In this document: in pieces, positions 1-64,000 of the stretch | Layout of the letters: every line of letters begins with the position of its first letter | Numbering within the stretch: the first letter of the stretch is position 1 | Assembly (NCBI GenBank): GCA_027482225.1 | Contig: JAIXWD010000014.1 | Span: forward strand, 74,719 to 138,718 | Reading direction: 5' to 3' | Source of the DNA: Bacteroidota bacterium | GTDB taxonomy: Bacteria; Bacteroidota; Bacteroidia; UKL13-3 | Length of the DNA stretch: 64,000 nucleotides | Translations under genes and position numbers: made by a program | The notes under the pieces: generated by a model | Databases searched by the model: none | Told to the model about the DNA's origin: nothing | The model's input: only the letters and a program-made list of their open reading frames with translations

Positions 1-1173
1 TTGGTGGCAGGTATCATTCTTGGACCAAGCCTTCTCGGAAAGTTTTTACCTGAAGCCAACCAATTGGTTTTTACAACTAATGGCAACCTAGGCATGGTTA
101 TCAATGGAATAGGTTCTATTTCTGTAGTTATGCTCTTGTTTGTTGCTGGTATGGAAGTAGAGTTATCTGTGATTAGACAACAAGGTAAAACAGCTTTTAA
201 AACAAGTTTTGTTGGACTAATAATACCCTTAGTTTTAGGTTTTGGAACAGCATATTTTTATCACGACATGCTAGGAGGAACTGCTGGTAAGGATGTTGTA
301 GTATTTGCATTATTTATGGGAACAGCTATGGCTATTTCAGCATTACCAATTATTGCTCGTACACTAATGGATTTAAATTTATTTAAAACCAAAGTGGGTA
401 TGATTATTATAGCTGCAGCAATGTTTGATGATTTAATTGGATGGATTTTGTTTAGTGTTGTTCTTGGCATGATTAATACAGGTTCCGATCCTTTCCATTT
501 TTTATACACCCTAGGATATACTTTGCTATATGCAATATTGATGTTAACAGGTGGAAGAATTATTATTAACAAAACTTTACCTTGGGCTCAACGTAATTTA
601 AGTTGGCCAGGTGGTGTATTAGCTTTCTCTCTTGGTTTGGCATTTTTGGGAGCTGCATTTACCGAGAAAATAGGAATTCACGCTATTTTCGGAGCTTTTA
701 TTGCAGGCATAGCCGTAGGTGATTCTGTTCATTTTACAGAGAAAGCAAGAGATATTATACACCAATTTGTAACCAATATTTTTGCGCCATTATTTTTTGT
801 TGCTATTGGTTTTAAAATTGATTTTATTCAGAATTTCGATTTACAAATAGTAAGTATTGTATTGATTCTTGCCATTGTTTGCAAACTTTTGGGAGCCGGA
901 TTGGGTGCGTATTGGGGCGGTTTAACTGCAAAAGAAAGTATGGCAGTTGGCTTTGGTATGAATGCACGTGGAGCTATGGAAATTGTATTAGGTCTATTGG
1001 CCTTACAAGCAGGTGTAATAACTGCACCACTATTTGTAGCCTTAGTTATTATGGCTGTAGTAACTAGTATCATGGCTGGACCAATGTTGCAATATTTCTT
1101 AACAGGTGAAATGAAAGTAGCCACAGGTTTAAAGGAAATTATTCCGTTTATTGACGAAGAAAAAGCTTCCTAA
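1..1173 (+). CDS. Cation:proton antiporter (CPA2/Kef-type Na+/H+ exchanger), 5'-truncated by window edge
   Basis: Continuous multi-TM hydrophobic ORF runs from window start. Gly-rich TM segments typical of CPA2 exchangers. No start codon inside window. Confidence 0.8.
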   Translation: MVAGIILGPSLLGKFLPEANQLVFTTNGNLGMVINGIGSISVVMLLFVAGMEVELSVIRQQGKTAFKTSFVGLIIPLVLGFGTAYFYHDMLGGTAGKDVVVFALFMGTAMAISALPIIARTLMDLNLFKTKVGMIIIAAAMFDDLIGWILFSVVLGMINTGSDPFHFLYTLGYTLLYAILMLTGGRIIINKTLPWAQRNLSWPGGVLAFSLGLAFLGAAFTEKIGIHAIFGAFIAGIAVGDSVHFTEKARDIIHQFVTNIFAPLFFVAIGFKIDFIQNFDLQIVSIVLILAIVCKLLGAGLGAYWGGLTAKESMAVGFGMNARGAMEIVLGLLALQAGVITAPLFVALVIMAVVTSIMAGPMLQYFLTGEMKVATGLKEIIPFIDEEKAS

Positions 1174-1241
1174 TTATTTAGTCAACTATCTTGTTTCATC
1201 ATTATTATTATATTGCGCTAAAGCATTATTAATAAAACAGG

Positions 1242-3674
1242 ATGAAAAAATTACTTATTACCTTCATATCATTAAGTACAATAGTTTCGGCACAAAATAC
1301 TTACCGAAGCTACTTTAAAGACCAAACAACCTACCGCGAGCATGCCTTAGACATTACTCGCATGAAAGTGGAAGTAAGTTTTGATACCCAAAAAAGTTTA
1401 GTTAAAGGTAAAGTAACCCATAGTTTTATCGTGTTACAAAAACAGGTTGATTCAGTATTTTTTGATGCACCTGGAATCAATATCAAATCGGCTTTAATGG
1501 GAATACAAAACCTACCTTTTAATACAACCGATAAAGGTGTTTGGGTTAAACCAAACAAACCATTGCAATGGGATCAAACCAATACCATTACATTTGAATA
1601 CGAAGCCACACCACGTAAAGGTATTTATTTTATTGGCTGGAATGTTCCTGAAAATCCGATAAAAAATCCTTTTGCAATTCGTAAACAAATATGGACCCAA
1701 GGACAAGGTATTGATAACCGCTATTGGATACCCATGTATGATGATATGAATGATAAATTTATTACGGAAACGGTAGTAACATTTGAAAATGGTTATGAGG
1801 TATTATCAAACGGTACTCTACTTAAAAAAACTGCCAATAAAAACAATACAACTACTTGGCACTACAGCATGACTAAACCACACGCTGGTTATTTGTTAAT
1901 GCTTGGTATTGGTATATACAATATTAAAAAAACGAAGAGTGCACGAGGTGTTCCTATGAATTTATATTACTACCCTGAATATGTCGATAGAGCTGAACCT
2001 ACATACCGCTATAGCGAAATGATGGTTGACTTTTTAGAGCAAGAAACGGGTGTAAATTATCCATGGGAAAGTTACTCGCAAATTATGGTGCAAGACTTTT
2101 TATATGGTGCTATGGAAAACACCACAGCAACAATTTTTGGTGATTTTTTTAATGTGGATGAACGTGCTTACTTAGATAGAAATTATGTAGGCGTAAATTG
2201 TCATGAATTAACCCACCAGTGGTTTGGAGATTATATTACAGCGCGTGATGTTCGTGATACCTGGTTGCAAGAAAGCTGGGCTACCTATTATCCAAAAATG
2301 TTAACCAAAAAGTTATTTGGTGATGATGCATACAATTGGCAACGTAGAGGAGAGCAAAACTCCGCAATTGAAGCTACTAAAAAAGATAAATACCCCATTC
2401 GTTACACTGGTGCGGGCACCGCAAGGGTTTACCCTAAAGGGTCTAATGTTATTAGTATGTTAAGCTATGTTTTGGGTGATGAGCAGTGGAAACGTGCATT
2501 AAATCATTATTTAAAAACACATGCATACGGTAATGTAGAAACCAACGATTTACAGCAAGCTATTCAAGATAAATTGGGTATAGATATGAGTTGGTTTTTC
2601 GACCAATGGGTGTTGCGTGGTGGCGAGCCACAATACACCGTACATTACGAAGATTTAATGGACAAAGATGGCAGCCGCCATACAGAAATAGCAGTAGAGC
2701 AAACACACCAACGAGATGAAGTTGTTGGTTTATTTAAAATGCCGATTGCGTTTGAGGTACATTATGCTGACGGAAGTTTCGAACGTGTGTTAGAGATGAT
2801 TCAGGAACAATTTGAAGTAGTAAAAATTCCGAATCCTAACAAAAAAGAAATTGCGTTTGTATTGTTCGATCCAAATAGCATGGTGATGAAAACAACTCAC
2901 TTTAAAAAGACCTATAACGAGTTAAAAGCTCAAGTAACTAAAGCTCCAAACATGTTAGATAGATATGATGCATTAGTAGCTTTAAAGGACTATGATGTAG
3001 AGAAAAAACGTGAACTGTTAATGGAAGTTTTCAGAAACGAAAAATTCCATGCCATGAAAAGTGAAGTAATAACACAACTGATAAATGATGAAGTAACCAA
3101 CTACCAACTTTTAAGTGTATTTAACGATAAGGAGCCCCAAGCTAAATTAACTTTTATAAAAGCTTATACCGGTAACAATACTTTTTGTTTAAGCGCTATT
3201 TCCAAAGCCTTAACAGACAATAGCTACGATGTGGTGCAAGCTGCTATCGAAAAAATTTGTAAGCTAGATGCCGTAAATGTGAAAATATATTTACCCATAG
3301 TAAAAGATGTTTATGGCATGAACAACAGTGTAAATATTAAATACCATGAGCTGTGTGTAAGCAATAACATTGATGCTAATGAGAATATGAAAGCGTTAAT
3401 TAATTATGCAAGCAACCAATGGGAATTTAGAACACGTAACAATGCTTTTGCATCTATTAAAGCTAGCGGTGTGTATAGTGCATCCTTAATCCCACATTTG
3501 TTTGATGCCATGTTAAATACAAATAGTCGCCTTGCCGGACCAGCTGCTGAGTTAACTAATTTCTTGGCCACTAAAACTACAAACTTAAATGACATGCAAG
3601 CTTGTTTCACTGCTGCAAATTACACTAAAGCACAAAAAGATATTTTAATGAAATATGTAACGGGATTGAAATAG
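1242..3674 (+). CDS. M1-family zinc aminopeptidase (aminopeptidase N-like), secreted
   Basis: N-terminal signal peptide. GAMEN motif (GAMENTTA) and HEXXH (HELTHQWFG) with a downstream Glu. C-terminal HEAT-like region typical of M1 peptidases. Confidence 0.9.
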   Translation: MKKLLITFISLSTIVSAQNTYRSYFKDQTTYREHALDITRMKVEVSFDTQKSLVKGKVTHSFIVLQKQVDSVFFDAPGINIKSALMGIQNLPFNTTDKGVWVKPNKPLQWDQTNTITFEYEATPRKGIYFIGWNVPENPIKNPFAIRKQIWTQGQGIDNRYWIPMYDDMNDKFITETVVTFENGYEVLSNGTLLKKTANKNNTTTWHYSMTKPHAGYLLMLGIGIYNIKKTKSARGVPMNLYYYPEYVDRAEPTYRYSEMMVDFLEQETGVNYPWESYSQIMVQDFLYGAMENTTATIFGDFFNVDERAYLDRNYVGVNCHELTHQWFGDYITARDVRDTWLQESWATYYPKMLTKKLFGDDAYNWQRRGEQNSAIEATKKDKYPIRYTGAGTARVYPKGSNVISMLSYVLGDEQWKRALNHYLKTHAYGNVETNDLQQAIQDKLGIDMSWFFDQWVLRGGEPQYTVHYEDLMDKDGSRHTEIAVEQTHQRDEVVGLFKMPIAFEVHYADGSFERVLEMIQEQFEVVKIPNPNKKEIAFVLFDPNSMVMKTTHFKKTYNELKAQVTKAPNMLDRYDALVALKDYDVEKKRELLMEVFRNEKFHAMKSEVITQLINDEVTNYQLLSVFNDKEPQAKLTFIKAYTGNNTFCLSAISKALTDNSYDVVQAAIEKICKLDAVNVKIYLPIVKDVYGMNNSVNIKYHELCVSNNIDANENMKALINYASNQWEFRTRNNAFASIKASGVYSASLIPHLFDAMLNTNSRLAGPAAELTNFLATKTTNLNDMQACFTAANYTKAQKDILMKYVTGLK

Positions 3675-3710
3675 TTAACGTATTGTATTAACAGAATATT
3701 TAGAGCAAAT

Positions 3711-3740
3711 AAGCCTCACATGATTGTGGGGCTTTTTTGT
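3711..3740 (+). terminator. Rho-independent terminator after M1 aminopeptidase
   Basis: Stem agcctcaca/tgtggggct with loop tgat, followed by a T6 run. Confidence 0.7.
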
Positions 3741-3934
3741 TGGTTAAGAAAAGTCTAAAATAACTAGTTTATGGACGAAGTTTTTCTTCGCTTATCACCC
3801 CAAATTTGGGTGTATAGAGAAAGTTTGCAGCCTAAGGTGATGTTATTTTTATATGGCTAATGATAAAAATTTAGATCGATTAATTTAATTAAACACTTTT
3901 TACCAAGTTGGTGTTAATGTGTTTGAATTTAAAA

Positions 3935-4018
3935 CCGTCAGACGCATTTCGCATCAGTACTGTTGAATATAATTTTACTATAACACTCAGAGGTCTGACG
4001 CTTTTAAGCGTTCTGACC
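3935..4018 (+). repeat. Structured intergenic repeat, element A copy 1 (about 84 bp, two internal hairpins)
   Basis: ccgtcagacgcatttcgcatcag...gaggtctgacgcttttaagcgttctgacc. Near-identical to the reverse complement of 27841-27924. Confidence 0.7.
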
Positions 4019-4222
4019 TCTGACCTCCCCAAATCCGAAAGCGTTGCTATGTTACCTCAAAAAATGAAATTGGCTATGCGCTATTCTTCGAAAGTAAATT
4101 AACAAAACCTTCTGTTAAAAAACCTCAGGAGAAGCATAGCGCAATCCCGAGTGAAATGAAGCATAACCTCGGAAGAACGCCCAAAAAAGTTTGTCAAAAA
4201 CGCCTTCGCAAAATTTATTCCA

Positions 4223-4250
4223 TAAAAAAGCCCCGCATTGCTGCGAGGCT
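4223..4250 (-). terminator. Rho-independent terminator after giant adhesin gene
   Basis: On the minus strand: agcctcgca GCAA tgcggggct followed by a U6 run (plus-strand A run 4224-4229). Confidence 0.7.
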
Positions 4251-4274
4251 TATTTATGTATTACCTAAACCTTA

Positions 4275-7200
4275 TTATTTAATGATCACTAAACGATAAG
4301 TCTTGCTAAATTTATCGGTAGTAATATTTGCAAAGTATATACCTGCATTTACTTCCGATGTTTCAATAGTTATACTATTGTTACCACTGGTTAAGTATTG
4401 AGTTGGAATTGCTTTTACAAGTCTTCCGCTCATATCATATAAATCAATAGCAACATTTGTATTTTCAGTTAAATCAAACGATACGTTGGTGATGTTTGAT
4501 GTTGGATTTGGATACAAGGTTACGTTACGAATTGCTGAGACATTTTCTTCAATACCTACTGGAATTACATTTAGTACTTTACTAATGGTATCGACACCTG
4601 CAGTACCCGTAGCAATTAAAGTAACCGTGTAAGTTCCACTAGCAGGGAAATTGAACACCGGATTTTTAACTGTTGAAGTGTCTGATGATGAAGATGTAAC
4701 CCCAAAATCCCAACTGTAATTAGTTACAAATCCTTTTTCGTCAGTAGTATTATTGAAAGTAAACTCACGTGATCCAATTGTTGCGCTTTGCACATAAGTA
4801 AAATCAGCAACAGGATTAGATGAAACATCGTTTACAACCACATTTACACTAAAGGTAGCTTTACCACATGGACTAAATGCTGTTAGTATGGCATTATAAG
4901 TTCCGTTTGATGGATAAACAAATGAAGGGTTAGCTGCAACGCTAGTATCAGTTGTTGAGTTGGTAACACCAAAGTTCCAAAGATAAGCTACTGCATTTGA
5001 AGAAGTGTTTGTAAAGTTAACTGTTCTACCAGTTCCATTTGTTGCTGTAAATCCAGCTAAAGCACCTGGTTTATTGTAAGGAGCAGATGTATATCCTTCT
5101 GATTGTGGGTCGTAATTTGACCAGCAATCTGTCCAGTTGCTATCAGGATTAGAACCTAAAGCACCTCTATATGAGGTTTGTTTGAAGAAAGGATCATTTA
5201 AACGATTTGCTGTAAAACTAGCTCCCGATAATGCAATTGAACTTGGAGCTGGAACAAAGTTAGGATTAGTATAGTTAAAAGGATTTCCCAATACACCATT
5301 TGCTGATGTTAATGTATCACAACCATTAGCAACAATGCTAGCCCTAACAGATGAAGCATTAGCAGAACTATTGTTAATAGCTCTTAAGTTACCGGCTAAA
5401 ACATTGTTACGGAACATCATAGAGTCATTGGCAAATTTTTGTCCTGTACGGGTACCATCTACAAACAATCCATCAGGGAAGCCCATAATAACAGAGTTAA
5501 ATATAGAGGTTGATGAGTTTCTGCGAATACGAGCACCATTTTGGAATGAGTTTGAAGTACTTAATGCTGTTCCTTTAGCTAATGGACCAACTATGGTAAC
5601 ATTAGAGAAAGTTGGATCGGTATATGGTTTTGCTTCTGTTCCCGTTCCATCATTGTCTGATTCAAAACCATTTGTAGTTGGACCACTTCCAATATCATAT
5701 AAGTTAGAATCACGTAAAACAATGGCATTTTGTACTTTACCAGAGAATCCAAAATCAACATCTAAATCATCATCTACGTTACGGAAAGAAATTAAGTTTC
5801 TACCATTTACAGTACCGCCAAACCACTCAAATCCATCATCATCAGCAAAAGACACTTGAATATTTTCTAGTACAGTTGCTGAACCTAATCCACCCATAGT
5901 TAAACCATTTATTTCGTTACCTGGGGTAATTACTGTTCCTCCATATTCTAAACGAACATATCTTAAGGTACCAGCGTTATGAGTATCATCATTACCACCA
6001 TATAAACCATCGCCATTTGCATTATCAATATCACCTTCAATTGCATTTTGAATACCTGGTTCATTAGCAGCAACTGCACTACCAGGACAAGCTGAACAAT
6101 CTGTAGGACGATTAACTTTAGCTTTACCTAAAATGATTAAACCACCCCAATCGCCTTTAGCACGTTGGCCAGCAGCTTTTGCCGAAGTGAAAATAATAGG
6201 TTGGTTTTTAGTTCCATTTGCCTCGATTTTACCATTACGGGTAATGATTAGAGATGCTTTATCAGCACCACCTTTAATAATGGTACCTGATTGAATGTTT
6301 AATGTTGCATTGTTTTTAACAAAAACATAACCGTTTAAGGTATATATCGTGTCACGGAACAAAGTAGTGTTTGTTGTAATTTCACCTGACAACGCTTTTA
6401 CTGGAGAATTAATACCAGTTACTACAATTTGTTTGATTGCTTGAGCTACACAACCATTAGCACTTGTTACAACTAGTTTTACCTGAAAAGTTCCGTTTGT
6501 AGTATATTGTCTAGTTGGGTTAGCAACGGTTGAAGTTCCTCCATCGCCAAAAGACCAGCTATAAGTTGAAGCATTAGTAGTAGAGTTTAAGAAAGATACT
6601 GAACCATTTGAACCCAATGATGAACTGAAGTCAACAGTTGGTAATACGTTTACTGTTGCTGCTACTGATGTTCTTGTTGCTGTTGTACAACCGTTTGCTG
6701 TTGCATCTATGAAGTAAGTTGTAGTTGCAGTAATACTTGGTGTAGTATAAGATACGCCTGTTGCTATTGATGTTCCCCCTGTTAAGGTTGGATACCAGTT
6801 AATCGTACCTGCACTCGCTGTTGCACCTAATACTACTGTTCCTGAACCACAACGGCTCGCTGGTGTACTTGCTGTAATGGTTGGAACTGCATTTACCGTC
6901 ATTACCGATGCTGCACTTGTTGCAGTTGGTGTAGAGATACATGCTGCATTTGATGTTAACACCACCGAGATGCTATCATTGGTTACCAAAGTGGCAGATG
7001 TAAATGTAGGTAAGTTTGTGCCCACGTTAACACCGTTTCTTATCCATTGGTAACTTGGTGATGATCCTCCGTTGGTTGCATTTGCTGTAAAGGTTACACT
7101 TGTTCCGTTACAAATAGTTGTTCCAGGGTTAGCAGATATTACTACTGTTGGCGTTACTGTTGAACTGGTTAATGTTATGCTGTTACTGTTTGAGGTAACA

Positions 7201-9794
7201 TTTACTAAACATGGGGTTGCGTTTGATGTCATCACTACTGAAACTGAGTCTCCGTTTAATGCGCCACTTAATACATAGGTGTTTGTTCCCGTTCCAACAT
7301 TTGCACCATTTCTTATCCATTGGTAAGTTGGCAATGAGCCACCATTGGTTGGAGTAGCAGTAAATGTTATTGGAGCTGAACCGCATATTGCAGTGGTATT
7401 TGATGAAATACTTACAGATGATGTTAAGTTCGAATTAACTGTTGCTGCTACTGATGTTCTTGTTGCTGTGGTACAACCATTCGCAGTTGCATCTACAAAG
7501 TAATTAGTATTTGCTGCTATACTTGGTGTGGTAAACGATGTACCTGTTGCTATTGATGTTCCGCCTGTTGCACCTGCATACCAGTTGATAGTACCTGCAC
7601 TTGCTGTTGCGCCTAATACCACTGTTCCTGTTCCACAACGACTTGCTGGTGTGCTTGCTGTAATGGTTGGAATTGCATTTACTGTTGCTGTTACTGATGT
7701 TCTTGTTGCTGTTGTGCAACCATTAGCTGTTGCATCAACATAATAAGTAGTTGTTGCTGTTATACTTGGTGTAGTAAAAAATGCTCCTGTTGAAACACTT
7801 GTTCCGCCTGTTAATGCAGTGTACCAGTTAATTGTACCTGCACTCGCTGTTGCGCCTAATACTGCTGTTCCTGTTCCGCAAATAGCAGCAGGTGTGTTTG
7901 CTGTAATAGTTGGGATTGCGTTTACAATAACAGCTACTGCTGTTGAAGTATCGCTACATCCACTTGCGTTTCTTACTAATACACGGTAACTACCTGAGGC
8001 TGTTGCGGTGTATGAAGCGTTGGTTGCTGTTGCAATTGGTGCATTGTTGTTTAACCATTGATAAGTTAATCCTGTTCCTGTATTTGCATTAATTATTACG
8101 CTTCCTCCTGAACAAAATGTAGTAGTAGTTGCTGCAGTAGCAGTTGCTGTTGGTAATGGAGCAATTGTAACTGTGATACTATCTGTTTTTTTACAACCTG
8201 TTGCATTGTCTGTTATTGTTACAATATATGTTCTAGTTGTATTAGTATTTACAATAGGACGAGCAATTGTTGTGCTACTTAAACCCACAGTTGGTAACCA
8301 TGAATAGCTGTAGCCAACTCCTAAATCTGTGCCAATTGTTACTGTTCTACCAATACAAATGGTTGTATCGTTACCTGCATTAACAACAGGAACGAAATTG
8401 TTTAGTGGAGCTACATCGTAATTGGCTGCATTTGGGTTAAAGTTACACCAGCATTTTGTCCAATCATCGGTACCCATAGCACCACGGAATGTAGTTGGTG
8501 TAAAGTAAGAATCAGCAATACGAGGAGCAGTAAATGAAGCACCAGATAAAGCAATTGAACCAGTAGCTGGTAAGAAATTTGGATTGGTGTAATTAAAAGC
8601 ATTGGTTAACACGCCATTGGCAGAAAATACAGAATCAGTACCTTGACTAAAAATGCTAGATCTAACAGTAGCAGCGTTAGCTGAAGAGTTGTTTATAGCT
8701 CTTAAGTTACCCGCTAAGATATTGTTGCGGAACATCATTGAGTCAGTGGCAAATTTTTGTCCAGTACGGGTACCATCTATAAATAATCCATCAGGGAAGC
8801 CCATAATAATGGAGTTAAATATAGAGGTTGATGAGTTCCTGCGGATACGTGCACCATTTTGGAATGAATTTGATGTACTTAGTGCAGTTCCATTAGCTAA
8901 TGGGCCAACTACAGTAACATTAGAAAATGTTGGGTCGGTAAATGGTTTTGCTTCTGTTCCTGATCCATCATTGTCTGATTCAAAACCATTTGTAGTTGGA
9001 CCAGTTCCAATATCATATAAGTTAGAATCGCGCAATACAATGGCATATTGTACTTTACCTTTGTAACCAAAATCTACGTCTAGGTCATCATCTACATTGC
9101 GGTTAGAAACTAACCATTTTGCATTTACACTACCACCAAACCACTCAAAACCATCATCATCTGCAAATGAAACCTGAACATTTTCAATGGTAGTAGATGA
9201 ACCTAAACCACCCATGGTTAATCCATTGATTTCGTTACCTGGTGTAATTACAGTTCCAGCAAATTCAATACGCACAAATTTTAAAATACCTGCATCGTGA
9301 GTACTATCAGTACCTCCGTATAAGCCATCACCAATTGCATTATCAATATCACCTTCAATTGCATTTTGAATACCTGCCTCATTAGCAGCAATTGCAGAAC
9401 CTGGACAAGTTGAGCAATCAGTAGGACGATTAAGTATAGCTTTACCTAAAATTACCACACCACCCCAATCACCTTTGGCACGTTGGCCGGCAAGTTTTTC
9501 TGAAGTAAATACTATTGGTTGGTTAGCTGTACCGTTGGCGTTAATTTTTCCATTTCGGGTAATTATCAATGTAGATTTGTTTCCGAATTTTCCTTTAACA
9601 ATGGTACCAGGTTGAATGGTAAGAGTTGCATTGTTTTTAACAAAAACATAACCATCTAATGTATAAATGGTATCGTTGAAGAATGTAACATTACTAGTAA
9701 TACTACCAGAAATGGTCCTTACCTTTTGCGCAAATGCTGCACTTAAAGTAAAAACCAACGTAATCAATAATAAGTTGAGTTTTTTCATATACAT
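4275..9794 (-). CDS. Giant T9SS-secreted adhesin-like protein (1839 aa). Two copies of a roughly 450-aa beta-helix-like domain, multiple Ig-like/PKD-like modules, C-terminal Por-secretion sorting domain
   Basis: Signal peptide MKKLNLLLITLVFTLSAAFAQ. C-terminal about 80 aa (LYPNPTSNITNVSF...GIYFANITTDKFSKTYRLVIIK) matches the T9SS CTD pattern. Internal near-identical repeats contain the ...CGTGTVVLGATASAGTINWY... motif. Confidence 0.85.
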   Translation of the reverse strand: MYMKKLNLLLITLVFTLSAAFAQKVRTISGSITSNVTFFNDTIYTLDGYVFVKNNATLTIQPGTIVKGKFGNKSTLIITRNGKINANGTANQPIVFTSEKLAGQRAKGDWGGVVILGKAILNRPTDCSTCPGSAIAANEAGIQNAIEGDIDNAIGDGLYGGTDSTHDAGILKFVRIEFAGTVITPGNEINGLTMGGLGSSTTIENVQVSFADDDGFEWFGGSVNAKWLVSNRNVDDDLDVDFGYKGKVQYAIVLRDSNLYDIGTGPTTNGFESDNDGSGTEAKPFTDPTFSNVTVVGPLANGTALSTSNSFQNGARIRRNSSTSIFNSIIMGFPDGLFIDGTRTGQKFATDSMMFRNNILAGNLRAINNSSANAATVRSSIFSQGTDSVFSANGVLTNAFNYTNPNFLPATGSIALSGASFTAPRIADSYFTPTTFRGAMGTDDWTKCWCNFNPNAANYDVAPLNNFVPVVNAGNDTTICIGRTVTIGTDLGVGYSYSWLPTVGLSSTTIARPIVNTNTTRTYIVTITDNATGCKKTDSITVTIAPLPTATATAATTTTFCSGGSVIINANTGTGLTYQWLNNNAPIATATNASYTATASGSYRVLVRNASGCSDTSTAVAVIVNAIPTITANTPAAICGTGTAVLGATASAGTINWYTALTGGTSVSTGAFFTTPSITATTTYYVDATANGCTTATRTSVTATVNAIPTITASTPASRCGTGTVVLGATASAGTINWYAGATGGTSIATGTSFTTPSIAANTNYFVDATANGCTTATRTSVAATVNSNLTSSVSISSNTTAICGSAPITFTATPTNGGSLPTYQWIRNGANVGTGTNTYVLSGALNGDSVSVVMTSNATPCLVNVTSNSNSITLTSSTVTPTVVISANPGTTICNGTSVTFTANATNGGSSPSYQWIRNGVNVGTNLPTFTSATLVTNDSISVVLTSNAACISTPTATSAASVMTVNAVPTITASTPASRCGSGTVVLGATASAGTINWYPTLTGGTSIATGVSYTTPSITATTTYFIDATANGCTTATRTSVAATVNVLPTVDFSSSLGSNGSVSFLNSTTNASTYSWSFGDGGTSTVANPTRQYTTNGTFQVKLVVTSANGCVAQAIKQIVVTGINSPVKALSGEITTNTTLFRDTIYTLNGYVFVKNNATLNIQSGTIIKGGADKASLIITRNGKIEANGTKNQPIIFTSAKAAGQRAKGDWGGLIILGKAKVNRPTDCSACPGSAVAANEPGIQNAIEGDIDNANGDGLYGGNDDTHNAGTLRYVRLEYGGTVITPGNEINGLTMGGLGSATVLENIQVSFADDDGFEWFGGTVNGRNLISFRNVDDDLDVDFGFSGKVQNAIVLRDSNLYDIGSGPTTNGFESDNDGTGTEAKPYTDPTFSNVTIVGPLAKGTALSTSNSFQNGARIRRNSSTSIFNSVIMGFPDGLFVDGTRTGQKFANDSMMFRNNVLAGNLRAINNSSANASSVRASIVANGCDTLTSANGVLGNPFNYTNPNFVPAPSSIALSGASFTANRLNDPFFKQTSYRGALGSNPDSNWTDCWSNYDPQSEGYTSAPYNKPGALAGFTATNGTGRTVNFTNTSSNAVAYLWNFGVTNSTTDTSVAANPSFVYPSNGTYNAILTAFSPCGKATFSVNVVVNDVSSNPVADFTYVQSATIGSREFTFNNTTDEKGFVTNYSWDFGVTSSSSDTSTVKNPVFNFPASGTYTVTLIATGTAGVDTISKVLNVIPVGIEENVSAIRNVTLYPNPTSNITNVSFDLTENTNVAIDLYDMSGRLVKAIPTQYLTSGNNSITIETSEVNAGIYFANITTDKFSKTYRLVIIK
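5067..6407 (-). repeat. Intragenic duplicated block, copy 2 of the beta-helix-like domain of the adhesin. Paralogous to 8385-9725 at a 3318-bp offset
   Basis: Antisense ORFs 5335-5859 and 8653-9066 translate to near-identical peptides. This shows about 85-90 percent nucleotide identity between the two blocks. Confidence 0.8.
7441..7926 (-). repeat. Two tandem near-identical 243-bp coding repeats (Ig-like modules). A third copy lies at about 6655-6897
   Basis: gttgctgctactgatgttcttgttgctgt... recurs at 6655, 7441 and 7684. Encoded peptide is AIPTITA.TPA..CGTGT.VLGATASAGTINWY. Confidence 0.8.
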
Positions 9795-9957
9795 AAATTT
9801 TCTTCAAATTTAAATGAAGTGTATTTAGTAATACTTACTTTAATATTAATTAAAGGTTAAGATTCAGCGTGCATGATTTTCAATTAGTGGTGAAATGAAA
9901 ATAAAATAACTAACGAAAATGAAATATGATCAATAAATAACAACGACCAATATAAAC

Positions 9958-9990
9958 AAATAAAGCCCTTTAAAGGGCTTTATTTGTTTA
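9958..9990 (-). terminator. Palindromic hairpin terminator between TonB receptor and adhesin genes
   Basis: aaagccctt TA aagggcttt is a perfect palindrome, followed by atttgttt. It lies just downstream of the receptor stop at 10008 on the minus strand. Confidence 0.6.
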
Positions 9991-10007
9991 AAAAAATCAG
10001 GTGTCAT

Positions 10008-12944
10008 TTAGAACTTATAACTGGCTCCAATGCTAACATTGTATCCATTAGTAAAGCGATAAACAGTGTTGTCAAAATTTGCTTTTACTGATGCTGGAAT
10101 ATTTGAGTCTATGCGTTGTTTAATACTGATATCATCAAATTTTCCGTTTTTGTTGTTGTCTTGATAAAATATTAAATCTTGAGCCAATAAATCACCAATA
10201 GTGAATTTGGCCTCTAAACCTTTGTAAATTTTACGTGCAATTGAAAGGTCAACTACAGTTCTTGGATTTTCCCATAAATCGGGAATTAAGCCATTTTTTT
10301 CTCTTACAAATGCAATCCGTCTTCCAACTCGATTAACAAATAAGGCAACCGACAAACCACTATTTGGATTATAGTATTGTATACTTGAATTGATAATGCT
10401 TGGGGATTGCCCCTGCAATGGACGGGTTCCTATACCTGCTGCTGCGGCAGATCCTTCAATTTTAACCTCTGAAAAAATACGTGCATAATTCATGGTGAAA
10501 ATAAAGTTTCTAAACAATAATTTGGTGCCCAATAATTTATCCAAAAAATCAAAGTTTTTTCTGATTTCAACCTCTAAGCCATAATTGGTTGCATTTGCAT
10601 CACTTGTGTAAGATAGCAAAGGATCACTTCCTGGCAATTCATTTAAACTTTCTATAGCATTGGTAAATTCTTTATAAAACAATGATCCAGAAATCAATTG
10701 CCCTTCTCCTGGGAAATACTCAAACCTAAAGTCATAATTATTAATTCTTGTGCGCGCCAAATTTGGTCTACCACTAACAGTAGTATTTAGGTTAAAATCA
10801 TAAAACGCAAAAGGAGCTAGTTCCCTAAATTCAGGTCTGGCCAAACTTCTGAAACCAGATAAACGTAAATTTACTTTTTCTGTTAACTCATAAGTGAGGT
10901 TTATCGAAGGAAGAAAATCGTTGAATGTGGTATCAATAGTTAATGGTTTTGGTGGTGATTGATTTAACTCAAACGTATTTAATATTTGTTGGTATGATTC
11001 AAAACGAGCACCATAAACTACCCTAAGCCTGCTGAACATACGTTGATCAAACATTACATAAGCTGCCTTTAGGTTAGACTCAGCTGAATACACATCTTGA
11101 GGTCGAAAATCTTCGTCAATATATAACGTATCATTTAACTTGTTTTTACTAAACAAGGTATCAATATTGCCTTGTATAAATTTTTGGTAATTATACGCAC
11201 TATTGGGATCGCTAACAAAACGTAAACGATAACCAAATGCACGTGCTTGAAAATCTCTTTTACGTTGTTGAATAAATCCACCAACCTTAACCACTGTTTT
11301 TATTTTTTTTCCTGTTAAAAAATTGACAGGTAATTGAAAATCTGCTCCGGCACTTTTGATGTTTTCATCTAAAGTAGAAAAGAACCTACCCGTTTGGGTA
11401 ATATCAATACTATTTGATATTTGAGCACCATAAGGAGTGTACTCACCAGTTGAAGGATCTATTAATGTTGAACGCGTAGAGAACCTTCTAAAATCTGGAA
11501 TATCTCTTTTAATTTTATTGTAGTTCAACACCCATTTTACTTTTAGCTTCGATATAGTTAAAAAGTGTTCACCTATTAATTGAGATGTAAGTAATTGGTT
11601 TTGTTGATAAGATAAATAATTATTCTTAACCAATGGAACTTGTTCATCTAGATAACTATCAATCCCGGTTCTTATTTGAGCAACATTTTCTGTATTAATG
11701 GTGTATGCATTTTTAAAACTAAACTTATGATTTCCGCCTAGCTTTAAACCAAAGTTAGCCATAGCGCCTGTTAGCAATTCATGTTTAGTTGTTTCATCAG
11801 TATAAGATGATAACAATTGGTTTTCATCCCCAATCATGGGTTTATTAAATCTATTTCTATCTACAGAGGTGTTTCGGTAACTATTATTGTATGAGCCAGA
11901 TAAGATATATCCAAACTCATTTTTCTTAGCAAACTTAAACATGTTACCACCAGCAATTTGTAATGAGTAATTTAATGGAAGTGATGATATGCGGTTAGTA
12001 CTCCAATTATCTTGAAATTTTTGACTTGCCGCTGCTTTTTCAGCTATAGTTTGGGTATGGTAAAATCCACGTCCTGCAATATCTGTTGGAACTTTGCGCG
12101 TTCCATCATCAAGACCAAGCAAATCAGTTTTGCCAGTTGTTGCAGATTGTATTCCACTTTTTCCAGTAGTTATACTATTAATACTGGTTCCAAAACCCAC
12201 TGAGACGAATTTTTTTTCTGGAATATCTTTGGTATTGATGGTGATTAAACCTCCGGTAAAATCACCAGGCAAATCTGGTGAACCTGATTTGGTAATCACC
12301 ATATTGTCAACCATGTTTGAAGGAATAATATCAAACGAAAATGCTTTACGATCAGATTCAGTACTAGGAAGGGGTGCGCCATTAATATATGCTGAATTAT
12401 AACGGTCATTCAAACCACGTATGATAGCAAATTTGTTATCTTGTATTGATGTTCCACTGATGCGTTTCATAGCATCACTAGTAGTGTTATCTGGTGATTT
12501 TTTGATTACATCAGCAGAAATACCATCAGAAACTGTAACTGAATTTTTTTGTTGAATTAATAATGCACTAGCACTTTCTTTTTTCAATTGACCTTGTACT
12601 ACAACTTCGCTCAACTCTTTAGAAGATGCTTCCATCGAAACATTGATAGTTGATGTTTCACTTCCTTTGACTTCAATGCCTACCAATTGTTTCTTAATAT
12701 AACCCACATAACTTACATTTAAGTTGTAAGTACCTGGTTTAAGATTTGCTATGGTAAATTTACCTTCTAAGTCGGTTGAAGCACCAAAGGAAGTTCCTTC
12801 AACACTAACTGAAACGCCTATTAGCTCTTCCCCATTTTTTTTATCGATTACTTTTCCAGTAATTTTTCCGGTTTGCGCAAATGCTGTTAGTCCGATGGTT
12901 AAGGCTAAAACAGTTGTAATTAATTTTTGTAAAGTGATTTTCAT
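10008..12944 (-). CDS. TonB-dependent outer-membrane receptor with N-terminal carboxypeptidase-regulatory-like domain
   Basis: Signal peptide. CarbopepD_reg-like N-domain (GKITGKVIDKKNGEELIGVSVSVEGT...). Plug region followed by a long beta-barrel. C-terminal aromatic residue (…GASYKF). 978 aa. Confidence 0.9.
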   Translation of the reverse strand: MKITLQKLITTVLALTIGLTAFAQTGKITGKVIDKKNGEELIGVSVSVEGTSFGASTDLEGKFTIANLKPGTYNLNVSYVGYIKKQLVGIEVKGSETSTINVSMEASSKELSEVVVQGQLKKESASALLIQQKNSVTVSDGISADVIKKSPDNTTSDAMKRISGTSIQDNKFAIIRGLNDRYNSAYINGAPLPSTESDRKAFSFDIIPSNMVDNMVITKSGSPDLPGDFTGGLITINTKDIPEKKFVSVGFGTSINSITTGKSGIQSATTGKTDLLGLDDGTRKVPTDIAGRGFYHTQTIAEKAAASQKFQDNWSTNRISSLPLNYSLQIAGGNMFKFAKKNEFGYILSGSYNNSYRNTSVDRNRFNKPMIGDENQLLSSYTDETTKHELLTGAMANFGLKLGGNHKFSFKNAYTINTENVAQIRTGIDSYLDEQVPLVKNNYLSYQQNQLLTSQLIGEHFLTISKLKVKWVLNYNKIKRDIPDFRRFSTRSTLIDPSTGEYTPYGAQISNSIDITQTGRFFSTLDENIKSAGADFQLPVNFLTGKKIKTVVKVGGFIQQRKRDFQARAFGYRLRFVSDPNSAYNYQKFIQGNIDTLFSKNKLNDTLYIDEDFRPQDVYSAESNLKAAYVMFDQRMFSRLRVVYGARFESYQQILNTFELNQSPPKPLTIDTTFNDFLPSINLTYELTEKVNLRLSGFRSLARPEFRELAPFAFYDFNLNTTVSGRPNLARTRINNYDFRFEYFPGEGQLISGSLFYKEFTNAIESLNELPGSDPLLSYTSDANATNYGLEVEIRKNFDFLDKLLGTKLLFRNFIFTMNYARIFSEVKIEGSAAAAGIGTRPLQGQSPSIINSSIQYYNPNSGLSVALFVNRVGRRIAFVREKNGLIPDLWENPRTVVDLSIARKIYKGLEAKFTIGDLLAQDLIFYQDNNKNGKFDDISIKQRIDSNIPASVKANFDNTVYRFTNGYNVSIGASYKF

Positions 12945-13068
12945 TTGTTAAGGTGTGTGAAAACGTGGACAAAAGTACCCTACGTTTGGTTCCAACCCGT
13001 TAAACAAAAGTTATCCTTGAGTTAATATAGTATCAATTATATGTTAAGTAAACGTTAATACCTAGAAA

Positions 13069-13100
13069 ATCCGCACTTGGCGGGTTTTCTGAAAATCCTA
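13069..13100. terminator. Strong bidirectional hairpin in kbl / TonB-receptor intergenic region
   Basis: agaaaatccgc ACTTG gcgggttttct is an 11-bp stem flanked by A/T runs on both sides. Likely terminates kbl (minus strand). Confidence 0.5.
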
Positions 13101-13386
13101 ATTTTTTTTAGGTTATCCCATATTATTCGTTTGAAATACAAACATAATAATCGATGTAAGAAAATCAAACTTTTGGGTATCCGCTACACTTCACACAAAA
13201 GATGATTTTCTATACCGAGGCTTCGGTACGGGATTACCCCAACTTTTACCAATTGCATTTATTTTAATAAATAGCAATGGTTAATGCCGATGAACCTAAA
13301 CATATTCTATAATTAGTACTATTTTACAAGGCATAATGCAGATAGTTCGGCTCATACTTAGCCTTCTACTGCATAAATTGGGTAAA

Positions 13387-14583
13387 TTATTTAATAACAC
13401 CTAATTCTTTACCCACTTTGGTAAATGCCGCTATTGCCTTTTCAATATGAAGTGGCTCATGTGCTGCAGAAAGTTGTACACGAATACGTGCTAAGTTTTT
13501 AGGCACAACGGGGTAAAAGAATCCCGTTACATAAATACCTTCATCTAATAATTTAGCAGCCATTTCCTGAGCTAATTTTGCATCATATAACATAACAGGA
13601 ACTATGGCACTGGCGCCACCGCGTAAATCAAATCCAGCAGCTTGCATGCCAATTTTAAACTGATTAACATTCGCCTCTAACTTATCGCGCAATGCAGTGC
13701 TTTCATTTAATAATTTAAATACTTCAATACTTGCACCAACAATTGCTGGGGCCAATGAGTTACTAAATAAATATGGGCGAGAGCGCTGACGTAACAACTC
13801 AATAATTTCTTTTTTACCTGTTGTATAACCACCCATAGCGCCACCTAAAGCTTTACCTAATGTTCCGGTAATGATATCTACACGGCCCATAACATTGCAC
13901 AACTCAGGTACGCCTCTTCCCGTTTTACCAATAAATCCTGCACTGTGGCACTCATCTGTCATTACCAATGCATCGTATTTGTCGGCCAAATCACAAATTT
14001 TATCCATTTGTGCCACGTAACCATCCATACTAAACACCCCATCGGTTACAATAATTTTAAACCTTGCACCTTTTTCGTTAGCAGCAATTAATTGCGCTTC
14101 CAAATCAGCCATGTCGTTATTTTTATAGCGATAACGTTGTGCTTTACACAAACGCACCCCATCTATAATACTGGCATGGTTTAACTCATCACTTATAATG
14201 GCATCAGCTTCCTGAAACAATGGTTCAAAAACACCACCATTTGCATCAAAAGCTGCGGCATATAAAATGGTATCTTCAGTGCCATAAAAATCGGCAATGG
14301 TTTTCTCTAATTCTTTATGAATATCTTGTGTACCACAAATAAAACGCACACTACTCATACCAAAACCATGTGTTTCTAAAGCCTTTTTAGCAGCTTCTTT
14401 AACACGTGGATGCGATGATAAACCCAAGTAATTATTGGCGCAAAAATTTAATACACTTTGACCAGTATTTAAAGTAATTTCTGCACCCTGTTCAGAAACA
14501 ATAATGCGCTCGCTTTTATATAATCCAGCAGCTTTAATATCAGCTAATTCTTGTTGTAAGTGTTGTTGTAATTTACCGTACAT
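13387..14583 (-). CDS. kbl: 2-amino-3-ketobutyrate CoA ligase (glycine C-acetyltransferase), PLP-dependent alpha-oxoamine synthase
   Basis: High similarity along the whole length to E. coli Kbl. Matching segments include NFCANNYLGL, SVRFICGTQD, ISDELNHASIIDGVRLCKA, GVFSMDG, CDLADKYDALVM, GRVDIITGTLGKALGG and RPYLFSNSLAP. Confidence 0.9.
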   Translation of the reverse strand: MYGKLQQHLQQELADIKAAGLYKSERIIVSEQGAEITLNTGQSVLNFCANNYLGLSSHPRVKEAAKKALETHGFGMSSVRFICGTQDIHKELEKTIADFYGTEDTILYAAAFDANGGVFEPLFQEADAIISDELNHASIIDGVRLCKAQRYRYKNNDMADLEAQLIAANEKGARFKIIVTDGVFSMDGYVAQMDKICDLADKYDALVMTDECHSAGFIGKTGRGVPELCNVMGRVDIITGTLGKALGGAMGGYTTGKKEIIELLRQRSRPYLFSNSLAPAIVGASIEVFKLLNESTALRDKLEANVNQFKIGMQAAGFDLRGGASAIVPVMLYDAKLAQEMAAKLLDEGIYVTGFFYPVVPKNLARIRVQLSAAHEPLHIEKAIAAFTKVGKELGVIK

Positions 14584-14612
14584 AGGTTTTATTCTTAATT
14601 TTAATGTAATAT

Positions 14613-15449
14613 TTATTTAGGTTGATAGGCAAATTGAGCTGCACACCAATTATTTTTTACCAAGTGTTTTTTTAAATGTAAACCAAGTGGTTCGGTAGCA
14701 TTTTTTAAATCACTTAAATCAGATTCATAAAAACCACTAATTAATAAAAACGCACCTGGTTTCATATGTTTTACAATGGTAGTAAAACTACTTAGCAAAA
14801 TGTTTTTATTGATATTCGCTAGCACACCATCAAAGGTTTCTGTATCTTTTATTACCGATAAAGTTCCTAGTCTGAATTCAAAATTAATCAAGTTGTTTAA
14901 GTTTTTATTCTCGGTAATGTTATCAATACACCATTCATCAATATCATTTCCAATAATTTGGGCGGCACCTAGTTTTAATGCCATTAAACCAAGCACTCCT
15001 GTACCACATCCGTAATCAAATATTTGTTTATTGGTAAAATCTTGTTCAAGCATTAACTCTAAAACCAATTGAGTGGTTTCATGGTGGCCAGTACCAAAAG
15101 TATTTTTGGGTTGTATGGTAATGGTATGAGCATAATCCATTTTTATATCGTGAAACGGTGCACGAACTAAAATCTTATCAGCAACAACAATTTGCTCGTA
15201 AGAAGCTTCCCACTGTGCATTCCAATTTTGTGGTTCGATTATGCTGTGCGGAACATCATTTGGGTTGATACCATATTTTAAAAGCAAATCATTATACATT
15301 AATGGATTATGCAGTGATTGAGGAATATAAGCAGAAAAACCTTCGTCAGTTTCAATAAATCCTTCGTACTCCAATTCAGCCAATTCTGCAACAAGCAATT
15401 CTCTGGTATCTTCGTCACAAATTATAGCAAATTCAAAATAGGCTTCCAT
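14613..15449 (-). CDS. prmA: Ribosomal protein L11 methyltransferase
   Basis: PrmA architecture with a SAM-binding motif DYGCGTGVLGLMALKLGA and a GTGHHETTQL segment. Start set at the ATG (MEAYFEF) rather than the upstream GTG. Confidence 0.85.
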   Translation of the reverse strand: MEAYFEFAIICDEDTRELLVAELAELEYEGFIETDEGFSAYIPQSLHNPLMYNDLLLKYGINPNDVPHSIIEPQNWNAQWEASYEQIVVADKILVRAPFHDIKMDYAHTITIQPKNTFGTGHHETTQLVLELMLEQDFTNKQIFDYGCGTGVLGLMALKLGAAQIIGNDIDEWCIDNITENKNLNNLINFEFRLGTLSVIKDTETFDGVLANINKNILLSSFTTIVKHMKPGAFLLISGFYESDLSDLKNATEPLGLHLKKHLVKNNWCAAQFAYQPK

Positions 15450-15528
15450 AAGGCAAATATGCACAAAAAGTATAGGTATAAAAAGACCCGTTTTGCAAAG
15501 AGCGGCTAAATTCCTTTTTCTAAATTAG

Positions 15529-16695
15529 TTACAATAATTTTTGGTATGCGCGCATCCATCTATCAGGAATTTCATCGTTTAATGCAGCTTGATAATCGCT
15601 GTAACTGCATGGTACCATAAACATTCCTTTTTGATTTGAGCGTTCTTTCGGGTAAGGCACTTCCATCCACCAACGCTCATTGTAAATGTTTTTATAGAAT
15701 ACAATCTCGTAATCACCTGCTTTAAATGTAGTACGGTAAATCATGTAATCTTTACTTTCAATTGTTGGGTAATCATACTTACGGTTATAAAAACCATCAA
15801 TAAAATACCATAACATTTGCGAAACCAATTTGCTACCACAAGCATTGGTATCGTGAAATGCGTTTAAATCATAGAAACCAATGCTGGTTAAATCGTTACC
15901 CATACCTGCATAACGTGAAATCTGGCAAGCCTCTTCGCCATAAAATCCATTAGGATTCATATCAATACTTGAAGCAACATCAGCAGCCTTAACACTGTTT
16001 AAACTAAAAACCATCATATCAGCATTACGTGCCAATGGTTCTGTGTCTTGCATTTTGGCCCTTACTTGGCCTAGCCTAAACACATCAAAATTCATTTTAT
16101 CAAATGCATCTAAACTTTCTTGCTCTACAAAATAAGCTTGGTTACCTATGTGGATGATGTTGAATAAAAAGTTAGGTTGATGGGTAATGGTTTTATATAA
16201 ATAATTAGCATATTCAGGATTAGATTCATTTTGCTTCAAATCAATTGTAGCATCAGCTACCAAAACATTTAAATTAGGATTAAACCCTTGGTATGAGGTA
16301 AACTGCGCATAAGCCAAATCGCTAGGGCCACCTAAAATAATGGTTACAATTTTGCGTTCGTGTAGTTCTTTTAAACATTCATTTAGTGCAAACATGGTAT
16401 CACTTACACTACTTCCTGGTTCAATATTACCTAAGTCGGCAATTTTTACTTCATATTTAGGTTGAACCAACTTATATAGTTGTTTCCTTACCTCATCAGG
16501 AGTTAAACTTAAACCAGCATGTGAAGACCTTAATCGTTCTTCTTTTACACCTATTATGGCTATTCGAACATCGTCCAGATCAGGAAATTTTTTAGTGTAG
16601 ATATCAATTACATTAACCAAACTTTTAGGAGAAGTTTCAGTTATATTGGCAAATACCGATTGCGGAATCGGACTTAAGAAGTCGCTTAATTGCAT
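15529..16695 (-). CDS. Arginase/formiminoglutamase-fold protein with a C-terminal extension. Canonical Mn-ligand motifs appear degenerate
   Basis: Overall ureohydrolase-like layout. GGDHS is replaced by GGPSD, DAHxD by DATID, and SxDxD by SLNSV. 388 aa, versus about 300 aa for typical arginases. Confidence 0.55.
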   Translation of the reverse strand: MQLSDFLSPIPQSVFANITETSPKSLVNVIDIYTKKFPDLDDVRIAIIGVKEERLRSSHAGLSLTPDEVRKQLYKLVQPKYEVKIADLGNIEPGSSVSDTMFALNECLKELHERKIVTIILGGPSDLAYAQFTSYQGFNPNLNVLVADATIDLKQNESNPEYANYLYKTITHQPNFLFNIIHIGNQAYFVEQESLDAFDKMNFDVFRLGQVRAKMQDTEPLARNADMMVFSLNSVKAADVASSIDMNPNGFYGEEACQISRYAGMGNDLTSIGFYDLNAFHDTNACGSKLVSQMLWYFIDGFYNRKYDYPTIESKDYMIYRTTFKAGDYEIVFYKNIYNERWWMEVPYPKERSNQKGMFMVPCSYSDYQAALNDEIPDRWMRAYQKLL

Positions 16696-16759
16696 GATGT
16701 ATATTTAATGGTCGCAAAATACCTTATTTTCGTCCGCAGGTAATAAACATTTCCACACT

Positions 16760-17773
16760 TTGATAGCAGTTAGCGGAGCAACAGGATTTTTAGGTGCGCA
16801 CCTTGTTTGCAGGCTTTTGAAAAAGGGCTTGCAAGTAAGGGCATTAAAAAGGTCGGACAGTAATATGGCCGAGTTTGAATACATATACTCATTATTATTT
16901 ATAAATAATGATGCCAAACAAAACCTAACTTGGTTTGAAGCAGATTTGTTGGACACCCCAGCTCTTGAAAGTGTGCTTCATGGTGTTGATGAAGTATACC
17001 ACTGCGCAGCCATGGTATCTTTTAGCCAAAAAGACAAGGATATCATGATGCAAGCTAACGTTCAGGGAACTGCTAATATGGTAAATTTAAGTTTAATCCA
17101 TGGCGTTAAAAAGTTTGCTTTCATCAGTTCAATTGCAGCACTTGGACGCGAAAAAAGCGGTGTGCATGTTACAGAAAAATCTAAATGGGTTGAATCTAAA
17201 CTAAACAGCAATTATGCCGTTAGTAAATACAAAGCTGAGATGGAAGTTTGGCGAGCATCCATGGAAGGTTTAAACGTAGTTATTGTGAATCCTGGGGTTA
17301 TTTTAGGTAGTGGTAATTGGCAAAAAGGCTCTTGCGCATTGTTTAATATGGCTTACAAAGGAATGCCGTTTTATACCCATGGCGTAAATGGTTATGTAGA
17401 TGTATTGGATGTTGCCGATGCAACCATTCAATTAATGGATAATAATATTTTTGCAGAGCGTTTTATTTTGGTAAGCGAAAACACCAGTATTAAATATTTT
17501 TTAGATGAAACAGCAACCCAATTAAACAAAAAGAAACCAAGTATTGAGGTAAATAAAATCTTAGCAGAGATGGCATTGATAGGTTCAGCAATTGCAGCTT
17601 TTTTTACAGGAAAAAAGCCAAATTTAACTAAAGAAACCTCTCGCGCATCCCTTAATAAATATTATTACAGCAACCAAAAAATTAAAGATAAAATAGGGTT
17701 TGAATTTATACCGATAAAGCAAACTATAGCACAAACCTGCAATCATTTATTACAACAAAAAAAAACATCATGA
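16760..17773 (+). CDS. NAD-dependent epimerase/dehydratase family protein (extended SDR)
   Basis: N-terminal Rossmann motif VSGATGFLGAHLV. YxxxK catalytic pair region (YAVSKYKAE). 337 aa. Confidence 0.8.
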   Translation: MIAVSGATGFLGAHLVCRLLKKGLQVRALKRSDSNMAEFEYIYSLLFINNDAKQNLTWFEADLLDTPALESVLHGVDEVYHCAAMVSFSQKDKDIMMQANVQGTANMVNLSLIHGVKKFAFISSIAALGREKSGVHVTEKSKWVESKLNSNYAVSKYKAEMEVWRASMEGLNVVIVNPGVILGSGNWQKGSCALFNMAYKGMPFYTHGVNGYVDVLDVADATIQLMDNNIFAERFILVSENTSIKYFLDETATQLNKKKPSIEVNKILAEMALIGSAIAAFFTGKKPNLTKETSRASLNKYYYSNQKIKDKIGFEFIPIKQTIAQTCNHLLQQKKTS

Positions 17774-18474
17774 GATTATTTTTAACCACAGTTGCTGCGG
17801 CAACTTTAACACTAACAGCTTGCAACAATAGCAACAATTCGGCTAGCAACGATTCAATTAAAAATCTAGAAAAATTGTACAAAAACAGCTATAATTTAAA
17901 AGACATACCTACTGCAATTACTGCTGTACAATTAATTTTAATTATCGATAGTACAAACACTTTGAGGGACTCGTTACCAAGTATGTACTTGGCTGAACAA
18001 AATATTGATGCATGTTTAACCACTACTGAAGATGCTTTAAAACGTTACCCAGAAAGTGAAGAATACGCCAAATATAAAATGTTGTGTTTAGAACAAGTTG
18101 GTAAAGCCGATGAATTATTTACACTAGCAAATAATTTATACAACAAAACAGGCAAAGCGGAATATGTATACAAAATTGCATCGGTGCAATTGGTTACTGG
18201 AGAGTTTGACGCTGCCAATAAAACCATCAGTAACATGATGGAAAAATATAAAAACACCAAAGACAGTGTGGATATTTTTATTGACCAAGGCCAAAGCCAA
18301 AGGGTGCCAATTATTGCTGCCTGCTGGAACATGAAGGGTTACCTGTATATACAGACACAAAAATACCAACAAGCAGGTGAGGCATACCAAAAAGCCATTC
18401 AAATATTCCCTGATTTTGTAATGGCACGCAGAAACCTACAACAATTAATACAAGGTGCACAACAGCAACGCTAA
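17770..18474 (+). CDS. TPR-repeat lipoprotein
   Basis: Lipoprotein signal with lipobox LTLTAC. TPR-like helical repeats. ATGA start/stop overlap with the upstream epimerase gene suggests co-translation. Confidence 0.7.
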   Translation: MRLFLTTVAAATLTLTACNNSNNSASNDSIKNLEKLYKNSYNLKDIPTAITAVQLILIIDSTNTLRDSLPSMYLAEQNIDACLTTTEDALKRYPESEEYAKYKMLCLEQVGKADELFTLANNLYNKTGKAEYVYKIASVQLVTGEFDAANKTISNMMEKYKNTKDSVDIFIDQGQSQRVPIIAACWNMKGYLYIQTQKYQQAGEAYQKAIQIFPDFVMARRNLQQLIQGAQQQR

Positions 18475-18792
18475 AATTTATTACAACTTTTTACAAAATA
18501 CCTATACAACTAATCATGTTGTATAGGTATTTTTTTTGTGTATATAAAACCTTGAAAATTCATAACTATCTAAGGGCTTGTTTAAATAGTATAATGCGGA
18601 CTTAAGGGAATAAATTATGAATTAAACCCTTATAAGTGGAGGAACTTATTAGGCTGTTAAAGGCCAATACACAATCTATTATTCTTTAAACACACAATTA
18701 TCAGATCCAATTATTGTATTAACATTCAAAAAAAAATATTTTTATATTTAGATATTTTATATCTTGAACCATAATTCAAACAATTACATAAG

Positions 18793-21700
18793 ATGAAACA
18801 CAACTACACTACACCCATTTTTAAAGGCAGAACACGTAAGTTGCTACTGCTTTTCAGTTTGCTCTTTTGGCTGTTGCCAGTGCAGGCTCAAATAGTATTA
18901 AATTCCACTTCTGGAACAACATCAGGCAACTACACTACACTTAAAGCTGCCATCGATAACATTAATAATGGTACGCACACTGGCGTTATTTTTATTACCG
19001 TGCATGGTAATACCACAGAAACTGCAGGTAGCGTTTTATTTGAAAGCGGAAATGGGGGTTCATCATATTCATTGGTGGTAATCCGTCCAGCTGATACAGC
19101 AACCGTAAATAAAACCATTGACTTGGGTTTATCGGGTTCAGTATTACTAGAGTTAAACGGAGCCGACAATGTATTTATTGACGGAAGACCATTAAGCCAA
19201 GGCACGGCCAGGTTATTAACATTTACTCATTCAAACCCAAATGCCAGTGCAACTTCTGGTGTAATCCGTTTAATTAATGGTGCTTCTTTTGTTCAAATCT
19301 CACACTTAAATTCTAGTTGTTTAACTACCGCTGCTACAACAGCAAGTATTAATATCAGTTTATCAACCTCTTTAGCTACAACTGGTAACAGAAATATTGC
19401 TATTGATAATTGCCTCATAACAGGTGGTGTTCAAGGTATAAATATGACAGGTACTTTGGCCAATTTCATGGATAGTATTTTCATTGTTAAAAATACCATT
19501 TTAAACGCACAAGGGTCTAGTGTTATAGTAAATGCAGTAAAAACACTTCAAATAGATTCAAATGTTATAACACATAATTCTGCATTTACAGGTTGGAATG
19601 TATTTGGTTTAAACATCAACCCAAATGTAAGTGGAGCCAATTATTTAATTTCAAGAAACAACATTAATAACTTACAAACTGCAAGTGCAGCGCAAATGGC
19701 GGGTATACTAGTTAGTCCGGGAACTGCAGGCTTAACTGTTGCTCCAGTTGTAAATTTAATTAACAACAATGTTTCGTTATTAGCCACCAATGCAGGTCTA
19801 ACCTTTGCACGTGCAATGCAATTTCAAGGAGCAAATCCTGCAGTTGTAAATTGTTACCACAATACTTTCCGCCTTGGTGGAAGTGGTGCAGGTACTACAG
19901 GAAACCCTGCATCAATAGCTGTTGCAAAAAGTAATAATTCAACCGCAGGTACTTTTGTGTTTACAAATAACATTTGTATTAATACCAGAATTGGAGCTGC
20001 TAACCCACATGTCGGATATTGGAACAGCCAGGCGACTGCTGGTATAAATACAACTGATTACAACACCATTCATGGACCTGTTTTTAGTGCCATTGCCAAT
20101 GGATTTTACCAAGGCACAATTGGTGCATACCGAACTGCTTCACTTCCCAACGAACAAAACTCATCTTTTGGCTTAATCGACTTTAACAATAATTTTGATC
20201 CAATTGTTAATCTAAACGGACCAAATACATCAGGTGTAAAACTATCAGGAACACCAATAGTTTCTGTACCAATTGATATGTATGGAACAGCAAGAAGTAC
20301 CGTTAGACCATATAGAGGTGCATTTGAATCATTAACTCAAATTGACACATTTGATATACAAACGGTTATATTGTATACTTATGGTAAAATACCTATTGGA
20401 ACAGATGATACAATAAGGGTTTTAGTAAGAAACCAAGGTACTGGTGCTGTAACAAATCATCCAATAAACTTAACCAGTACAAAAAATGGTTATTTGGGTG
20501 CAGTAAATGTGAGCTTACCTCCAGCTGGTGAAGCCATCATTAACATGGTGCCATATACTCCATTTCTTTTAGGCTTCGACACCTTGAGGGCATACCCAAA
20601 TCCTGATCAAAAAAGAAGCAACGATACTTCGTTATGGGTTAGAGAAAATACATTAAATGCCTTGAGTTACAGCCGTCCATTTACTGCACAAACAGGTAAT
20701 GTTGGCACAAATCCTGAAGGCGAAATTGTTGCTAAATTCTATACACCTGTGCCAAATTTCGTGAATCAGGTAAATGTTAATTTTACAAACAATTTCTTTA
20801 ACGGACCATTTCCTTTTCAAGTTGTCATGTATGAAGATTCAGGTTCTAATCTTGGTCCTAAAAGAGTTCCATTTTGGGTATCTGCAACACAAAATACAGT
20901 GAATGGTGTATTTAACTTATCTATTCCTTCTGTGCCGGTTAGCGGTTCTTTTTACATAGGAGTTCGTCAAACCACAGCAAATAATATTGGTTTTGCATTT
21001 CAAAACGAAAACCCTATTCGTAACCAAACTTTTTACTTCCGTCAAGGTGTGGGTTTCCAAACTTTAGCATGGAACGATTTTGCAGTAAACCCTAATAACC
21101 AATTTAGGTTTATGATTGAACCACGATTAACCATTAATGATGATTTAGGTGTTGTTGATTTATTTGCACCTGGAGCAGGATGTGTTAACCTTGGCAATCA
21201 ACCAGTATCAGTTCAAGTTCAAAATTTGGGGTTATTAAATCAATCATTTGCTACCGACACGCTGCGTATTTTAGGAAGAGTAATTAAACCTTCTGGCAAT
21301 ACCATTTCATTCGGGCCGATATTGGTTACTAGTGGAAGCTTAGTTGCAGGTAATACCTTAAACGTTACTGTTATTCCTTCATTTAATTTCGACTCTGCAG
21401 GTGCATACACATTCACCGCATGGACACGTTTTGGACCTGATGGAAATGCAATAAACGATACCTTACCACCATTAGTGCGTAATGTTTTTGCTATAAGCAA
21501 TGCACCAATTGTGCAAGACTTTAACGCCACTACATTCCCAACAACATGGAGTACCAACCGCTTTTTTATTAGTCCTACTAACGGTGTAAACAATACCAAT
21601 TCAATTAGAGTAGGTATTGATAACTCTAGCCCTTTTGCAGCAAACGCGTTTATACAATCTCCACGTATTGGTGGCATTACTGCTAATAGTGTATTACGAT

Positions 21701-23985
21701 TTGATTACCGCATATTAAATGATATTGGAGGTACTCCAGCAACATTAATTAACATAGATAGTATTAAAATAATGGTATCTACAAATTGCGGAAATACATT
21801 TACCCAATTGGCTTTAATTAACGGTAGCAATCATGTTAGCTCTGCTAACCTAGAACGTTACAATGTATCTTTAGGTAGCTTTACCGGTAATGATATTATT
21901 GTTAAAATTGTTTACGACTGGTTTGGAACTACCAATGATGTAATTGTAGATATGGATAACATACGCATAGTTGATGGACAAAACGATGTGGGTGTAACTT
22001 TAGTTAGCAATCCTTGTCGCTCAATAATAGCTGGCAGTGCTGCAATTAATCCGGTGGTAACTATTCGTAACTTTGGTAGTGGTTCACAAAATAATGTACC
22101 TGTTGGTATTTCAATTACCGGACCATCAACATACAACAGTACATCTACATCTGGCACCGTTGCCGCAAGTAGCAATGGTGTTGTTTCTTTTTTAAGCACC
22201 TTTAATCCAAGTGTTGCAGGTACTTACACACTAAGGGCTTGGACTGCATTAGCAACAGATGGTGATAGATCAAACGATACATTGGTATATACTTTTAATG
22301 TAACCAATTTAAACTTAGGTATTGCATCAGTTAACGCAGTGCAGTTCAACGCAAGTTCATCACTAAAGGTTAGAAATGCACCAAACCTAAATCCAACAAG
22401 TGCAATTACAATTGAAGCTTGGATAAACAGAACAACAACTGCCACATGGAGAACCATTGTATCAAAAGATTCTTTATTTGGCATTTATCAATATGGTTTT
22501 GCGGTTAATGCAAATCATAAATTAGAGTTTATATTAAATACAACAAGTGGATTACATCAGTTTACTTCAGTTGATAGTGTTCCATTAGGTTTGAATCACG
22601 TGGCTGCCACATTTAATGGAAGTAATTTCCGCTTTTACGTAAATGGAAATATTTTTACTGATACAACTGTTGCTACCGGAACTATTATTCCTGGAAACTT
22701 TGATTTAACAATTGGTAATGAAGGAGATGCTACTACTGCATTTTTAGGTACAATTGATGAATTGAAAATATGGAATACAGCCCGTTCGGCCAATGACATT
22801 CGTTTGAACATGCACACCAGGTTAGCAAACACGCCAAGCATTAATTTAGCCGCTTACTATCGCTTTGATGAAGGAACAGGAAATACCTTTACTACAGATG
22901 CATCAGGTAATTGTAATACAGCTGTATTTAGTGTGATACCTCCTACTTGGTCTGCTATTCAGTTCCCATTAGGTACACCGGTAGTGGGTACTCAAACCGT
23001 ACCTTTTGATGGTACATTTGCGCTTGGTTCAACAGGACTTAATATGGTATACAGTGGTATGTTTGGAACTGATACCGTTTATGCACACAAATTTAATGGA
23101 CTACCTATTGGAATTAGTCCTGTTACAAATCCGGGTGGAGTTACCAACATACACCCAGGATATTGGATGTTGTACCGTTATGGTAATGGAACAACCACAT
23201 CAACCAATTTACAATTTAACTTGGGTGCAGGTAATTTAAATTCTAATGTAAATGCAGCCGACTTACGTTTATTCTCACGTGGACGTGTAAACTTTGCAGG
23301 TTGGTTATTGGCTAATAACTTAGCTACAAGTGCAGTATTTAATACCCAAACAGTAACCTTTGCTCAATCGCAAAGTATTTATGGCAACCAATTAATGGTA
23401 GGTGCAAATAACAATCCATTACCGGTTGAGTTGCTATTCATTAATGCAAAAGCAAACAAATTAGATGCAATAGTTCGTTGGTCAACTGCATCAGAATATA
23501 ACAGCCGTGGTTTTGCCATTGAGCGTTCTTTTGATGGTACAACATTTACAGAAATTGATTTTGTAAAAGGTGCAGGCAACAGCAAATCAACTTTACAATA
23601 CAGCTACCAAGATGTAGATGTATTTACCCAAACACCTTTGGTTTACTACAGGTTAAAACAAGTTGATGTGGATGGCTCATATACATACAGCGAAGTAGTA
23701 AGTGTAAAACAAGCTGCATCAAACACCGAACAAGTTGTGGTATACCCTAACCCAATTATTAGAGATGTTACTGTTGAGTTAGAAACTTTAAAAGCAGGTA
23801 AAGCAGAAATTATGATTACCGATATTACCGGTAAAATAATTGATAAAACTACTGTTGAAGTAAACCAAGGATTTAACAAATACACACTAAACCAAACACA
23901 AGGTTTAACCCACGGATTGTACATGATTACCATTGTACAAAACGGACAAACCATTTACAACAACAAGTTTGTAAAGGCGAATTAA
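18793..23985 (+). CDS. Giant T9SS-secreted protein (1730 aa) with parallel beta-helix repeats, a LamG/concanavalin-A-like jelly-roll domain and a C-terminal Por-secretion sorting domain
   Basis: Signal peptide. PbH1-like repeats (NCLITGGVQGINMTG...). LamG-like segment (…ITIEAWINRTTTATWRTIVSK…LEFILNT…FRFYVNGN…IDELKIWNTARSANDI). T9SS CTD (VVYPNPIIRDVTVE…GLYMITIVQNGQTIYNNKFVKAN). Confidence 0.85.
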   Translation: MKHNYTTPIFKGRTRKLLLLFSLLFWLLPVQAQIVLNSTSGTTSGNYTTLKAAIDNINNGTHTGVIFITVHGNTTETAGSVLFESGNGGSSYSLVVIRPADTATVNKTIDLGLSGSVLLELNGADNVFIDGRPLSQGTARLLTFTHSNPNASATSGVIRLINGASFVQISHLNSSCLTTAATTASINISLSTSLATTGNRNIAIDNCLITGGVQGINMTGTLANFMDSIFIVKNTILNAQGSSVIVNAVKTLQIDSNVITHNSAFTGWNVFGLNINPNVSGANYLISRNNINNLQTASAAQMAGILVSPGTAGLTVAPVVNLINNNVSLLATNAGLTFARAMQFQGANPAVVNCYHNTFRLGGSGAGTTGNPASIAVAKSNNSTAGTFVFTNNICINTRIGAANPHVGYWNSQATAGINTTDYNTIHGPVFSAIANGFYQGTIGAYRTASLPNEQNSSFGLIDFNNNFDPIVNLNGPNTSGVKLSGTPIVSVPIDMYGTARSTVRPYRGAFESLTQIDTFDIQTVILYTYGKIPIGTDDTIRVLVRNQGTGAVTNHPINLTSTKNGYLGAVNVSLPPAGEAIINMVPYTPFLLGFDTLRAYPNPDQKRSNDTSLWVRENTLNALSYSRPFTAQTGNVGTNPEGEIVAKFYTPVPNFVNQVNVNFTNNFFNGPFPFQVVMYEDSGSNLGPKRVPFWVSATQNTVNGVFNLSIPSVPVSGSFYIGVRQTTANNIGFAFQNENPIRNQTFYFRQGVGFQTLAWNDFAVNPNNQFRFMIEPRLTINDDLGVVDLFAPGAGCVNLGNQPVSVQVQNLGLLNQSFATDTLRILGRVIKPSGNTISFGPILVTSGSLVAGNTLNVTVIPSFNFDSAGAYTFTAWTRFGPDGNAINDTLPPLVRNVFAISNAPIVQDFNATTFPTTWSTNRFFISPTNGVNNTNSIRVGIDNSSPFAANAFIQSPRIGGITANSVLRFDYRILNDIGGTPATLINIDSIKIMVSTNCGNTFTQLALINGSNHVSSANLERYNVSLGSFTGNDIIVKIVYDWFGTTNDVIVDMDNIRIVDGQNDVGVTLVSNPCRSIIAGSAAINPVVTIRNFGSGSQNNVPVGISITGPSTYNSTSTSGTVAASSNGVVSFLSTFNPSVAGTYTLRAWTALATDGDRSNDTLVYTFNVTNLNLGIASVNAVQFNASSSLKVRNAPNLNPTSAITIEAWINRTTTATWRTIVSKDSLFGIYQYGFAVNANHKLEFILNTTSGLHQFTSVDSVPLGLNHVAATFNGSNFRFYVNGNIFTDTTVATGTIIPGNFDLTIGNEGDATTAFLGTIDELKIWNTARSANDIRLNMHTRLANTPSINLAAYYRFDEGTGNTFTTDASGNCNTAVFSVIPPTWSAIQFPLGTPVVGTQTVPFDGTFALGSTGLNMVYSGMFGTDTVYAHKFNGLPIGISPVTNPGGVTNIHPGYWMLYRYGNGTTTSTNLQFNLGAGNLNSNVNAADLRLFSRGRVNFAGWLLANNLATSAVFNTQTVTFAQSQSIYGNQLMVGANNNPLPVELLFINAKANKLDAIVRWSTASEYNSRGFAIERSFDGTTFTEIDFVKGAGNSKSTLQYSYQDVDVFTQTPLVYYRLKQVDVDGSYTYSEVVSVKQAASNTEQVVVYPNPIIRDVTVELETLKAGKAEIMITDITGKIIDKTTVEVNQGFNKYTLNQTQGLTHGLYMITIVQNGQTIYNNKFVKAN

Positions 23986-24011
23986 GATTAAAATTTTAGA
24001 GAATATAAAAC

Positions 24012-24046
24012 GGGCGAACCACATTTTTGTGGTTCGCCTTTTTTTG
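24012..24046 (+). terminator. Rho-independent terminator after giant T9SS gene
   Basis: ggcgaaccaca TTTT tgtggttcgcc is an 11-bp stem followed by a T7 run. Confidence 0.8.
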
Positions 24047-24112
24047 TTTTAATGATTAATTAGTAGAAACTTAACATACTTTTTACGTTAATAGAAGGGT
24101 GGCCCATTAGGT

Positions 24113-25096
24113 TTGCATACCGAAATGGAGATACAAAACAGAAAGTCGTTTATTAAAACACTTGGTATTTTAACAGCCGGAACATTTGTTAACCCCTTAT
24201 TGGCTGAAGGTAAAAACAACATTACAAGCCAAAATTTAAGCTCAACCGCATCAAAGAAAAAGCGGGTACTAAGGGTAGCCCACCTAACAGATATCCATAT
24301 AAAACCTGATAAAATTGCAGAACAAGGTCTTGCTGAAGCATTGAATCAGGTAAATACAATGGCCGATAAACCAGATTTTATTATAAACGGTGGAGATACA
24401 ATTATGAATGCTGGTGCCATTTCTAAACCATTGGTAAAAGAACAATGGGCTTGTTTTCACAAACTAAATCTAGCTTATAATAAAATACCTATGCACCACT
24501 GTATAGGCAACCACGATTTGTTTGGATGGGCGCTACCGGGTACCAATAAAAATGATGGAAAAAAATGGGCATTAGATGAATACCAATTATCAAATCCTTA
24601 TTATTCTTTTTTAAAAAATGGTTGGAAGTTTATCATTTTAGATAGTATACACCCAAGAAAAAGTGTCCCGGGATATTTTGGAAAATTGGATGAAGAACAA
24701 TTAAATTGGCTTGAGAACGAACTTGCCCAAGCCAAAGACAAAAATATATGTGTAGTAACTCACATCCCAATCTTGGCAGTTTGTACATTATTTGATAGCA
24801 GTAAATTACACCACAACAGTTGGTTTGTACCAGATAATACTTTACATGCAGATGCATATCAACTGAGGGATTTATTTTTTAAATATAAAAACGTTAAAGC
24901 TTGCCTGAGCGGACACATCCATTTAATTGATTATGTTAATTACTTGGGAACAGATTATTATTGCAATGGTGCCGTTTCTGGAGCATGGTGGAAAGGTGAT
25001 CACCAACAATTTTCTCCATCTTTCATTATAATGAACTTTTATGATGATGGAACTTCGGAAAGAGAAATACACTATTACAATTGGAAAATGGCCTAG
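24113..25096 (+). CDS. Calcineurin-like metallophosphoesterase, probably Tat/Sec exported
   Basis: Phosphoesterase motifs GDTIMNAG, GNHD and GHIH. The N-terminus NRKSFIKTLGILTAG resembles a twin-arginine-like signal. Confidence 0.8.
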   Translation: MHTEMEIQNRKSFIKTLGILTAGTFVNPLLAEGKNNITSQNLSSTASKKKRVLRVAHLTDIHIKPDKIAEQGLAEALNQVNTMADKPDFIINGGDTIMNAGAISKPLVKEQWACFHKLNLAYNKIPMHHCIGNHDLFGWALPGTNKNDGKKWALDEYQLSNPYYSFLKNGWKFIILDSIHPRKSVPGYFGKLDEEQLNWLENELAQAKDKNICVVTHIPILAVCTLFDSSKLHHNSWFVPDNTLHADAYQLRDLFFKYKNVKACLSGHIHLIDYVNYLGTDYYCNGAVSGAWWKGDHQQFSPSFIIMNFYDDGTSEREIHYYNWKMA

Positions 25097-25242
25097 TTTA
25101 TTAAATTTCGTATGCTTCTATCTGTTTGTTAGCTTAAAGGTATTCCTTCAAATTTATTGTTGCTGTATAATTTTGGTTTACATAATTTAAAAGACAAAAT
25201 ACAAATAGCCCCCACTAAATATCTATATTTTTGGGAGCATTC

Positions 25243-25284
25243 CACCACCTGGTCCCAAAACTTCGGGACGAACCAGGCACCTGG
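25243..25284 (-). other. tRNA-derived fragment (T-arm/acceptor-like sequence with a 16-nt hairpin insertion) downstream of tRNA-Met
   Basis: On the minus strand it reads ccaggtgcctggttcg[tcccgaagttttggga]ccaggtgg. The tRNA 3' half reads gtaggtgcctggttcgattccaggtgggcc. Confidence 0.4.
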
Positions 25285-25295
25285 ATTTTTCAAAC

Positions 25296-25321
25296 AAAAA
25301 AGCCCCAACTTGCGTTGAGGC
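25296..25321 (-). terminator. Rho-independent terminator immediately 3' of tRNA-Met
   Basis: On the minus strand: gcctcaac GCAA gttggggc followed by uuuuuuguuug. Confidence 0.7.
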
Positions 25322-25328
25322 TATTTAG

Positions 25329-25402
25329 TGGGCCCACCTGGAATCGAACCAGGCACCTACTGATTATGAGTCAGTTGCTCTAACCGAATGAGCTATAGGC
25401 CC
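25329..25402 (-). tRNA. tRNA-Met (anticodon CAT). Could be an elongator or a lysidine-modified Ile2 type
   Basis: Manual fold. Acceptor GGGCCUA/UGGGCCC, D-arm AGCUCAUUCGGUUAGAGC, anticodon loop cuCAUaa, T-arm CCUGGUUCGAUUCCAGG, discriminator A. 74 nt, no encoded CCA. Confidence 0.9.
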
Positions 25403-25464
25403 AAGATTTAAATTGCTATAAATCTATTTCCTTTTAAAGGAATGCAAACATATATTTTTGTATC

Positions 25465-26124
25465 TTGTTATACAAGTATCAAATGACAAAAATTACAACA
25501 ATTATTTTCGACCTTGGGGGTGTGATACTTAACTTAGATCAGGACCGAACTTTACGTGCATTTAAAAGGTTAGGCGTTGATTTGGAGGACATCAATGAAA
25601 TGTCGACTATATTTTCTGATTTTGAAGTGGGTAAAATAAATGCCAATGATTTTAGACAAGCCATTATGACCCACCTAAAAGGTAATGCTACTAAAAGTGA
25701 AATTGATTCAGCATGGAATGCCATGTTGTTAGACCTTCCTACTGAAAGGTTAACCTACTTGAAATTTCTACGAAAAAACTTTAATGTGCACTTGCTTAGC
25801 AACACAAACTCCATTCATATTGATGCGTTTAATAAATATTTACTTGATGAACACCCAAATTTAGATTGGTACGCCCAGTTTGATAAAGTTTATTACAGCT
25901 ACGAAATTGGATTAAGAAAACCTAATAAAGACATTTATGAATTTGTAATTCAAGAAAACAATTTAAAGCCTCACGAATGTTTATTTATTGACGATTTAAA
26001 AGCCAACTTAAATGGTGCTGGTCATGTGGGTATGCACACCATTTGGGCAAAAAATCCTTTAGACGAAAATATGTTGATGGAAATACGAAGCTTGGTGGCA
26101 GATTTTACTGCCAGCATGAACTAG
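25465..26124 (+). CDS. HAD-superfamily hydrolase (subfamily IA, phosphatase-like)
   Basis: Motif I IIFDLGGVIL (DxG). Conserved Ser/Thr and Lys motifs. C-terminal FIDD motif IV. Confidence 0.8.
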   Translation: MLYKYQMTKITTIIFDLGGVILNLDQDRTLRAFKRLGVDLEDINEMSTIFSDFEVGKINANDFRQAIMTHLKGNATKSEIDSAWNAMLLDLPTERLTYLKFLRKNFNVHLLSNTNSIHIDAFNKYLLDEHPNLDWYAQFDKVYYSYEIGLRKPNKDIYEFVIQENNLKPHECLFIDDLKANLNGAGHVGMHTIWAKNPLDENMLMEIRSLVADFTASMN

Positions 26125-26369
26125 GCTTTTGTATCGGTTTGAGGTGTTTCTTCCTTTGCACCACGTTTGTAAATAATCAACCCATTTAAAAAATTACGTA
26201 AAATTTGGTCGCCCATGGGTTTAAAATTAGGGTGATCCTCGCTGCGAAAAAACGCAGTTAACTCTGTTGTTGTTACCTTAAAATCAACCAACTTTAAAAT
26301 CTCTACAATATGCTCGTTACGCAAATGAAGCGCAACGCGTAATTTTTTTATAATGTCGTTATTGCTCAT
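26121..26369 (-). CDS. DUF1456 (YehS-like) single-domain protein
   Basis: The pattern NNDIIKKLRVAL...IVEIL...FLNGLIIYKRG matches the repeat unit of E. coli YehS. It overlaps the convergent HAD gene by 4 nt (ctag). Confidence 0.6.
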   Translation of the reverse strand: MSNNDIIKKLRVALHLRNEHIVEILKLVDFKVTTTELTAFFRSEDHPNFKPMGDQILRNFLNGLIIYKRGAKEETPQTDTKA

Positions 26370-26373
26370 CGTT

Positions 26374-27636
26374 TTATTTTTTGACCTTATCGTTCATTAA
26401 CAACTTGACGTAAAACAGTGGATTGCGCAACTTAGCTCGCAAATCTAAGTCTTCAAACATACAACTAATGGTTTCGCGAAGTGCTTTGTTTTTGTGTGCT
26501 TTGTTTACCACAAAATTAAATAACCAAGGGAACTTAACCAGCTTTTGCATGGTATGACTCAGTTTTAACTCATCCCATTGGCGGGCGTAAAAAGCATCGT
26601 CATATTGTTTTAAAAATGCAGCATCAAACCTGTTTTGTTTTACTGCCTCAGCAATTTGGGTAGCAGCCATCATACCGCTATACAATGCGTTTCCAATACC
26701 TTCACCCGTAAATGGATCAATCAACGAACCGGCATCACCTACCAATAAAAAACCTGCACCACTAACTGGTCTTTTTTTACTACCCAATGGTAAACCCCAG
26801 CCTTGAATTTTACCGTGCAACTTCGCATTTTTAAATCGGGCACTAATTGCAGGATTATTTTCAATGGCCTTAAGCATATCAGCTTTAAGGTTTACTTTTC
26901 GCTTGCTTACCTCGCTGCTTAACATACCAGCCCCAATATTGGCCATGCCATTGGGTAAAGGAAAAATCCAGAAGTAACCTGGAAGCATTTCAGGTAAAAA
27001 ATGTAATTCAATAAAGTTTTGCGAATGCATGCCTTCAACTCCCTCGTAATAAGCACGGATTCCAGCACAATAGTGGTCGTTTTCTTTTTTATTAGGTGAT
27101 AATTTTTTCGAAACTACGCTCCTATCTCCTTCTGCACCTACCAGTAGTTTTATGTTTTTTAATATTTGGGTTGAGTTGTCTTTAACGATGGTAACGTCAA
27201 ACAAATCTTTGTTTCTGGTAATATCGGTAACCTCTGTTCCATCTAACACAGTAGCATAGTTTCTATCTAAACGTTTAAACAACTCGTTGTCAAAATCAAT
27301 GCGTTTACTGATAAAGCCAGGAGGGTATTTCTCCTTACTCATGTCTTGTTTAAAAGGAATATCAATAGCCTTACCATTTGGAGCAACAAACTTCACTCCC
27401 CAACTCTCTATAAACTGTTCCTTTTGTTTATCAAAGGCAGGAATAATAGAAGGGTCCAATTGATTAAGCACGTATACCGTTTTGCCACTCAATGCATCGC
27501 CACACACTTTATCGCGCGGAAAAACAGCCTTATCTATGATGGTATGAGGTATTTTGTGTTTTGATAAAAACAAAGAAGTAGCGCATCCACCAGGACCCGC
27601 TCCTATGATTACAATTGAACTTGCGTTTAATTCCAT
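26374..27636 (-). CDS. FAD-dependent oxidoreductase, geranylgeranyl-reductase family
   Basis: FAD-binding fingerprint IVIIGAGPGGCATSL. Downstream CGDALSG-like segment. About 420 aa. Start set at MELNASS. Confidence 0.75.
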   Translation of the reverse strand: MELNASSIVIIGAGPGGCATSLFLSKHKIPHTIIDKAVFPRDKVCGDALSGKTVYVLNQLDPSIIPAFDKQKEQFIESWGVKFVAPNGKAIDIPFKQDMSKEKYPPGFISKRIDFDNELFKRLDRNYATVLDGTEVTDITRNKDLFDVTIVKDNSTQILKNIKLLVGAEGDRSVVSKKLSPNKKENDHYCAGIRAYYEGVEGMHSQNFIELHFLPEMLPGYFWIFPLPNGMANIGAGMLSSEVSKRKVNLKADMLKAIENNPAISARFKNAKLHGKIQGWGLPLGSKKRPVSGAGFLLVGDAGSLIDPFTGEGIGNALYSGMMAATQIAEAVKQNRFDAAFLKQYDDAFYARQWDELKLSHTMQKLVKFPWLFNFVVNKAHKNKALRETISCMFEDLDLRAKLRNPLFYVKLLMNDKVKK

Positions 27637-27840
27637 GAACTGCAATGATAACAAATACAGCACTAAACTTTGCATACCAAGTTGCAGTAATTATTCAATA
27701 GGTTAGAAAATATTACACATAACCACCACCTTCAATTTTTTAACGCAGAGGGTTGTGAACAGACTTACGATAATTTGAGTGTAGTCGCTCACAAAATTGA
27801 GAGAACGCAGTACAAAGCTTTCGGCATAAGGGAGTCATGA

Positions 27841-27924
27841 GGTCAGGACGCTTAAAAGCGTCAGACCTCAGGGAGTTTTAGTAAAATTATAATCAACCGT
27901 ACTGACGCTTAATGCGTCTGACGG
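27841..27924 (-). repeat. Structured intergenic repeat, element A copy 2 (inverted relative to 3935-4018)
   Basis: The reverse complement reads ccgtcagacgcattaagcgtcagtacggttgattataattttactaaaactccctgaggtctgacgcttttaagcgtcctgacc. This is about 90 percent identical to copy 1. Confidence 0.7.
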
Positions 27925-28029
27925 TTTTCTCCATTTGTAAATTAATGTTTAAACTAAGCAATCTTTTGGGGTTATTGCAGCATAGGATTTGTAATAGGGC
28001 AATCATTTCGAGAAGTGGAATTTTCAGGT

Positions 28030-28210
28030 AATTAATTTTTACTCACTCCTATTCTCGATACAACCCGAGTACTCGGGTCACTCGAACAGGCTGAAACTTT
28101 GCAAAACAAACTGCTGTACACTTCCGCGTTTTATTTGAGCCAATTAAATTGCGAAGCAACCTCAGCGTACCCAGCTATCCTGCGTTTAAACTTTATGAGC
28201 GCTTTCCGCG
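28030..28210. repeat. Cluster of short structured repeats (element B family), also present at 36410-36700
   Basis: Shares tcactcct(a/g)ttctcgata, cactcgaacaggct, gccaat(t/a)aaattgc(g/a)aa(g/c)caacctcagcgt and cgtttaaac motifs with the 36.4-36.7 kb cluster, in mixed orientations. Confidence 0.5.
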
Positions 28211-28496
28211 AGCAACCGGTCATTAAACAGCTTATCAACCTGTTAACCAATCAAGCCAAAACCAACAAAGATATTGTCAGTTTTTTAACCAATTAATTCA
28301 TAAATTTTCCTTAAGCCAGTAATAGTATAGGCATACCTTCTAGAGGTTATAATCAACATCTTCAATCTAAAACCAAAGTACATCAGGCAATTACATTTTT
28401 AACATCAACCCAAACCAATAAAACAAAACCAAATCGCTTAGCAAAGTTTAAGCGCCAATATGGCAATGGCTTGATTTTTGGTTAATTTCGCTGCAC

Positions 28497-28994
28497 ATGA
28501 AAGTTGAATTTAATCAATTACCCGATCATGCCCGAGTTTGGGTTTACGCAGCATCAAACCCCTTATCACCTAGCGAAAAGTCAGTGATACAAGCAGATGC
28601 AGATAAGTTTACCGAACAATGGACTGCACATCAAATGCCACTTAAAGCATCGTTCAGTATTTTGAATGACCTGTTTTTAGTATTTGCAGTAGATATTGCC
28701 CACCACGATATTAGTGGCTGTGGTATAGATAAATCAGTGCACTTGGTGCAGCAATGGGAACAACAATTAAATATCCCTTTGTTTAATCGTTTACAACTTG
28801 AGTTTGAATTAAACGGTAAAATTGAAGTAGCAACTAAAGCCAGAGTGGCAGAATTATTAAGTAACGGAACAATATCAGCACAAACTGTGTTTTATAACAA
28901 AGCAGTTTTACATGTGGGTGAGTTGCGCGCCAATTTCCGTATTCCATTAAAAGATAATTGGATCTACAAACAAATATCCAAACAAACGGCTTAA
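28497..28994 (+). CDS. Hypothetical protein (165 aa)
   Basis: ORF with good coding periodicity directly upstream of ftsH. No motif I can assign. Confidence 0.5.
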   Translation: MKVEFNQLPDHARVWVYAASNPLSPSEKSVIQADADKFTEQWTAHQMPLKASFSILNDLFLVFAVDIAHHDISGCGIDKSVHLVQQWEQQLNIPLFNRLQLEFELNGKIEVATKARVAELLSNGTISAQTVFYNKAVLHVGELRANFRIPLKDNWIYKQISKQTA

Positions 28995-29066
28995 TGTTGG
29001 TTAAAACACAAAATGTAAGTAATCTTGCTTAATATTACAGATAATAAAAATAACACAAGAATATAA

Positions 29067-31103
29067 ATGGCTGATATCGAACCAAACAACCAAAGTCCAC
29101 AGGAACCAACCCCAGGACCACGTAAACCTAAAGTACCTCAAATGCCCAAGTTTAATTTTTATTGGATATACGGGATTATTTTTGCCGTATTTCTTGGCAT
29201 ACAACTCATGCCACATGATGTTGCACTAAAAACCACATGGTTTCGTGTGCAAAGCGACATGATTATGGCAAATAGTGTAGAAAAAATAACCATTGTTAAT
29301 GAAAAACGTGCAGAGGTTACATTAAAAAAAGAAGCCCTTAATGGTGAAAAATTTAAAGACCTAAAAGATCGCAGCCTTTTTGGAGAAGATATTGGTCCGC
29401 ACTATTATTTTGAAATTGGTGATGTAACACAATTTCGTGCAGATTTAAAAGATGCGGAATTGGAATACGCTAAACGTAATCCTGGTCTTAACATACAAAT
29501 ACCAGTTGAATACACAACACAACACAATTATTTTGGCGATATATTAGGATGGATTTTACCATTTTTATTGTTGCTAGGGTTATGGATGTTTTTGATGCGC
29601 AAAATGGGCAGTGGTGGTGCAGGAGGAGGACAATTGTTTAACATTGGAAAATCTAAAGCAACACTTTTTGATAAAGAAAGCCTGGTAAAGATTACATTTA
29701 AAGATGTTGCGGGATTAGATGAAGCCAAAGTGGAAATTATGGAAATTGTTGATTTCCTTAAAAATCCCAAAAAATATACCAACCTAGGAGGTAAAATCCC
29801 TAAAGGCGCTTTATTGGTTGGCCCTCCGGGTACAGGTAAAACCTTATTGGCAAAAGCCGTTGCAGGCGAAGCCGGTGTGCCTTTTTTCTCATTATCAGGT
29901 TCTGATTTTGTGGAGATGTTTGTTGGTGTTGGAGCAAGTCGCGTACGCGATTTATTCCGCCAAGCAAAAGAAAAAGCACCTTGCATTATTTTCATTGATG
30001 AGATAGATGCCGTTGGCCGAGCACGTGGTCGTAATATGGTACAAGGTGGTAATGATGAACGTGAGAATACCTTAAACCAATTATTAACCGAAATGGATGG
30101 TTTCTCTACCGATTCAGGTGTGATTATTTTAGCCGCAACCAACCGTCCTGATATTTTAGATGCAGCATTGTTGCGTCCGGGTCGTTTTGATAGACAAATT
30201 TCAATTGACAAACCAGACTTAGCAGGTCGTGCGGAAATATTTAAAGTGCATTTAAAACCACTAAAATTAAATGCAGATGTAAGTGCAGATCGCTTATCAA
30301 CCCAAACTGCTGGTTTTGCGGGTGCAGAAATTGCCAACGTGTGTAACGAAGCTGCGCTAATAGCTGCACGTAAAAACAAAACTGAAATCGACATGCAAGA
30401 TTTTCAGGATGCAGTTGATCGTGTAATTGGGGGATTGGAAAAGAAGAATAAAATTATTTCGCCTGAAGAAAAAGAAATTATTGCTTACCACGAAAGTGGA
30501 CACGCCATTGTTGGTTGGTTCTTAAAGGATCTTGACCCGTTAGTAAAAGTTAGTATTGTACCTCGTGGTGTTGCAGCATTAGGTTATGCGCAATACTTGC
30601 CAAAAGACCAATACCTATATACCACCGAACAAATGGAAAACATGATGTGCATGACCTTAGGTGGACGTGTAGCAGAAGACATTGTATTTGGAAGAGTAAG
30701 TACGGGAGCACAAAATGATTTGGAACGTATTACACGTATGGCTTACGCTATGGTTACCATTTATGGTATGAATAGTAATGTAGGTAATGTAAGTTTCCAC
30801 GACCCAAATAACGAGTATGGATTTACAAAACCATACAGCGATAAAACAGCTGAGATGATTGATGTTGAAGTACGCAAACAAATTGATGCTTGCTATCAAA
30901 AAACCAAAGTATTACTGCTCGAAAAACGTGATAAATTAGAAGAGCTATCGCAAATTTTATTGAAACGTGAAATTTTATTCCAACACGATTTGGAAGAAAT
31001 TTTAGGCAAACGTCCGTTTGATGCAGTGAAGGAAGAAACTCCTTTAGAAATAACAGCAGCAGAAGAAACACACGAAAAACTAGATACAGAAACACACGAA
31101 TAG
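29067..31103 (+). CDS. ftsH: ATP-dependent zinc metalloprotease FtsH
   Basis: N-terminal TM pair. AAA module with Walker A GPPGTGKT and Walker B IIFIDEIDAVG. SRH region. Zn-binding HESGHAIV. Confidence 0.95.
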   Translation: MADIEPNNQSPQEPTPGPRKPKVPQMPKFNFYWIYGIIFAVFLGIQLMPHDVALKTTWFRVQSDMIMANSVEKITIVNEKRAEVTLKKEALNGEKFKDLKDRSLFGEDIGPHYYFEIGDVTQFRADLKDAELEYAKRNPGLNIQIPVEYTTQHNYFGDILGWILPFLLLLGLWMFLMRKMGSGGAGGGQLFNIGKSKATLFDKESLVKITFKDVAGLDEAKVEIMEIVDFLKNPKKYTNLGGKIPKGALLVGPPGTGKTLLAKAVAGEAGVPFFSLSGSDFVEMFVGVGASRVRDLFRQAKEKAPCIIFIDEIDAVGRARGRNMVQGGNDERENTLNQLLTEMDGFSTDSGVIILAATNRPDILDAALLRPGRFDRQISIDKPDLAGRAEIFKVHLKPLKLNADVSADRLSTQTAGFAGAEIANVCNEAALIAARKNKTEIDMQDFQDAVDRVIGGLEKKNKIISPEEKEIIAYHESGHAIVGWFLKDLDPLVKVSIVPRGVAALGYAQYLPKDQYLYTTEQMENMMCMTLGGRVAEDIVFGRVSTGAQNDLERITRMAYAMVTIYGMNSNVGNVSFHDPNNEYGFTKPYSDKTAEMIDVEVRKQIDACYQKTKVLLLEKRDKLEELSQILLKREILFQHDLEEILGKRPFDAVKEETPLEITAAEETHEKLDTETHE

Positions 31104-31124
31104 TACGTTTCATAACAAATATAA

Positions 31125-31160
31125 AATCCCTCCATAGCGAAAGCTGTTGGGGGATTTTTT
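31125..31160 (+). terminator. Terminator-like hairpin after ftsH
   Basis: aatccctcc...ggggggatt stem followed by ttttttgttt. Confidence 0.55.
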
Positions 31161-31540
31161 GTTTAGTGATTTACAATAAAAATAAAAATGTTGGAGCGAT
31201 AATAGTTTTGGGGCTTACCATAAAGCACACACAACACAAGCAAAACACAAAAATTATAGCCGAATATAGTTTCAAAATATTAGCCTTATTACAATATCAT
31301 ATAAATTTTAGTAAGTTTGAGTTTCGCTAACAAGCAAGTTAACATCATTTAGAAAGAAAGATATTTTTTCAAAATAGTTGAATGAGCCTTTCAATTATGT
31401 CAGAATAAAAATTACGCTACCATAATACATCATAACTAAAACTAAGCGATAAGTTTACACCTGAAAAATGGTTTCTTGCTTAAATTCTTTTAGCATGTAT
31501 GATATTAAAAAATCTTAAGAGTAAAAACCTCAAAAAACAA

Positions 31541-32821
31541 ATGAAAAAAAATATACTAATTGGAATAATGTTAATTATAGGACTCTATTCCTTAAACGTT
31601 AATGCGCAATCAAACAAGTGTGCAACTATGCAACATCTTCAAAAGAGTCTCACTAAAGACCCTACTTTAAAACTTAGAATGATTGAAAGCGAAAAAGCAA
31701 TAAACCAATGGATTTCAAATCATGCACGAAATAAGAAATCGAATCGTGGAGTAATAGTTATCCCTACAGTTGTTCATGTAATTTGGAAAGAGACAATTGA
31801 AAACGTGAATGATGACCAAATTTTATCTCAAATTAAAGTCTTGAATGAGGACTTTAGATTAATGAACGCTGATAGTTTAAACGACAAACATCCATTTTGG
31901 CCATTTACAATTGATGCGGATATTGAATTTTGTCTTGCAAAACAAGACCCTAATGGAAATCCTACAAATGGCATTACAAGAACGCAAACAACAGTAACCG
32001 CGTGGGATGATAACAATTCAGATAATATTAAATCCACTGCTAATGGTGGTCGAGATAATTGGGATCCAACAAAGTACCTAAATATTTATGTAGTAAACCT
32101 TGATGGAACGACTTTAGGTTTTGCTACATTTCCAGACGAACTCACAACTCAACCCAATTTAGATGGAGTAGTAATTCGATATGAAGCATTTGGTACAGAA
32201 GGAACAGCAGGATCAGGGAATTTTCCTTCAAATGATGGAGGTAGAACCGGAACCCATGAAGTAGGGCATTGGCTCAACCTCAGACATATTTGGGCCGACA
32301 CGATATGTGGTAATGACTTTGTAGCAGATACTGAACCAGCAGAAGAAGCAAATTATGAATGTCCTACATTTCCTCATAAACCAAACAATAAATGCGGTTC
32401 AGGCTCAAACGGTGAAATGTACATGAATTACATGGACTATGTTGATGATAAATGCATGCACATGTTTACAGCAGGACAATCAGACAGAATGCATGCGGCT
32501 TTAAATGGACCTCGTTCTTTACTAATTACTTCAAATGGTTGTCAATTACCAACTACTTTAAATGAATTAAATTTTTTAAACTCAGTTGCTATATATCCTA
32601 ATCCTAATAATGGACAATTTACTTTGTCAATAAATTTAAAAAATAATAGTGTTGTAAGTGCATCATTAATCAATTTAGTTGGAGTAACCGTTAAAGAATT
32701 TGGTATTATTTCAGGAGAGATATCAAATATTGACGTTACTAATTTTTCAACAGGGGCTTATTATTTAAAAGTAAGTAATTCAACAACATCAATAATAAAA
32801 AAAGTTTTTATTACTAAATAA
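31541..32821 (+). CDS. Secreted zinc metalloprotease, M43 (cytophagalysin/pappalysin-like) family with T9SS C-terminal sorting domain
   Basis: Signal peptide MKKNILIGIMLIIGLYSLNVNAQ. Extended zinc motif HEVGHWLNLRH. C-terminal IYPNPNNGQFTLS…GAYYLKVSNSTTSIIKKVFITK. Confidence 0.8.
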   Translation: MKKNILIGIMLIIGLYSLNVNAQSNKCATMQHLQKSLTKDPTLKLRMIESEKAINQWISNHARNKKSNRGVIVIPTVVHVIWKETIENVNDDQILSQIKVLNEDFRLMNADSLNDKHPFWPFTIDADIEFCLAKQDPNGNPTNGITRTQTTVTAWDDNNSDNIKSTANGGRDNWDPTKYLNIYVVNLDGTTLGFATFPDELTTQPNLDGVVIRYEAFGTEGTAGSGNFPSNDGGRTGTHEVGHWLNLRHIWADTICGNDFVADTEPAEEANYECPTFPHKPNNKCGSGSNGEMYMNYMDYVDDKCMHMFTAGQSDRMHAALNGPRSLLITSNGCQLPTTLNELNFLNSVAIYPNPNNGQFTLSINLKNNSVVSASLINLVGVTVKEFGIISGEISNIDVTNFSTGAYYLKVSNSTTSIIKKVFITK

Positions 32822-32871
32822 CAATAGATAGAAGCGGGGCTTGGCTCCCGCTTCTATCCATAACAGAAATT

Positions 32872-33267
32872 ATGAATAAATTATTTATAGGAGTTTTATT
32901 GAGTTTATTCTTTTCTTGTAAAGGAACAAAGACCATTACCCATGATGAAAATAATCAAAAAAAAGAGCATTCATCGGATAATATTTATCGCTTTAATATT
33001 TCATTTATCAGTATTGGTTCCGGGATAGATGGTAAAGCAAGACAAGATTTTTTAAACTTTATTAGCGAATATGAGACCAAAAATAATATTCAACTTGAAA
33101 TGGAAACAGTTAAATGGGGTCGAGAAGGAGAAACAGACTATTGTACAAAATTGTCTCAATTAAATTCAGACGAGCAAGTTAAATTTATTTCATCTATCAA
33201 AGAATTAACAAAAACATCTAAACTTGTTCGCTATTCCGAAAACACAACATGTAAAAAAAGAAACTAA
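32872..33267 (+). CDS. Hypothetical lipoprotein (131 aa)
   Basis: Lipobox LFFSCKG. No recognisable domain. Confidence 0.5.
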   Translation: MNKLFIGVLLSLFFSCKGTKTITHDENNQKKEHSSDNIYRFNISFISIGSGIDGKARQDFLNFISEYETKNNIQLEMETVKWGREGETDYCTKLSQLNSDEQVKFISSIKELTKTSKLVRYSENTTCKKRN

Positions 33268-33459
33268 CAAGATTTTTGACGAAAGCTAACTTGATGCTAA
33301 CAGACTTTTAACTCAAGTAGCGAAAAGTGATTTCCCATTCAAGTAGTTATCTTTAACTTGGCTTAACTAAATTCACTTCGCATTAACCACCTTTGGCAAA
33401 CGAGCGTTATATAAGTAGTATTTATGTTTGAAATAATAAATGTAAACTCATAATTAATT

Positions 33460-35178
33460 ATGATTAATAAAAATTTAATTGAAATCTCGATTGCAACAAG
33501 TATCGATAGGCAGAAAATTTATCAACTACGCCACGAAGTATATGCCTTAGAGTTAATGCAGCACCCACATAACGATAGAATGATGATTGAAGATAAGCTA
33601 GATGACTTCAACACATATATTATTGCCAAAATAAATACAGAAATAGTTGGTTTCATTAGTATTACTCCACCTAATAAAAACGATTATTCTATCGATAAAT
33701 ATTTCACTCGAATGGAAATTCCTTTCGCAGTAGATTTAGGAACATACGAAATACGATTATTAACAGTACTCAAAGAATTTCGAGGTAAGCATATAGCATT
33801 AGCTCTCATGTGGGCCGCTTTTCGATTAATTCAGTCTTTAGGTGGTATAAATATTATGGCCATAGGGCGATCTGAGGTGTTGGACTTGTATTTAAAATTA
33901 GGATTTAAGGCTACGAATAAGGAAGTTAAAGCTGGTGAAGTTTCGTTTACACTAATCCATGCAAATGTGAGGGAATTGAATGATTTCATTGAAAATAATT
34001 TCAAAAACACCTTCACCAAAATAAAAAAGCAATGTGACTGGAAATTGGCAATAGATTTTTTTAAACCTGCTAATTGCTATCATGGAGGTGCTTTTTTTGA
34101 TGCCATTGGAAACGAATTTGATGACCTCAATAGAAGAAAAAATATAATTAATGCTGACGTATTAGATGCTTGGTTTGATCCTGCTCCAAAGTTAATTTCA
34201 GAAATAGAAAATCAATTATCATGGATTTGTAAAACTTCTCCTCCAACTGATTGTACTGGTATGTCCAATGGCATAGCCAAATCACGAGGGCTAAAATCCT
34301 GTAACGTTCTTCCAGGTGCTGGCTCTTCTGATTTAATTTTTCTTGCTTTTAGAGAGTGGTTATTGCCAGAATCACATGTATTGATTCTTGATCCAACTTA
34401 TGGTGAATATGTCCATGTTCTAGAAAATATTATTGGATGTAAGGTTGATCGCATCAACTTGCTAAAAGCCAATAATTATATATTGGATCTAGAAAAGCTT
34501 ATAGACCTAGCAAAAAATAATTACGACTTAATTGTCATTGTTAATCCAAATAGCCCTACAGGTCAGCATATTCCGAGGATTAAACTCGAGAATGCTTTAA
34601 GCCAAATCAGCCCTACTACTCGTATTTGGATAGATGAAACCTATATCGAATATTGTGGTAGAGATCAATCTTTAGAGAAATATGCTGTTAGTACAAGTAA
34701 TGTTATTGTTTGTAAATCGATGTCTAAGGTATATGCATTAAGCGGACTTCGCTCTGCATATTTATGTGCCTCTCCTTTTCAACTTGAAAAATTAAGGTCT
34801 ATATCTCCTCCATGGGCAGTAAGTCTTCCATCTCAAATTGCAGCATTGATTGCATTAAAAGAGGATAGTTATTATGAAAAATGCTATGAGCAGACCCACA
34901 TACTGAGAGAAGAGTTCTGTAGAGAATTGCTGAAATTTAACTCTTTTGAGGTTTTACAAAGTAAAGCCAATTTTGTGCTATGTTTTCTCCCTGAAAATGG
35001 GCCTAGCGCTGAAACTGTTGTTTCTAAATGCAAGGAAATGGGACTATTTATAAGGGATGTATCAAATATGGGAAATAATTTTAATAAACATACAATCAGA
35101 ATTGCGATTAAAGATAAAGAAACAAATCAAAAGATGATAGAAATTATTAAGCAAGTGCTAGATGATCAAAGAAAATAA
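33460..35178 (+). CDS. Fusion protein. N-terminal GNAT-like acyltransferase (N-acyl amino acid synthase / LuxI-like fold) fused to a C-terminal class I/II PLP aminotransferase (HisC/CobD-like)
   Basis: N-domain of about 180 aa with LRHEVYALEL…FISI…RGKHIALALM. C-domain with a PLP-lysine context SMSKVYALSGLRSAY and NPNSPTG, typical of histidinol-phosphate aminotransferase / threonine-phosphate decarboxylase. Continuous ORF of 572 aa. Confidence 0.7.
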   Translation: MINKNLIEISIATSIDRQKIYQLRHEVYALELMQHPHNDRMMIEDKLDDFNTYIIAKINTEIVGFISITPPNKNDYSIDKYFTRMEIPFAVDLGTYEIRLLTVLKEFRGKHIALALMWAAFRLIQSLGGINIMAIGRSEVLDLYLKLGFKATNKEVKAGEVSFTLIHANVRELNDFIENNFKNTFTKIKKQCDWKLAIDFFKPANCYHGGAFFDAIGNEFDDLNRRKNIINADVLDAWFDPAPKLISEIENQLSWICKTSPPTDCTGMSNGIAKSRGLKSCNVLPGAGSSDLIFLAFREWLLPESHVLILDPTYGEYVHVLENIIGCKVDRINLLKANNYILDLEKLIDLAKNNYDLIVIVNPNSPTGQHIPRIKLENALSQISPTTRIWIDETYIEYCGRDQSLEKYAVSTSNVIVCKSMSKVYALSGLRSAYLCASPFQLEKLRSISPPWAVSLPSQIAALIALKEDSYYEKCYEQTHILREEFCRELLKFNSFEVLQSKANFVLCFLPENGPSAETVVSKCKEMGLFIRDVSNMGNNFNKHTIRIAIKDKETNQKMIEIIKQVLDDQRK

Positions 35179-35359
35179 TATAACGCTAACAAGGGCTCAG
35201 CAAAAGTAGCATACAAGTGCTCCGCTGATAAGTTTTTAGGTAATCATTTCATAGCTATCGAGAATTATACACTCAAAAAATCGCGACTTTACAAAGTTTG
35301 TTGTTTGAAAAATCTTGACTTTAACCAAATCTAAAGTGTTAAAAAAATAATCCCTACAA

Positions 35360-36025
35360 TCAAATATCCCTGCACTCCATCATCAACAAATCACCTTCGG
35401 TGTGCTCTATTATTACTAAACCATCTTGTGCTGCGCTATTGCTACTGCTGGTGCGGTAGCCTAAAGTTAATACATCGTTTTGTAAGTTATAATTTAACCC
35501 TTGTGTGTTAACGCCACTTACCACACCAACCGGTATTATTGATAACACAGTATCTTTTACGTACCACTTTTGGTAACGTTTGGGTAATTGAAAAATCTTT
35601 GAATAATCATCGTGCAATACAATATTAATTTGTTGCTTGTAACGCACCATGTCGGTTATGTTACTTAAGTTATGATCGGCCCTGCGACCTGTTGCCCATA
35701 TAATATTTACGGCATCAAAATTTCGTGCAATTAAAAACTCAATCCCCTTTTGTAAGTCGGTTTTATTTTGGTCGGGTGTATGAACAATTTCTATTTTTTG
35801 TTGTGCTTGTATTTGTTCTACCGAATGGTTCTTACTATCAAAATCGCCTAGTAAAACATCAATTTTAATACCCAATTCCAGCACACGGTTTATGGCACCA
35901 TCAAGCACCACAACAAACGGACTCCATTCCAACAATTGCCCAAGCAACTCATTCGAGCAGCTTTCGCCATTAGCTATAATTAATGCAGGCTCTTGCCCTT
36001 CTCTTATTATGTGGTGTGATGACAT
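35360..36025 (-). CDS. Thiamine pyrophosphokinase
   Basis: LLGDFDS and DQNKTDLQKGIEF motifs. About 220 aa. C-terminal thiamin-binding domain. Confidence 0.8.
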   Translation of the reverse strand: MSSHHIIREGQEPALIIANGESCSNELLGQLLEWSPFVVVLDGAINRVLELGIKIDVLLGDFDSKNHSVEQIQAQQKIEIVHTPDQNKTDLQKGIEFLIARNFDAVNIIWATGRRADHNLSNITDMVRYKQQINIVLHDDYSKIFQLPKRYQKWYVKDTVLSIIPVGVVSGVNTQGLNYNLQNDVLTLGYRTSSSNSAAQDGLVIIEHTEGDLLMMECRDI

Positions 36026-36037
36026 CGGTAATAAAAG

Positions 36038-36340
36038 TTATCTTACAACTACATCAGTAATTAACTGCATTCCGGCTTCTTTGTTTACCAACTCTACAAT
36101 TTTAAAACGTTGGTAATTTAACTCTTGGCGTAAAGCAGCTGATTCTATTTGAATATTAAGTTTACCATCAAAAAAATAAATCTTTTTGGTTTGCCCAGCT
36201 ATCAACTTACCTACAATACTTTCCCATTTATTTATCACATTAACCTCAGCCAATTTCCCATCCATGTTTTCACTTCTCAAAAAATCTCCAATGGCTTCTT
36301 TTAAGGTTTGATCATTGTCTTTTTTCTTCATCATAACCAT
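36038..36340 (-). CDS. DUF721 (DciA-like) small protein, typically encoded downstream of recF
   Basis: About 100-aa basic protein with conserved synteny relative to recF. Segments: WESIVGKLIAGQTK and LNIQIESAALRQEL. Confidence 0.65.
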   Translation of the reverse strand: MVMMKKKDNDQTLKEAIGDFLRSENMDGKLAEVNVINKWESIVGKLIAGQTKKIYFFDGKLNIQIESAALRQELNYQRFKIVELVNKEAGMQLITDVVVR

Positions 36341-36409
36341 ACAAAACTAATGATACTGTTCACTAATCTTAAATTATTTAGCGTAAAGTTTAAAACTAAT
36401 TAGTGGGGG

Positions 36410-36700
36410 CGCCAAGGTTGCTTCGCAATTTTATTGGCTAACAAAAGGTTTAAACGCAGAGTCGCGGAGGACGCTGAGGTTGTTTGCAATTTTATTGGCT
36501 AACAGAACACACGGAAGGGCTCAGAAGGTTTAAACGCAAAGTCACAGCCTGTTCGAGTTCGCTTGGGGCTGGTTGTGCTAGAATGCGAGTATCGAGAACA
36601 GGAGTGATAAGAATAATTAACTTTGACAATCCTTTTCTCGATACGATTATGCCAACGCCAAACCTTGTAAACAATCACTCGAACAGGCTTTAACTAACAA
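36410..36700. repeat. Cluster of structured repeats (element B family), including an internal direct duplication of about 60 bp
   Basis: aggttgcttcgcaattttattggctaaca (36418) and gaggttgtttgcaattttattggctaacag (36477). ggtttaaacgca(g/a)agtc occurs twice. tatcgagaa…ttctcgata forms an inverted pair. Motifs are shared with 28030-28210. Confidence 0.5.
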
Positions 36701-36731
36701 ACCTGTCAACTAATAACCAATTAACCAACAA

Positions 36732-37841
36732 CTATTCCAACTCACTAATCTTCCCCGCATCAACCATAAAATATTTAACATCCACCTCGGGCATGGTATT
36801 AAACACCAATTGCAGTCGATCCAAATGGGTATCAGTAATTAATATTTGACCAAACTCACCATTGGCTATCATTTGCAGAAGGGTATTTAATCGCTGCTCA
36901 TCCAATTTTTCAAAAATATCATCTAGCAATAAAAGTGGTTTCACCGTTGTTCTGTTTTTTAAATAATGATACTGAGCCAGTTTTAACGAAATAATAAATG
37001 ATTTTTGCTGACCCTGAGAACCAAACTTTTTAATCGCATAACCATTTATACAAAACTCCAATTCATCTTTGTGTATGCCTTTGGTGGTGCGCTGCGCTGC
37101 AAAATCACGTTGGGTATTTTCAATTAATAATTGTTCAAAATCATTGGCTAGTAAATCACTTTGGTAGTTGATACTGACCTCCTCGCTGGCATTTGCTATT
37201 TGCTTATAAAAATTGTTAAATACAGGAACAAATTCAACCAAAAACTGCTTACGATATTGATGTATGGCATTACCATGCTTTATCAATAATGCGTTATACG
37301 TTTCCAACAACGTTTGGTCAATTTGACCATGCTCTGCAAAAACCCTTAACTGCTTATTGCGTTGCTCCAAAACCCGATTATACAACAACACATCATTCAG
37401 GTACATTTTATTTAATTGGGCTATCATGCCGTCTAAGAACTTTCTTCGTTCTTCACTGCCTTCATGCAATAACATAATGTCATTTGGCGTAATCATTACC
37501 AAAGGATAATGTCCAATATGGTCACTAAATTTTTTTACCTCATTATTATTTATTTTTAGCACTTTCTTGCCTTTTTCAAAAAACAGAAAAGCATTTTCAA
37601 CTAAATCATTTCTATTATAAGTAGCCGTGATGCTAAAATAATTTTCGTCATGCAACACATGTTGCAAATCGCTAGGGTTGAAATAACTTTTGGTAAAGGA
37701 TAGATAATAAACGGCATCAAGTACATTGGTTTTACCAGCCCCATTTTTACCTACAAAGCAATTTACCTGTGCATGAAGGTTAATTTTTGCCGAGGTGTAG
37801 TTTTTAAACTGCTGTAAATGGAGCGTTTTGATAGCAAGCAT
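36732..37841 (-). CDS. recF: DNA replication and repair protein RecF
   Basis: Walker A GKNGAGKTN. SMC-like ABC ATPase layout. 369 aa. Confidence 0.9.
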   Translation of the reverse strand: MLAIKTLHLQQFKNYTSAKINLHAQVNCFVGKNGAGKTNVLDAVYYLSFTKSYFNPSDLQHVLHDENYFSITATYNRNDLVENAFLFFEKGKKVLKINNNEVKKFSDHIGHYPLVMITPNDIMLLHEGSEERRKFLDGMIAQLNKMYLNDVLLYNRVLEQRNKQLRVFAEHGQIDQTLLETYNALLIKHGNAIHQYRKQFLVEFVPVFNNFYKQIANASEEVSINYQSDLLANDFEQLLIENTQRDFAAQRTTKGIHKDELEFCINGYAIKKFGSQGQQKSFIISLKLAQYHYLKNRTTVKPLLLLDDIFEKLDEQRLNTLLQMIANGEFGQILITDTHLDRLQLVFNTMPEVDVKYFMVDAGKISELE

Positions 37842-37967
37842 GACATGCGAATATACTTTTGAAGGTTGATTTTTGATAAAATATAAATAACATGCTCATT
37901 ATCAATATCTAGACAAACGCTTTGCACAATGCCGAAATTTATTAGTTTTGCAGTTCTTCGCAACAAT

Positions 37968-38963
37968 ATGGTAAAGACAAAATTTACGAAAGAAACATAC
38001 GAAAGCTGGTACGAGCAAATGCTGCTTATGCGCAGATTTGAGGAAAAATCAGCACAACTATATGGTCAGCAAAAAATAAAGGGCTTTTGCCATTTGTACA
38101 TTGGTCAAGAAGCTGTAGTTGCAGGTACCGTAAGTGCCACACGTAAAGACGACAGACACATTACTGCTTACCGCGATCACGCGCATGCAATAGCTTTGGG
38201 TATTCCTTCACGCGAGGTAATGGCTGAGTTATTTGGTAAAGTTACGGGTTGCAGTAAAGGTAAAGGTGGTAGCATGCACATGTTTAGTAAAGAGCATAAC
38301 TTCTTTGGCGGACATGGTATCGTTGGCGGACAAATTCCGCTTGGCGCTGGTATTGCACTAGCTGATCAATATAGAGGTGGGGACCAAGTTACTATCTGTA
38401 GTTTTGGCGATGGTGCTGCTCGTCAGGGTGCATTACACGAAACATTTAACATGGCCATGTTGTGGAAACTGCCAGTTATTTTTATAGTTGAAAACAACGG
38501 TTATGCAATGGGTACTTCGGTTGAACGTACAACCAATGTATTAGATATGAGTGTAATTGGTGCTGGCTATGCCATGCCAAGTTTTGTAGTTGATGGTATG
38601 AAACCAGAAACAGTGCACGAAGCAATTGCTGAGGCTGTTGAACGTGCGCGTAAAGGAGATGGCCCAACCTACTTAGAAATACGCACCTACCGTTACCGCG
38701 GACATAGTATGAGTGACCCTGCAAAGTACCGTACCAAAGAAGAGGTAGAGGATTACAAAAAGAAAGACCCATTAGAAGTAGTTAAAACCACCATGCTAAA
38801 AAATAAATTTGCCGATGAGAAGTGGTTTGATGAAATGGAAACTAAAATTGAAGCCATTATAAACGATTCGGTAGAGTTTGCAGAAAATTCAGCATGGCCT
38901 GAACCTGAAGCTTTATGGGAAGATGTGTATGTTCAATCAGATTATCCTTTTATTAGAGAATAA
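37968..38963 (+). CDS. pdhA: Pyruvate dehydrogenase E1 component alpha subunit (TPP-dependent)
   Basis: TPP-binding GDGA…N motif (SFGDGAARQGALHETFNMAMLWKLPVIFIVENNGYAMGTS). YRTKEEVE phosphorylation-loop-like region. Confidence 0.9.
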   Translation: MVKTKFTKETYESWYEQMLLMRRFEEKSAQLYGQQKIKGFCHLYIGQEAVVAGTVSATRKDDRHITAYRDHAHAIALGIPSREVMAELFGKVTGCSKGKGGSMHMFSKEHNFFGGHGIVGGQIPLGAGIALADQYRGGDQVTICSFGDGAARQGALHETFNMAMLWKLPVIFIVENNGYAMGTSVERTTNVLDMSVIGAGYAMPSFVVDGMKPETVHEAIAEAVERARKGDGPTYLEIRTYRYRGHSMSDPAKYRTKEEVEDYKKKDPLEVVKTTMLKNKFADEKWFDEMETKIEAIINDSVEFAENSAWPEPEALWEDVYVQSDYPFIRE

Positions 38964-39012
38964 TTTTTGTATACTTGAAGCCAAGTGAATTTATTACCCG
39001 ATTATTTAAAAT

Positions 39013-39705
39013 ATGACAAACAAGAAGAACGATAATTTAGATTTAGATGCAGCTTTAGCCAACACAACGCATAAGGTTGAAGACATCTACACCAAAAATA
39101 AAAAGAATATTAACACGGCCCTATTAATACTGGTTGTTGCTGTTGCAGGATATTTTGGTTTGAAAAAATTCTATTTTGAACCACGCGAGCAAGAAGCGCA
39201 AGTAGAAATGTTTAAAGCACAACAGCTATTTGAGGTAGACTCTTTTAACCTTGCATTAAAAGGCAATGGCACAATTAAAGGTTTTGCTGATTTAGCTGAC
39301 GAATACAGCGGAACAAAAGCTGGTAACTTATCGCATTATTATGCGGGCATTTGTATGCTACGCACAGGCGACTTTACAGGTGCAATTGATATGTTAGAAG
39401 GATTTAGTTCTGATAATGCATTGGTTGGCCCTTTAGCTGCCGGATTATTGGGTGACGCCTACGTTGAAAATGGTGATATTGAAAAAGGTGCCAAACAATA
39501 CCTTAAAGCTGCACGCATGAGTAAAAATAAGCTTACCTCTCCTGTATTCTTTAAAAAGGCTGGTATAGCTTTTGAAGAATTAAAAAACTATAGTGATGCT
39601 GCAGAAGCTTATAGCAACATTAAAAATGAATATCCTGATGCGCAAGAAGCAACAGATATTGATAAATACATTGCAAGAGCTACTGCGTTAAAAGCTGAAA
39701 ACTAA
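39013..39705 (+). CDS. Membrane-anchored TPR protein (YfgM-like)
   Basis: Single N-terminal TM helix (LLILVVAVAGYFGL) followed by TPR-like helices. Confidence 0.6.
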   Translation: MTNKKNDNLDLDAALANTTHKVEDIYTKNKKNINTALLILVVAVAGYFGLKKFYFEPREQEAQVEMFKAQQLFEVDSFNLALKGNGTIKGFADLADEYSGTKAGNLSHYYAGICMLRTGDFTGAIDMLEGFSSDNALVGPLAAGLLGDAYVENGDIEKGAKQYLKAARMSKNKLTSPVFFKKAGIAFEELKNYSDAAEAYSNIKNEYPDAQEATDIDKYIARATALKAEN

Positions 39706-39723
39706 TTCATATATTATACATTA

Positions 39724-39757
39724 AAAAGCCGATTCACTATGTGTTTCGGCTTTTTTG
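39724..39757 (+). terminator. Rho-independent terminator
   Basis: aaagccga…tcggcttt stem followed by a T6 run. Confidence 0.7.
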
Positions 39758-39812
39758 ATTTATACCAAAGGTACCCTTTGAGGTATGTGCTCAAATCCTT
39801 ACATTCGCAACC

Positions 39813-40307
39813 ATGTCAACTCAACTAAAAAACTTATCGGTTACCAACTTAGAACCCAATAAAATTTTTAAGAAATTTACTATTGGAATTGTAGTTGCCG
39901 AGTGGAATCCCGAAATAACAAATGCCCTTCTTAAAGGAGCATATGCGCATTTAGTAGATATGGGTGTTAAAGAAAAAAACATCACCGTATACCACGTTCC
40001 CGGAAGCTTTGAGTTGCCATTGGGCGCACAATTTTTAGCATCACAAAAACATGTTGATGCAGTAATTACCTTGGGTTGTGTTATACAAGGTGAAACACGA
40101 CATTTTGATTTTATTTGTGATGCCTGTGCAAACGGTGTTACCAATGTTGGATTAAACTATAATAAGCCTGTAATTTTTGGTGTACTTACTCCAAACAACC
40201 AACAACAAGCAATTGATAGAGCAGGTGGACAACAAGGAAATAAAGGAATTGAAGCTGCAGAAACCGCACTTAAAATGTTGGTATTAAAAAACAACATCGA
40301 CCTGTAA
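39813..40307 (+). CDS. ribH: 6,7-dimethyl-8-ribityllumazine synthase
   Basis: KFTIGIVVAEWN, HVPGSFELP and ITLGCVIQGETRHFDF match RibH signature regions. Confidence 0.9.
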   Translation: MSTQLKNLSVTNLEPNKIFKKFTIGIVVAEWNPEITNALLKGAYAHLVDMGVKEKNITVYHVPGSFELPLGAQFLASQKHVDAVITLGCVIQGETRHFDFICDACANGVTNVGLNYNKPVIFGVLTPNNQQQAIDRAGGQQGNKGIEAAETALKMLVLKNNIDL

Positions 40308-40360
40308 AAACACAATAACTTAACTTTACACAAACACGTTCAACAACTACTTTTGTTAAA

Positions 40361-41845
40361 TTGATACCTGAAAAAAATATGCAATTTTTAAAACATATTT
40401 CACTTTTTTTATTGATAGCTACAACAGTAGTTTCATGTAAAAAAGATTTTGAAGGAGAACGCACAGATTTAGGAGCACCTGAAACATTTATGGTTGTTGA
40501 CAGCATTTACCGCAGTGGCGATAGCAGGTATACCACCACAGTTGAAGCACACTGGTGGGGAAGTGTAAAAACTGGTTTTATTAAAGGTTATGAAGTTAGT
40601 ATTGATAACATGCAAACTTGGAGCTTTACAGATAAACAAATTGGAACATTTTTGTTGAGTCTCCCTTCCGGATCGGATACTGCTGATATACGAATTTTTG
40701 TTCGCGCAGTAGACAATAATGGTAAAGTTGATCCAACACCTGCAGGTACCACTTACCCGGTAAAAAATAGTGCTCCCAATATTAATTTCGACTTTAGTAC
40801 AGGTCAGAAAACAGTGGCATTTCCTGCTTTCCGCTACAGTTGGATTTTAAAAGATGTTGATGGACTTGCTGATATTAGTATTGTTGAAATCGCATTAAAC
40901 GATACCGTTAAAAATAAAGTTCAAGTGCCTTCAAGCGTTAACGCCTCCACTTTTGTTGGCGAAAAAGTGAATGGCGTATTCACAGGTAATTTCTTATTGT
41001 ATACTAACAATCAAACCAACCCATATAGCCAAAAATTATCAGGTGGATTGATGAATGATACCAACATCATTTATATACGCTGCAAAGATCGCACAGGATC
41101 TCAATCGGCATGGATAAGTGCCAAGATCTATATTCGCGAACCTAAAAACAGGTTGTTATTTATTAACGATTATATAAGTAATAAAAATGCAATTACTGCC
41201 TTTTATACCAATCGAATCAATAATCTTGGAAGCAATTTTGCAAACTACGATATAGTTACTTCATTGGTAGATGAATTTCCTTCAGATGAATTTACCACTT
41301 CTAAAACATTCGATTTTTTCAACCGTATTGTATGGGCAACTGAAGATCCAACTCGAAGTTTAGGTACTGCACAAAATGCATCTATCTCTTTCTTTAATAA
41401 TGGAGGTAAGATTTTTATGATATTAGAAATTCCTAATGATGTGGCATTAAATGCATCTTTCTTTAGCTTTACCCCAATTGAAAGATTGGTGGATAATCCT
41501 GGTCGATCGTTTCGTATGGCAACAGGCGACCAAATAATTAGTTATACCAATTGGCCTAAATTAAAAGCAACAGGTATTATCACTTATCCTCGTCCATTTT
41601 ATACCTATACCTCGTCATCAGGTTTATATACTTATGATAGTTTAGCAAGTGCGCAGTTGCGTTCTTTTGGACCAGGCGGTGCACCAGCATGGACAGGCCC
41701 AAGCAATGTAATGGCTAAACGCATCAATACACAATTAAATAAAACAGATATTGTTACTTTAACAGCCCCATTGCACTTGCTTAATGGTAATAATAATGTA
41801 GATTCATTCTTTCAAAAAGTAGTGCTTTCTGAATTGGAATTTTAA
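40361..41845 (+). CDS. Hypothetical lipoprotein (about 490 aa)
   Basis: Signal peptide plus lipobox VVSCKKD. No assignable domain. Confidence 0.5.
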   Translation: MIPEKNMQFLKHISLFLLIATTVVSCKKDFEGERTDLGAPETFMVVDSIYRSGDSRYTTTVEAHWWGSVKTGFIKGYEVSIDNMQTWSFTDKQIGTFLLSLPSGSDTADIRIFVRAVDNNGKVDPTPAGTTYPVKNSAPNINFDFSTGQKTVAFPAFRYSWILKDVDGLADISIVEIALNDTVKNKVQVPSSVNASTFVGEKVNGVFTGNFLLYTNNQTNPYSQKLSGGLMNDTNIIYIRCKDRTGSQSAWISAKIYIREPKNRLLFINDYISNKNAITAFYTNRINNLGSNFANYDIVTSLVDEFPSDEFTTSKTFDFFNRIVWATEDPTRSLGTAQNASISFFNNGGKIFMILEIPNDVALNASFFSFTPIERLVDNPGRSFRMATGDQIISYTNWPKLKATGIITYPRPFYTYTSSSGLYTYDSLASAQLRSFGPGGAPAWTGPSNVMAKRINTQLNKTDIVTLTAPLHLLNGNNNVDSFFQKVVLSELEF

Positions 41846-41857
41846 CCTCCTAACCAT

Positions 41858-42427
41858 TTGAAAAACATCATCATTTTTGCTTCAGGCAGCGGAACAAATG
41901 CTCAAAATATTTGTGAGCAATTTGCCGATAACCCCAACATTAAGGTGGCTGCTTTGTTTTGCAATAATCCGGATGCCATGGTGATAAAACGCATGAATCA
42001 ATTTAATATTCCTGTGCATGTATTTAACCGAGAAACTTTCAAAAATGAGCAAGAATTTTCTAAACTGCTTAATCAATACCAACCCAGCTTACTTGTTTTA
42101 GCAGGATTTTTGTGGTTAATACCCGAATATTTGGTTAAACAATACCCAAATAAAATCATCAATATTCACCCCGCATTATTACCCAAATTTGGCGGTAAAG
42201 GCATGTATGGACATCATGTTCACGAAGCTGTTTTGGAAACCAAAGAAAAAGAGCATGGCATAACCATACATTTTGTAAATGAAAAATATGATGATGGTGC
42301 TATAATTTTTCAAGCAAAGTTTGATGTAAAACCCGCGTTTACTTTAACAGATATCCAATCATACATAGCTGTATTGGAGATGCGCCACTATCCCGAGGCC
42401 ATTAAGCGCGTGTTGGGCGAATACTAA
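41858..42427 (+). CDS. purN: Phosphoribosylglycinamide formyltransferase
   Basis: IIIFASGSGTN. Formyl-transferase core with NIHPALLP and conserved His/Asp. Confidence 0.9.
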   Translation: MKNIIIFASGSGTNAQNICEQFADNPNIKVAALFCNNPDAMVIKRMNQFNIPVHVFNRETFKNEQEFSKLLNQYQPSLLVLAGFLWLIPEYLVKQYPNKIINIHPALLPKFGGKGMYGHHVHEAVLETKEKEHGITIHFVNEKYDDGAIIFQAKFDVKPAFTLTDIQSYIAVLEMRHYPEAIKRVLGEY

Positions 42428-42511
42428 GAAACAAATGCTGTTTTTGGGGATTTCAATTGAATAATATGCAATACTGCTTTACTATCCTCAAATAGCTATA
42501 TTCGCAACTTT

Positions 42512-43924
42512 ATGCGAAAAAGAAAATTCATTCCTTATACCATCGAGCAATTAGAAATTATTAATGCTGGTAGCGAAGGAAAAAGTATAGCCCGACATAA
42601 CGATAAGGTAATTATGGTTGATCATGCAGTACCAGGAGATGTGGTTGATGTTAGGGTTAACAGCAACAAAAAATCATTTAGTTTTGCTACCATACAAAAT
42701 ATTGTAAAACCTAGCATAGATAGGGTTGATACCTTTTGCTCGCATTTTGGATTATGCGGAGGTTGCAAATGGCAACAAATGAGTTACCCTGCACAATTAC
42801 GTTTTAAACAACAACAAGTTCTTGATGCATTCGAACGCATTGGTAAATTTCCATTTCCTGAGCTAAGGCCAGTTATTGGCAGCGAAAACATAACCTATTA
42901 TCGTAATAAATGCGAGTTTAGTTTTATTGATAGAAAATGGGTAAACACCATGGAAGAACTTGATGCCATGAGCGAAGATGAACGCAAAGGTTTAGGTTAT
43001 CATATTCCTGGAAGGTTTGATAAAATTTTTGATGTGGAGCATTGTTACCTGCAGCATCCTTTAGCCAACGAAATTAGAAACGCTGTTCGTGATTTTGCAA
43101 AAAGTAACAGCTACGAATTTTTTAATCCATACAATCAAGAAGGTTTTTTACGTAACATCATTTTACGCAACAACATTGCAGGCGAGTGGATGGTAATACT
43201 TTGTTTAAAAAAGGAAGACCAAGAAAAACGTGAAGCGATATTAAATCACATTAAAGAAAAGTTTCCTCAAATTTCAGCATTGTTATACATCATCAACCCT
43301 AAAATGAATGATACCATTTATGATTTGGAAGTAAATGTATATAGCGGTACAGACCATTTAATTGAAACGCTAGAAGATCTTAAGTTTAAAATTGGCCCAA
43401 AATCTTTTTTTCAAACCAATACTTTACAAACACAAGCATTATATGGCAAAACCCGCGAACTAGCCAAACTTACAGGAAATGAAAATGTATATGATTTATA
43501 TACAGGCGTAGGATCAATTGCCTTGTTTGTTTCTAAATTAGCCAAACAAGTGGTGGGCATAGAAAATGTGGAAGCAGCAATAGAAGATGCAAAAATTAAC
43601 GCAGCGTTAAATAATATTACCAATACACATTTTTATGCTGGTGATATGAAAGACATACTAAATGATGAATTGATTGCTAAACATGGTAAGCCTGATGTAA
43701 TTATAACCGACCCTCCAAGAGCTGGAATGCATCCTGATGTGATTGCCAAATTATTAGAATTAGCTGCACCAAAAATTGTGTATGTAAGTTGTAATCCTGC
43801 AACTCAAGCACGTGATATTGCTATGATGCAAGAGATATACGAAGTAACATGCGTGCAGCCAGTAGATATGTTCCCGCATACGCACCATGTTGAAAATATT
43901 GCGTTGTTAGAAATAAAAAAATAA
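42512..43924 (+). CDS. rlmD: 23S rRNA (uracil-5-)-methyltransferase RlmD/RumA
   Basis: TRAM domain. Fe-S cysteine cluster CSHFGLCGGCKWQ. SAM-methyltransferase motifs (DLYTGVGSIAL, DPPRAG). Confidence 0.85.
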   Translation: MRKRKFIPYTIEQLEIINAGSEGKSIARHNDKVIMVDHAVPGDVVDVRVNSNKKSFSFATIQNIVKPSIDRVDTFCSHFGLCGGCKWQQMSYPAQLRFKQQQVLDAFERIGKFPFPELRPVIGSENITYYRNKCEFSFIDRKWVNTMEELDAMSEDERKGLGYHIPGRFDKIFDVEHCYLQHPLANEIRNAVRDFAKSNSYEFFNPYNQEGFLRNIILRNNIAGEWMVILCLKKEDQEKREAILNHIKEKFPQISALLYIINPKMNDTIYDLEVNVYSGTDHLIETLEDLKFKIGPKSFFQTNTLQTQALYGKTRELAKLTGNENVYDLYTGVGSIALFVSKLAKQVVGIENVEAAIEDAKINAALNNITNTHFYAGDMKDILNDELIAKHGKPDVIITDPPRAGMHPDVIAKLLELAAPKIVYVSCNPATQARDIAMMQEIYEVTCVQPVDMFPHTHHVENIALLEIKK

Positions 43925-43931
43925 TGCTGAT

Positions 43932-44291
43932 ATGGATAAGGAAATGACAGTAAACCTAGAATTGTTAAAAGATGATTTAGCTTTTTACAATGATATGCTG
44001 AAAGAAGTTTCGGCAGATATTTTACACGAAGGTTTTAGCAAGTATCCGATTTTTATAGCGCACCAAGAACCTATTAAAATTGGTGATATGATTATAGATG
44101 CCACTGAATACTCGCGCTCATTTAACATCAGTGCCACAGTACTTGAAGATTTATTAGAAAAAAATATTGTTACTAAAGAACGTGAGGAAAGTTTTAAAGC
44201 TGCATTTAAAGATGCTGCCCAATTTATGTGCGTATTATTGGTAACTGATAAGGGCGCAAATTTTGTATTTGTTTCTTTTAAAGCAAAATAA
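43932..44291 (+). CDS. Hypothetical protein (119 aa)
   Basis: ORF only. Confidence 0.4.
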   Translation: MDKEMTVNLELLKDDLAFYNDMLKEVSADILHEGFSKYPIFIAHQEPIKIGDMIIDATEYSRSFNISATVLEDLLEKNIVTKEREESFKAAFKDAAQFMCVLLVTDKGANFVFVSFKAK

Positions 44292-44297
44292 ATAATC

Positions 44298-45338
44298 ATG
44301 TATCAACCCAAGGTAGCCGTTGTCATTATTCATTGGAATCGCAAGAACTTACTAGAACAGTTCTTACCTTTTTTAGTGAAATCTACCTACAGTAATTTAG
44401 AGATTGTTGTTGCAGACAATAACTCCGATGACGATTCAATTGCTTTCGTACAAATAAACTACCCCAATATTACCATTGTAAAAAACGATGACAACTTTGG
44501 TTATGCAGGTGGATACAACCATGCGCTGAAACATGTTACAGCAGATTATTTTGTTTTACTAAATAATGATATTGAAGTAACACCAAATTGGATTGAACCA
44601 GTAATAGAGGCAATGGAAAAAGATAAAAACATTGCAGCAGCTCAACCCAAAATGTTGGATTACAATAACCGAAATAAATTTGAATATGCCGGTGCAGGTG
44701 GTGGCTATATGGATATGTTGGGTTATGCATTTTGCAGAGGTAGAATATTTGATTATTTAGAGGAAGACCAAGGCCAATACAACGATACCCACGCTGCATT
44801 TTGGGCAACAGGAGCATGCATGTTTGTGCGAGCCAATGTATTTAAAAAGTTGCATGGTTTTGACGAACACTTTTTTGCCCATATGGAAGAAATTGATTTG
44901 TGTTGGCGAATGCAACTTGACGGATACTCATTGGTTACTGTTCCGAAATCGGTGGTATACCATGTTGGTGGTGGTACTTTAAATAAACAAAGTCCGCAAA
45001 AAACATACTTAAACTTTAGAAACAACTTAATTATGCTTACTAAAAACTTACCTGTAAGTACGCTAATTTGGTTAATACCTGTACGTTCAACATTAGACTT
45101 ATTAAGCTCTATATTTTTTATAATGAATGGTTTACCAAAATACAGTTTGGCCATTCATAAGGCACACTCCGATTACTTTTTCAAGTTTAGAAAATGGTGG
45201 AAACTGCGCAAAATCAATACCACATTCAAGCCATTTAACCAGCTACACGGAGTATATATGGGAAGTATTGTGGCCGATCATTTTATTAAAAAGGTGAAAT
45301 ATTTTAGTGAATTACAAAAAAATAAATTCACAAATTAG
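44298..45338 (+). CDS. Family 2 glycosyltransferase
   Basis: GT-A fold N-terminus VAVVIIHWNR…VVADNNSDD, with DxD-type motifs. Confidence 0.8.
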   Translation: MYQPKVAVVIIHWNRKNLLEQFLPFLVKSTYSNLEIVVADNNSDDDSIAFVQINYPNITIVKNDDNFGYAGGYNHALKHVTADYFVLLNNDIEVTPNWIEPVIEAMEKDKNIAAAQPKMLDYNNRNKFEYAGAGGGYMDMLGYAFCRGRIFDYLEEDQGQYNDTHAAFWATGACMFVRANVFKKLHGFDEHFFAHMEEIDLCWRMQLDGYSLVTVPKSVVYHVGGGTLNKQSPQKTYLNFRNNLIMLTKNLPVSTLIWLIPVRSTLDLLSSIFFIMNGLPKYSLAIHKAHSDYFFKFRKWWKLRKINTTFKPFNQLHGVYMGSIVADHFIKKVKYFSELQKNKFTN

Positions 45339-45357
45339 TATCGCATTATTTTCACTA

Positions 45358-45771
45358 CTACACTAAACTATTTATTGCCAATTCGTAACTTTTTAAACCA
45401 AAGCCACTAATAATACCAACACAATGTTTGCTTATTAAAGAAACATGACGGTATTCTTCTCTGGCAAATATATTACTGATGTGCACTTCTAATACAGGTG
45501 TTGTTATAGCGGCTACGGCATCGGCCAATGCAACAGATGTATGTGTGTAGCCACCCGCATTTAAAATAATACCATCGTAACTAAATCCTACTTCATGTAG
45601 TTTATTAATCAACTCACCCTCTACATTACTTTGGTAATAACTTAGTTCAATTTGCGGAAACGCTTTTTCTAAGTCGGTAAAATAACTTTCAAAAGAAGTT
45701 TGCCCATATAACTCAGGCTCGCGCTTACCCAGTAAATTTAAGTTAGGACCGTTAATTATTATTATTTTCAT
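45358..45771 (-). CDS. aroQ: Type II 3-dehydroquinate dehydratase
   Basis: MKIIIINGPNLNLLGKREPELYG is the canonical AroQ N-terminus. About 137 aa. Confidence 0.9.
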   Translation of the reverse strand: MKIIIINGPNLNLLGKREPELYGQTSFESYFTDLEKAFPQIELSYYQSNVEGELINKLHEVGFSYDGIILNAGGYTHTSVALADAVAAITTPVLEVHISNIFAREEYRHVSLISKHCVGIISGFGLKSYELAINSLV

Positions 45772-45921
45772 GTAGTGCAATAATCAAACAAAAATAGCAT
45801 AAATAAATATTAGCCACAGATTGTAAGGATTAATTTATTCTAGCATACTAGACTTACCCACACATGAGCAAAAATATCTGCTGTTATTCATCAGATAATG
45901 TTCAATATTTGAATATTATAA

Positions 45922-46824
45922 ATGGTAAACTGGAATCCATACATTAAAGGTTTTAAAGCATATTTGCAGTTGGAAAAATCGCTATCAAAAAATAGCATTG
46001 AGGCTTACCAACGCGACATGGAAAAGCTGATTCAGTTTTTTAATGCCAAGGGTTTGGTCCCACAACCAGCAGATGTTAACTTAGCAACCCTTCGCGAGTT
46101 CTTAAGATGGATAACCGAATTGGGCATGAGCACAACCAGTCAAGCACGAATTTTAAGCGGAATAAAAGCCTTTTACAATTACCTTTTAATGGAGGATTTA
46201 ATTACTAAAAATCCTGCTGAGTTACTGGAATCACCAAAGCTAAAAAGAAAATTACCAGAGGTACTTGATGTACATGAAATTGATTTGATGGTTGAACAAA
46301 TTGACCACAGCAAACCTGAAGGGATGCGCAACAAAGCCATTATAGAAACCATGTTTAGTTGTGGTTTACGTGTAAGCGAATTGGTAGGGTTAAAGTTTGC
46401 AGATATTTCATATTCAGATGAATTTGTGCGTGTAATTGGCAAAGGTAATAAGGAAAGATTGATACCTATTGGAAGCATTGCACTTAAAGCCATTAAACTA
46501 TATAAAGAAACAGTACGCTCGCACATTACTCCCCAAACCGGACATACAGATACTGTGTTTTTAAACGGCCGTGGAAAAGGATTGAGTAGGATAATGATAT
46601 TTTATATCATAAAAGATTTAGCCAAGCGTGCCGGAATTCATAAAAACATTTCGCCACATACCATGCGGCATTCATTTGCTACTTGTTTGGTAGAGGCTGG
46701 GGCCGATTTACGTGCGGTACAACAAATGCTTGGTCATGAAAGTATTACCACCACCGAAATTTATACCCACATCGACAGGGCATACTTACATGATGTAATA
46801 ACGCAGTTTCATCCAAGAAGTTAG
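45922..46824 (+). CDS. xerD: Tyrosine site-specific recombinase XerD/XerC family
   Basis: Catalytic region HTMRHSFATCLVEAGADLRAVQQMLGHESITTTEIYTH with R…HxxR…Y. About 300 aa. Flanked by housekeeping genes and no partner phage genes. Confidence 0.8.
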   Translation: MVNWNPYIKGFKAYLQLEKSLSKNSIEAYQRDMEKLIQFFNAKGLVPQPADVNLATLREFLRWITELGMSTTSQARILSGIKAFYNYLLMEDLITKNPAELLESPKLKRKLPEVLDVHEIDLMVEQIDHSKPEGMRNKAIIETMFSCGLRVSELVGLKFADISYSDEFVRVIGKGNKERLIPIGSIALKAIKLYKETVRSHITPQTGHTDTVFLNGRGKGLSRIMIFYIIKDLAKRAGIHKNISPHTMRHSFATCLVEAGADLRAVQQMLGHESITTTEIYTHIDRAYLHDVITQFHPRS

Positions 46825-47045
46825 ATGTTGTCATTCTGCGCTGAGACTCCAGATAAAGTGAGGAGTTGGTGATTAGATGTTCAGCCTCTTTGGGTTTAAC
46901 TTGGGCTGATATTTGCCCAGCATACTCGAATTAGCATTGACTAATCAACCAATAACCCAACAACGGATAACTATTCAAGCTATCTCCCCTACCTATCATA
47001 AAATTTGTTAAATTCGCCTCCATTAAATAATTAAACAATACAAGA

Positions 47046-48125
47046 ATGAAATACGTAGCTTTAAACGATTTGCACGTTTCTTTAGGAGCAAAAATGATTG
47101 AATTTGCAGGTTACAACATGCCTGTTTTATACAATAACTTAATTCAAGAACATAACGCGGTACGTAATAGTATTGGTGTTTTTGATGTAAGCCACATGGG
47201 TGAGTTTTTACTTAAGGGAGAAAAAGCGTTAGACCTGGTTCAGTTAGTTACGAGCAACGATGCCTCGGTTTTAGTTGATGGTAAAATACAATACAGTTGT
47301 CTACCAAACGATAAGGGTGGCATTGTTGACGACCTGTTAGTATATCGTGTTTCGGCAACTGAGTTTTATTTGGTTGTTAATGCATCAAACATTGAAAAAG
47401 ATTGGAATTGGATTAGCAAACACAATACGTTTGGTGTTGAGATGACTAACCTTAGCGAAGGCACAAGTTTATTGGCCGTACAAGGACCAAATGCCATTAA
47501 AGCTCTACAAAAGTTAACTGATGTTAACCTTAGCGAAATGGAATATTACACTTTTAAATATGGTACACTCGCAGGTATAAGTCATGTATTAATATCTAAC
47601 ACAGGTTATACTGGCGCAGGGGGATTTGAATTATATGTTCCCAATGCTGAAGCAAGTAAATTATGGGATGCAATTTTTAATGCAGGTGCCGAATTTGATA
47701 TTAAACCTGCAGGTTTAGGTGCCCGCGATACCTTACGTTTAGAAAAAGGATTCTGCTTATATGGCAATGATATTAACGATGAAACTTCTCCTATTGAAGC
47801 AGGTTTAGGCTGGATTACTAAATTCACCAAATCATTTATTATGGCCGAACACCACAAAGCAATTAAAGACAATAAGCCTACTAAAAAGCTAGTTGGTTTT
47901 GAAATGTTGGAACGTGGTGGAATTCCTCGTCAGCACCACATCATTAAAGATGCTAATGGAAATGTAATTGGAGAGGTTACTTCAGGTACACAATCTCCTA
48001 CACTTAGTAAAGCTATAGGTATGGGATATGTAGATGCAGCTCATAGCAAAGTTGATACTGAAATTTTTATTGAGATTCGTGATAAACAAATTAAAGCAAA
48101 GGTGGTAAAAACACCTTTCTTATAA
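47046..48125 (+). CDS. gcvT: Glycine cleavage system T protein (aminomethyltransferase)
   Basis: Full-length similarity pattern to GcvT: FDVSHMGEF, GYTGAGGFE. 359 aa. Confidence 0.9.
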   Translation: MKYVALNDLHVSLGAKMIEFAGYNMPVLYNNLIQEHNAVRNSIGVFDVSHMGEFLLKGEKALDLVQLVTSNDASVLVDGKIQYSCLPNDKGGIVDDLLVYRVSATEFYLVVNASNIEKDWNWISKHNTFGVEMTNLSEGTSLLAVQGPNAIKALQKLTDVNLSEMEYYTFKYGTLAGISHVLISNTGYTGAGGFELYVPNAEASKLWDAIFNAGAEFDIKPAGLGARDTLRLEKGFCLYGNDINDETSPIEAGLGWITKFTKSFIMAEHHKAIKDNKPTKKLVGFEMLERGGIPRQHHIIKDANGNVIGEVTSGTQSPTLSKAIGMGYVDAAHSKVDTEIFIEIRDKQIKAKVVKTPFL

Positions 48126-48146
48126 AATTTATTAGTTTATAAGCTT

Positions 48147-48485
48147 ATGCGTTTTATTGTTTTGATGGTATGTTTAACAATAGGTAAACTAGGTATAACA
48201 CAAAGTTTACCCAAAAAATATGCTGCAATTATAACTGGAACTAGCGAAGCTGATGTGATAAAAATTTTGGGCGAACCCAAAAAAATTGAATCCTTTTCTA
48301 CAGTAAAAAATAACACTTACGATACCAGTTACTATTGGAAATATGATGGTGACATCACCATCATATTTACCAATCATGCGGTAGAAACCATAGAGCCTAA
48401 ATGGGAAAACGTATTAAAACGTATTCAACAAAAGGCAAACAAAAAAGACGAAAACGGCATAACCATTATTACCAATCGTGAATAA
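48147..48485 (+). CDS. Hypothetical secreted protein (112 aa)
   Basis: Signal peptide. Overlaps the start of the next gene by 8 nt. Confidence 0.4.
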   Translation: MRFIVLMVCLTIGKLGITQSLPKKYAAIITGTSEADVIKILGEPKKIESFSTVKNNTYDTSYYWKYDGDITIIFTNHAVETIEPKWENVLKRIQQKANKKDENGITIITNRE

Positions 48486-49209
48486 AGAAATTGAAGTTGT
48501 ACTTACACCTGCCCTTTTACCTTTATACCAAGTAACAGGCAAAACAGTTGTTGTTATTGATATTTTACGTGCCACAAGCAGCATGTGTGTGGCTTTTAAA
48601 ACAGGGGTAAATAAAATTCTTCCTGTATCAACTCCTGAAGAGTGTAGCTTATTTAAAGATTTTGATTTTTTATGTGCTGCTGAAAGAAATGCCGTTAAAC
48701 TTCCAGGTTTTGATATGGGTAATTCTCCTTTCGAATTTCAAAATCCATTGATTAAAGATAGAAACATTGCTTTTACAACCACCAATGGAACCAAAGCCAT
48801 TAAACAAAGTAAAGAGCAAGGAGCAGCTCAAATTGTTGTAGGTAGTTTTTTAAATTTAGATGTTATATGCAATTGGTTATTAAATCAACCAAACGACATT
48901 ATTTTATTATGTGCGGGATGGAAAGATAAAGTTAATTTGGAAGATACTTTGTTTGCCGGAGCAGTAATTGCACAACTTAAAAACAACATCACCTTACATT
49001 GCGATTCAGGCTTAATGGCCGAACAACTTTATATTTCCATGAAGGATAGTTTAGAAGTTGATGTTCGTAAGTCATCACATGCGCAACGCTTTAAAGCATT
49101 ACATGCGGCAGAAGATGATGTACAATTCTGTTTGCAATTAAACTCAGCCCCTGTATTGCCTATTATGCGAGGGGAGTACTTAGTTAACATGCAAACACAA
49201 ACAGCTTAA
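48478..49209 (+). CDS. 2-phosphosulfolactate phosphatase (ComB) family protein
   Basis: N-terminal pattern VVVIDILRATSSM and overall about 240-aa ComB-like layout. Confidence 0.65.
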   Translation: MNKEIEVVLTPALLPLYQVTGKTVVVIDILRATSSMCVAFKTGVNKILPVSTPEECSLFKDFDFLCAAERNAVKLPGFDMGNSPFEFQNPLIKDRNIAFTTTNGTKAIKQSKEQGAAQIVVGSFLNLDVICNWLLNQPNDIILLCAGWKDKVNLEDTLFAGAVIAQLKNNITLHCDSGLMAEQLYISMKDSLEVDVRKSSHAQRFKALHAAEDDVQFCLQLNSAPVLPIMRGEYLVNMQTQTA

Positions 49210-49214
49210 AGTGT

Positions 49215-51041
49215 ATGAATGAAAATCGTTTTGTATATCGATTCATTCAATACTATGCCATATGGTTTATTTTGGCTTTAGCCTTATTACTTCGTTTATT
49301 CAAAATTAACGACATGGCCTTAACCAACGATGAGTTAAGTGCCCTTTCAAGATGTAATTACAATTCGTTAAAAGATTTAATAAATATTGGTGTGGTTGAA
49401 CTAGATATGCACCCACCATTGGTTCAAATATTTATTTATTACTACACCAAATTATTTGGACTAAACCCGGTAGTTTATAAACTTCCATTTATTGCCATGG
49501 GTATGTTTACCCTTTGGGTAACTTACAATCTAATCACACAGTTATTCAATAAACACAACGCTTTGTTGGTAGTGTTGTTTATGGCTACCTCTCAATACTT
49601 CTTGGTACATAGCCAAACAGCTCGTATGTATGCCCCCGGATTATTGTTTACTTTGTTATTTATATCTACGTTATTTAACACATCAAACCAAAACAAAAAA
49701 TTTATATGGGCCGCAGTGTATTTATTTTTAGTAGCCAATACACATTACATGGCATTGATTACTTGTGCATTTGCTGGTATTATTTATTTGATACTTTATA
49801 AACATGATGTAAAAAAATGGCTATTCAGTTTTGCTGCAGCTGCAACATTATTTGCAATAGAATTTCCCTTGTTGTTACCACAGTTTCAACAAGGCGGATT
49901 AAGCTGGTTAGGTGTGCCTGATAAAAACTATATTTATTATTATTTACAATATGTAGCTCAGTACACCACACCTATTTTATATTTTATTTTTACAGGTTTG
50001 ATTGCTGCATTAATTGGGATATTTTTAAAAAAAGAAATACAAAAAAAGCACCTTACTTTTTCTTTGTTATTGTTTTTAACATCATTTGCATTCACTTATT
50101 TATACTCTCAATGGCGTGCACCCATCATGCAATATTCAGTGTTGCTTTTTGGTATTGTATTTTTACTTGCAGCAGCATTTTATGTTTTCAGTAAATTACA
50201 TCAAACATTATTTATATTGGTTTTTGTTGGGTTGATGTTGATGAATACTTATGCATTAATAAATACACGCAAACATTACACGGTATTTTATCACCAAGCA
50301 TACAAAGCAGCAGTGATGGCCATAAAACCATATACACAAAACGAAACAACAGCCTTTTTAGCAGGTAACCGTAAATACTATTTTGATTATTATTTTAATC
50401 GTGAAAACATGCAACCATATGTGGTATCAGCAAAAATTGACACCTTGGGTTATGCGTACTTCTACAACTGGTTATTGCAAAACCAACCCGATACTTTAAT
50501 CATTGCTCATGGTGGTGCTATTCCATACGAATATGCAAGTATTGCATCTTTATTTTACAATTATAAATTATTTGAAGAATACCAATCGTTGAGTGAAACA
50601 TTTGTATTTAGCAATAGAAAAAAAAACCTATATCCTGATTCGTTTCCTGTAATCGTTTCAGCTGAAAAAACTCGTGCAAACGAAACTATTTTTGAATTTA
50701 ATAACGCACACAAAGTTGTTGAATTGGAAGTTTGGAGTTGGATTAAAACCACAGATTCATTAACAAACCCAATACTAGAAGTTACCTTAACAAACAATAA
50801 AAATGAAGTATTGTATTATGGCACAACCAGCTTAGATAAATTCAAAAACACATCAAACCAAATTGCACCAATAATTTTACGTCCGCGTATTGAGTTGCTA
50901 GAAAATACCACATCAATACTAATTGTTAAAGCTGCTATTTTAAATGAAGGTAAACATACTTTTAAATGCACGCCATTAAAGGTAAGTGCTAAAAAAGGAA
51001 ATGGAATAATTTACAGTACACTTGCTCCGGTGTTAGATTAA
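49215..51041 (+). CDS. GT-C glycosyltransferase, PMT/ArnT-like polytopic membrane protein
   Basis: About 11 predicted TM helices. DE motif in the first extracytoplasmic loop (TNDELSA). Large C-terminal soluble domain. Confidence 0.6.
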   Translation: MNENRFVYRFIQYYAIWFILALALLLRLFKINDMALTNDELSALSRCNYNSLKDLINIGVVELDMHPPLVQIFIYYYTKLFGLNPVVYKLPFIAMGMFTLWVTYNLITQLFNKHNALLVVLFMATSQYFLVHSQTARMYAPGLLFTLLFISTLFNTSNQNKKFIWAAVYLFLVANTHYMALITCAFAGIIYLILYKHDVKKWLFSFAAAATLFAIEFPLLLPQFQQGGLSWLGVPDKNYIYYYLQYVAQYTTPILYFIFTGLIAALIGIFLKKEIQKKHLTFSLLLFLTSFAFTYLYSQWRAPIMQYSVLLFGIVFLLAAAFYVFSKLHQTLFILVFVGLMLMNTYALINTRKHYTVFYHQAYKAAVMAIKPYTQNETTAFLAGNRKYYFDYYFNRENMQPYVVSAKIDTLGYAYFYNWLLQNQPDTLIIAHGGAIPYEYASIASLFYNYKLFEEYQSLSETFVFSNRKKNLYPDSFPVIVSAEKTRANETIFEFNNAHKVVELEVWSWIKTTDSLTNPILEVTLTNNKNEVLYYGTTSLDKFKNTSNQIAPIILRPRIELLENTTSILIVKAAILNEGKHTFKCTPLKVSAKKGNGIIYSTLAPVLD

Positions 51042-51044
51042 ATA

Positions 51045-51371
51045 CTACTTCAACTTTTCGTTTTCTTTATGTCTGGTCGCATCGCGTTTGGTTTTCTTAT
51101 CCAAATTTTTTTGCAACGCAGCTGTTAAATCTATTCCTGTTTGATTAGCCAAACAAATCAACACAAACAATACATCAGCCATTTCATCGCCTAAATCAAC
51201 ATCTTTATCGCTGGCTTTAAAACTTTGTTCACCATATTGTCGAGCCATAATACGGGCCACCTCACCTACCTCTTCCATTAACATAGCAGTATTGGTTAAC
51301 TCATTAAAATAACGAACACCGGTTGTTTTAATCCATTCGTCAACTGTTTTTTGTGCTTCTTCTATGGTCAT
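51045..51371 (-). CDS. MazG-like nucleotide pyrophosphohydrolase (single-domain)
   Basis: EExxE metal-binding helix (MEEVGEVARI…LGDEMADVLFVL). Confidence 0.75.
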   Translation of the reverse strand: MTIEEAQKTVDEWIKTTGVRYFNELTNTAMLMEEVGEVARIMARQYGEQSFKASDKDVDLGDEMADVLFVLICLANQTGIDLTAALQKNLDKKTKRDATRHKENEKLK

Positions 51372-51386
51372 CGTATATGTTTTTAA

Positions 51387-53489
51387 TTATTTGTTCAACA
51401 CAATTTTAATGGGTTTTGCATCACCCAACTTTATAAAATAAATCCCTGTTTGTAGGTTAACTAAATCTAACTCATTATTTACAGTTGGTTCAATTAACGA
51501 TTCAAAAACCAACTCACCTAGTACATTATAAACTAATGCAACTTGTTTGGTTTTGTTTGAGCTAATAATATTCAATTTTCTATTGGTTGGATTAGGGTAT
51601 ACTGAAAATGAAATAAGATTTACCTTATCTATACCTACTTTAGCAATGCTAAGTATGCTTGATAATACAGAACGCTGCGTATTATCTTTACAATACGCAC
51701 CTTCTTTAAGTTTAGCTTCAATTTGGTAATCCACTGCCAAAAAATTATTCAATAACGAATCAACAAATTGATTTTGCGTGGCACTTAATGTGGCAATTTT
51801 AATAGGTGCTAGATCAAGTGGTTTACGCCAAACTATTACACTATCGGCAACAGCAAATCCATTAACCTCGTAATTATTCCAATACAGCATATTGTTGTTT
51901 TTGCGCAGCAACATGGTGTTGTATGATTTACTGCTATCCAATACCGACTCGATGTTGCAATAATTGGTTGCAGTAATTTTGTATTTGTAAGCATAGTTAC
52001 TTGGAAATGTATGGCTGCTATCTATAAATCTTGTTGCATTGCTATCATTAATGCTTGTAATTTTTTGATACAGATTTAACGAATCATACGAGCGGTAAAT
52101 CTGATAACTTTTTACCTCTACACCTTGTTCCTTTTGCCATTGAAGTATGACATTACGATTTGTTAAAGAATCGTAAGTTACAAGGCATAACTGTTGCACA
52201 ACAGGTTGCTTTACTTTTACATCAACATTTTTTGTAACCACACATCCTGCTTTTTTGGTTTTAACTTGTAACATTAATGTGGTATCCAAAGTAGCATTAA
52301 AAGTGGTATTCACTTGAGTAGAATCGGCAAATACTGCACCTCTCCAAATTGCATAATAATCAGGACCACTTACTGTTGCGTTTAACTGATTTATTCCTGG
52401 ACATACATTGATTTGATTGGGCAAACCAATTTGATTAGATGGTTGAATTGTGATATTTGCCGAAACCAAATTACCTTGAACATACGAACTATCTGGCCAT
52501 AAAAATTGTATTTGTGCGTTGCTATCGGCTACATATAAAAAACCATAATCAGCTAGAGGAGCGCTTGCACCACAATTGTTTTTGGGATACCAGTTTACAA
52601 TGGAATTATAAGTTAGGTTGCTATTTACTTGTTTAATTTCAAAATCGTAAGCCCTTCCAAATCCAAAACGAGCATTAGGCTTGAGTAAAACGGTATCGCC
52701 AACGCAAACATAAAAAGTATCAATATTGGTTTGCCAATTAAAGTAATTTGAAAACGCATTAGGATCACCACCCAAACATGTTGTTATCTTTTTAGAGTAA
52801 ACCATGTATACATCATTTTTTAACAAGGGTAAAATACCGTAAGAATAAATGTAATTAGCCTTATTCCAGCACTGACTGGCTTTGTATTTTATTGCTGCTG
52901 TACCGTATTCATCAATCGCTGCCATCATGGTTAATGAATCATCGCCCATATTATTAAAATCAACAGCAACCATAATATCATCATTTTTGGTATTAAATGT
53001 TTTAGGTAATCCACTAAAAGTAAATGTGGCCCAATTAAAATTCCCACCATTAGGGTCGGGTAAAAGATTTACACCATTTAAACTATAAGTTTCTTGATAT
53101 ACCACAGTTGATGGTGCTTTTTTTAACCTTCGTTTACAAAAAATAGTGTAGGCAGACGAATCATTATTACAAATAGGTGCACCATCGGCCTTAATTAATT
53201 TAATGGTAATAGATCCAGCTGAGCCAACTACTTGTAACTTACTTAAAGCAAGTGCTACTCCATAACAAGTATATGTTTGAAGCGCAATATTGGTATCGCA
53301 CACACCAACTGCCGATGCAATTTGTTCAATATCGGAGGTTACGGGTAAACCAACACTTAATACACGCGTTAAAAAGTTAGAATTATGCAATCCATCGGTA
53401 TATAACTTATCCGTTGGGTAAACCCATTGGGCATTTATATTATGGTTGATGGCAAATACCACCGAAATGATAAAGGCTAATTTTTTCAT
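51387..53489 (-). CDS. Secreted protein of unknown function with T9SS C-terminal sorting domain (700 aa)
   Basis: Signal peptide. C-terminus SVYPNPTNRKLNII…GIYFIKLGDAKPIKIVLNK. Confidence 0.7.
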   Translation of the reverse strand: MKKLAFIISVVFAINHNINAQWVYPTDKLYTDGLHNSNFLTRVLSVGLPVTSDIEQIASAVGVCDTNIALQTYTCYGVALALSKLQVVGSAGSITIKLIKADGAPICNNDSSAYTIFCKRRLKKAPSTVVYQETYSLNGVNLLPDPNGGNFNWATFTFSGLPKTFNTKNDDIMVAVDFNNMGDDSLTMMAAIDEYGTAAIKYKASQCWNKANYIYSYGILPLLKNDVYMVYSKKITTCLGGDPNAFSNYFNWQTNIDTFYVCVGDTVLLKPNARFGFGRAYDFEIKQVNSNLTYNSIVNWYPKNNCGASAPLADYGFLYVADSNAQIQFLWPDSSYVQGNLVSANITIQPSNQIGLPNQINVCPGINQLNATVSGPDYYAIWRGAVFADSTQVNTTFNATLDTTLMLQVKTKKAGCVVTKNVDVKVKQPVVQQLCLVTYDSLTNRNVILQWQKEQGVEVKSYQIYRSYDSLNLYQKITSINDSNATRFIDSSHTFPSNYAYKYKITATNYCNIESVLDSSKSYNTMLLRKNNNMLYWNNYEVNGFAVADSVIVWRKPLDLAPIKIATLSATQNQFVDSLLNNFLAVDYQIEAKLKEGAYCKDNTQRSVLSSILSIAKVGIDKVNLISFSVYPNPTNRKLNIISSNKTKQVALVYNVLGELVFESLIEPTVNNELDLVNLQTGIYFIKLGDAKPIKIVLNK

Positions 53490-53798
53490 GGTTTTTGTTT
53501 TTATGATTTAACGGAAGCCAAACCCTTGCTTGTTCTTGGTGTTTATCGAAAGTAACCAAGATAGACTAAAATAACAATATAGAAAGAAGTACCTAAGAGT
53601 GAAATATCTACATTTTGGAAATGTCCTAAAAAACTAGACTTGCTGTAGCATAAAGTAATCACATCCCAAAAGATGACCTTGTTAAACAACAAAAATGCAC
53701 TGATTAACAACATTATACAAATATAAATATCGTAAAAACAAGTTTGGCACTGTTTTTATATAATAGAAGTACATAACACTTTTTTCATTGATAAAATC

Positions 53799-53844
53799 AA
53801 AAAAGCCGGCAGTGATATTGATTACCACTGCCGGCTTATTTTTT
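53799..53844 (-). terminator. Strong hairpin terminator
   Basis: gccggcagtg…cactgccggc is a 10-bp perfect stem flanked by A5 and T-rich runs. Confidence 0.8.
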
Positions 53845-53848
53845 ATGG

Positions 53849-54370
53849 CTATTTAGCAACGTCAATTCGATAATACTCCCCTACTTTTCTTCTGGGTTTG
53901 GTTGGCCAAAAAGCACTTTCTACTAGAGCATTCCCAGAACCAATTATTATACTTGCTGGTATTATCCAAAGCAAACTTTGGGCATAGGTATTGGTATTAT
54001 TTATTATAAATTCAACGGTTGGAACTACCTCTAATACAGTAACAAATAACATTGTAGTACCTCTCGTGTATATGTATTTACCTTCTTTTCTAATACCTAC
54101 AATTTTATTTAAAGGCATTTGATAAAATTTGGATTGCATTTCCTCAACCATACCAAGCCTGTATGTAAACATGTTATCATCTACACTCACTAAAGTGGCA
54201 TGAATACCTCTTACTTTACCTGATGAATCTAAAAACGAAAAAGTAAATGGATCTCCAGGAAGAATTATTTTAACCTTGTTGTTTTTAATTTTTGTGAGTT
54301 GGATGCCATTTTGGGCATCAACACTAAATGCAAATAAAAGTAGTAGGCTTATTCCAAGAAAATATTTCAT
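53849..54370 (-). CDS. Hypothetical exported protein (173 aa)
   Basis: Signal peptide. C-terminal hydrophobic segment. Confidence 0.45.
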   Translation of the reverse strand: MKYFLGISLLLLFAFSVDAQNGIQLTKIKNNKVKIILPGDPFTFSFLDSSGKVRGIHATLVSVDDNMFTYRLGMVEEMQSKFYQMPLNKIVGIRKEGKYIYTRGTTMLFVTVLEVVPTVEFIINNTNTYAQSLLWIIPASIIIGSGNALVESAFWPTKPRRKVGEYYRIDVAK

Positions 54371-54384
54371 ACAGTAGCTATTAC

Positions 54385-55236
54385 TTAATTACCATCTAAG
54401 ATTTGAGCAATTTCATCTAAATTAGGTGTTACAATAATTTCTATACGTCTGTTTTTTCTCCGAGCTTCGGCTGTTGGAGCAGCATCTATAGGCCAATACT
54501 CTGCTCTACCTGCTGCAATAAATCGCTCAGGTGCAACTTTACCTGCTTTACTCATCCATCTAATAACGGATGTTGCACGTAATACACTAATATCCCAATT
54601 GTCTTTATAGGTTTGTCCTTTATAGGCTATTTTATCCGTATGCCCTTCTACTGTCATAATGGTAGTTGGGTCTTGGTTTAACACATTAGCAATTTCTAAC
54701 AACGCATTTCTACCTTCAGGGTTTACATCTACTTTACCCGATTGAAACAACAACCGCTCATCAAGAGAGATGTATACTTTACCTCCAACCACATGTACAT
54801 CCACTCCTTTATCTTTAAAACCTAATAAAGCTTGTTGTAGGCGATTACGCGTGACACGCATGATAGAATCTTTACGGAATAATACCGATTCGAGTTCGGC
54901 AATTTTACTTGCTGATAAGGTAAGTTTACTTGATTGCGCAGTAAGCTCCTCGCGCAAACGTTTTCTTTCTGCTTCTAATCGTGCTTTATCAGCATCGCTT
55001 TTATTCATACCCGATCTACAAACCGAATCGATATAAGCTGAGTCTCTTCTTATTCTGTCTACTTCAGAAAGTAAAGCATAAATGCGTTTATCACAATTGT
55101 TATTTTTACCTTTTAATAATTGATACTGGCTATCAGTATAAACCCACAGTGCATACATGTCGTTGTATTTACGTTTTGATACACAAGAAGCGAGGGTAAA
55201 AATGGCTAAACAAGAAAGAATTATTTTGATTCGCAT
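54385..55236 (-). CDS. OmpA-family lipoprotein (coiled-coil N-region plus C-terminal OmpA/MotB peptidoglycan-binding domain)
   Basis: Lipobox LASCVSK. OmpA-like C-domain TVEGHTDKIAYKG…LRATSVIRWM…RRIEIIVTP. Confidence 0.8.
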   Translation of the reverse strand: MRIKIILSCLAIFTLASCVSKRKYNDMYALWVYTDSQYQLLKGKNNNCDKRIYALLSEVDRIRRDSAYIDSVCRSGMNKSDADKARLEAERKRLREELTAQSSKLTLSASKIAELESVLFRKDSIMRVTRNRLQQALLGFKDKGVDVHVVGGKVYISLDERLLFQSGKVDVNPEGRNALLEIANVLNQDPTTIMTVEGHTDKIAYKGQTYKDNWDISVLRATSVIRWMSKAGKVAPERFIAAGRAEYWPIDAAPTAEARRKNRRIEIIVTPNLDEIAQILDGN

Positions 55237-55427
55237 AACTAGGATTGGTTATTATATCAAAGATAATTTTTTATGCTAAAATGAAAAGAGAAATAAAGCG
55301 ATAGAAAATGTAAATCGCTAAAGTGCTGTTTTACCGATTTAATATAGGTAACAGAAAACAATCATCAAAAAAAATCTAACGAAGTAAACCACACAGATTT
55401 TTAACGATACCTTACATATCGTATGTA

Positions 55428-56987
55428 TTAAACTAATATCTCTTCGCCTTGTGCGTTTATAAAACGGTACTCGCCAAAATGCATAGCATTAATCGGTCTG
55501 ATGCGAATCCAACGTTTGTAAGTCCAAAGCCATTTAAAGCGAATAGATCCTAAGAAACCTTTGGTGAAATAAGCATATAAATAAGGATGAACTTCAATGG
55601 TAATTGAACCTTTCATGTTCATATTTTGAAGGAAATATTTCAACCTATTTTCTATCTCATCTGCAATTACAATACTATTGGTTATTTCACCTGTACCATC
55701 GCAAGTAGGACATTTTTCGGTTGTAACAACTGTCATTTCTGGGCGTACACGCTGGCGCGTAATTTGAATTAACCCAAAAGGACTCATAGGCAAAATTTTG
55801 TGCTTTGCCCTGTCTGTTTTCATTTCGCCTTTTAAACGTTCGTATACCAAACGTTTATTACCCGCAGTTTTCTGATCAATAAAATCAACTACAATGATAC
55901 CACCCATATCACGCAACCTTAGTTGACGGGCAATTTCTGCTGCTGCTTCTAAATTAACCTTAAGCGCATTTTCATCTTGATTAATGTCTTTTCCGGTAAT
56001 ACTACCACTGTTTACATCAATAACATGTAAAGCTTCGGTGTGCTCAATAATTAAATATGAGCCACCCATAAAGTTTATTTCTTTTCCGAACGAACTTTTG
56101 ATTTGTTTATCGATTCCATAGTGTTCAAAAATTGATTGTTTACCAGAGTATAACTTCACAATTTTTTCTAGCTCAGGCGCTTTCTTTTCTATGTATGTTT
56201 TAATCGACTTTAGTAAAAAAGCATCACTTACATAAATACCTGTAAAATCATCATTTAACAAATCGCGTACTAAAGTTAAAGTACGTTCGCTTTCGCCAAG
56301 AATTTTTTGACCAGGAACAGCTGTTTTTAATTGGGCACATAAATGCTCCCAACGTTTCATCAAATCCTTTAAATCATTTTCCAGTTCTTCTACGCTTTGG
56401 CCTTCTGCAACGGTGCGCACTATAACCCCAAAATTGGCAGGCTTAATGCTTTGAACCAATTTTTTTAAACGAAGTCGCTCTTCTGTTTTAACAATTTTTT
56501 TGGAAATAGAAACAACCCCATCAAAAGGCATAAGCACAACGTAACGCCCTGCAAGAGAAAGCTGGGAAGTTAAACGCGGACCTTTATTAGAGATGGGTTC
56601 TTTGGTAACCTGCACCACAACTTGTTGTAGTCGTTGCAATGCTTGGTTAATTTTTCCCGTTTTTTCAATATCGGGTTCATTCAATTTGGCTTCTGGCCAA
56701 ACATTAGCGTGAGGATTATTGCGTAAAGTTTTGGTATGTTTTACCAACGACTTTACCTGAGGGCCAAGATCAAGGTAATGTAGAAATGCATCCTTCTCGT
56801 GCCCAACATCAACAAAAGCAGCATTAAGGCCTGGCATCAGTTTATTTACTGTGCCAAGATAAACATCACCAACAGCGAAACTATTATCCGCTTTTTCATG
56901 ATGCAACTCAATGAGTTTTTTGTCTCTTAGTAGCGCAATTTCAACCCCACCATTTGCATGACTATTAATTACTAGTTCGTAGCTCAC
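55428..56987 (-). CDS. rng: Ribonuclease E/G family (RNase G-like)
   Basis: S1 domain (GDVYLGTVNKLMPGLNAAFVDVG). DNase-I-like catalytic region. Zn-link CPTCDGTG. 519 aa. Confidence 0.9.
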   Translation of the reverse strand: MSYELVINSHANGGVEIALLRDKKLIELHHEKADNSFAVGDVYLGTVNKLMPGLNAAFVDVGHEKDAFLHYLDLGPQVKSLVKHTKTLRNNPHANVWPEAKLNEPDIEKTGKINQALQRLQQVVVQVTKEPISNKGPRLTSQLSLAGRYVVLMPFDGVVSISKKIVKTEERLRLKKLVQSIKPANFGVIVRTVAEGQSVEELENDLKDLMKRWEHLCAQLKTAVPGQKILGESERTLTLVRDLLNDDFTGIYVSDAFLLKSIKTYIEKKAPELEKIVKLYSGKQSIFEHYGIDKQIKSSFGKEINFMGGSYLIIEHTEALHVIDVNSGSITGKDINQDENALKVNLEAAAEIARQLRLRDMGGIIVVDFIDQKTAGNKRLVYERLKGEMKTDRAKHKILPMSPFGLIQITRQRVRPEMTVVTTEKCPTCDGTGEITNSIVIADEIENRLKYFLQNMNMKGSITIEVHPYLYAYFTKGFLGSIRFKWLWTYKRWIRIRPINAMHFGEYRFINAQGEEILV

Positions 56988-57095
56988 AATTTTTTACACG
57001 TGTGTTTAAAAACAGCAAACCGCCCAGCAAGGAACGGTTTACCATTAAGATCTTTTGAATAAAAAAGATATTTGTATTACAGCGTTTAAGAAAAT

Positions 57096-57185
57096 TTATT
57101 TTTTCTTATGTCTATTTTTACGAAGTCTTTTTTTACGCTTGTGCGTTGCGATCTTATGTCTTTTTCTTTTCTTTCCGCTTGGCAT
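57096..57185 (-). CDS. 29-aa highly basic protein. Candidate ribosomal protein bS22 (AURKAIP1/COX24-domain family)
   Basis: Manual translation MPSGKKRKRHKIATHKRKKRLRKNRHKKK. Starts 4 nt after the upstream TPR gene stop. Below the 60-aa ORF-track cutoff. Confidence 0.65.
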   Translation of the reverse strand: MPSGKKRKRHKIATHKRKKRLRKNRHKKK

Positions 57186-57189
57186 AGTG

Positions 57190-58008
57190 TTACAATTTAT
57201 TTAGTTTATTAATTATTTGGTCTATTTCCTTTTTAGCCTCTTTATCGGTTACTAAGGTTTTACACGTTTCGTAGGTTTTGATGGCTTTGGCCACATTACC
57301 ACTTTTTGCATAAACTTCACCTAAGTAAAAATAGTACTCCGGGTTAAAGGGTTCAAGTTTAATCAATTTTTCGAAACGTTCTTGCGCTTTTTCAAATTGG
57401 TTGCTTTGAATAGAAAGCATACCTAAAGTAAAAATAGCTTGAACGTTGTTTGAATCGGTTGCAACAACCTCTTTTAAAAGGCTTACACCTTTCATTACAT
57501 CGTTGTCTCCTTGTATAATACAAACAGCTAAAGCGCTTTTGGCTTGTAAGTTAGCAGGATTTAATTCCAATACTTTTGTGTAAGCCTCTTTTGCTTTACC
57601 AATTGCATGTGTACCTAAAAGACTATCGCTTGCGAAATTGGCTACATTGTAAAATTTACTTCCCGCAGCAAACCAAGTAATTTCGTTATTTTCTAATTGA
57701 GCCAACTGAAGTGTGTAATAAGCACTTAAGTAGGTTACCTTTAACGAATCCCAAAGGTTAGCTAACTGAAGTAAATTTTCTTTGTTTTTTTTATCCGACT
57801 CAAGCAACTCAACCTGTTTTGATTGTTCAGGGGTAAGTTTAGCTTTTTGTTCCTTTAAGAAACCATCAGCATCAAACTGTTCACTTAATACAGAAACACC
57901 TTTTGAGCTGTTTTGCCCAAAAGGAGTTTTGTAGCCCATAACAAATAAAGTAGCTTTAACTACCAATGCGATGGAAACAAGTAAAATTTGCTTGCTGTTA
58001 AATTTCAT
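57190..58008 (-). CDS. TPR-repeat exported protein
   Basis: Signal peptide. TPR helices. The start overlaps the HU gene stop by 1 nt (TAATG). Confidence 0.7.
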   Translation of the reverse strand: MKFNSKQILLVSIALVVKATLFVMGYKTPFGQNSSKGVSVLSEQFDADGFLKEQKAKLTPEQSKQVELLESDKKNKENLLQLANLWDSLKVTYLSAYYTLQLAQLENNEITWFAAGSKFYNVANFASDSLLGTHAIGKAKEAYTKVLELNPANLQAKSALAVCIIQGDNDVMKGVSLLKEVVATDSNNVQAIFTLGMLSIQSNQFEKAQERFEKLIKLEPFNPEYYFYLGEVYAKSGNVAKAIKTYETCKTLVTDKEAKKEIDQIINKLNKL

Positions 58009-58328
58009 TAAGCTTTAGCGGCTAATTTAGCTGCTTTGGTTTTAACCGTTTCGCTTTTCTTAACTTTATCTACAAAAGTCTTAGCCGGTTTAAAACTTGG
58101 GATGAAATGCTCATCAATTACCATTGCGGTGTTTTTGCTGATGTTACGCGCAATTTTTTTAGCTCTCTTTTTAATTACAAAGCTGCCAAAACCGCGGAAA
58201 TAAACATTCTTGCCCTCAGTCATAGAGGTTCTTACTACTTTAAAGAAAGATTCTACTGCTTCTTGCACGTGTGCTTTCTCAATTCCTGTTTTGGTTGCGA
58301 TTTCTGCAATTACTTCTGCTTTTGTCAT
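58008..58328 (-). CDS. HU-family DNA-binding protein with Lys-rich C-terminal tail
   Basis: MTKAEVIAEIA…FRGFGSFVIKKRA… is an HU/IHF beta-arm signature. Confidence 0.9.
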   Translation of the reverse strand: MTKAEVIAEIATKTGIEKAHVQEAVESFFKVVRTSMTEGKNVYFRGFGSFVIKKRAKKIARNISKNTAMVIDEHFIPSFKPAKTFVDKVKKSETVKTKAAKLAAKA

Positions 58329-58479
58329 TTTCTACGGTTTTTAACAATTAATAACTTTAGAGTCAAATGTTTGGCTTTGCCCCTCATTTGGCAAAGCGGG
58401 TTGCAAAGGTATGAATTTCAAAACAAAATGCACTAATTGATGTAAAAAAATATCTGTGGTGTATTTTCGCACTACAAAT

Positions 58480-59532
58480 ATGACTCAATTACAACCTTTA
58501 ATTAAATGGTATTTAACCAATAAACGCGAGCTTCCTTGGCGCGATACACAAAACCCTTATTACATTTGGTTATCGGAAATCATATTGCAGCAAACACGTG
58601 TAGAACAAGGCTTACCATATTACAACAAATTTATTGCTAACTATCCTACCCTACTAAAACTTGCGCATGCCATCGATAATGAGGTGATGAAACTATGGCA
58701 AGGTTTGGGTTACTACAACCGTGCGGCCAACATGCTTAAAACAGCGCGTATTATAGCTAATGAATATCATGGTGAATTTCCTAAAACTTATGACGAACTT
58801 ATTACACTTAAAGGCATAGGACCATACACCGCAGCTGCCATCGCTTCATTTGCATTTAATGAAGCCCATGCTGTTGTTGATGGCAACGTATACCGCGTAT
58901 TATCAAGGCTATTTGCAATTGATGAACCTATAAATGGTGCAAAAGGCAAAAAAATATTTGCCGAACTAGCGCAAGAATTACTAAATACCAATGCACCTGC
59001 AACACATAACCAAGCCATAATGGAACTGGGGGCAATGGTTTGCAAGCCCAAACAAGCATTGTGCGAACATTGTGTGTTGCGAATTCAATGCGAGGCATAC
59101 AAACAAAATAAGGTTTATGATTTCCCAGTTAAAGAAAAAAAACGTAAACCAATTGCCCGTTACCTAAACTACTTTTACATAGAAGACAGCAAAGGAAATA
59201 CCTATTTACGCCAACGTAACAATGATGGAATATGGAACAACCTATTTGAATTCCCATTGGTTGAATCTGAAACGGAAGTTAGTGCACAAGACCTATTGCA
59301 ACACCCAAAAACCAAAGAACTTTTAAATAAACTGCCTAACGAATTAGTACCCATGTTTTCTGCCAAACACCAACTTACACATCAAACCTTGTATGCAGTT
59401 TTTTGGCGTGTAAGTGGAAAACAAATAAAACCCTTAGCAGATAAAGGCTATGTGCAGGTATCACCAAATGATATCCATAATTTTGCGGTGCCCCGCTTGC
59501 TTGAGCGTTTTTTGAATACTATATTGCCTTAA
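58480..59532 (+). CDS. mutY: A/G-specific adenine DNA glycosylase
   Basis: HhH-GPD domain (LKGIGPYTAAAIASFAF). Fe-S cluster cysteines CKPKQALCEHCVLRIQC. C-terminal NUDIX-like domain. Start set at the ATG (MTQLQ). Confidence 0.9.
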   Translation: MTQLQPLIKWYLTNKRELPWRDTQNPYYIWLSEIILQQTRVEQGLPYYNKFIANYPTLLKLAHAIDNEVMKLWQGLGYYNRAANMLKTARIIANEYHGEFPKTYDELITLKGIGPYTAAAIASFAFNEAHAVVDGNVYRVLSRLFAIDEPINGAKGKKIFAELAQELLNTNAPATHNQAIMELGAMVCKPKQALCEHCVLRIQCEAYKQNKVYDFPVKEKKRKPIARYLNYFYIEDSKGNTYLRQRNNDGIWNNLFEFPLVESETEVSAQDLLQHPKTKELLNKLPNELVPMFSAKHQLTHQTLYAVFWRVSGKQIKPLADKGYVQVSPNDIHNFAVPRLLERFLNTILP

Positions 59533-59556
59533 CAAACAATTATATTCTTTACTACT

Positions 59557-60018
59557 ATGAGTGTAAACAAAGTTATTTTAATTGGCAACCTTGGACGCGA
59601 CCCTGAGCAACCACGTGTGCTTGGACAAAACAATACCAGACGTGTATTAACCATAAGTTTGGCTACCAGTGAAAGTTACACCGACAGCAAAACAGGTGAA
59701 AGAAGAACAGATACCGAATGGCACCGTGTGGAGTTGTGGGATAACCTTGCAGACATTGCTCATAAATACCTTAAAAAGGGCTCTACAGTTTATGTTGAAG
59801 GGAAAATTAGAACAGAAAAATGGACCGACCAACAAGGAATTGATCGCAGTGGCATAAAAATAAGAGCGAATAACATAACTTTGTTGGGTTCACGTAATAA
59901 CTCAAATGGAAATGATGGTGCACAAAACCATCAACCACAAGAGCAAAACGCAACAAACACACCTACTACATCAGGTGAAGAGAATAATGTAAATGGAATG
60001 GACGATTTGCCATTTTAA
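59557..60018 (+). CDS. ssb: Single-stranded DNA-binding protein
   Basis: OB-fold N-terminus MSVNKVILIGNLGRDPE. Acidic C-terminal tail ending DDLPF. Confidence 0.95.
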   Translation: MSVNKVILIGNLGRDPEQPRVLGQNNTRRVLTISLATSESYTDSKTGERRTDTEWHRVELWDNLADIAHKYLKKGSTVYVEGKIRTEKWTDQQGIDRSGIKIRANNITLLGSRNNSNGNDGAQNHQPQEQNATNTPTTSGEENNVNGMDDLPF

Positions 60019-60049
60019 TACATTGTATGTTTAACTTAATAAATATAAA

Positions 60050-61405
60050 TTGGAAAGTAGTTTAACTTCAGAACCTCCGGTCAATACTGTTTTAAGTATT
60101 ATTAATATAACACTTACCACTGCCGATGTGGCTACCATCTTTATAAGCATAACTGTGGTGGTGGCACTTATTGTTTGCTCGGCAATCATTTCTAGCTCAG
60201 AAAACGCTTTCTTCAGTTTATCTAAATTACAAATTGAAGAATTAACAGAGGAGGAATCACGCACTTCAAAATACATTGATTACTTAATCAATCACCCCAA
60301 ACATTTACTGGCCACCATACTTATATCAAACACTTTTGTAAACATTGCCATTGTTATGGTATCAACTGTAGTAATAGGTTTGTTGTTTGATTTTAGTACA
60401 AACCCCTTGTTTGGGTTTATGATTGAAATTGTACTGGTTACTTTTATATTGGTTCTGTTTGGCGAAGTAATGCCTAAAATATTTGCATCACAAAACAACA
60501 TGCGTGTTGCACGATTTGTGGCCATACCCATGTACTCTTTAAGTAAGGTGCTTAAACCTTTTGTGTTTTTATTGGTAAAATCAACTTCTATTATTGATAA
60601 ACGTGTTACCAAAAAAGGCCATATACTTTCGGTTGATGAGCTAACACATGCCATTGAAATTACCAACGAAGAAGAAACACCTCGTGAAGAAAAAATCATC
60701 CTAAAATCTATTGTAAATTTTGGCAACATAAACGTAAAACAAATTATGCGCCAAAGGCCCGATATTACAGCCATTAAATCGGATACTCCATTTAAACAAT
60801 TGTTGATGAAAATTAACGATTGGGGTTACTCGCGTGTGCCAGTTTATACAGATAATTTAGATAACATTAATGGTGTGCTGTATATTAAAGATTTGCTGCC
60901 TCACATGCACAATGCCGATGATTTTAACTGGCTTACTTTAATACGCAAACCATACTTTGTACCAGAGAGCAAAAAAATTGACGATTTATTAAAAGAGTTC
61001 CAAAGTAAACGTGTGCATTTGGCAGTGGTGGTTGATGAGTTTGGCGGCACACAAGGTATAGTTACCATGGAAGATATTTTGGAAGAAATATTTGGTGAAA
61101 TTAACGATGAGTTTGATGAAGACGAAGTATTTTACTCGCGCTTAAATGACCATACTTTTGTGTTTGAAGCTAAGATAGCCATAAACGACATGTGTAAGTT
61201 TATGGAAGTAGAAACTGAAGTATTTGATGATGCCCGACAAGATGCGGACACCCTTGGTGGCATGTTGCTGGAGCTGCAAGAAGAAATGCCAAAACAAGGT
61301 GATGAAATTGTGTATGCCGATTTTAAATTTGTAATTGAATCGGCTGATAAAAGAAGAATTAAAAGGGTGAAAGTAGAAGTACTTAACCCGCAAAACCAAG
61401 CCTAA
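60050..61405 (+). CDS. gldE: Gliding motility protein GldE (CorC/HlyC family: DUF21 TM domain, tandem CBS, CorC_HlyC C-domain)
   Basis: Domain order plus mutY-ssb-gldE-gldD synteny as described for Flavobacterium johnsoniae. Confidence 0.8.
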   Translation: MESSLTSEPPVNTVLSIINITLTTADVATIFISITVVVALIVCSAIISSSENAFFSLSKLQIEELTEEESRTSKYIDYLINHPKHLLATILISNTFVNIAIVMVSTVVIGLLFDFSTNPLFGFMIEIVLVTFILVLFGEVMPKIFASQNNMRVARFVAIPMYSLSKVLKPFVFLLVKSTSIIDKRVTKKGHILSVDELTHAIEITNEEETPREEKIILKSIVNFGNINVKQIMRQRPDITAIKSDTPFKQLLMKINDWGYSRVPVYTDNLDNINGVLYIKDLLPHMHNADDFNWLTLIRKPYFVPESKKIDDLLKEFQSKRVHLAVVVDEFGGTQGIVTMEDILEEIFGEINDEFDEDEVFYSRLNDHTFVFEAKIAINDMCKFMEVETEVFDDARQDADTLGGMLLELQEEMPKQGDEIVYADFKFVIESADKRRIKRVKVEVLNPQNQA

Positions 61406-61409
61406 ACAT

Positions 61410-61976
61410 ATGAGAATATTATTGCTGTTAACCGTTGTTGTTTTAGGTATTGGATGCGGTGAAGAGTACACCCCAAAACCACGCGGATTTCAGCGTTTTG
61501 AATTCCCACAAAAACAGTATAAAACCCACCACAACGATTGTGGATTTAGCTGCGAAATTCCAGACTATGCTACCGTGCTTCCCGACTTTAGCACCGAAAA
61601 TAAAAAGTGTTGGTTTAATGTATACTACCAACCATACAATGCTACTTTACACATTAGTTTTGATCAAGTAAAAAACCCGCGTGAGTTAGATCAACTTGCA
61701 GAAGATGCACGTACCTTGGTATATAAGCATACCGTAAAAGCAGATGAAATTTACGAAACGTACATAGAAAACGACAGGCTGCATGGTATGGTGTATGAAC
61801 TAAGCGGCAATACTGCAAGTAGTTTTCAGTTTTATGTAACCGATAGTGTAAAAAATTACATGCGTGGTGCACTTTATTTTAATGAGCGCACCAATGTAGA
61901 TAGCGTATCGCCTGTGCTTACCTATTTAAAAAAGGACATCTTACATATGATAGAAACCTTAAAGTGGGAAAAGTAG
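61410..61976 (+). CDS. gldD: Gliding motility lipoprotein GldD
   Basis: About 188 aa. Lipobox LGIGC. Position immediately downstream of gldE. Confidence 0.7.
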   Translation: MRILLLLTVVVLGIGCGEEYTPKPRGFQRFEFPQKQYKTHHNDCGFSCEIPDYATVLPDFSTENKKCWFNVYYQPYNATLHISFDQVKNPRELDQLAEDARTLVYKHTVKADEIYETYIENDRLHGMVYELSGNTASSFQFYVTDSVKNYMRGALYFNERTNVDSVSPVLTYLKKDILHMIETLKWEK

Positions 61977-62576
61977 CGTAATAGTTATGGGTCGACAGGT
62001 TGATCAGTCAAAGCTTATTCGAATTGCTATGAGAACTGGGGTTGTTTCGAAACTTAGTTCAGCGGAGCTAAAATAGGATTTACTTCAACATTTCACTTTT
62101 TCATATGATATATCCAACGGATATCCTTTGCAGCAATCATTTTATTTATCCCTAATTTCATTTTGTTAATATATTGCCTGTTTGTAGTACCTAAAAAATT
62201 GGTTATACATAATTTGTAAGCGGATTACTTTTTCAAATCCAAGTTTAGCCTATTTCATATTGTTACTTAATATCTTCCCATTACTTCATTTACATTCCAT
62301 TAATATTACTTTTACTACACTTTATATAATTTTTATGTTTTAATAAAAACAATTGGCTTATTTCGTCATGTATTTAAACCCTAACCTCATATGTATACCA
62401 TTAGCCCAAATTCCATTCATTTATTATTAAATAGTACGAAAGTATTAACCGTTTATAAGCGAATAAACATTCGCACTATTGGTTGTATTGCACTATTAGG
62501 CGAAATAGAAGGGGTTTGAGTTTCGTATATATTTAAGTTAGTGGTAATGCTAAAAAAGACAAACAAATAGAAACCT

Positions 62577-63263
62577 ATGATAAGTTTACAGACAGGTAAG
62601 CCGTTAGATATTTATCTTCCAAATATTTATAGATATATGGACAAACAGTTTATTGACCTATTTTTTGAAAAAGGGATTTTAAGACTAAGTTCATTTAAAA
62701 AATTCAAAGAGTACCTAGACGAAATTCGAGGGGACAAAAATGAAGGCAATGGAAGTGTGACAGGAACCACCGACAAATCAGGTTTTCAGTTTCACGTTAT
62801 GTCAAATGTAGGAAGTGACGCATATATTCTTTGCGGAAGTATTATTGACTCTGATTCTATAAGGAAAACCTTCGAAACGGACACTTGCTTTAGAATTGTA
62901 AAACCACTTGACTTTTCAGTTGCAGTTTCTAATGCAATTTTAGGCTTCAAGCAATCTTTTCAAGGGTTTTGTAATTATAGAGAACATAGAATGATTAAAA
63001 AATTGATTCCGGGTATGGACATAAATGACTTCACGGGGCCAGAAGGAACAATTATTATTGGCGGACAAAAAGGGATTGAAAGAACAGACCAGATTTTAGG
63101 TAATGGTATTGACCTAATGTTTTTAAAAGAGAAAAAGTATCAAGACCAATGTGAATATCGTTTTGTTTGGACAATTAACTCTCAATTTTATTCAATGTCT
63201 GACTTTATTGATATTGAATGTAAAGAAGCAGTACAATTTTGTGAGAGAGTAGAACAAGATTAA
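62577..63263 (+). CDS. Hypothetical protein (228 aa), first gene of AT-rich cassette
   Basis: ORF only. No nucleotide-binding or catalytic motif recognised. Confidence 0.4.
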   Translation: MISLQTGKPLDIYLPNIYRYMDKQFIDLFFEKGILRLSSFKKFKEYLDEIRGDKNEGNGSVTGTTDKSGFQFHVMSNVGSDAYILCGSIIDSDSIRKTFETDTCFRIVKPLDFSVAVSNAILGFKQSFQGFCNYREHRMIKKLIPGMDINDFTGPEGTIIIGGQKGIERTDQILGNGIDLMFLKEKKYQDQCEYRFVWTINSQFYSMSDFIDIECKEAVQFCERVEQD

Positions 63264-63264
63264 T

Positions 63265-63444
63265 ATGGCTAAAAAAGAAGCACATACCACTAACAGCACC
63301 TACACGCAAGGCGGGGTTTCATCTCCGCTTGACAGTTTTGAGGTAATAGAAAGTTCAGTTATCCGAACAAACTTTAGTGCTAAAAAGCCCGCCCTGCGTG
63401 TAGCTGCAAACCGTTATGCCTTATGCGTATACAGAGACAAATAA
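63265..63444 (+). CDS. Small ORF (59 aa) between cassette genes
   Basis: Manual translation MAKKEAHTTNSTYTQGGVSSPLDSFEVIESSVIRTNFSAKKPALRVAANRYALCVYRDK. Starts 1 nt after the previous stop. Below the ORF-track cutoff. Confidence 0.3.
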   Translation: MAKKEAHTTNSTYTQGGVSSPLDSFEVIESSVIRTNFSAKKPALRVAANRYALCVYRDK

Positions 63445-63455
63445 AACTATAAACT

Positions 63456-63752
63456 TTGACAGCAGTAGCAGGAATTTTAAATAAACAAGGCGTTGCAATT
63501 GCAGCTGATAGCGCAGTAACTGTTAATGGACCAAATCACAGAAAGGTATACAATTCAGCAAATAAAATTTTCACCCTTTCTAAATATCATCCTGTTGGCA
63601 TAGCAATATACAATAGTGCCCAAATTATGGGAATACCTTGGGAAATTTTAATAAAAGAATACCGAAAAAAATTAGGAGATAGAAGCTTTGAGAAATTATC
63701 GGATTACAAAACAGACTTTTTTTCTTGGCTTGAGTTCAATAAATATTTATAA
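63456..63752 (+). CDS. HslV/proteasome-beta-like Ntn-hydrolase, N-terminal half (98 aa)
   Basis: Thr directly after the initiator Met. TAVAGILNKQGVAIAADSAVT fits the proteasome-beta/HslV N-terminal signature (TTIVxVxxxGxVVIAGDxQAT). Downstream K and hydrophobic periodicity align to HslV residues 1-95. Confidence 0.45.
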   Translation: MTAVAGILNKQGVAIAADSAVTVNGPNHRKVYNSANKIFTLSKYHPVGIAIYNSAQIMGIPWEILIKEYRKKLGDRSFEKLSDYKTDFFSWLEFNKYL

Positions 63753-63764
63753 ATTTGAAACATA

Positions 63765-63986
63765 ATGAATTCATTTAAATTTAATTTCCCAACTTTTGAT
63801 ACAGAGGAATTTAATGAAATTATTCTTGAAGTTCCTTTAATCGCAATTGATGAAAATCAAAATACAAAGGTTTCAGATGACAGACTAATGTCCGCTTCAG
63901 TGAACGAAATGGCGACACTAATTGTTTCTGAAATGATGGCGACAGTTAAACAAGATCTTTCATTTATCAATCGCACGAAGGCATAA
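63765..63986 (+). CDS. Possible C-terminal half of the same HslV-like protein. Same reading frame as 63456-63752, separated by TAA and TGA
   Basis: In frame with the upstream fragment. The combined length of 175 aa equals HslV length. Weak LIAID / RLMSAS correspondence to HslV LLAVAD / LIAIGSGG. Confidence 0.35.
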   Translation: MNSFKFNFPTFDTEEFNEIILEVPLIAIDENQNTKVSDDRLMSASVNEMATLIVSEMMATVKQDLSFINRTKA

Positions 63987-64000
63987 CAAGACCTACCCAA

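Follow-up and report, generated by a model that had tools for sequence, protein, structure and literature searches.

The locus is centered on a single gene that is predicted to encode a two-domain enzyme, in which an acyltransferase of the GNAT type is followed by a PLP-dependent domain related to HisC and CobD. Positions refer to the window, that is, the whole 64,000-nucleotide stretch of Bacteroidota DNA analyzed here. The features discussed in the text are the following.

32872-33267, upstream of the fusion gene: small lipoprotein gene.
33423..33430, plus strand: possible Bacteroidota-type -7 promoter box, TAtgTTTG, a candidate read by eye 30 nt 5' of the ATG.
33460..35178, plus strand: open reading frame (ORF) of the GNAT-PLP fusion enzyme, complete and uninterrupted, 572 aa plus stop codon, ATG start.
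33472..34029, plus strand: N-terminal GNAT acyltransferase domain, predicted to be of the LuxI/FeeM N-acyl-synthase type, residues ~5-190 (Pfam, AlphaFold2, Foldseek, and conservation).
34030..34239, plus strand: helical linker and N-terminal arm of the PLP domain, residues ~191-260 (invariant columns).
34042..35175, plus strand: C-terminal fold-type I PLP domain, assigned to the HisC/CobD subfamily, residues ~195-572 (Pfam, NCBIfam, PDB, Foldseek, and alignment).

All peptides that the original prediction had quoted for this ORF are present, namely, LRHEVYALEL (residues 23-32), FISI (residues 65-68), RGKHIALALM (residues 108-117), and SMSKVYALSGLRSAY (residues 420-434), the last of which contains the PLP lysine, K423 (nt 34726-34728). 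The expected sizes of about 180 aa and about 390 aa for the two domains also agree with the Pfam boundaries. A full-length AlphaFold2 model of the fusion has a pLDDT of 91.3 and a pTM of 0.80, and both domains are modeled as a single confident unit. The GC content of the gene (0.32 to 0.35) is in line with that of the adjacent genes. An assembly chimera or a frameshift near position 34000 can be ruled out from the intact ORF, the AlphaFold2 model, the matching GC content, and the presence of collinear, full-length homologs; in all of the best 80 genome loci, the query is matched from residue ~1-16 to ~559-572.

The region upstream of the gene had been proposed to contain short direct repeats and a lipoprotein gene that might be coregulated with the fusion. 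The repeat TCAAGTAG does occur twice, at 33313 and 33339, but the window contains 3 copies where 1.56 would be expected, and a count of 3 is reached in 15 of 100 shuffled sequences. We therefore rejected the repeat as a meaningful element, as its count is at the level of chance. The lipoprotein gene likewise exists, but coregulation was rejected: in a relative that is 80% identical (L006), the protease-lipoprotein pair is situated on the opposite side of the fusion, downstream of it, and the protease and lipoprotein genes are separated by a strong hairpin. The linkage of the lipoprotein gene is to the protease gene upstream and not to the fusion. As for the candidate promoter box, TAnnTTTG is the consensus for promoters of Bacteroidetes, and a sigma-70 promoter scan is uninformative for Bacteroidota. 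Rfam and tRNA scans around the fusion gene gave nothing relevant.

The N-terminal domain belongs to the GNAT superfamily, both by Pfam match and by fold. The generic Acetyltransf_1 model (PF00583) matches residues 35-149 of the window protein (E value, 2e-9; 38 bits; cut-off, 20.7 bits) and 63 of the 64 relatives. Acetyltransf_5 (PF13444) is barely over its cut-off (23.1 versus 22.4 bits) and FeeM (PF21926) is under its own (22.9 versus 27 bits). At the family level, these two models match 44 and 42 of the 64 members, respectively, at E<=0.01, and some relatives exceed the FeeM cut-off with 30 to 36 bits. Autoind_synth (PF00765) has no match in the window protein at E<=1 and matches only 5 of the 64 relatives weakly (best E value, 3e-5). 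The AlphaFold2 model of the domain (pLDDT, 92) matches hundreds of GNAT structures. The top Foldseek matches are the AHL synthases BjaI, RpaI, MesI, TofI, and LasI (TMq, 0.70 to 0.74), which rank above ordinary acetyltransferases and above FeeM, whose match is weaker (TMq, 0.60). Approximately 25 invariant residues, a glutamate at the catalytic position among them, are kept in the domain; these include E31, Q34, D48, N51, S77, D79, E97 (nt 33748-33750), R99, and R108. We predict that the domain is of the acyl-transferring, FeeM/LuxI-like type.

Two other assignments of the GNAT domain were considered. If it were an ordinary acetyl-CoA-dependent N-acetyltransferase, the product would be a small, soluble N-acetylated amine rather than a lipid, for instance a detoxified product or a compatible solute. 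This is a rather improbable alternative. In its favor, Acetyltransf_1 gives the strongest match among the Pfam models and the most consistent one, a profile search of the domain against PDB sequences gave only a weak match limited to the motif-A region of N-acetyltransferases, and the R-G-K-x-I-A motif is partly kept. However, the family alignment shows no conservation of the glycine in the CoA-pyrophosphate motif R-x-x-G-x-A, and the fold is nearer to that of the LuxI-family acyl-chain enzymes than to that of acetyltransferases. The matches of FeeM and Acetyltransf_5 to about two-thirds of the members also argue against it, as do a homologous domain in Bacillaceae that exceeds the PF13444 and FeeM cut-offs and the nature of the neighbors and fusion partners (lipid acyltransferases, FAS genes, and CdsA), which are described below.

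The second assignment, a LuxI-like synthase of a quorum signal that would use S-adenosylmethionine and whose PLP domain would modify the homoserine-derived moiety, is in our judgment extremely improbable, although AHL synthases are the closest structures and the weak Autoind_synth matches noted above point in the same direction. The LuxI signature was defined as R23, F27, W33, D44, D47, R70, E101, S103, and R104 of LasI, residues that are identical in LasI, TofI, and BjaI (1ro5 served to validate the sequence used for LasI). Five of the nine positions are retained in the window protein as R24, Y28, D45, D48, and E97, so that the R, F/Y, D-x-x-D, and beta4 glutamate are shared with BjaI, RpaI, MesI, TofI, and LasI. 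The other four, LasI W33, R70, S103, and R104, are exchanged for Q34, S67, R99, and L/I100, which are themselves invariant in the family. The window protein itself lacks an Autoind_synth match, a LuxR-type gene is absent among the neighbors examined, and one free alpha-amine could presumably not take part in PLP chemistry while also being N-acylated within a single molecule. Unlike the window protein, LuxI enzymes are not fused to a PLP domain. The N-acyl amino acid synthases, including FeeM, and the aminolipid N-acyltransferases of the OlsB/OlsF type belong to the same GNAT branch as the window family, but these FeeM/Ols-type enzymes acylate ready-made amino acids and are without an amine-forming domain.

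The remainder of the window protein matches Aminotran_1_2 (PF00155) at residues 268-563 (E value, 1.7e-32; 113.5 bits against a cut-off of 19.7) and is assigned on the basis of its sequence to the class I/II aminotransferase family of fold-type I. The original prediction of a GNAT domain and a HisC/CobD-like PLP domain in one polypeptide is supported by Pfam, with Acetyltransf_1 and Acetyltransf_5 over their cut-offs in the N-terminal region and Aminotran_1_2 in the rest, as well as by NCBIfam, PDB matches, and Foldseek. The key residues of the PLP domain are Y317, S365, D392, Y395, K423, R431, R532, and R547. K423 (the Schiff-base lysine), D392 (which contacts the pyridine N), and R431 (which contacts the PLP phosphate) do not vary among the 64 sequences; their counterparts in the alignment are K216, D185, and R224 in CobD and the equivalent residues in HisC. 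Y317 and Y395 are conserved as well. The domain looks catalytically complete, and its fold and PLP-binding residues are those of HisC and of CobD/SMUL_1544. An arginine pair is common to both, as R532 and R547 correspond in the alignment to R323 and R337 of CobD and to R322 and R335 of HisC (reference sequences validated with 1lc5 and 1fg3), and we take this pair, from the HisC and CobD structures, to be the site that binds the substrate phosphate. S365 replaces the usual Asn of NPNNPTG (HisC Asn157, which hydrogen bonds to PLP O3') in 64/64 aligned members.

The domain differs from HisC and CobD in that it is always preceded by a GNAT domain, and in its arm, which combines a CobD-like HGG with an ADVLDAWF motif of its own. 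The invariant residues of the linker and arm are W194, H208-G209-G210 (nt 34081-34089), and D233/D236-A-W238, the last within the highly conserved ADVLDAWF. H208-G-G, preceded by Y207 (Tyr or Phe), aligns with H8-G9-G10 of Salmonella CobD and is without a counterpart in HisC, and ADVLDAWF occupies the position of the 'NANE.P' (NANEYP) motif of HisC, whose complete N-terminal arm motif reads Y20 ... NANE.P. Y395, in turn, matches Y187 of HisC, where CobD has Phe. With respect to transamination or decarboxylation, NCBIfam, PDB sequence matches, Foldseek, and motif alignment give mixed HisC-like and CobD-like signals. The NCBIfam models for HisC (TIGR01141) and CobD (TIGR01140) score 186 and 165.5 bits, both under their equivalog cut-offs of 276.55 and 290.55, and in Foldseek the matches to HisC and CobD are equally good (TMt, 0.84 to 0.91).

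Relatives of the window protein are labeled 'histidinol-phosphate transaminase' in RefSeq and other databases, with a histidine-biosynthesis GO term. Taken literally, together with the HisC model as the best NCBIfam match, this would make the fusion the histidinol-phosphate aminotransferase of the cell with a regulatory or noncatalytic GNAT appendage. We regard this as highly improbable: the score is far under the equivalog cut-off, the N-terminal motif of HisC is supplanted by ADVLDAWF and HGG, the GNAT domain has retained its invariant residues including the catalytic-position glutamate, none of the 77 loci examined has a his operon context, and on Streptomyces plasmids the gene is an accessory gene located beside CdsA. 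Genes of the cob type do not adjoin the fusion in the window and were not found among the neighbor families of the 77 loci.

A collinear GNAT-PLP fusion with 48 to 99% identity is present in at least 562 species genomes from at least 8 phyla, and the fusion on Streptomyces plasmids is 42% identical over its full length. Nearly all of the best 120 protein matches are full length and collinear, with a few that are shorter (418 to 547 aa). For the GNAT domain alone, there are matches to 1026 clusters of proteins grouped at 50% identity. When close stand-alone relatives of this domain were searched for, a word-index search gave only fragments of fusions and an exhaustive search gave mainly fusions and fragments; apparent split genes are found in error-prone assemblies or are ambiguous. 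In the alignment of 64 members, invariant residues are present in both domains. As judged from these comparisons, the fusion is a real and widely conserved two-domain enzyme family with a predicted function. The family had initially been framed as a source of signaling lipids in Bacteroidetes, which is too narrow, as Verrucomicrobiota, Acidobacteriota, and Planctomycetota supply most of the members found. No description of a HisC-type GNAT fusion was found in the literature searched.

In the window, no homologs of lipid partner genes are present anywhere in the 64 kb, and in this genome the fusion gene stands alone. In other lineages, partner genes encode paralogs of phospholipid enzymes, namely, PlsY, PlsC, an Aas-like protein, and CdsA. 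Three different plasmids of Streptomyces carry a CdsA gene that shares a 4-nt overlap with the fusion gene. The neighbors in Verrucomicrobiota, Planctomycetota, and Acidobacteriota include PlsC, an Aas-like PlsC-AMP-binding protein, FabD/FabG/FabA/KS, B12-radical-SAM proteins, and a CarF-like desaturase. Among 131 immediate neighbors, B12-radical-SAM proteins occur 7 times and FabD 5 times, compared to 0 of 105 genes located four positions away. There is no universal gene partner: most of the 77 loci are without a lipid neighbor, and in an all-against-all clustering of 977 neighbor ORFs from 80 loci, the largest cluster covered no more than 14 loci. A fusion of PlsC with the GNAT domain also exists (relative P0210), whose combination of an O-acyltransferase and an N-acyltransferase resembles the layout of OlsF.

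Bacillaceae have a protein in which a homologous GNAT domain is joined to an aminotransferase of class V (PF00266), and its gene is flanked by PlsY and an LtaS-like gene. In hhalign, this GNAT domain and that of the window protein align with a probability of 99.4% (E value, 6e-21; 28% identity over 158 columns), with E-x-x-Q-H, (F/E)-N-T-Y, (Y/F)-S-(I/L)-D, and E-I-R-L-L as common motifs, and the Bacillaceae domain exceeds the cut-offs of both PF13444 and FeeM. Coupling of an aminotransferase to this GNAT domain is recurrent.

The Bacillaceae proteins may also provide a link to enzymes that have been characterized. Single hm-NAS (N-acyl synthase) genes of Gemella (G. haemolysans M341), Bacillus (2_A_57_CT2), and Desulfitobacterium (D. 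hafniense DP7) lead to N-acyl serinols in Escherichia coli, and the product of the Gemella gene was shown by heterologous expression and LC-MS. hm-NAS is reportedly a two-domain protein that consists of an N-acyl synthase and an aminotransferase. Judging in part from the species names, we presume that the characterized hm-NAS genes are members of the Bacillaceae GNAT-class V family. In this family, as in the window protein, an NAS-type GNAT domain precedes a fold-type I PLP aminotransferase on one polypeptide, and paralogs of lipid enzymes adjoin the Bacillaceae genes. The architecture had initially been considered to be without a characterized precedent; because hm-NAS is said to have two domains, it has a characterized analog, with an aminotransferase of another class. 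The PLP domains differ, being of class V (PF00266) in Bacillaceae and of the HisC/CobD class I/II (PF00155) in the window protein, and the partners differ as well, with PlsY and an LtaS-like protein in Bacillaceae and CdsA, PlsC, or none in the family of the window protein. The two fusions arose with nonorthologous aminotransferases.

Our preferred interpretation, which we judge to have a slightly better than even chance of being correct, is that the protein is a bifunctional enzyme in which the PLP domain makes an amino-alcohol phosphate, with serinol phosphate as the likeliest candidate, and the GNAT domain N-acylates this product. The idea that the amine is made and then N-acylated on one protein was part of the original prediction, and it is backed by the class V fusion of Bacillaceae and by the lipid-enzyme neighbors in other phyla. 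In the first step, the HisC/CobD-type PLP domain would produce a small primary amine bearing a phosphate ester. The likeliest product would be (S)-serinol phosphate, made out of glutamate and dihydroxyacetone phosphate (DHAP); the amination of DHAP would be chemically the same reaction that HisC carries out on imidazole-acetol phosphate, a DHAP with a substituent at position 3. In the second step, the LuxI/FeeM-type GNAT domain would move a fatty acyl group from acyl-ACP or acyl-CoA onto the amine, with the invariant E97 as the general base, and this would give an N-acyl amino-alcohol phosphate, an amide-linked analog of lysophosphatidic acid. Depending on the lineage, a third step may be dephosphorylation to a free N-acyl serinol-type lipid or hand-over to dedicated PlsY, PlsC, or CdsA paralogs where these are encoded alongside.

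The PLP domain might instead be a CobD-like decarboxylase within an otherwise bifunctional enzyme, converting O-phospho-L-serine (or threonine or homoserine phosphate) to ethanolamine phosphate (or aminopropanol phosphate), which would then be N-acylated to lipids of the N-acyl-ethanolamine-phosphate type. The top PDB sequence match, SMUL_1544 (6oux), is a serine/threonine-phosphate decarboxylase-like protein, the highest target-normalized TM-scores (TMt) are those of Salmonella CobD (0.90 to 0.91), and the invariant H208-G-G has its equivalent in CobD and not in HisC. We nevertheless consider decarboxylation unlikely. The HisC model outscores the CobD model in NCBIfam, even if both are under their cut-offs, and Y395 is the residue of HisC. 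An N-acyl-ethanolamine phosphate would moreover have no free hydroxyl for the PlsY/PlsC paralogs and would be an implausible substrate for CdsA, so this product fits the conserved neighbors less well. Both reactions have precedents among the PLP enzymes of Campylobacter jejuni, in which Cj1437 converts DHAP to (S)-serinol phosphate and Cj1436 converts L-serine phosphate to ethanolamine phosphate (PMC11800397). In that system, too, an amide is formed on the phosphorylated amine before dephosphorylation, but Cj1437 and Cj1436 are separate proteins of a capsule pathway and the acyl partner is an ATP-activated sugar acid (PMC11800397).

The proposed formation and N-acylation of serinol phosphate also raise a more speculative possibility, which we put forward tentatively and consider doubtful. 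The family could catalyze the entry into a parallel pathway to phospholipids, with serinol phosphate (2-amino-2-deoxyglycerol phosphate) in the place of glycerol 3-phosphate. Dedicated PlsY or PlsC paralogs would O-acylate the N-acyl-serinol phosphate and a dedicated CdsA paralog would provide CDP activation, leading to amide-linked 'aza-phosphatidic acid' membrane lipids. If this is the case, such lipids would be expected in Bacteroidota, Verrucomicrobiota, Acidobacteriota, Planctomycetota, and Streptomyces, as well as in Bacillaceae via the class V analog, and the free N-acyl serinols obtained from heterologous hosts would be a mere dephosphorylated side product.

N-Acyl serinols, which are known members of this class of compounds, are active on human GPR119 and change the metabolism of the host. 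If our prediction of the bifunctional enzyme is correct, a single-gene route to N-acyl amino-alcohol lipids would exist across the genomes and phyla enumerated above, and many freshwater, marine, and soil bacteria would carry it. The label of histidinol-phosphate transaminase on the relatives would, in that case, mislead metabolic reconstructions. The joining of this GNAT domain to two unrelated aminotransferase classes would represent a modular reinvention of a two-step pathway, and the linkage to PlsY, PlsC, and CdsA paralogs may be a lead to an undescribed kind of phospholipid with an amide backbone.

The fusion of an N-terminal GNAT domain to a C-terminal HisC/CobD-type PLP domain is encoded by one ORF:

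33460..35178, + strand, fusion ORF with ATG start, 572 aa

All four peptides quoted in the original prediction occur in its translation (LRHEVYALEL at residues 23-32, FISI at 65-68, RGKHIALALM at 108-117, and SMSKVYALSGLRSAY at 420-434), and Pfam confirmed the predicted class I/II aminotransferase, with Aminotran_1_2 spanning residues 268-563 (E 1.7e-32). For the proposed Acetyltransf_5/FeeM-like character of the N-terminal part, Acetyltransf_5 scored just above its cut-off (23.1 bits; cut-off, 22.4) and FeeM below it (22.9 bits; cut-off, 27); Acetyltransf_1 (E 2e-9), Acetyltransf_10, and Acetyltransf_7 also matched. An assembly chimera, which had been raised as a concern, is ruled out by collinear relatives, a single confident model, and a GC content like that of the flanking sequence. 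Nearly all of the best 120 matches in a 5.8-billion-protein collection were full length (561-653 aa) and collinear, with 51-99% identity; a few were shorter (418-547 aa). When one genome per species was scanned, at least 562 genomes encoded a relative, and in all of the best 80 the alignment to the query ran from about residues 1-16 to about 559-572. These 80 represent Bacteroidota, many Verrucomicrobiota, Acidobacteriota, Planctomycetota, Nitrospirota, Gemmatimonadota, Myxococcota, and others, and the closest relatives among the matches listed are freshwater Bacteroidota MAGs (84% and 80% identity). An alignment of 64 family members contains approximately 100 invariant columns across both halves and the linker, and AlphaFold2 gave one confident model of the full-length protein (pLDDT 91.3, pTM 0.80). 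The GNAT and PLP parts are apparently separate genes at two loci from long-read metagenome assemblies, L087 and L085. The L087 split is probably a frameshift error, since other genes there, such as RtcB, are split too; the L085 split is ambiguous.

The GNAT domain modeled alone adopts a GNAT fold (pLDDT 92). Its top Foldseek matches in the PDB were BjaI, RpaI, MesI, TofI, and LasI (E 1e-10 to 2e-7), which are CoA- and ACP-dependent acyl-homoserine-lactone (AHL) synthases; TMq was 0.70-0.74 for AHL synthases, 0.53-0.64 for ordinary acetyltransferases, and 0.60 for FeeM. Among the 64 family members, Acetyltransf_1 matched 63, Acetyltransf_5 44, FeeM 42, and Autoind_synth 5. We aligned LasI (sequence verified against 1ro5), TofI, and BjaI with the family and took the nine positions identical in the three enzymes as a LuxI signature. 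The fusion retains five of the nine (R24, Y28, D45, D48, and E97), whereas the other four positions hold different, likewise invariant residues (W33 to Q34, R70 to S67, S103 to R99, and R104 to L/I100). The domain is therefore built on the LuxI/FeeM structural plan without being an AHL synthase. E97 lies at the start of strand beta4, the site of the catalytic glutamate in EsaI, LasI, and FeeM. Family members in the alignment vary at the glycine of the CoA-pyrophosphate motif R-x-x-G-x-A, a variability that would fit relatives that use acyl-ACP better than acetyl-CoA enzymes.

The NCBIfam models closest to the C-terminal part were HisC (TIGR01141, 186 bits) and CobD (TIGR01140, 165.5 bits), both well under their equivalog cut-offs (276.55 and 290.55). 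The best PDB sequence matches were the decarboxylase SMUL_1544 (6oux), several HisC entries, and Salmonella CobD. Foldseek matches to the full fusion model were confined to the PLP half, with HisC and CobD equally good (TMt 0.84-0.91), and no PDB entry in that search spanned both domains. The sequences used for Salmonella CobD (1lc5) and Escherichia coli HisC (1fg3) were verified against the PDB and aligned with the family.

Correspondence of fusion residues with CobD and HisC
K423: CobD K216, HisC K214; Schiff-base lysine
D392: CobD D185, HisC D184; conserved Asp
R431: CobD R224, HisC R222; conserved Arg
Y317: Tyr of PxF/YxxY in CobD and HisC; conserved Tyr
R532 and R547: CobD R323 and R337, HisC R322 and R335; arginine pair
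Y395: CobD F188, HisC Y187; HisC-like
S365 (window 34552-34554): N157 in both CobD and HisC; Asn of NPNNPTG substituted
H208-G-G: CobD H8-G-G, absent from HisC; CobD-like arm
ADVLDAWF: NANE.P in HisC; family-specific motif

The Asn of NPNNPTG is near-universal; the Ser in its place is invariant in the 64 aligned members, and a Streptomyces relative has Asn. Because of these correspondences, the PLP domain looks catalytically competent and constitutes a subfamily of its own. Its substrate is probably phosphorylated; in CobD and HisC structures the equivalents of R532 and R547 hold the substrate phosphate.

To survey gene neighborhoods, we called ORFs in 80 loci, clustered the 977 neighbor proteins, and annotated recurrent clusters. 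No universal partner gene was found among the 80 loci; the commonest immediate neighbors were lipid enzymes, mostly encoded on the strand of the fusion and no more than 50 nt away. B12-binding radical-SAM + DUF4070 proteins occur at about 10 loci, on the same strand and within about two genes. FabD lies 10 nt upstream of the fusion in a Verrucomicrobial cluster that also has FabG, FabA, two ketosynthases (one radical-SAM-fused), and PlsC. Further neighbors are Aas-like PlsC-AMP-binding proteins, PlsC alone, a CarF/PEDS1-like lipid desaturase that adjoins the fusion in Acidobacteriaceae, and recurrent MarR and GntR regulators. A Pfam census of 131 immediate neighbors versus 105 genes four positions off found radical-SAM/DUF4070 in 7 versus 0 and FabD in 5 versus 0; PlsC and AMP-binding were present in both sets because clusters reach four positions out. 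Around the GNAT-PLP fusion at L029 553-17248 (also L033, L061, L038, and L040), a Verrucomicrobial gene cluster encodes a 1262-aa B12-radical-SAM + ketosynthase fusion along with a second ketosynthase, FabG, FabD, FabA, PlsC, a polysaccharide deacetylase, and an AAT/Ntn-type acyltransferase that bears TPR repeats; this has the appearance of an uncharacterized cluster for lipid biosynthesis.

The GNAT domain also occurs in other layouts. Searched exhaustively against 1.84 billion cluster representatives, its profile matched 1026 clusters (E<=1e-3), and nearly all of the best 150 were the fusion or pieces of it. The metagenomic protein P0210 (469 aa) joins a PlsC acyltransferase, its HX4D motif (NHVSHLD) intact, to the same GNAT subfamily without a PLP domain, a layout similar to OlsF (O- plus N-acyltransferase). 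P0309, a class III aminotransferase followed by a GNAT domain of the fusion's kind, may be a gene-calling artifact. Eight annotated Streptomyces plasmids carry the window-type fusion; that of NBC_00842 is 42% identical to the window protein over its full length (E 5e-174). RefSeq labels the Streptomyces fusion "histidinol-phosphate transaminase" and gives it a histidine-biosynthesis GO term, probably a misannotation. Three of these plasmids, unrelated in the rest of the region, have a CTP_transf_1 paralogue (CdsA, phosphatidate cytidylyltransferase) directly after the fusion, overlapping it by 4 nt. Plasmids of Bacillus toyonensis and Cytobacillus spongiae encode a protein of approximately 530 aa that combines a homologous N-terminal GNAT domain with a C-terminal class V aminotransferase. 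A PlsY (G3P acyltransferase) paralogue lies upstream of its gene and an LtaS-like gene downstream. This operon is also chromosomal in Virgibacillus and Cytobacillus firmus and partial in Planococcus.

L090 7989-10567, L091 5995-8558, and L092 5989-8570: fusion + CdsA paralogue, Streptomyces plasmids
L088 4402-6539, L089 4396-8446, L094 3441-7455, and L096 3419-7427: conserved three-gene Bacillaceae operon, plasmids and chromosomes

More than 4000 proteins belong to the Bacillaceae family, and their annotation goes no further than "aminotransferase class V-fold" or "GNAT family." In profile-profile comparison its GNAT domain matched that of the window with 99.4% probability (E 6e-21, 28% identity over 158 columns), and the two share the motifs E-x-x-Q-H, (F/E)-N-T-Y, (Y/F)-S-(I/L)-D, and E-I-R-L-L.

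In the window, housekeeping genes lie on both sides of the fusion:

Upstream: FtsH, a protease of approximately 440 aa, and a small lipoprotein (named by reading translations)
Downstream: thiamine diphosphokinase
Downstream: small ORF, 100 aa
Downstream: 369-aa ORF, RecF look-alike (by reading the translation)
Downstream: 344-aa ORF, pyruvate dehydrogenase E1 alpha look-alike (by reading the translation)
25328-25402, - strand: tRNA-Met (CAT), the sole Rfam or ARAGORN match in the 64-kb window

No homologue of any partner gene was found in the 64-kb window. The two upstream copies of TCAAGTAG (33313 and 33339) are present, but their count is at chance level. The suggested co-regulation of the lipoprotein gene with the fusion was not borne out: the lipoprotein goes with the protease gene, and at L006 both are located downstream of the fusion. 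This conserved pair (window 31499-33267, L006 10080-11722; 72% and 70% identity) has moved to the opposite side of the fusion gene in a related genome. The 50-nt gap between the two genes (protease stop, 32821; start of the 131-aa lipoprotein, 32872) holds a 15-bp GC-rich hairpin (32824-32861), with no T-run on the + strand. A TAtgTTTG box, read by eye 30 nt before the fusion ATG, could be the gene's own Bacteroidota-type promoter.

The N-acyl serinol synthase of Cohen and coworkers reportedly consists of an aminotransferase domain plus an N-acyl synthase (NAS) domain. E. coli with a single nas gene of Gemella haemolysans makes N-oleoyl serinol, and N-palmitoyl serinol is produced from hm-NAS genes of D. 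hafniense DP7 and Bacillus sp. 2_A_57_CT2. One paper, citing Cohen et al. 2017, invokes both an acyltransferase and an aminotransferase function for the synthesis of palmitoyl serinol. Since two non-orthologous aminotransferases are each joined to the same GNAT domain, we propose that the PLP domain would supply an amine and the GNAT domain would acylate it; we lean slightly toward this general mechanism of an amine-forming N-acyl synthase. The partners (PlsY, PlsC, Aas-like, and CdsA) are paralogues of enzymes whose substrates are glycerol 3-phosphate, lysophosphatidic acid, and phosphatidic acid, which suggests that the product would resemble those molecules in being phosphorylated, built on a three-carbon backbone, and equipped with a free hydroxyl. 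N-Acyl-serinol phosphate fits this profile. Imidazole-acetol phosphate, the keto compound on which HisC acts, is itself a 3-substituted DHAP, and retention of the arginine pair common to HisC and CobD is in keeping with a serinol-phosphate reading. Bacterial PLP enzymes are known to make (S)-serinol phosphate from DHAP and ethanolamine phosphate from serine phosphate, and C. jejuni amidates the phosphorylated amine before dephosphorylating it (PMC11800397). The main alternative is that a CobD-like decarboxylation yields ethanolamine phosphate as the amine, which agrees with the CobD-like HGG arm and disagrees with the PlsY, PlsC, and CdsA partners. Serinol phosphate specifically is a tentative, rather doubtful assignment. 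In the window's genome, without partners, the amine-forming N-acyl synthase would likely yield a free or phosphorylated N-acyl amino alcohol as end product.

Our results indicate that the fusions form a genuine, widely distributed family of predicted bifunctional enzymes. The hm-NAS N-acyl serinol synthases are reportedly fusions of the same kind, although the aminotransferase module and the lineage-specific partners differ in the family described here, which is best read as amine-forming N-acyl synthases for N-acyl amino-alcohol (phosphate) lipids.

What the first reader, a model, noticed from the sequence alone, without database searches (positions are those of the whole stretch)
61977..64000. 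AT-rich 600-bp gap after gldD, followed by a compact cassette of unknown small genes including a split HslV/proteasome-like hydrolase
Directly after the gldE-gldD pair the sequence changes character. Positions 61977-62576 hold no ORF. They are very AT-rich, with homopolymer runs, a perfect hairpin gcgaat-aaac-attcgc at about 62458, and a direct repeat gcactatt x2.

Four co-oriented, tightly packed ORFs follow: 62577-63263, 63265-63444, 63456-63752 and 63765-63986. The gaps between them are 1, 11 and 12 nt. None has an assignable function.

The third ORF begins M-T-AVAGILNKQGVAIAADSAVT. This has the N-terminal Thr nucleophile and the G-x-x-x-A-D pattern of proteasome-beta/HslV Ntn hydrolases. 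The fourth ORF lies in the same frame. The two are separated only by TAA-ATT-TGA, and together they are 175 aa, which is HslV length. So this is either a nonsense-disrupted HslV-like gene or a genuinely two-piece protein.

Bacteroidetes normally lack HslVU. An HslV-like remnant next to a 59-aa peptide gene and a 228-aa unknown in AT-rich DNA looks like an acquired, uncharacterised module. It could be a defence or peptide-processing system. The window ends at 64000, so partner genes, such as an ATPase, may lie just beyond.
Basis: partly seen in the sequence, partly recalled or inferred. Interest (0 to 1): 0.7.

Follow-up and report, generated by a model that had tools for sequence, protein, structure and literature searches.

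The report
Integron-like gene cassettes after gldD
The "compact cassette" after gldD is two mobile, integron-type gene cassettes bounded by a conserved hairpin recombination site; the supposed split HslV is the deletion remnant of a 418-residue proteasome-like gene plus its separate small partner gene.

Summary
The four ORFs exist as described, but three of the four readings change.

- **ORF4** is not its C-terminal half. It is the separate small partner gene that follows this family in 65 of 69 intact loci.
- **"ORF2"** is a spurious frame across a 126-nt imperfect hairpin (TAAC...GTTA).

That hairpin belongs to a large repeat family: 239 copies in the contigs I fetched. They lie in same-strand arrays of up to 7, each just after an ORF.

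In 93 cassettes, the 6 nt after GTTA at the cassette start are the reverse complement of the 6 nt before TAAC at its end (mean 4.6 of 6, against 2.3 for shuffled pairings). Both window cassettes score 6/6. This is the signature of integron cassettes.

The window holds no integrase, only XerD. In related contigs a Xer/IntI-like recombinase sits at array heads and lacks the IntI-specific segment.

ORF1 is a conserved unknown with a weak ADP-ribosyltransferase-like fold.

The parts
61977..62536 (.). AT-rich spacer between gldD and the first cassette. It is host-side DNA with no recognisable element.
   Evidence: GC is 0.296. No ORF exceeds 42 aa. There is no tRNA, no copy of the hairpin repeat, no recombinase remnant and no similarity to the attI-side regions of L183/L187. 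There is no TAnnTTTG motif. Homology with other contigs carrying ORF1 starts only at 62536/62537.
62537..62546 (+). Left junction of cassette A: GTTA followed by GTGGTA, the R'-type half-site that starts the cassette.
   Evidence: The same (A/C)GTTAG... start appears in three different contexts: the window, L086 and L087. GTGGTA is the exact reverse complement of TACCAC at 63285-63290, just before the TAAC of the site that ends this cassette.
62577..63263 (+). ORF1, 228 aa. It is the cargo gene of cassette A, a conserved protein of unknown function.
63265..63444 (+). "ORF2" (59 aa): a spurious reading frame across the recombination site, not a gene.
   Evidence: It overlaps the hairpin. The homologous copy in L001 carries an in-frame stop. 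Its translated matches coincide with the hairpin repeat in every locus listed. A similar spurious ORF lies over an element in L187 at 12580-12885.
63285..63416 (+). attC-like recombination site 1. It comprises the cassette-specific extension TACCAC, then TAAC (63291-63294), an imperfect stem (arms 63296-63319 and 63384-63407), a 64-nt loop, and GTTA (63413-63416).
   Evidence: The inverted repeat has 24-nt arms, 88% complementary. The fold z-score is -3.1. nhmmer E is 6e-34 against the repeat family profile. Across 99 copies, 91% of cells are paired against 28-43% when the partners are slid, and 232 cells show changes on both sides. Homology with L086 ends right after ...AAACC(G/A)TTA.
63456..63752 (+). 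ORF3: the N-terminal 98-codon remnant of a 418-aa proteasome-like (PMI-type) Ntn-hydrolase gene. It is a pseudogene.
63735..63748 (+). Deletion junction. A 14-nt stretch aligns with both codons ~95-98 and the last codons of the intact gene.
   Evidence: By blastn, window 63457-63748 matches L006 9512-9803, and window 63735-63987 matches L006 10751-11002. The same junction is present in the independent contig L001.
63765..63986 (+). ORF4, 73 aa: the intact small partner gene of the proteasome-like gene. It is not the C-terminal half of that gene.
   Evidence: It is 56% identical over 73 aa to the separate 74-aa gene L006 10777-11001. In 65 of 69 intact loci a 47-78-aa ORF starts close to the stop of the big gene (mostly 2-25 nt after it, in a few loci overlapping it), and many share a C-terminal motif.
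63978..64000 (+). Start of attC-like site 2, cut by the window end: AAGGCA, then TAAC (63984-63987, overlapping the ORF4 stop codon), then AAGACCTACCCAA.
   Evidence: AAGGCA is the exact reverse complement of TGCCTT (63417-63422), which starts cassette B. The sequence resembles the 5' part of the family consensus TAACAGCACCTACCCAA. It is too short for nhmmer to detect.

Best explanation
Window 62538-64000 is a short array of integron-type gene cassettes inserted downstream of gldD in a Bacteroidota chromosome. [quoted passage not shown]

**The two cassettes**
- Cassette A (62538-63413) carries ORF1 and ends in a 126-nt imperfect hairpin site (TAAC...GTTA).
- Cassette B (63414 to beyond 64000) originally carried a two-gene operon: a ~418-aa proteasome-like Thr-hydrolase with two helical insertions, and a ~70-aa partner. 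A second copy of the site begins at 63984.
- In this lineage a ~950-bp deletion between short similar sequences removed codons ~97-415 of the hydrolase. That left ORF3 as a dead stub and ORF4 intact.

**What is shown**
- The repeat family and its conserved stem.
- The same-strand arrays with ORFs just upstream of each site.
- The cassette-specific complementarity between each cassette's first bases and the bases before its terminal site.
- The deletion.

**What is inferred (mechanism)**
- A tyrosine recombinase acts on the folded single strand of the site and exchanges strands within the conserved GTTA/TAAC core. Cassettes can therefore be excised as circles and reinserted.
- The array here arose by insertion at a secondary GTT site.
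- The cognate enzyme is the Xer/IntI-like recombinase seen at array heads in related contigs.

By itself the 98-residue stub is not expected to fold or act as a hydrolase.
For: **Repeat family**
My rough chance expectation is a few hits at most.
- nhmmer finds 239 copies in the loci held. 64 loci hold 2-7 hits; 55 hold at least two strong copies, and none of those mixes strands.

**Cassette signature**
- In 93 cassettes, 68 have at least 5 of 6 complementary bases between the start extension and the end extension. The mean is 4.62, against 2.28 for shuffled pairings (maximum 2.62 in 1000 shuffles) and 2.34 for the two ends of the same site in place.
- Both window cassettes score 6/6.

**Cassette anatomy**
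- Median cassette length is 1477 bp.
- The largest ORF is co-oriented with the site in 101 of 105 cassettes.
- The median distance from ORF stop to site is 11 nt.

**Stem conservation**
- 91.2% of cells are paired, against 28-43% in the slid controls.
- 232 cells change on both sides, against 8-22 in the slid controls.

**Mosaic boundaries fall at the sites**.

**Recombinase at array heads**
- L183 and L187 are divergent from the array and L191 is adjacent; L199 and L132 sit at contig ends.
- The best NCBIfam matches are integron integrase or XerA, all below the curated cut-offs.

**The proteasome-like gene pair is itself flanked by the sites** in Belliella calami (6/6) and in a Ferruginibacter MAG.

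**Deletion and partner gene:**

**Fold of the family:**
Against: - No recombinase is present in the window, only XerD above its curated cut-off.
- Only one complete site and 17 nt of a second are visible, so the size of the array is unknown.
- The recombinases next to related arrays lack the roughly 45-50 residues that define integron integrases. None passes a curated cut-off, and only five of about 120 contigs show one.
- The site differs from textbook attC: the spacer is asymmetric (1 nt against 5 nt) and the loop sequence is long and conserved.
- I could not run the IntegronFinder attC model.
- The covariation comes from a handful of sub-types, so there are few independent events.
- No promoter was identified in the gap.
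Confidence: 0.85

Rival explanations
1. ORF3 and ORF4 are one HslV-length Ntn hydrolase split by two nonsense codons, or a genuine two-piece enzyme. It sits in an acquired defence or peptide-processing module together with a 59-aa peptide gene.
For: ORF3 and ORF4 share a frame and sum to about 175 aa. ORF3 has Thr, Asp and Lys and a weak Pfam Proteasome match at E 0.17.
Against: - The family is 415-437 aa.
- ORF4 aligns with a separate downstream gene, not with the enzyme's C-terminus.
- The TAA of the TAA-ATT-TGA string is the native stop codon and the rest is the native spacer, both conserved in L006.
- The 59-aa ORF is a frame across a repeated DNA site.
- The C-terminal half of the fold, including the GGPVDVA strand, is missing.
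Confidence: 0.02
2. These are classical integron cassettes moved by a bona fide IntI encoded elsewhere in such genomes. The Xer-like recombinases seen beside related arrays are incidental neighbours.
For: All cassette-level features match integrons. Integrons are reported in Bacteroidota. Only five contigs show the Xer-like enzyme.
Against: No protein with the IntI-specific segment was found next to any of about 120 array contigs. The Xer-like enzyme sits exactly at the 5' head of the array in L183, L187 and L191, and it recurs at 46-54% identity in L199, L132 and L177.
Confidence: 0.2
3. The hairpin is only a repeated extragenic palindrome or terminator, like REP elements. The ORFs are ordinary accessory genes with no cassette mobility.
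For: The hairpin lies just after ORF1, where a terminator would be. The cassettes have the GC content of the host.
Against: REP or terminator repeats do not predict that each inter-repeat segment starts with the reverse complement of the bases before its own terminal repeat. They also do not predict mosaic homology ending exactly at GTTA, or recombinase genes at array heads.
Confidence: 0.04
4. The block is a decayed prophage fragment. Both ORF1 and the proteasome-like gene belong to phage protein families.
For: The family matches phrog_5990 and ORF1 matches phrog_13198. The copy in Flavobacterium sp. Sd200 (L002) lies in a prophage-like region with ClpP and a holin.
Against: There are no other phage genes, no integrase and no tRNA target here. 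Each gene unit is bounded separately by the recombination site and occurs in unrelated contexts.
Confidence: 0.04

Closest known systems
[quoted passage not shown]
   Same: - Imperfect palindromic site with ...AAC at the 5' end and GTT... at the 3' end.
- The site lies a few nt after a promoterless-looking ORF.
- Same-strand arrays with cassettes of about 0.6-2.5 kb.
- Highly similar sites within a lineage.
- Each cassette carries the two complementary halves of the outer box, which implies crossover inside GTT.
- A tyrosine recombinase sits at the array head in some contigs.
- Contigs often break at the repeats.
   Different: - The recombinases seen beside arrays lack the IntI-specific insertion, carry an ~87-aa N-terminal extension, and fail the curated integron-integrase cut-offs.
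- The spacer between the outer and inner stems is asymmetric.
- The 64-nt loop is conserved in sequence.
- The host phylum is one where integrons are reported as very rare (PMC9024848).
- The window itself has no integrase.
PMI-4, 'proteasome homolog with multiple insertions' (Fuchs, Alva and Lupas 2021, PMC8665760)
   Same: - Proteasome-beta fold with Thr1/Asp17/Lys33.
- Long insertions after H1/H2 and between H3/H4.
- A large family spread over many bacterial phyla, including Bacteroidetes, and over phages.
- No known function.
   Different: Identity with PMI-4 could not be checked against its representative HDY66466.1. The conserved small partner gene and the carriage in cassettes are not taken from that paper. 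The window copy is a 98-codon remnant.
HslV (ClpQ)
   Different: HslV is ~175 aa with no insertions and works with the AAA+ ATPase HslU. This family is 415-437 aa, has about 250 residues of helical insertions that probably preclude HslV-like rings, and its constant neighbour is a 47-78-aa protein.
DarT and other ADP-ribosyltransferase-fold toxins (for ORF1)
   Same: The ORF1 model's best structural neighbours are all ART folds: Scabin, the Rhs toxin TreX, DarT and Tpt1. The family has well-conserved Arg19, Ser88 and Glu193 on strands.

Membership tests
Integron gene cassette / attC site | Imperfect inverted repeat with outer boxes R'' (...AAC) and R' (GTT...) and inner paired boxes. | tested here: met
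   TAAC at 63291-63294 and GTTA at 63413-63416; 24-nt arms 88% complementary. Across 99 copies, 91% of cells are paired and the TAAC/GTTA pairs are kept in 91-96 of 99.
Integron gene cassette / attC site | Crossover inside the GTT core, so that each cassette begins with the complement of the bases preceding its own attC. | tested here: met
   93 cassettes: mean 4.62 of 6 complementary, against 2.28 for shuffled pairings and 2.34 for same-site controls. Window cassettes A and B and the Belliella calami cassette all score 6/6.
Integron gene cassette / attC site | Same-strand arrays of sites separated by short, mostly single-gene, co-oriented cassettes. | tested here: met
   64 loci hold 2-7 hits; 55 have at least two strong copies and none of those mixes strands. 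The ORF is co-oriented in 101 of 105 cassettes. Median length is 1477 bp. The window itself shows one full site and the first 17 nt of a second.
Integron gene cassette / attC site | Adjacent integron integrase (IntI) carrying the IntI-specific additional domain. | tested here: not met
   In the window the only tyrosine recombinase is XerD, at 45922-46824. In related arrays the recombinases score 157-191 bits on TIGR02249 (cut-off 265), in two stretches that skip profile positions ~183-245. The L183 enzyme shows a gap of about 45 aa when aligned with IntI1, whose sequence I recalled from memory.
Integron gene cassette / attC site | Detection by the IntegronFinder attC covariance model; extrahelical bases and an unpaired central spacer of canonical geometry. 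| not testable with these tools
   Rfam holds no attC model. Conserved mismatches (columns 35/164, 42/157, 45/154) and a 1-nt against 5-nt spacer are visible, but their role cannot be judged here.
Proteasome-type (T1) Ntn hydrolase; PMI-4 subfamily | Proteasome-beta alpha-beta-beta-alpha sandwich fold. | tested here: met
Proteasome-type (T1) Ntn hydrolase; PMI-4 subfamily | Catalytic Thr1, Asp17 and Lys33. | tested here: met
   D18 and K37 are invariant and T2 nearly invariant in 50-55 sequences. All three are present in window ORF3.
Proteasome-type (T1) Ntn hydrolase; PMI-4 subfamily | Complete second half of the fold: strands S6-S11, helices H3/H4, and the Ser/Asp-x-x-Ser-Gly-Gly region. | tested here: not met
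   This half is deleted in the window copy. It is present in intact relatives as ...EESVGGPVDVAVI..., which aligns with proteasome beta residues 166-185.
Proteasome-type (T1) Ntn hydrolase; PMI-4 subfamily | Long insertions after H1/H2 and between H3/H4, and a distribution across many phyla and phages (PMC8665760). | tested here: met
   The model has helices 104-206 and 282-350 at those two positions. The family occurs in Bacteroidota, Bacillota, Acidobacteriota and other phyla and matches phrog_5990. A direct match to the PMI-4 representative HDY66466.1 is not testable here.
HslV | Compact ~175-aa subunit paired with HslU, and a Pfam Proteasome match above threshold. | tested here: not met
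   The length is 415-437 aa. The downstream neighbour is a 47-78-aa gene in 65 of 69 loci. PF00227 gives E 0.17-0.23, below the cut-off.

The most novel reading that the evidence does not exclude
Bacteroidota carry a widespread integron-like cassette system of their own. It has a conserved 126-nt folded recombination site, and its recombinase is a Xer-like tyrosine recombinase with an N-terminal extension and without the IntI-specific domain that is thought necessary for recognising attC hairpins. This would be either an independent invention or a deeply divergent branch of integrons. The system circulates uncharacterised cargo such as the PMI-type proteasome homolog with its small partner, and a possible ADP-ribosyltransferase-fold protein.
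Probability: 0.4. Interest if true: 0.75.

Novelty: new variant of a known kind. Interest (0 to 1): 0.55.

Why it matters
Integron biology rests almost entirely on proteobacterial systems. IntI's extra domain is taken as the hallmark that allows recombination of folded single-stranded attC sites. Surveys report almost no integrons in Bacteroidetes.

A large Bacteroidota repeat family that behaves like attC, yet sits next to recombinases lacking that domain, would matter in three ways:
- It would extend cassette-based gene capture to a major phylum.
- It would give a natural test of which protein features are really needed for hairpin recombination.
- It would explain many assembly breaks in environmental Bacteroidota genomes.

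There is also an annotation lesson. Frames across these sites are called as small proteins, and a deletion stub next to an intact partner gene looks like a split enzyme.

The cargo is of interest as well. The proteasome homolog family has over 7000 sequence clusters and no known function. It has a conserved two-gene architecture and travels in cassettes and prophages.

Tried and rejected
- **Extending the window.** An exact-DNA scan of species genomes found nothing. Exact-protein look-ups for ORF1, ORF4 and GldD found nothing. The ORF3 look-up returned only a 705-bp contig. The sequence beyond 64000 was therefore not seen.
- **Family searches on the four ORFs.** Pfam, NCBIfam and PADLOC gave nothing significant.
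- **Recurrent truncation.** An early idea was that the family is broken again and again at about residue 95, by recoding or a hot spot. I dropped it once 69 of 78 complete genomic copies proved intact. The short database hits were an effect of using a short query.
- **Rfam.** It gave only a chance MIR168 match at E 0.34. That match was useful only because it exposed the hairpin.
- **The hairpin as a leader of the proteasome-like gene.** Rejected, because upstream regions of other family members lack it.
- **RNAalifold.** On the MAFFT alignment it found only 3 pairs. I therefore wrote the stem by hand and tested it with slid and shuffled controls.
- **The AT-rich gap.** Searches for integrase remnants, attI similarity and a Bacteroidetes -7 motif all came back negative. 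The sigma-70 and terminator scans were at chance level.
- **Literature.** Searches found no description of this repeat or recombinase, and no function for PMI-4.
Full report
**1. What is in the sequence**

The gaps are 1, 11 and 12 nt. ORF3 and ORF4 are in the same frame. GldE and GldD precede them.

Between 61977 and 62576 no ORF exceeds 42 aa. The stretch up to the first cassette (61977-62537) has GC 0.296 against 0.354 for the window. That is low, in the lowest 2.7% of 560-bp windows, but not unique. The ORF block itself has the GC content of the host. Pfam, NCBIfam and PADLOC give nothing significant for the four ORFs. The only hint is Pfam Proteasome at E 0.17 for ORF3 residues 2-44.

**2. 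ORF3 is the stub of a much larger proteasome-like gene**

- Homologs of ORF3 are very numerous. They share a strongly conserved first ~95 residues (MTAVVGILNKQAVAIAADSAVT...) and then continue.
- In 80 loci from species-representative genomes the gene is 395-445 aa in 69 of the 78 copies that are not cut by a contig end (mostly 415-437 aa). Most of these genomes are Bacteroidota. Bacillota, Terriglobus, Cloacimonadales and others also appear.
- The closest intact copy, L006, is 418 aa and 88% identical over the first 98 residues.
- At the DNA level, window 63457-63748 aligns with L006 9512-9803 (80%). Window 63735-63987 aligns with L006 10751-11002 (71%). That second segment covers the last 17 nt of the L006 gene, its spacer, and the whole of the next gene.
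- The window copy has therefore lost about 950 bp (codons ~97-415). The junction lies in a 14-nt stretch (63735-63748) that resembles both flanks.
- A 297-aa fragment from the same 90% cluster (P0301) continues ...FFSWLEVNKYFIETSNNDY... and represents the undeleted allele.
- The same junction is present in an independent metagenome contig, L001, so it is not an assembly artefact. In L001 the start codon is ATG.

**3. ORF4 is a separate, conserved partner gene**

ORF4 is 56% identical over its full length to the 74-aa gene that follows the L006 enzyme. In 65 of 69 intact loci an ORF of 47-78 aa starts close to the stop of the large gene, mostly 2-25 nt after it and in a few loci overlapping it. 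Many of these share a C-terminal helix motif of the type EISEIVSxKLIxxVKxQFE, which ORF4 also fits. No AAA+ ATPase accompanies the family.

**4. What the large gene is**

- More than 7200 sequence clusters match the intact protein. All are annotated as hypothetical and none has a Pfam domain.
- The family corresponds to phrog_5990, of unknown function (E 1e-103 to 1e-130). It has no PADLOC match.
- D18 and K37 are invariant and T2 nearly so. These correspond to Thr1, Asp17 and Lys33 of proteasome beta subunits. The C-terminal ...EESVGGPVDVAVI... aligns with residues 166-185 of the Thermoplasma beta subunit.
- Two helical insertions (about residues 104-206 and 282-350) sit after H1/H2 and between H3/H4.
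- This matches the description of PMI-3/PMI-4 in Fuchs, Alva and Lupas 2021. PMI-4 is the abundant type found in Bacteroidetes and phages.
- I could not compare with the PMI-4 representative, so I rate that assignment as likely, not shown. I found no functional study.
The HslV-length, two-piece reading was not.

**5. "ORF2" is a recombination site**

- A chance Rfam match exposed a long hairpin inside ORF2. The arms are 63296-63319 and 63384-63407, 88% complementary, with a fold z-score of -3.1.
- Comparison of contigs showed mosaic boundaries at this element.
  - Window 62536-63416 is 95.7% identical to L086. There it follows a SprB gene, and similarity ends right after ...AAACC(G/A)TTA.
  - L087-L090 share only ORF1 plus 40 nt upstream. 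In those loci a diverged copy of the hairpin precedes the unit.
  - L001 has a diverged hairpin after an unrelated gene, followed by the identical hydrolase stub.
My rough expectation for a pattern of about 40 bits is a few chance hits at most.
- The copies start at (Y)TAACAGCAC and end at AAAMCGTTA. Their flanks are unrelated, and many lie at contig ends.
- A profile search found 239 copies in the loci held. 64 loci hold 2-7 hits; 55 have at least two strong copies, and none of those mixes strands.
- The hand-written stem is paired in 91.2% of cells, against 28-43% when the partners are slid. It has 232 double-change cells against 8-22. Examples are CTACCC/GGGTAG, ATTTGC/GCAAAT, ATTGGC/GCCAAT and TACACGC/GCGTGTA. 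These come from a handful of sub-types, so independent events are few.
- The ORF2 frame carries a stop in L001. Its translated matches simply track the repeat.

**6. The decisive test**

In integrons the strand exchange occurs inside the GTT core. Each cassette therefore starts with the bases that complement those just before its own terminal attC.

- I measured this on 93 cassettes bounded by two sites. 68 have at least 5 of 6 complementary bases (mean 4.62).
- Shuffled pairings give a mean of 2.28, with a maximum of 2.62 in 1000 shuffles. The two ends of the same site in place give 2.34.
- Window cassette A starts GTTA-GTGGTA (62537-62546), and its site is preceded by TACCAC (63285-63290): 6/6.
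- Window cassette B starts GTTA-TGCCTT (63413-63422), and AAGGCA-TAAC lies at 63978-63987, overlapping the ORF4 stop codon: 6/6.
- The last 17 nt of the window resemble the 5' part of the site consensus.
- Cassettes have a median length of 1477 bp. The main ORF is co-oriented with the site in 101 of 105, and the site begins a median of 11 nt after the stop codon.
- The intact hydrolase-plus-partner pair is flanked by two sites in the isolate Belliella calami DSM 107340 (6/6) and in a Ferruginibacter MAG. L006 has a partial site.

**7. The recombinase**

- The window's only tyrosine recombinase is XerD: 45922-46824, TIGR02225 at 341 bits, above its cut-off.
- The AT-rich gap holds no recombinase remnant, no site copy and no similarity to the attI-side regions of L183/L187.
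- In related contigs a 358-359-aa recombinase sits at the 5' head of the array.
  - It is divergent from the array in L183 and L187, and adjacent in L191.
  - It is co-directional with the array and cut by contig ends in L199 and L132.
- Its best NCBIfam matches are integron integrase (TIGR02249, 157-191 bits, cut-off 265) and XerA/integron integrase (NF040815, 178-202 bits, cut-off 220).
- The TIGR02249 match comes in two stretches that skip profile positions ~183-245. An alignment of the L183 enzyme to IntI1 shows a gap of about 45 residues where the IntI-specific segment lies. The IntI1 sequence was recalled from memory, so this alignment is only a supporting lead.
- A defining feature of integron integrases is therefore not met. 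I say the system works like an integron, and I do not file it as a canonical one.

**8. Cassette A cargo**

- ORF1 has about 60 homologs of constant length, all hypothetical, and matches phrog_13198.
- It occurs after SprB, after a DndB-like gene in a block that also contains Mrr and HNH genes, and here after gldD.
- Arg19 (conserved in at least 90% of sequences) and the invariant Ser88 and Glu193 lie on strands and could form an R-S-E triad. This is my inference and only a lead.

**9. Comparison with what is known, and novelty**

- Integrons and CALINs are well known. Surveys find them almost entirely in Proteobacteria. In Bacteroidetes they report only lone integrases (In0) and one complete integron, in Salinibacter ruber. 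The phylum is listed among integron hosts.
- I found no description of this site family or this recombinase type in the library.
- The window feature itself is modest: two cassettes, one of them with a dead gene.
- What is notable is the family it reveals. My rating is a new variant of a known kind, with interest 0.55.

**10. Limits**

- The sequence downstream of 64000 was not seen.
- The IntegronFinder models could not be run.
- The link between the recombinase and the arrays rests on five contigs.
- The functions of the proteasome homolog, its partner and ORF1 remain untested.

Noticed in passing
L003/L004/L005 10001-11274; L002 10001-11297; L008, L019, L029, L037, L039, L061, L062, L067, L077: About 9 of 78 complete genomic copies of the proteasome-like gene are disrupted, each at a different position. 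One has a frameshift near residue 88 that is identical in three independent assemblies. Another, in Flavobacterium sp. Sd200, has a frameshift near residue 272. Frequent independent inactivation could mean the gene is costly.
   Followed up: partly
L002 11837-20846: The copy in Flavobacterium sp. Sd200 lies in a prophage-like region with a ClpP-type protease, DUF6712 and a holin. This agrees with the family's match to phrog_5990.
   Followed up: no
L006 7077-9352: In L006 the intact gene pair is preceded by a 527-aa AAA_15/AAA_21 ATPase, a 168-aa unknown and a 59-aa membrane protein. This looks like a defence-island setting.
   Followed up: no
L126 1818-5245: Two pairs of site copies, at 1818/2760 and 4165/5107, have identical scores and flanks. 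This points to a tandem duplication of a two-cassette block of about 2.35 kb.
   Followed up: no
L145 1801-1967: One copy of the site carries a 24-nt GC-rich insertion in its loop. The loop therefore tolerates insertions while the stem is kept.
   Followed up: no
window 63456 versus L001 401: The stub's start codon is TTG in the window and ATG in L001. The preceding cassette also differs between the two. The dead cassette has therefore been placed behind different neighbours, or its neighbour was exchanged, after the deletion.
   Followed up: partly
L183 812-1891; L187 9196-10272: The array-head recombinases share an ~87-residue N-terminal extension (for example ...KVIWCKFPKNDLVLSELKRQYAFCRWSSTNKCWYITDN...) that is absent from XerC/D. 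Its role is unknown.
   Followed up: no
window 45922-46824 and 25328-25402: A bona fide XerD passes its curated cut-off, and there is a tRNA-Met gene. Neither is associated with the cassettes.
   Followed up: yes
window about 9500-9800, 31000-31400 and 32350-33000: Three other patches have GC as low as or lower than the gap after gldD, with a minimum of 0.264. I did not examine them.
   Followed up: no
L087 1-9813: Upstream of the ORF1 unit in L087-L089 is a run of co-oriented genes (Mrr_cat, HNH, a DndB-like gene and unknowns). Only one site copy was detected there, so either other sites have diverged beyond the profile or this is an ordinary island.
   Followed up: partly
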